A stretch of DNA of 12,591 nt from assembly GCA_027031765.1 (NCBI GenBank), contig JALVPN010000127.1, positions 1-12,591 of the forward strand. Direction: 5' to 3'. Source of the DNA: Promethearchaeota archaeon (GTDB lineage Archaea; Asgardarchaeota; Thorarchaeia; Thorarchaeales; Thorarchaeaceae). Below the pieces are notes generated by a model that saw only the letters and a program-made list of their open reading frames with translations, was not told the origin of the DNA and ran no database searches. The position numbers and the translations under genes were made by a program. Shown in pieces: positions 1-12,591 of this stretch (position 1 is its first letter; every line of letters begins with the position of its first letter).

Positions 1-2
1 AG

Positions 3-74
3 GAGTCGGAGGCGGTCCCCGAAACGGTGGGGGCATCAAGGCCAGTCCCCGCAACTGGAGAGGAGGCTGACTAG
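3..74 (+). CDS. C-terminal fragment of an upstream gene truncated by the window edge; by position probably the hydrogenase small subunit (NuoB/MbhJ-like)
   Basis: Open frame ESEAVPETVGASRPVPATGEEAD ends at TAG 72-74, one base before the GTG at 76. Its GAGGAGG also serves as the RBS of the next gene. The identity comes only from gene order; no motif is visible. Confidence 0.45.
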   Translation, partial: ESEAVPETVGASRPVPATGEEAD

Positions 75-75
75 T

Positions 76-657
76 GTGAGTCCAGAGAAAGACCAAGGCC
101 AGCAGACCGCCGGTGCCCCGGAGTACCACCCGGCCCCCCGTGAGGGGCACGAAACAGAGTACGCCATTCTCGAAGACATCCTCACCAACCTGAGCGGGCA
201 TGTCATCCCGGAGCGGTCCTATGTCCACAAGCAACCACGACGCGTATTCGTCCAGGTGCGGCCAGATAGCATCCGCGAAGTCGTGAAGTACATGATGGAG
301 CACCACAACATGTGGCAGATGTCCACTCTGTCGGGCCGTGACCTTGGTGATGACCTCCAGGCCTGCTATCACTTTTTCCTCAACGACAAGAAGGTTGCCA
401 TTACGTTCCGGTTGGATGTACCACGCAGCCGTCCCGAGTACCCATCAATTACTGACCTGTTCCCAGCTGCCGAGTTTGTTGAGAATGAGATCCGGGAGAT
501 GTTCGGAATTGTGCCAGTGGGGCACCCGAACCCGCGCCGCTGTGAGTTGCCTGAGAACTGGCCCGACGGCGAATACCCACTCCGAAAGGACTGGGCTGAC
601 CCACGTGGTCTGATGGAACGTTCCAAGACCACTGGACCAAGAGTTACGGAGGAGTAA
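76..657 (+). CDS. nuoC: Group 4 [NiFe]-hydrogenase subunit, NuoC/EchD/MbhK family
   Basis: Complex I 30-kDa-family motifs PSITDLFPAAEFVENEIREMFGI and LPENWPDGEYPLRKD. GTG start with a GAGGAGG RBS. The symbol is a family label, not a claim of true complex I. Confidence 0.9.
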   Translation: MSPEKDQGQQTAGAPEYHPAPREGHETEYAILEDILTNLSGHVIPERSYVHKQPRRVFVQVRPDSIREVVKYMMEHHNMWQMSTLSGRDLGDDLQACYHFFLNDKKVAITFRLDVPRSRPEYPSITDLFPAAEFVENEIREMFGIVPVGHPNPRRCELPENWPDGEYPLRKDWADPRGLMERSKTTGPRVTEE

Positions 658-660
658 CGG

Positions 661-1893
661 ATGACCACTCCTGATGAAAGACGAGTCGTAGTCCCTCCCC
701 GTGTGTCAATCCCAATAGGCCCTCAGCACCCCGCCCTCAAAGAGCCCGGGATGTTCAGGCTGACAGTGGAAGGTGAGCGGATTGTCGATGCCGAAGTGAA
801 CATTGGTTACAACCACCGTGGCATCGAGAAGCTTGCCGAGTCAAAGACACACCTGCAGAACCTGTACCTTATGGAGCGGATTTGTGGGATTTGCTCGGCC
901 ACGCACAATGGGAACTATGCGCAGGCCGTCGAGTTCGCAGCAGAAGTCGAGATCCCTGAGCGTGCAAAGTTCATCCGCACCCTTACATGGGAACTGGAAC
1001 GTATTCACTCCCACATACTCTGGCTGGGCGTTGCCTTCCATGAGGTCGGCTTTGATACCGCCTTCATGTATTCGTGGCGGGACCGCGAAGTGGTCATGGA
1101 CATGCTCGAAGACCTCTCCGGGAACCGTGTGAACTATGGCATGAACACGATTGGCGGTGTCCGTCGTGATGTGTCAGACGAGCTCCGCCTGCGTCTGCTG
1201 AAAGGGCTTGACAAGCTTGAGGAACGGATGGAGTACTATCGTGATGTGGCCATCTACGAGAAGACGTTCTGGGACCGTGTTGCGGGCGTGGGTCTCCTTG
1301 AGACCGGAGTGGCCAAGCGGACTGGTGCTGTGGGGCCCACAGCGCGTGGCAGCAACGTACCGGTTGATGTCCGGTTCAACGACCCCACACAGGCATACGC
1401 CCACATCCGGGACTCTGGAGAGTTTGAAATGGTGCTCTCTGACCGTTGCGACGTTGCGGGGCGCTCGATAGTCCGGGTGACTGAAACAATCGAGTCGGTT
1501 CGGATGTGCCGCTGGCTGCTCAACAACATGCCTGATGGCCCAATACGTGAACGTGTCCGTCCCAGGATACAGCCCAACGAGGTCCTCGCAAGGTACGAGG
1601 CCCCTCGCGGTGAGTGTATCCACTATCTTGTCACGAACGGGACACAGAGTCCTGAACGCATCAAGATCCGTGCCCCTACCCACGCAAACTGGGTGAGCAT
1701 GGCCCACTGTCTGCGTGGTGGTTACATCGCGGATGCACCGATTGTCCTTGCTGCAATCGACCCCTGCTTCAGCTGTACAGACAGGGTGGTGATTGTAGAC
1801 GCCGATGAGCACACGCTGGAGTTAGTACCACTCGATGTGCTACGGGTCAGAGCGAACAGGTGGTACAAAGAAAACAACAGGAGTAGCGACTGA
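661..1893 (+). CDS. Group 4 (energy-converting) [NiFe]-hydrogenase large catalytic subunit (NuoD homologue; EchE/MbhL/HycE-like)
   Basis: GPQHPALKEP and HRGIEK motifs, L1 motif ERICGIC (C75/C78, nt 883-894), EAPRGE, and L2 motif DPCFSCTDR (C369/C372, nt 1759-1785) followed by a 35-aa C-terminal extension. Confidence 0.93.
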   Translation: MTTPDERRVVVPPRVSIPIGPQHPALKEPGMFRLTVEGERIVDAEVNIGYNHRGIEKLAESKTHLQNLYLMERICGICSATHNGNYAQAVEFAAEVEIPERAKFIRTLTWELERIHSHILWLGVAFHEVGFDTAFMYSWRDREVVMDMLEDLSGNRVNYGMNTIGGVRRDVSDELRLRLLKGLDKLEERMEYYRDVAIYEKTFWDRVAGVGLLETGVAKRTGAVGPTARGSNVPVDVRFNDPTQAYAHIRDSGEFEMVLSDRCDVAGRSIVRVTETIESVRMCRWLLNNMPDGPIRERVRPRIQPNEVLARYEAPRGECIHYLVTNGTQSPERIKIRAPTHANWVSMAHCLRGGYIADAPIVLAAIDPCFSCTDRVVIVDADEHTLELVPLDVLRVRANRWYKENNRSSD

Positions 1894-1895
1894 AC

Positions 1896-2981
1896 ATGCA
1901 GGCCGTAGGAGTACTTGACCTAGCCGTGCAGGCACTCTGGGTGCTCGTGTTCCCGGGAGTGTTCTTCATCACGACCTTGGCACTGCTCTGGGAGTGGTTG
2001 GACCGCAAGTTCTATGCGCGGCTCCAGAACCGTGTGGGGCCACTGCATACCGGCTGGCACGGCATTCTCCAGCCTCTCATGGACTTCCTAAAGCTGCTCG
2101 GAAAGGAAGACCTCACCCCGGCCAAGGCTGACAGGCGCAGCTTTGCTGCTGTCCCGGTCGTGATGTTAGTCATCAGCCTGACAATGTGTATGTTCCTCCC
2201 GGTTGTCGACATGGACCCGAACACGCCCGGTATCCAGGGCATCCTGAGCTTCGAGGGCGACCTTGTACTTGTCCTGTTTCTGTCGACACTGATGGCAATC
2301 GCAATCGTGCTGGCCGGCCACTTCTCAAGCAACCCGTTTGGGGAAACTGGTGCTGCTCGTACCGGGATGCTCCTCATCAGCTTCGAAATCCCACTAATTC
2401 TTTCTGTACTCACTCCCGCCCTCCTTGCACACAGTCTGCGCATCTCAACAATCACAGAGTCGTTGAAACAGCTGCAGCCTGCATATGCATGGCTCATGGT
2501 GCTCCCCTTTGTAGTATACGTCATAGCGCTGCAGGCCGAACTTGAGAGGATTCCCTTTGATGTCAGCCATGCTGAAACAGAGATTGTACATGGCTGGCAG
2601 GTGGAATACAGTGGGAAGAAGCTTGCCATCATCCACCTTGCTGAGGACATCATGCTGGTCTTTGGTGCAGGCATGGTGACGACACTGTTCTTGGGTGGGC
2701 CCTACCTCCTCGAGTATATTCCACTGGATGTGTTCTCGGCGCAGTTCGCTACGTTCATGGCCACATCTTGGGTGGGCACAGTGTACTACACGCTGGTCTT
2801 TGTGCTCAAGTCCGCCCTTGTAGTCCTCCTGCTGAGCAACATGCGGACGCTTTTCGCACGGTGGCGGATTGACCAGATTGTCCATGCTGGCTGGAAGGTC
2901 ATGGTCCCAATCGCACTCTTCAACTTGATCCTTGTCCATGTCGCACTCACATACATATTCCCAGTGTTGGGGGTGCTGTGA
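1896..2981 (+). CDS. nuoH: Membrane subunit, NuoH/EchB/MbhM family
   Basis: Multiple hydrophobic helices, with LDRKFYARLQNRVGP, GILQPLMDFLKLLGKE, ERIPFDVSHAETEIVHGWQVEYSG and FARWRIDQ motifs typical of complex I subunit 1. Confidence 0.92.
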   Translation: MQAVGVLDLAVQALWVLVFPGVFFITTLALLWEWLDRKFYARLQNRVGPLHTGWHGILQPLMDFLKLLGKEDLTPAKADRRSFAAVPVVMLVISLTMCMFLPVVDMDPNTPGIQGILSFEGDLVLVLFLSTLMAIAIVLAGHFSSNPFGETGAARTGMLLISFEIPLILSVLTPALLAHSLRISTITESLKQLQPAYAWLMVLPFVVYVIALQAELERIPFDVSHAETEIVHGWQVEYSGKKLAIIHLAEDIMLVFGAGMVTTLFLGGPYLLEYIPLDVFSAQFATFMATSWVGTVYYTLVFVLKSALVVLLLSNMRTLFARWRIDQIVHAGWKVMVPIALFNLILVHVALTYIFPVLGVL

Positions 2982-3355
2982 CGATGGTCCGGCTCGGAAA
3001 GATGGAAGGCGAACTGATACGGAGCATTTCAAAGAGGCCTGCAACGGTAATCTACCCGTTCACAAAGGACGGCCTGAACATCCCACCGGGGCTGCGCGCC
3101 CGCTGGTCATATGCCAACCCCGACATGTGCACCGGCTGCAAGATCTGTGAACGCGTGTGCCCCAGTGGTGCCATTGAGATGGTCGAGTGTGGCCCGGATG
3201 ACGTGCGCACCAAGACCGGCTTCCGTCCAATATGCCACTTTGACCGGTGCATACTGTGTGGACAGTGTGTTGAGTCGTGCCCACGTGATGTCCTCCGGCT
3301 GACCGACTCCTTTGAGATGGCCTTTCTCAGCCGTGAGGACATGGTACTCCGTTAG
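2978..3355 (+). CDS. nuoI: 2x[4Fe-4S] subunit, NuoI/EchF/MbhN family
   Basis: PATVIYPF, CTGCKICERVCP and CILCGQCVESCP motifs. The GTG start overlaps the upstream TGA (GTGA); an alternative ATG lies at 2984. Confidence 0.9.
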   Translation: MTMVRLGKMEGELIRSISKRPATVIYPFTKDGLNIPPGLRARWSYANPDMCTGCKICERVCPSGAIEMVECGPDDVRTKTGFRPICHFDRCILCGQCVESCPRDVLRLTDSFEMAFLSREDMVLR

Positions 3356-3357
3356 TC

Positions 3358-3927
3358 TTATGTCTGGGAGGACTCAACAGCCCGCCTCCCGGCCTCTAGC
3401 CCCAGCTCCAGTGCCTTGAGGTTCAGTTCCTTGAACCTTGGCCACCTCTCTGCAATCCGCTGTTTCAGACCCTCCACTGAAACAATCCCGGTTATTGCTG
3501 CAAGGGCACCCAGCATGACAACGTTGGTGGTCTGTTTGTTTCCCACCTCCATGTCGGCAATCCGGGTGGCTGGGATCTTGTACACCCTCACACTTGACGG
3601 AAGGCTGCCCTCAATCTGTACTAAGTCCTCGTCAACAATGAGGATTCCACCCTCCCTCATTCCATCGACGTACTCAAGATATGCAGCCCGGCTCATGGCA
3701 ATGAAGACATCAGGCCGCTGCACCTTCGGGTAGTCTATCTCCTCGTCTCCAATCACAACCTCGCTCTTGCTCGCACCGCCCCGTGCTTCGGGGCCATAGC
3801 TCTGTGTTTGGACGACATACTTGTTGTCTATCAGCGAGAGGGTTTCACCAAGCACCACCGCCATTGTAACTATTCCCTGTCCTCCGAACCCGCCAATCCT
3901 CACCTCGTAGCGGCTCATCCCTGTCAC
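3358..3927 (-). CDS. korC: 2-oxoacid:ferredoxin oxidoreductase gamma subunit
   Basis: GFGGQG, QSYGPEARGGASKSEV, DYP and NVVMLGALA motifs. 4-nt GTGA overlap with the beta gene. Confidence 0.92.
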   Translation of the reverse strand: MTGMSRYEVRIGGFGGQGIVTMAVVLGETLSLIDNKYVVQTQSYGPEARGGASKSEVVIGDEEIDYPKVQRPDVFIAMSRAAYLEYVDGMREGGILIVDEDLVQIEGSLPSSVRVYKIPATRIADMEVGNKQTTNVVMLGALAAITGIVSVEGLKQRIAERWPRFKELNLKALELGLEAGRRAVESSQT

Positions 3928-4766
3928 CCCCGCAGTTTCTTGTAGGCCTCCCGCAGTACCGCGGTGTATTCGGGCTTTTCTACGTCAACAAACTCGCCGC
4001 AGACAATGCGTGTTTCGTAGTCCAGCTCCGCCTCATGTGGGGGCAGGCCGTTCTGTATGTCTGCCACTTCCAGCAAGTGTCTGTGCATTGCCACACCGTC
4101 GCCGAGCCGGTTCATCCGCCCGTATGCAGTGGGGCAGGCGCCGACAATCTCGATGAACGACAGCCCTTTCTTCTCAATCCCCTTCTCTATCGACTTTGTT
4201 GCTCTACGGACATGTACTGCGGTCCACCGTGCAACAAATGTCGCTCCTGACGATGCGGCGAGCTTCACGAGGTTGAAGCTATGTTCTACGTTCCCAATCG
4301 GTGGCGGGCTGGTCTGTGTATATCGGAGGTGCTCAGTTGTTGGCCCGAACTGGCCTCCTGTCATCCCGTAATTGAAGTTGTTGACACAGACGATGGTCAT
4401 GTCGATGTTCCGACGACAGGCATGTATCAGGTGGTTGCCCCCGATGGCAGCAATATCGCCGTCGCCGGAAACAACGATGACTTCAAGTTCGGGGTTTGCA
4501 ATCTTCACACCTTCCGCAAATGCGATTGCCCGCCCATGGGTGGTGTAGTACGTGCCGGTCTTGAAGTAGCCTGATGTGCGGCCCGTGCACCCAATTCCTG
4601 AGACCACAACCACCTTGGAGAAGTCAATACCAAGGTTGTCGATTGCACGCGCAACCATTCCAGTGACAATCCCGACTGAACAGCCGGAACAGTAGATCCA
4701 TGGCTGACGGTCCTCACGTATGTACTTTGCCATCGGGTGCTTGAGCACCGGGACGGACTCGGTCAT
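3924..4766 (-). CDS. korB: 2-oxoacid:ferredoxin oxidoreductase beta subunit (TPP-binding)
   Basis: CSGC, SGIGC, THGRA, GDGD...IGGNH...NNFNYGMTGGQ TPP-binding motif and CPT. ATGA overlap with the alpha gene; GAGGTG RBS. Confidence 0.93.
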   Translation of the reverse strand: MTESVPVLKHPMAKYIREDRQPWIYCSGCSVGIVTGMVARAIDNLGIDFSKVVVVSGIGCTGRTSGYFKTGTYYTTHGRAIAFAEGVKIANPELEVIVVSGDGDIAAIGGNHLIHACRRNIDMTIVCVNNFNYGMTGGQFGPTTEHLRYTQTSPPPIGNVEHSFNLVKLAASSGATFVARWTAVHVRRATKSIEKGIEKKGLSFIEIVGACPTAYGRMNRLGDGVAMHRHLLEVADIQNGLPPHEAELDYETRIVCGEFVDVEKPEYTAVLREAYKKLRG

Positions 4767-5899
4767 GATGAGTGCACCTCTCTAATCATCTGGACGATTT
4801 CTTGTGGGAGCTGAGGCATCCCCGCTGGCTTCGTCATCAGGTGTACGGGTGTCGGCGATGCTGCAGCCTTCACCATGTAGTATATCTGCCCAAGGTTCTG
4901 CTCTGCAACTATTATCTGTTTGACCTTGGTCGCAAGGTCGACCACATGTCTTTCTGGGAACGGCCACACGGTCTTGAGTCTCAGGAGGCCTGCACGGATG
5001 CCCTCCTGCCGTACGTCCTTGATTGCACGCTTCGCGCTCCTTGAGGGGGTGCCATAGGCGATGACTGCTATCTCCGCATCATCGAGCATGAACTCCTCGA
5101 CCTCGACTATCTTGTCTGCATTCTTGAGTATCTTGTTGTTCAGCCGGGTAATCAGCTCTATCTGCACCTCTTCCTTATCGCTCGGATACCCCCTCTCGTC
5201 ATGGGTGAGTCCGGTCGCGTAGAACTGATACTTGGTGCCAAGGAGTGCCATCGGTGGTACTAGGTCGTCATCAGGCTTGAACGGGAGGTATTCGGACGGG
5301 TCTACAGTGGGGAGTTTACGGTATTCCAGCTTGATGTCCTTTTCATCTGGGATTACCAAGCGCTCTCTCATGTGGCCCACGGTTTCGTCCGCGAGCAGAA
5401 AGACTGGCACACGATAACGCTCCGAGAGGTTGAAGGCCCGGATGGTTTCGTCGAACATCTCCTGTACTGATGCTGGTGTCAGCGCAATGATCTGGTAGTC
5501 CCCATGGCTGCCCCACTTTGCCTGCATTACGTCGCCCTGCTGACCCCTTGTCGGCTGTCCTGTGCTCGGCCCGCCACGCATTATGTTTACCAACACCAGT
5601 GGTGTTTCGGTCATCACTGCAAGTCCAACTGCCTCCATCATGAGGCTTACTCCTGGGCCTGAGGTGGCAGTCATTGCCTTGGTGCCAGTCCATGATGCTC
5701 CGATGACGCTTGTGATGGATGCTATTTCGTCCTCGTACTGCACGTATGCCCCACCGACCTCCGGCATCCTCCGTGCCATCCACTCTGCAATCTCAGTGGC
5801 CGGCGTTATGGGGTAGCCCCCGAAGTACCTGCAGCCGGCGCTTATGGCGCCCTCTGCACATGCTATGTCGCCCATTGTGAACATGATGCGTTTGGGCAT
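4763..5899 (-). CDS. korA: 2-oxoacid:ferredoxin oxidoreductase alpha subunit (2-oxoglutarate-type; substrate not certain)
   Basis: YPITP, EDEIAS, ATSGPG, RGGPSTGQPT and LKTVWPFP motifs. GGAGGTG RBS at 5909-5915. Confidence 0.93.
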   Translation of the reverse strand: MPKRIMFTMGDIACAEGAISAGCRYFGGYPITPATEIAEWMARRMPEVGGAYVQYEDEIASITSVIGASWTGTKAMTATSGPGVSLMMEAVGLAVMTETPLVLVNIMRGGPSTGQPTRGQQGDVMQAKWGSHGDYQIIALTPASVQEMFDETIRAFNLSERYRVPVFLLADETVGHMRERLVIPDEKDIKLEYRKLPTVDPSEYLPFKPDDDLVPPMALLGTKYQFYATGLTHDERGYPSDKEEVQIELITRLNNKILKNADKIVEVEEFMLDDAEIAVIAYGTPSRSAKRAIKDVRQEGIRAGLLRLKTVWPFPERHVVDLATKVKQIIVAEQNLGQIYYMVKAAASPTPVHLMTKPAGMPQLPQEIVQMIREVHSS

Positions 5900-6253
5900 C
5901 TATTGCTCCACCTCCTGTGCCTTCTTCGCGGCCTCAAACTCTGGGATTAGTGTGCCCTCCTGCAGAGCACCAGCCTCGTATGCCTTCAGGGCCTCCTCCC
6001 TGTCTGCAAGGAATATTGCCATGTCCGGACAGATCCTCTCACAGAACTCACAGTTGACGCAGGAGTCGATGTCACAAGCCGTGACAGGGTGGTATCCCTT
6101 TCGGTTGTACTTTGCCGTATCAATGCAGAGTACATTCTTCGGGCAGAACTCGACACAGAGGCTACACTGTTTACACTGTTCTTGGAGTATGACCAGTACC
6201 TTCTGTCTGGTTCGCGGAGGCCTCGGAGTTATTGGTTTTCGTATAGCTGACAT
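5900..6253 (-). CDS. korD: 2-oxoacid:ferredoxin oxidoreductase delta subunit (2x[4Fe-4S] ferredoxin-like)
   Basis: CKQCSLCVEFCP and CVNCEFCERICP motifs with NRKGYHP between them. First gene of the kor operon; its stop abuts the korA start. Confidence 0.88.
   Translation of the reverse strand: MSAIRKPITPRPPRTRQKVLVILQEQCKQCSLCVEFCPKNVLCIDTAKYNRKGYHPVTACDIDSCVNCEFCERICPDMAIFLADREEALKAYEAGALQEGTLIPEFEAAKKAQEVEQ
5909..5915 (-). promoter_or_regulatory. Shine-Dalgarno site (GGAGGTG) for korA, embedded in the korD 3' end
   Basis: CACCTCC on the + strand, 9 nt from the korA ATG at 5899. Confidence 0.7.
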
Positions 6254-6430
6254 TGCGTTGGAGTCTCCATGATAGCCGGCCCAAGGCTGGTGTTTGACGC
6301 TTCGACGAGAAGACCAGAGCAGCCAGTGGTCTAGTCGCGCATTGGGCGGACCGCCGAGCTATTTGAGCCTTACTAAGTAGCATGTGCATTGACAACATGC
6401 CCCGTGGAAACTGGTGATGGATGACCAGAG

Positions 6431-6436
6431 TTAAAG
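6431..6436 (+). promoter_or_regulatory. Putative archaeal TATA box for the wHTH regulator gene
   Basis: TTAAAG is one of very few A/T-rich hexamers in this GC-rich intergenic region, about 50 nt upstream of the TTG at 6488. Confidence 0.45.
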
Positions 6437-6487
6437 GGGAGAGTGTCCTGCTGGAGGGTGCACATGGTGTCTTGGGAGATGTGAGTC

Positions 6488-6952
6488 TTGCCCGAGGACG
6501 AGATCTCTGAAGAGGAGCTCGCTAAGATTCTCAAGGGCAAGACCCTGCGAGTCTATTGGTACATGCTACGGCACCCTGTCCCAATGACAGCACGAGAAAT
6601 CCAGAGGGGGGCCGAGCTCTCAAGCCCTTCACTGTCCATGCACCACCTAGAGCGGCTGAGGTCTATTGGTCTTGTTGACAAGAATGTCCATGGCGAGTAT
6701 TCGGTGGTGCGTGATGTGCGGGTGGGGCTCCTGAAACTGTTCATAGGTCGGGGGCGTCTTATGGCACCCCGTTTTCTTTTCTATGCGACATTCTACACAT
6801 CCCTGACAGCTGCACTGGCCACAATGTTCTGGCGCTATTCTGACTGGTACTCCGGTCTTGTGCTCGCCCTGCTGATTTCGGCATGCGCCGTCCTGTGGCA
6901 CGAAGCATTCAAAATATGGAGGGAACAGCCATTCTCGGAACACGAGGAATAG
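6488..6952 (+). CDS. Membrane-tethered winged helix-turn-helix transcriptional regulator (ArsR-like N-terminal domain plus two C-terminal TM helices)
   Basis: wHTH pattern LKGKTLRVYWYML...MTAREIQRGAELSSPSLSMHHLERLRSIGLVDK...GEY, then two hydrophobic segments (FLFYATFYTSLTAALATMFW and YSGLVLALLISACAVLW). TTG start preceded by GGGAGATGTGA. Confidence 0.8.
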   Translation: MPEDEISEEELAKILKGKTLRVYWYMLRHPVPMTAREIQRGAELSSPSLSMHHLERLRSIGLVDKNVHGEYSVVRDVRVGLLKLFIGRGRLMAPRFLFYATFYTSLTAALATMFWRYSDWYSGLVLALLISACAVLWHEAFKIWREQPFSEHEE

Positions 6953-6969
6953 CTGCAAGAAGTAGAACT

Positions 6970-7986
6970 ATGAAAGATGGTGCCCAAGGCTTGGGCGTGC
7001 GGAGTACCACTCAGATGTATGTCCGAATCCACGCAGTACTGTTCGTCATCATCTGTTCAACACTGTTCGCACAGTCGTATGTGCTCGTGGTATCAGGCCC
7101 ACACTGCCCGTGCAACCCGCACCCGCGGATTACAGCGCCAACTGAGTTCATCGCAGACTCGACAGGCCCGCTCCATTTCAACCTCACCCATTATTCCCGT
7201 TGGAACCGTACTCTGACGCCAGTGCACCCGGGTGACTCGATTCAGGGTGACCATATTGTCCTCAATGCGACTTGGCAAGGAACCGGTACACCAAACAGGA
7301 CCCGAATAGAGGTGCATGCCAGTGCTATCCCCTCTGTAATTACCAATGAAACGGCCGGCCCGTCAGTGGAGATTGACACGCGGAACCTAGGCAATAATGC
7401 CACATGTACAATCAACATGACAGTCCTGTTTCTCAACGGCACGGTGTACTTTGAAACGGTCGAGGATGTCTTTCTAGGGAACTTCTTTGTCCCCCACATC
7501 ATCGTGCTAAGTCCGAATGGTGGCGAGGTCTGGACTGGCCGCAACAATGTAACATGGTATGCATGGGACAACAACACTGATGAAACCCTCACATTTGAGG
7601 TGTTGTTCTCCTCGGATGCCGGCATGACATTCCAGCTGCTGGCCGTGGGGATTACCGACTTCTGGTACGAGTGGGACTGTTCAGGCTTTCTGAACCTGAG
7701 CACCTATGTGGTTGAGGTACGTGTTTCAGACGGGATATACCGGTCTTTTGACAGGTCTGACGCCACATTCAGAGCTGGAGACGTGCCACCCACAACGACG
7801 ACGACGACGACAACCACCACAACGACGACGACGACAACCACCACAACGACGACGACGACAACCACCACAACGACAGCGACGGTCCACGAGCCGACCCTGA
7901 CGACTGCAGTGGTCATTGCAGTTTCAATAATCGCCAGTGCGTTCCTTGCGCTTACCGTCTACTATGTCGCGAAGACGCGTTTATGA
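6970..7986 (+). CDS. Secreted, C-terminally anchored surface glycoprotein with a poly-Thr linker
   Basis: N-terminal hydrophobic signal-like segment, beta-rich ectodomain with VLSPNGGEVW (seen in Ser/Thr-rich surface-protein Ig-like domains), 11 N-x-S/T sequons, 28 consecutive Thr, C-terminal TM helix and basic tail AKTRL. Start is ATG 6970 or 7015; ATG 6883 would overlap the upstream gene by 70 nt. Confidence 0.82.
   Translation: MKDGAQGLGVRSTTQMYVRIHAVLFVIICSTLFAQSYVLVVSGPHCPCNPHPRITAPTEFIADSTGPLHFNLTHYSRWNRTLTPVHPGDSIQGDHIVLNATWQGTGTPNRTRIEVHASAIPSVITNETAGPSVEIDTRNLGNNATCTINMTVLFLNGTVYFETVEDVFLGNFFVPHIIVLSPNGGEVWTGRNNVTWYAWDNNTDETLTFEVLFSSDAGMTFQLLAVGITDFWYEWDCSGFLNLSTYVVEVRVSDGIYRSFDRSDATFRAGDVPPTTTTTTTTTTTTTTTTTTTTTTTTTTTTATVHEPTLTTAVVIAVSIIASAFLALTVYYVAKTRL
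7792..7875 (+). repeat. Poly-Thr coding tandem repeat containing three exact copies of a 24-bp unit
   Basis: ACGACGACGACGACAACCACCACA occurs at 7798-7821, 7822-7845 and 7846-7869, inside 28 consecutive ACN codons. Confidence 0.95.
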
Positions 7987-8132
7987 TGCACTTCACCCCT
8001 GGTTCCCGGCAAAGGTGGTAAGGGGGTGTTTCGGGACTCACTCCCATCACTGTCCGTCTGGCTGTTGGGCGGCCATTGCGTCGCAGCACATACGTACGAA
8101 CCATTGCTCGTGGGGTCTCGATAGGCGGGGTG

Positions 8133-9029
8133 TTACCCGAGCACCTTGCGGAGCACCGGCTCGGTGCTGACAACATGTTTGTGGAGCCCGAGTTCCTTTG
8201 GTCCGAGTCCCATTGCGAGACCGAGCAGTTGTGTATAGTACACCACAGGGAGCCGATATCTCTCTTCTCCGAGCTCCTTGTTCAGCTGTGCTTGTGACAT
8301 CTCGAACTGCAGGTGGCAAAACGAGCACACGTTCAAAACACAGTCTGCACCAGCCTCAAGCACGTTGTCAATCTTCTCCTGCGCGATATCCACACTGACC
8401 GGGACATTGCTGCCCCTCACACCGCCCCCGGCCCCACAGCACTGGAACTTGTCCTTGTACTTCACACTGTGAGCGCCGGTGGCCTCGACCAGCTCGTCCA
8501 AGAAAGTCGGTCTGGCCGATTTCTTCCAGGGCCGGAGCACACTCGGTTTCAAGAGGTGGCACCCATAGTGTACGGCCACCTCAAGACCGTCCAGTGGGCG
8601 CACGACCTTCTCACGGATAGCGTCAGGCCCCAGGTCATAGACCACCTCAATGAGATGCTTTGCATCGGCCTCGGCACGGTACCGCAGTCCCAGTCCCTTG
8701 AACACCTTCTGTACGTCCCGCAGCTTCTCCGGGTGCTCGTGTACGATGTGTAGGGCCTCCTTGAATGTGCCGTAGCAGCCGTTGCACCCTGTAATAATGT
8801 CGTGTCCAGCTTTCTCCGCGAGTGCGAGGTTCCGCGAGGCTAGGGCCAGCCAGGTCGGTTCGTCAAACGAGCGTATCACGCCCGGCGCAGGACAACAACT
8901 GGCCCCCTCCAACTCCTCAAGATGGATACCGAGTCTCGGGAGCACCTCCCGGATTGACTTCTCCACATTTGGGAACCGGTTCGGCATCACACAACCGAGG
9001 AAGAACGAGTACGTCTGGCTCACAGTCAT
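8133..9029 (-). CDS. hdrB: Heterodisulfide reductase subunit B, copy 1
   Basis: Two CCG domains with all ten Cys: FLGCVMPNRF, ASCCPAPG, GCNGC, HYGCH, QCCGAGGG and VCSFCHLQF. Confidence 0.93.
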   Translation of the reverse strand: MTVSQTYSFFLGCVMPNRFPNVEKSIREVLPRLGIHLEELEGASCCPAPGVIRSFDEPTWLALASRNLALAEKAGHDIITGCNGCYGTFKEALHIVHEHPEKLRDVQKVFKGLGLRYRAEADAKHLIEVVYDLGPDAIREKVVRPLDGLEVAVHYGCHLLKPSVLRPWKKSARPTFLDELVEATGAHSVKYKDKFQCCGAGGGVRGSNVPVSVDIAQEKIDNVLEAGADCVLNVCSFCHLQFEMSQAQLNKELGEERYRLPVVYYTQLLGLAMGLGPKELGLHKHVVSTEPVLRKVLG

Positions 9030-9032
9030 CCC

Positions 9033-9578
9033 CTAGTCCTCCTCTCCTTGCCCTTCAATGAGGGCCGTGAACCCTGTCCTCCTCATGATTTCCTGCACCT
9101 GCTCCAAGGCATCGGGGTGTGAGTGTACAGTCGGGGGGACTCGGTCGAGTCCCAGCTCCTCTCGCTTCGTCATGTTAGCGTCATTGATAGGTACCGCATG
9201 CCCAGTGGCTATCAGTTTCATCGACGTCTTCCTGTGCTGAGGGAGCATGAAACCCTCACGCACAGCCATGTTCCTCATGAGGATGATGGCATCGGTTGTC
9301 TTAATCTCTCTTGGACACCGTTCAAGACATGTGAAGCAGGTCGTGCACAGCCAGAGATCCGGGCTCGACAGCACTTCACCTTTCAGTCCAAGCAGGGCCT
9401 TGCGTATCAGCTCCCGTGTACGGAATGCAGTCCGCCTCCCACTCGGGCAGACACTTGAACAGGTCCCACACTGCAGGCAGGCCCTTATCCTGTCGGCACC
9501 GGCTGCAATCAGTGCATCCACGAACTCCGGGTCAATGTCATCAATGTGGATGGTCTCCCGAGCTATCGCATCCGTCAT
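9033..9578 (-). CDS. hdrC: Heterodisulfide reductase subunit C, copy 1
   Basis: CLQCGTCSSVCP, LWLCTTCFTCLERCP and TGHAVP motifs. Ends 3 nt upstream of hdrB1; TGAGGT RBS at 9585-9590. Confidence 0.92.
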   Translation of the reverse strand: MTDAIARETIHIDDIDPEFVDALIAAGADRIRACLQCGTCSSVCPSGRRTAFRTRELIRKALLGLKGEVLSSPDLWLCTTCFTCLERCPREIKTTDAIILMRNMAVREGFMLPQHRKTSMKLIATGHAVPINDANMTKREELGLDRVPPTVHSHPDALEQVQEIMRRTGFTALIEGQGEED

Positions 9579-9614
9579 GGAATGACCTCAAGTCCGAACG
9601 CGCGGAGTTTCACG

Positions 9615-9620
9615 ATATAA
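9615..9620 (-). promoter_or_regulatory. Putative TATA box of the hdrC1-hdrB1 operon
   Basis: TTATAT on the minus strand, about 37 nt upstream of the ATG at 9578, which is a plausible archaeal spacing for a short leader carrying an SD site. Confidence 0.6.
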
Positions 9621-9788
9621 GAGTGCTGTTACCGACAGGCCGCCCCCCATTGCAGTCGCCTGCCCGCTACCAGTATGCCAGTTTTCAATGCCAATAGGTT
9701 CATCTGCACCTGGACTGACGGACGATCGTGATGGTTCGGAGTGCTGTCCTGTGCACCACTCTGACCGCATGCATTCCCGGGCGGCTGC

Positions 9789-10889
9789 CTACTCGAAGTA
9801 GTACTGTTCTCCGGAAAGAAAGGGGGCGTTCCCAATGCGTACGTTTGTCAGCCCTGCCCCGAGCGCCTCTTCTCTGGCCGCAAGTGCATGGGCACGTGAT
9901 GTCCTGGGGAGATCCGACATCATATGGTGTGGGCTGAACCCGAGCAGCGCGGTTGGGATGGTCGGGTCACAACTGGCAATGAAGTCGCAGATCCGTCGCA
10001 CTTCCTTGGTGCCGACATAACCGGGTACGAGCAGTATGCTTGCAACAAGAAACTCTCCCTCCCGTTTCCGGCCAATCGCGGCCAAGTGCCTGAAGTTATT
10101 GATGACCGTCCTGTTCCCAATCCCCGTGAGTGCAGTGTATAATTGTGGTGTTAGTGCCTTCAGGTCGACCTTGATAGTCCCACCGCTGTCACGCACGACA
10201 TCCGTGATACGCCCAAGCCACTTCCGTGAGAGGTTCCCATTTGTTTCATAGCACACTCTCACTGCCTGCTGCTTGACCAGCGCCTCTGATGTTGCGATGG
10301 AGTGCTCAGGGTTACATGCAGGGTCGCCACCAAAGTAACACACGCAGACCGTCCTGGGACTGGCACATGCAGCCAGCTCCTCTGGTGTCATCAACGGCCG
10401 TCCGCTCCGTGTCATGGCACGGAACGTCGCGTTCTGGCAGAACAGGCAGTCCGAATTGCATGACCCATAGAACACGGCAAGGTTGTATACTGGTCGACCA
10501 ACAATACCAGTACGGGTGCCAGTCTGCAGCATCTGTGGGCACACCCAGTCTGCAACACAGTTTGTTGGCAGCGGGTCATAGTACCATGACACTATTGCCC
10601 TCCGTCCATACACCCTCTTGATGTGCCCTCCGACGGCCCTACGCAGCCCACAGAACCCCAGCTCCCCATCGTGGAGTCTGCAGTGGTTGCCGCAGTCTGG
10701 ACACACATCATTGCCGTCATGTGGCACTATGGGCACCAGTCCCTCTGCCAGGCGTCCCCTCCTGTGGGCGTCGGCTGCAGCACTGGCACAGCCCTCATCT
10801 GTGACTATGCATTCCCCGCAGAAGCCGATGGCAGCGGCGGCGGGCCGCCCCTCACGAGTGTGCCTGGGACACAACATTTGGCATCTCAT
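9789..10889 (-). CDS. Radical SAM protein, PflA/AmmeMemoRadiSam-related archaeal subfamily with a Cys-rich N-terminus; function unknown
   Basis: CxxxCxxC motif (CNSDCLFC), YFGGDP, ETNG, KVDLKA and LLVPGY, plus an N-terminal CPDCGNHC...GFCGLR. The start is probably ATG 10889 (MRCQMLC); the longer 11180 ORF would overlap hdrC2 and its promoter. Confidence 0.85.
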   Translation of the reverse strand: MRCQMLCPRHTREGRPAAAAIGFCGECIVTDEGCASAAADAHRRGRLAEGLVPIVPHDGNDVCPDCGNHCRLHDGELGFCGLRRAVGGHIKRVYGRRAIVSWYYDPLPTNCVADWVCPQMLQTGTRTGIVGRPVYNLAVFYGSCNSDCLFCQNATFRAMTRSGRPLMTPEELAACASPRTVCVCYFGGDPACNPEHSIATSEALVKQQAVRVCYETNGNLSRKWLGRITDVVRDSGGTIKVDLKALTPQLYTALTGIGNRTVINNFRHLAAIGRKREGEFLVASILLVPGYVGTKEVRRICDFIASCDPTIPTALLGFSPHHMMSDLPRTSRAHALAAREEALGAGLTNVRIGNAPFLSGEQYYFE

Positions 10890-10950
10890 GCACGGCACAA
10901 TCCCATAACTCTTTGGAGGAACACCCCGTAACGGCGGGTGCCTGCTCCGC

Positions 10951-10981
10951 TTGTCATAGGGGTGTACAACCCATTTGACAA
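10951..10981. promoter_or_regulatory. 31-bp imperfect palindrome; candidate operator in the divergent radical SAM / hdrC2 promoter
   Basis: TTGTCATAGGGGTGTACAACCCATTTGACAA: 11 of 15 symmetric positions are complementary, with perfect TTGTCA/TGACAA ends. It stops 4 nt before a TATA-like box. Confidence 0.5.
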
Positions 10982-10985
10982 TGGA

Positions 10986-10991
10986 TTTAAG
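10986..10991 (+). promoter_or_regulatory. Putative TATA box of the hdrC2-hdrB2 operon
   Basis: TTTAAG about 40 nt upstream of the GTG at 11032, with a GGTG SD-like site at 11021-11024. Confidence 0.55.
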
Positions 10992-11031
10992 GGCGAACTT
11001 CATTCGCAGCCCACCGGGCCGGTGCGTGACT

Positions 11032-11574
11032 GTGACGAGCGTTGCTGAACAACCAGTGATAGACATCGACAATACGGATACCGAGTTCGTAGAGATGATA
11101 CTCCGGACCGGGGGCCCCAATATCAGGAACTGCTTCCAATGTGGTACTTGTAGTGGCAGTTGTCCAGCCGGTGCACGCACGAACTACCTTGTCCGGGCCA
11201 TAATACGAAAGGCCCTCCTTGGCCTTAAGGACGAAGTACTGTCTGCTCCTGAACTGTGGTACTGCACTACCTGCTATACCTGTACCGACCGGTGTCCCCA
11301 GGATGTCCGTCCCACCGACGTCATCAAGGCAATCCGGAACATCGCGGTGGCTGAGGGTTACATGCTTGCCCCTCACCAGAAAGTGGCCCACAAGGTGCTG
11401 GAGGCCGGTCACGCCGTCCCCCTCGACAAGGAGTCCTGGCAGAAGTTGCGGGAGCGAGTTGGTCTCGAGCCGGTACCGCCGAACGCAAGCAGTCATCCTG
11501 AGGCCATCGAGGAGATCCGCAAGATTGCCCGGAAGACCGGCTTTGACCTCTTGGTGAAGTGGGAGGACAAATAG
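11032..11574 (+). CDS. hdrC: Heterodisulfide reductase subunit C, copy 2
   Basis: CFQCGTCSGSCP, LWYCTTCYTCTDRCP and AGHAVP motifs. The start is probably GTG 11032 or 11026; TTG 10975 lies upstream of the TATA box. Confidence 0.92.
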   Translation: MTSVAEQPVIDIDNTDTEFVEMILRTGGPNIRNCFQCGTCSGSCPAGARTNYLVRAIIRKALLGLKDEVLSAPELWYCTTCYTCTDRCPQDVRPTDVIKAIRNIAVAEGYMLAPHQKVAHKVLEAGHAVPLDKESWQKLRERVGLEPVPPNASSHPEAIEEIRKIARKTGFDLLVKWEDK

Positions 11575-11575
11575 A

Positions 11576-12493
11576 ATGTCTGACCGACCCGCCTTCTATC
11601 ACTTCTTGGGCTGCATAATCCCACACCGGTACCCCAGCATCGAGAAGGCCACCCGCCTTGTCTTTGAGGACCTCGACATGGAGCTCCTCGATATGGTGGG
11701 TGCAAGTTGCTGCCCTGCACCCGGCGTCTTCGGTTCATTCGAGCGGGTCACATGGGCGACCATTGCGGCGCGGAACCTCACGATTGCGGAGCAGGGTGGC
11801 CACCCGATTACTACCGGGTGCAATGGCTGTTTCGCCTCATTGTGGGACGCCAACCACGAGCTGAAGCACGACCCTGAACTCCGTGCTGCAGTGAACGAGA
11901 ACCTGGCTGAGATTGGCCGCGAGTTCAAGGGTGTCATTGAGGTCACCCACTACGTCGACGCCCTCTACAATTATGCGGGCCTCGATAAGATTCGGAGCCG
12001 TGTTGTCCGCCCCCTTGAAGGAGTCCGCATGGCACTCCACCCGGGCTGCCACTGGATGCGTCCAAAGCTCGTTAAGAGGAAGGACGACTCAGAACACCCA
12101 CACATCTTCAGGGAGGTCTGTGAGACCACTGGTGCCACGTATGTACCGTACAAGGACGAGCTCATGTGTTGTGGTGCCGGGGGCGCAGTCCGGACGGCTG
12201 ATGTGAAAGTGGCCCTCGACTTCACACGCCAGAAGTTCGACAGTCTGATTGCAGCAGGTGGCGCTGACCTCATAGTCACTCCGTGCCCGTTCTGTGAACT
12301 CCAACTCGACCTGGGCCAAGTGGAAATCAAGAAGCACTTCGGTCTTGACTATCACTTCGATGTGCTCCACGTATCCGAACTGCTTGCGCTCGCATTCGGG
12401 CACGAGCCTGATGAGTTCGGCCTGGCGACACACCTACAGTACCTGCAGCGCAAGTCTGAGCCGGACTGGAAGCGTCTGGGAATACGGGCATGA
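11576..12493 (+). CDS. hdrB: Heterodisulfide reductase subunit B, copy 2
   Basis: Two CCG domains with all ten Cys: FLGCIIPHRY, ASCCPAPGVFGSF, GCNGC, HPGCH, MCCGAGG and PCPFCELQL. Starts 1 nt after the hdrC2 stop. Confidence 0.93.
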   Translation: MSDRPAFYHFLGCIIPHRYPSIEKATRLVFEDLDMELLDMVGASCCPAPGVFGSFERVTWATIAARNLTIAEQGGHPITTGCNGCFASLWDANHELKHDPELRAAVNENLAEIGREFKGVIEVTHYVDALYNYAGLDKIRSRVVRPLEGVRMALHPGCHWMRPKLVKRKDDSEHPHIFREVCETTGATYVPYKDELMCCGAGGAVRTADVKVALDFTRQKFDSLIAAGGADLIVTPCPFCELQLDLGQVEIKKHFGLDYHFDVLHVSELLALAFGHEPDEFGLATHLQYLQRKSEPDWKRLGIRA

Positions 12494-12541
12494 TGTGCTC
12501 CTGTGGCGCTACGGGACTCTTTCTCGGGCCGCTGAGCACAT
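12493..12541 (+). terminator. Stem-loop immediately after the hdrB2 stop (terminator or 3' stability element)
   Basis: Nested stems ATGTGCTC/GAGCACAT (8 bp), GTGGC/GCCGC and CGGGA/TCTCG, with a CTCTT loop. There is no poly-T tail, so the function is uncertain. Confidence 0.35.
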
Positions 12542-12591
12542 GCCATGAAAGAGGGCTGCAGAGCTCTCCCTCCCGGTCATGCCCCTCATCC

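Follow-up and report, generated by a model that had tools for sequence, protein, structure and literature searches.

Two anciently diverged HdrBC pairs around a radical SAM gene in Thorarchaeota: probable modules of HdrA-based complexes

Two hdrCB operons that point away from each other, with a radical SAM gene between them and no hdrA alongside, raise the question of whether they encode an HdrA-independent enzyme served by the radical SAM protein, or ordinary HdrBC modules whose flavoprotein partner is encoded elsewhere. The locus lies in a Thorarchaeota MAG of 95% completeness, and the window, meaning the whole stretch of DNA analysed, is the entire 12.6-kb contig C127. A preliminary description had placed hdrC1-hdrB1 on the minus strand and hdrC2-hdrB2 on the plus strand with the radical SAM gene between them, and had reported hdrA and mvh to be absent. 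The gene content and coordinates hold, and no hdrA or mvh gene is found in the 12.6-kb window; the contig ends only 98 nt past hdrB2, and on that flank the absence extends no further. The same description ranked the locus as its best candidate for an undescribed system. We find no new class here, and the notion of an HdrA-independent enzyme with a radical SAM servant is not borne out. Rather, we favour a model in which the two pairs are long-diverged, paralogous, methanogen-type HdrBC modules of HdrA-based complexes, with the radical SAM gene as a dispensable neighbour, and we consider this model probable.

Two methanogen-type HdrBC pairs

In the first pair, hdrC1 (9033..9578, minus strand, 181 aa) and hdrB1 (8133..9029, minus strand, 298 aa) are 3 nt apart; in the second, hdrC2 (11026..11574, plus strand) and hdrB2 (11576..12493, plus strand, 305 aa) are 1 nt apart. 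A GGTG site precedes the GTG start of hdrC2 (11026 or 11032), from which a product of about 180-182 aa results. All four proteins exceed the NCBIfam equivalog cut-offs for their families, which are 345.15 bits for HdrB (TIGR03288) and 160 bits for HdrC (TIGR03290). HdrB1 scores 384.5 and HdrB2 377.0 bits, the top two among 19 TIGR03288 matches in the genome, and HdrC1 and HdrC2 score 211.8 and 195.2 bits. Both HdrB proteins are of the methanogen type, and their alignments to solved HdrB chains run end to end, with scores of 326-350 bits for HdrB chains from solved HdrABC-Mvh structures and 277-283 for that of 7BKB. HdrB1 aligns to 5odc_B at 349.8 bits with every CCG cysteine matched, HdrB2 to 8rvv_B/8rvu_b at 334 bits and HdrC1 to 8rvu_c at 206 bits.

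The preliminary description had all Fe-S ligand cysteines intact and the two HdrC copies identical at about half of their positions, and had taken the duplication to be old and maintained. Each of these points was confirmed. Every HdrB has two CCG domains (in HdrB1, two PF02754 matches) and all ten CCG cysteines, and every HdrC has two [4Fe-4S] ferredoxin-like CxxCxxCxxxCP motifs with complete cysteines. Across Thorarchaeota, the HdrB cysteines are invariant, with no stops, in 65 HdrB1 and 58 HdrB2 orthologues, as are the HdrC motifs in 69 HdrC1 and 58 HdrC2 orthologues. The copies themselves are 49% (HdrC1/HdrC2) and 40% (HdrB1/HdrB2) identical.

In 5ODR, CoM and CoB are contacted by Arg14, Gly46, Gly198, Arg201, Arg240 and Phe233 (PMC13261682). 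Five of the six are present in HdrB1, HdrB2 and the 65 and 58 orthologues; the exception is the Arg240 position, which holds Met in HdrB1, Leu in HdrB2 and Val in the methanogen chain 8rvv_B. The pairs thus share CCG cysteines, ferredoxin motifs and five of six contacts with the methanogen HdrABC-MvhAGD and Hdr-Fdh complexes (PDB 5ODC/5ODR, 8RVU/8RVV, 7BKB, 9SFI), and differ from them in the replaced arginine and in their host.

The divergent arrangement is found at 53/53 Thorarchaeota species loci, the count being of species loci that hold all four hdr genes. A profile search of a representative library at 50% identity returned anonymous proteins, the closest 47% identical, with no Thorarchaeota cluster representatives listed. 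In the HdrB tree drawn from this search, which is weakly resolved and of qualitative use only, HdrB1 and HdrB2 fall in a clade with a canonical Methanospirillum HdrB at weak support (SH-aLRT 87), and are not sister copies. The closest relatives of both pairs outside Thorarchaeota adjoin hdrA (loci L161, L162, L164 and L170). Both the methanogen-like grouping, weakly supported as it is, and these hdrA-linked outgroup relatives run contrary to HdrA independence. Duplicated sets have a precedent: in Methanococcales, two diverged sets, HdrB1C1 and HdrB2C2, serve HdrA-based complexes in one organism, and the chains of PDB 9SFI are named subunit B2 and C2. The Thorarchaeota pairs are likewise two diverged paralogue sets per organism, but they lie head to head, are 40-49% identical and are non-sister in the HdrB tree.

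As the preliminary description had assigned each pair its own TATA-like box, we compared intergenic regions among related loci. The hdrC1 promoter region (9584..9623, minus strand) carries CTCTTATATC (9614-9623) about 40 nt 5' of the ATG, then a Shine-Dalgarno GAGGTC (9584-9589), and the CTTATAT box and GAGGTC keep the same spacing in 14 related loci. The radical SAM gene and hdrC2, which diverge, have in common a TATA-like element at 10983..10992 (GGATTTAAGG, or CCTTAAATCC on the opposite strand) that lies between them and is conserved in related loci. The boxes are thus present and conserved, with that of hdrC2 common to the radical SAM gene. The bidirectional promoter region in which it lies, of about 85-140 bp, would serve both the radical SAM gene and hdrC2B2. 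A sigma-70 promoter and terminator scan, unsuited to archaea, gave no signal above shuffles, and the intergenic comparison was used in its place. Among public sequencing runs, no RNA run was found to contain the stretch, which occurs only in a hydrothermal vent metagenome that is probably its source DNA run.

The radical SAM gene between the pairs

The intervening gene (9789..10889, minus strand; PF04055) encodes a PflA-like radical SAM protein of 366 aa, or of 362 aa from the ATG at 10877 chosen by gene callers. The protein carries a CNSDCLFC motif, and about 120 aa at its N-terminus form a Cys-rich extension; its invariant residues include C7, C24, C27, H42, C63, C66, C70, C80, C111 and C117. 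The predicted model (pLDDT 89.9) finds its best solved fold in PFL activase, with which it shares the core (TMt 0.72-0.74) and the CxxxCxxC motif; with AmmeMemoRadiSam enzymes it shares the N-terminal CxxCxNxC...GxC motif. It differs from PFL activase, PflX and AmmeMemoRadiSam enzymes in an extra N-terminal Cys/His ribbon and in scores far under their cut-offs. Against TIGR04337 (AmmeMemoRadiSam) it reaches 66.6 bits where 220 are required, and true members of that family are encoded elsewhere in the genome (C145, 296 bits; C165, 226 bits). Against TIGR02493 (PflA) it reaches 37.3 of 231.75 bits. No glycyl-radical enzyme (PF02901, PF01228) was matched in the genome, and a glycyl-radical activase role was rejected on this ground; an Atlas search with the 367-aa ORF gave a best score of 0.80 and no family.

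The radical SAM enzyme had been suggested to make or modify a thiol cofactor or to mature the reductase. The gene is present at 42/53 Thorarchaeota loci and missing from 11/53, which requires at least five independent losses, the tree showing at least 5-6 changes, and all four hdr genes are intact where it has been lost. In five genomes whose locus lacks the gene, no orthologue was found anywhere in the genome. Every radical SAM orthologue found in Thorarchaeota occupies this single position, and the link to hdrCB is confined to Thorarchaeota: none of about 60 homologues outside the class has hdr within 8 kb, and the neighbours of eight distant homologues show no common context. A column-by-column comparison of the Hdr alignments found no residue that is fixed at loci with the gene and altered at loci lacking it; residue frequencies differ by at most 0.61 between the two groups of loci, and the differences are conservative swaps tracking phylogeny. 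An obligate role is therefore unsupported, and we take the radical SAM gene to be a dispensable neighbour, specific to this class, rather than a component that Hdr requires. Its fixed position, and the promoter region that it has in common with hdrC2, leave room for a conditional functional link.

Partners, electron sources and rival readings

Possible partners are encoded elsewhere in the genome. It holds at least eight HdrA-like genes, seven MvhD domains and two MvhAG sets, and several clusters have two HdrA-like genes per single hdrCB pair, leaving an HdrA surplus. Among the HdrA paralogues are an HdrA on contig C115 and further forms on C141, C190 and C215. One candidate partner is a 1197-aa protein on contig C143 with two HdrA-like segments and an MvhD domain. 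An HdrA-HdrA-MvhD fusion with 70-80% identity to this C143 protein follows hdrB2 on the same strand in 12/17 relatives, at a distance of 0.3-5.2 kb. In L018 and L031, hdrC2-hdrB2, the hdrA fusion and hdrC3-hdrB3 are read in the same direction and leave a gap of about 0.3-0.4 kb; in other relatives, two to four unrelated opposite-strand genes lie between hdrB2 and the fusion. Here the fusion is on its separate contig, where unrelated genes occupy at least 18 kb upstream of it. Unlinked hdrA is itself ordinary, as hdrA is apart from hdrBC in most methanogens (PMC3087415).

These findings bear directly on the proposal that both pairs reduce disulfides or persulfides independently of HdrA, with electrons from ferredoxin or from the contig's Nuo-like membrane complex. 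For it speak the lack of hdrA and mvh on the 12.6-kb contig, the absence of mcrA, comA and comD from the organism, and the observation that every other full hdrCB pair in the genome has an hdrA-like neighbour, these two alone having none. The nuo-oor-hdr block is also syntenic across Thorarchaeota, but this reflects at most the conservation of a block inside one class: the nuo and oor genes differ in orientation, belong to transcription units of their own and lie at least 4.7 kb from the hdr genes, nuoI, the nearest membrane-complex gene, ending 4.7 kb away. Known HdrA-independent enzymes consist of a fused HdrD with a membrane partner, whereas HdrC and HdrB here are two distinct proteins, both of the HdrABC type; with nuoI in another unit, the HdrDE or Fpo-HdrD type does not apply either. 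In methanogens, HdrBC of this type normally has its hdrA at another place in the genome (PMC3087415). The closest outgroup relatives of the present pairs adjoin hdrA, and most relatives carry the HdrA fusion just past hdrB2. HdrA independence is thus unsupported, and we regard it as distinctly unlikely; what the preliminary description had named as evidence against its own proposal, a radical SAM gene not conserved beside hdrCB in related genomes and HdrB copies that group with ordinary HdrABC-associated HdrB whose hdrA partners lie just outside the window or elsewhere in the genome, is largely what we find.

Other readings concern the architecture or the part given to the radical SAM enzyme. 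The sHdr systems of sulfur oxidisers have the order hdrC1B1A-hyp-hdrC2B2, with LbpA and lipoate-assembly radical SAM enzymes, and resemble our locus in having two hdrC-hdrB pairs and a radical SAM gene nearby. By analogy, HdrB1C1 and HdrB2C2 (or HdrB2C2 and HdrB3C3) might sit on the two halves of HdrA-HdrA-MvhD, giving an asymmetric complex with two disulfide sites. The two HdrA-like segments and MvhD of the 1197-aa C143 protein would suit such a heteromer, and the gene order of L018 and L031 is reminiscent of sHdr, but the fusion is unlinked in this genome and set off by opposite-strand genes in other relatives. Moreover, both HdrB proteins are methanogen-type rather than sHdr-type, hdrA and hyp are absent between the pairs, and the radical SAM protein is PflA-like, not lipoyl-synthase-like. 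No lipoate-binding protein or lipoate-assembly gene adjoins the locus, and the three GcvH-like genes of the genome are on contigs C40, C100 and C101, none of which carries hdr genes. The locus is accordingly not an sHdr member, and we give the heteromer only a small chance. A real but conditional accessory, in which the radical SAM enzyme modifies or repairs an Hdr subunit or makes a thiol substrate, strikes us as unlikely. It would account for the sole position of the gene at 42/53 loci, its promoter region common with hdrC2B2, its orientation with hdrC1B1, its many extra invariant cysteines and a fold of protein-directed activases in a genome with no glycyl-radical enzyme. Against it stand the repeated losses that leave four intact hdr genes and no orthologue elsewhere, the lack of any Hdr residue that follows the gene, homologues in other phyla free of hdr neighbours or common context, and the TATA box that hdrC1 retains as its own. 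A composite, in which the modules dock asymmetrically on HdrA-HdrA-MvhD and reduce a disulfide other than that of CoM and CoB, with the radical SAM enzyme as a conditional helper that makes or modifies the thiol or an Hdr subunit, appears similarly improbable. As the pairing is kept, the radical SAM gene is repeatedly lost and HdrA is encoded elsewhere, our data fit an ordinary Hdr module better than a new HdrA-independent system.

Substrate and role of the modules

Within this model of paralogous HdrBC modules, HdrC, with its two predicted [4Fe-4S] clusters, would pass single electrons to HdrB. The modules would dock on HdrA-type bifurcating flavoproteins encoded elsewhere (HdrA, HdrA-MvhD fusions, with MvhAG hydrogenase) and may form the high-potential acceptor arm of a flavin-based electron bifurcation that yields reduced ferredoxin. 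Neither mcrA nor comA nor comD was found in the 95% complete genome, so the canonical substrate CoM-S-S-CoB, a product of methyl-coenzyme M reductase, is probably absent from this host. The genome does contain mtrA. Conservation of the pocket points to a small, anionic substrate, probably a disulfide resembling CoM-S-S-CoB.

Which disulfide the Hdr modules of non-methanogens reduce is a long-standing puzzle, and HdrB1C1 and HdrB2C2 offer two well-defined proteins for substrate assays. Thorarchaeota, an Asgard class, have been seen as carrying remnants of methanogen metabolism (bioRxiv 10.1101/2021.08.02.454722). Two HdrBC sets that closely resemble those of methanogens, with strong purifying selection acting on them and a near-intact CoM/CoB pocket, are consistent with that view.

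The hdr locus and its promoters

Gene calls and families in the window bear out the preliminary description of two divergent hdrCB pairs enclosing a radical SAM gene. hdrB1 (8133-9029) and hdrC1 (9033-9578) lie on the minus strand, as does the co-oriented radical SAM gene (9789-10889), and hdrC2 (about 11026-11574) and hdrB2 (11576-12493) lie on the plus strand; each HdrB has two CCG domains. It was also right that these 12,591 nt hold neither hdrA nor mvh. Because the window is all of contig C127 (genome of 2.95 Mb in 229 contigs, 95% complete), which stops 98 nt past hdrB2, it is uninformative on what follows hdrB2. Positions 1-6253 hold nuoC, nuoD, nuoH and nuoI at the left end (plus) and a four-subunit 2-oxoacid:ferredoxin oxidoreductase operon in the order delta-alpha-beta-gamma (minus). 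Next come an ArsR-like HTH gene (6488-6952, plus) and, overlapping it by 70 nt, a 367-aa ORF (6883-7986, plus) without matches in Pfam or NCBIfam; in an Atlas search the ORF scored at most 0.80, with no family.

In searches of species-representative genomes, the closest relatives of the window genes were all in Thorarchaeota (Asgard) MAGs. The radical SAM protein and HdrB1 retrieved about 70 Thorarchaeota loci, throughout which the order hdrB2-hdrC2 / radical SAM-hdrC1-hdrB1 / ORF-HTH / oorDABG is syntenic, often with nuo. The nuoC-nuoD-nuoH-nuoI genes and oor operon belong to one class-wide syntenic block with the hdr locus; nuo, oor and hdr are separate transcription units of differing orientations. 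The HTH gene and 367-aa ORF stay convergent to hdrB1 in nearly all loci, and the ORF is far less conserved (38-62%) than its neighbours. We found no published account of an hdrCB-rSAM-hdrCB layout in a literature search.

Two elements ahead of hdrC1 are conserved across 14 related loci: a CTTATAT box, about 40-50 nt upstream of its start, and a GAGGTC Shine-Dalgarno site (window counterparts at 9614-9623 and 9584-9589), suggesting that independent transcription of hdrC1B1 is possible. In the short spacer that separates hdrC2 from the radical SAM gene lies CCTTAAATCC (10983-10992), also conserved in related loci, from which we infer a common bidirectional promoter region for the radical SAM gene and hdrC2B2. 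The spacer separating hdrC1 from the radical SAM gene is 210 nt in the window versus 69-90 nt in most relatives, and five loci (L110, L130, L145, L152 and L154) have 0.8-1.5 kb of additional DNA there.

Four methanogen-like Hdr proteins

All four proteins exceed the NCBI equivalog cut-offs for their methanogen families: HdrB1 (384.5 bits) and HdrB2 (377.0) that of HdrB (345.15 bits), and HdrC1 (211.8) and HdrC2 (195.2) that of HdrC (160 bits). Their matches among solved structures, 5odc_B for HdrB1 (350 bits), 8rvv_B/8rvu_b for HdrB2 (334 bits) and 8rvu_c for HdrC1 (206 bits), all come from methanogen HdrABC complexes. Between paralogues, identity is 40% for HdrB and 49% for HdrC. As previously proposed, both copies are maintained: among 58-69 Thorarchaeota orthologues per gene, the cluster ligands are all invariant or nearly so and none has a stop codon, a pattern that clearly points to selection on both.

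We transferred the bound-product contacts of 5ODR (Arg14, Gly46, Gly198, Arg201, Arg240 and Phe233; 2026 study, PMC13261682) through alignments to the solved chains. HdrB1 and HdrB2 each keep five of the six; the sole exception is Arg240, where HdrB1 has Met, HdrB2 has Leu and the methanogen chain 8rvv_B has Val. These pocket residues are likewise invariant or nearly so among the orthologues. The conserved anion-binding pocket suggests a small disulfide resembling CoM-S-S-CoB as candidate substrate. In the genome (95% complete), mcrA, comA and comD were not found; mtrA is present, which agrees with reported remnants of methanogenesis in Thorarchaeota (bioRxiv 10.1101/2021.08.02.454722). Lipoyl proteins showed no linkage to hdr in this genome.

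HdrA partners in the genome and in relatives

The genome encodes at least eight HdrA-like genes, seven MvhD domains and two MvhAG sets. Contig C115 carries a canonical hdrA-mvhD-mvhG-mvhA cluster. Its start encodes an HdrB C-terminus (C115:3-194, profile positions 223-288), and an hdrB on another contig is truncated by the contig end (C109:12665-13294, profile positions 1-195); the two contigs probably adjoin, giving hdrA-like-hdrC-hdrB-hdrA-mvhD-mvhG-mvhA. Contig C143 encodes a 1197-aa fusion of two HdrA-like segments and a C-terminal MvhD (9309-12902, minus), followed by hdrC (8785-9312) and hdrB (7909-8784); such a tandem HdrA could stand in for the HdrA homodimer of methanogen complexes. 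Several clusters in the genome have two HdrA-like genes per single hdrCB pair.

The C143 fusion has orthologues in related genomes (L017:239-4090; L018:2515-5982). Of the 17 relatives whose sequence extends at least 4 kb past hdrB2, 12 have an orthologue (70-80% identity) 0.3-5.2 kb downstream of hdrB2 on the same strand; at loci L018 and L031 it directly follows hdrB2 and precedes a third hdrC-hdrB. A second radical SAM-type ORF with a CPWNRCTFC motif (L018:26-1099, plus) is convergent to that third hdrB beside the fusion, and C143:6768-7904 (plus) is possibly its counterpart.

In the HdrB tree, HdrB1 and HdrB2 are not sisters. Both fall in one clade with a canonical Methanospirillum HdrB, at weak support, and for both pairs the nearest relatives outside Thorarchaeota (Heimdallarchaeota, Thermoplasmata, Thermoproteota and another MAG) adjoin hdrA. 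The best matches of the HdrB1+HdrB2 profile in a 50%-identity representative library (P0122, P0123 and P0124; 609-617 aa) are fusions in which about 300 N-terminal residues, TPR-like by eye, precede a full HdrB domain; in the tree they cluster with HdrB2 and an HdrB from Heimdallarchaeota.

The radical SAM gene and the role of the locus

The radical SAM protein carries the CxxxCxxC motif, and ten Cys/His residues are invariant in its N-terminal extension, which is about 120 aa long. Its confidently predicted model (pLDDT 89.9) is closest in fold to pyruvate formate-lyase activase (TMt 0.72-0.74). No glycyl-radical enzyme is encoded in the genome, so the protein is not a usual glycyl-radical activase; nor is it an AmmeMemoRadiSam enzyme (66.6 bits versus a cut-off of 220), two true examples of which are encoded elsewhere in the genome. 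Its distant homologues are equally without names. One related locus has the gene in two tandem copies (L112:2115-5000).

Among the 53 loci with a complete set of four hdr genes, the radical SAM gene is present in 42; in the other 11 the two hdrC genes directly face each other. These absences require at least 5-6 changes on a tree of concatenated Hdr proteins. Five genomes with such loci have no orthologue elsewhere; their best matches (24-33% identical, E 1e-5 to 1e-10) are paralogues. No Hdr alignment column is fixed with the gene and altered without it. About 60 non-Thorarchaeota homologues (31-47% identity), drawn from many phyla of bacteria and archaea, lack any hdr gene within 8 kb and share no neighbours.

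The preliminary description had suggested that the pairs may be HdrA-independent reductases and that the radical SAM enzyme could mature them or make or modify the thiol cofactor. Gene position is the sole positive evidence for HdrA independence. Most methanogens have hdrA apart from hdrBC, and Methanothermobacter has mvhDGAB, hdrA and hdrBC as three non-adjacent units (PMC3087415), so hdrBC without adjoining hdrA is usual for an enzyme of this type. With this genome's wealth of HdrA-like genes and the hdrA-linked outgroup relatives, we consider such independence very improbable. As for the radical SAM enzyme, repeated loss with the hdr genes intact runs contrary to any required role, and the gene is not universal beside hdrCB even within the class. 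That it is a conditional accessory of Hdr would fit its occurrence, within Thorarchaeota, only at the hdr locus and its putative promoter region in common with hdrC2, yet given those losses we regard this as unlikely. An attractive variant, suggested by the gene arrangement in relatives, is an asymmetric complex of HdrBC pairs on the tandem HdrA fusion, which we hold to be rather unlikely.

The reading we favour, and think probable, is that the locus encodes two paralogous HdrBC modules that would serve HdrA-based bifurcating complexes encoded at other loci, and that the radical SAM gene would be a dispensable neighbour specific to the class Thorarchaeia.
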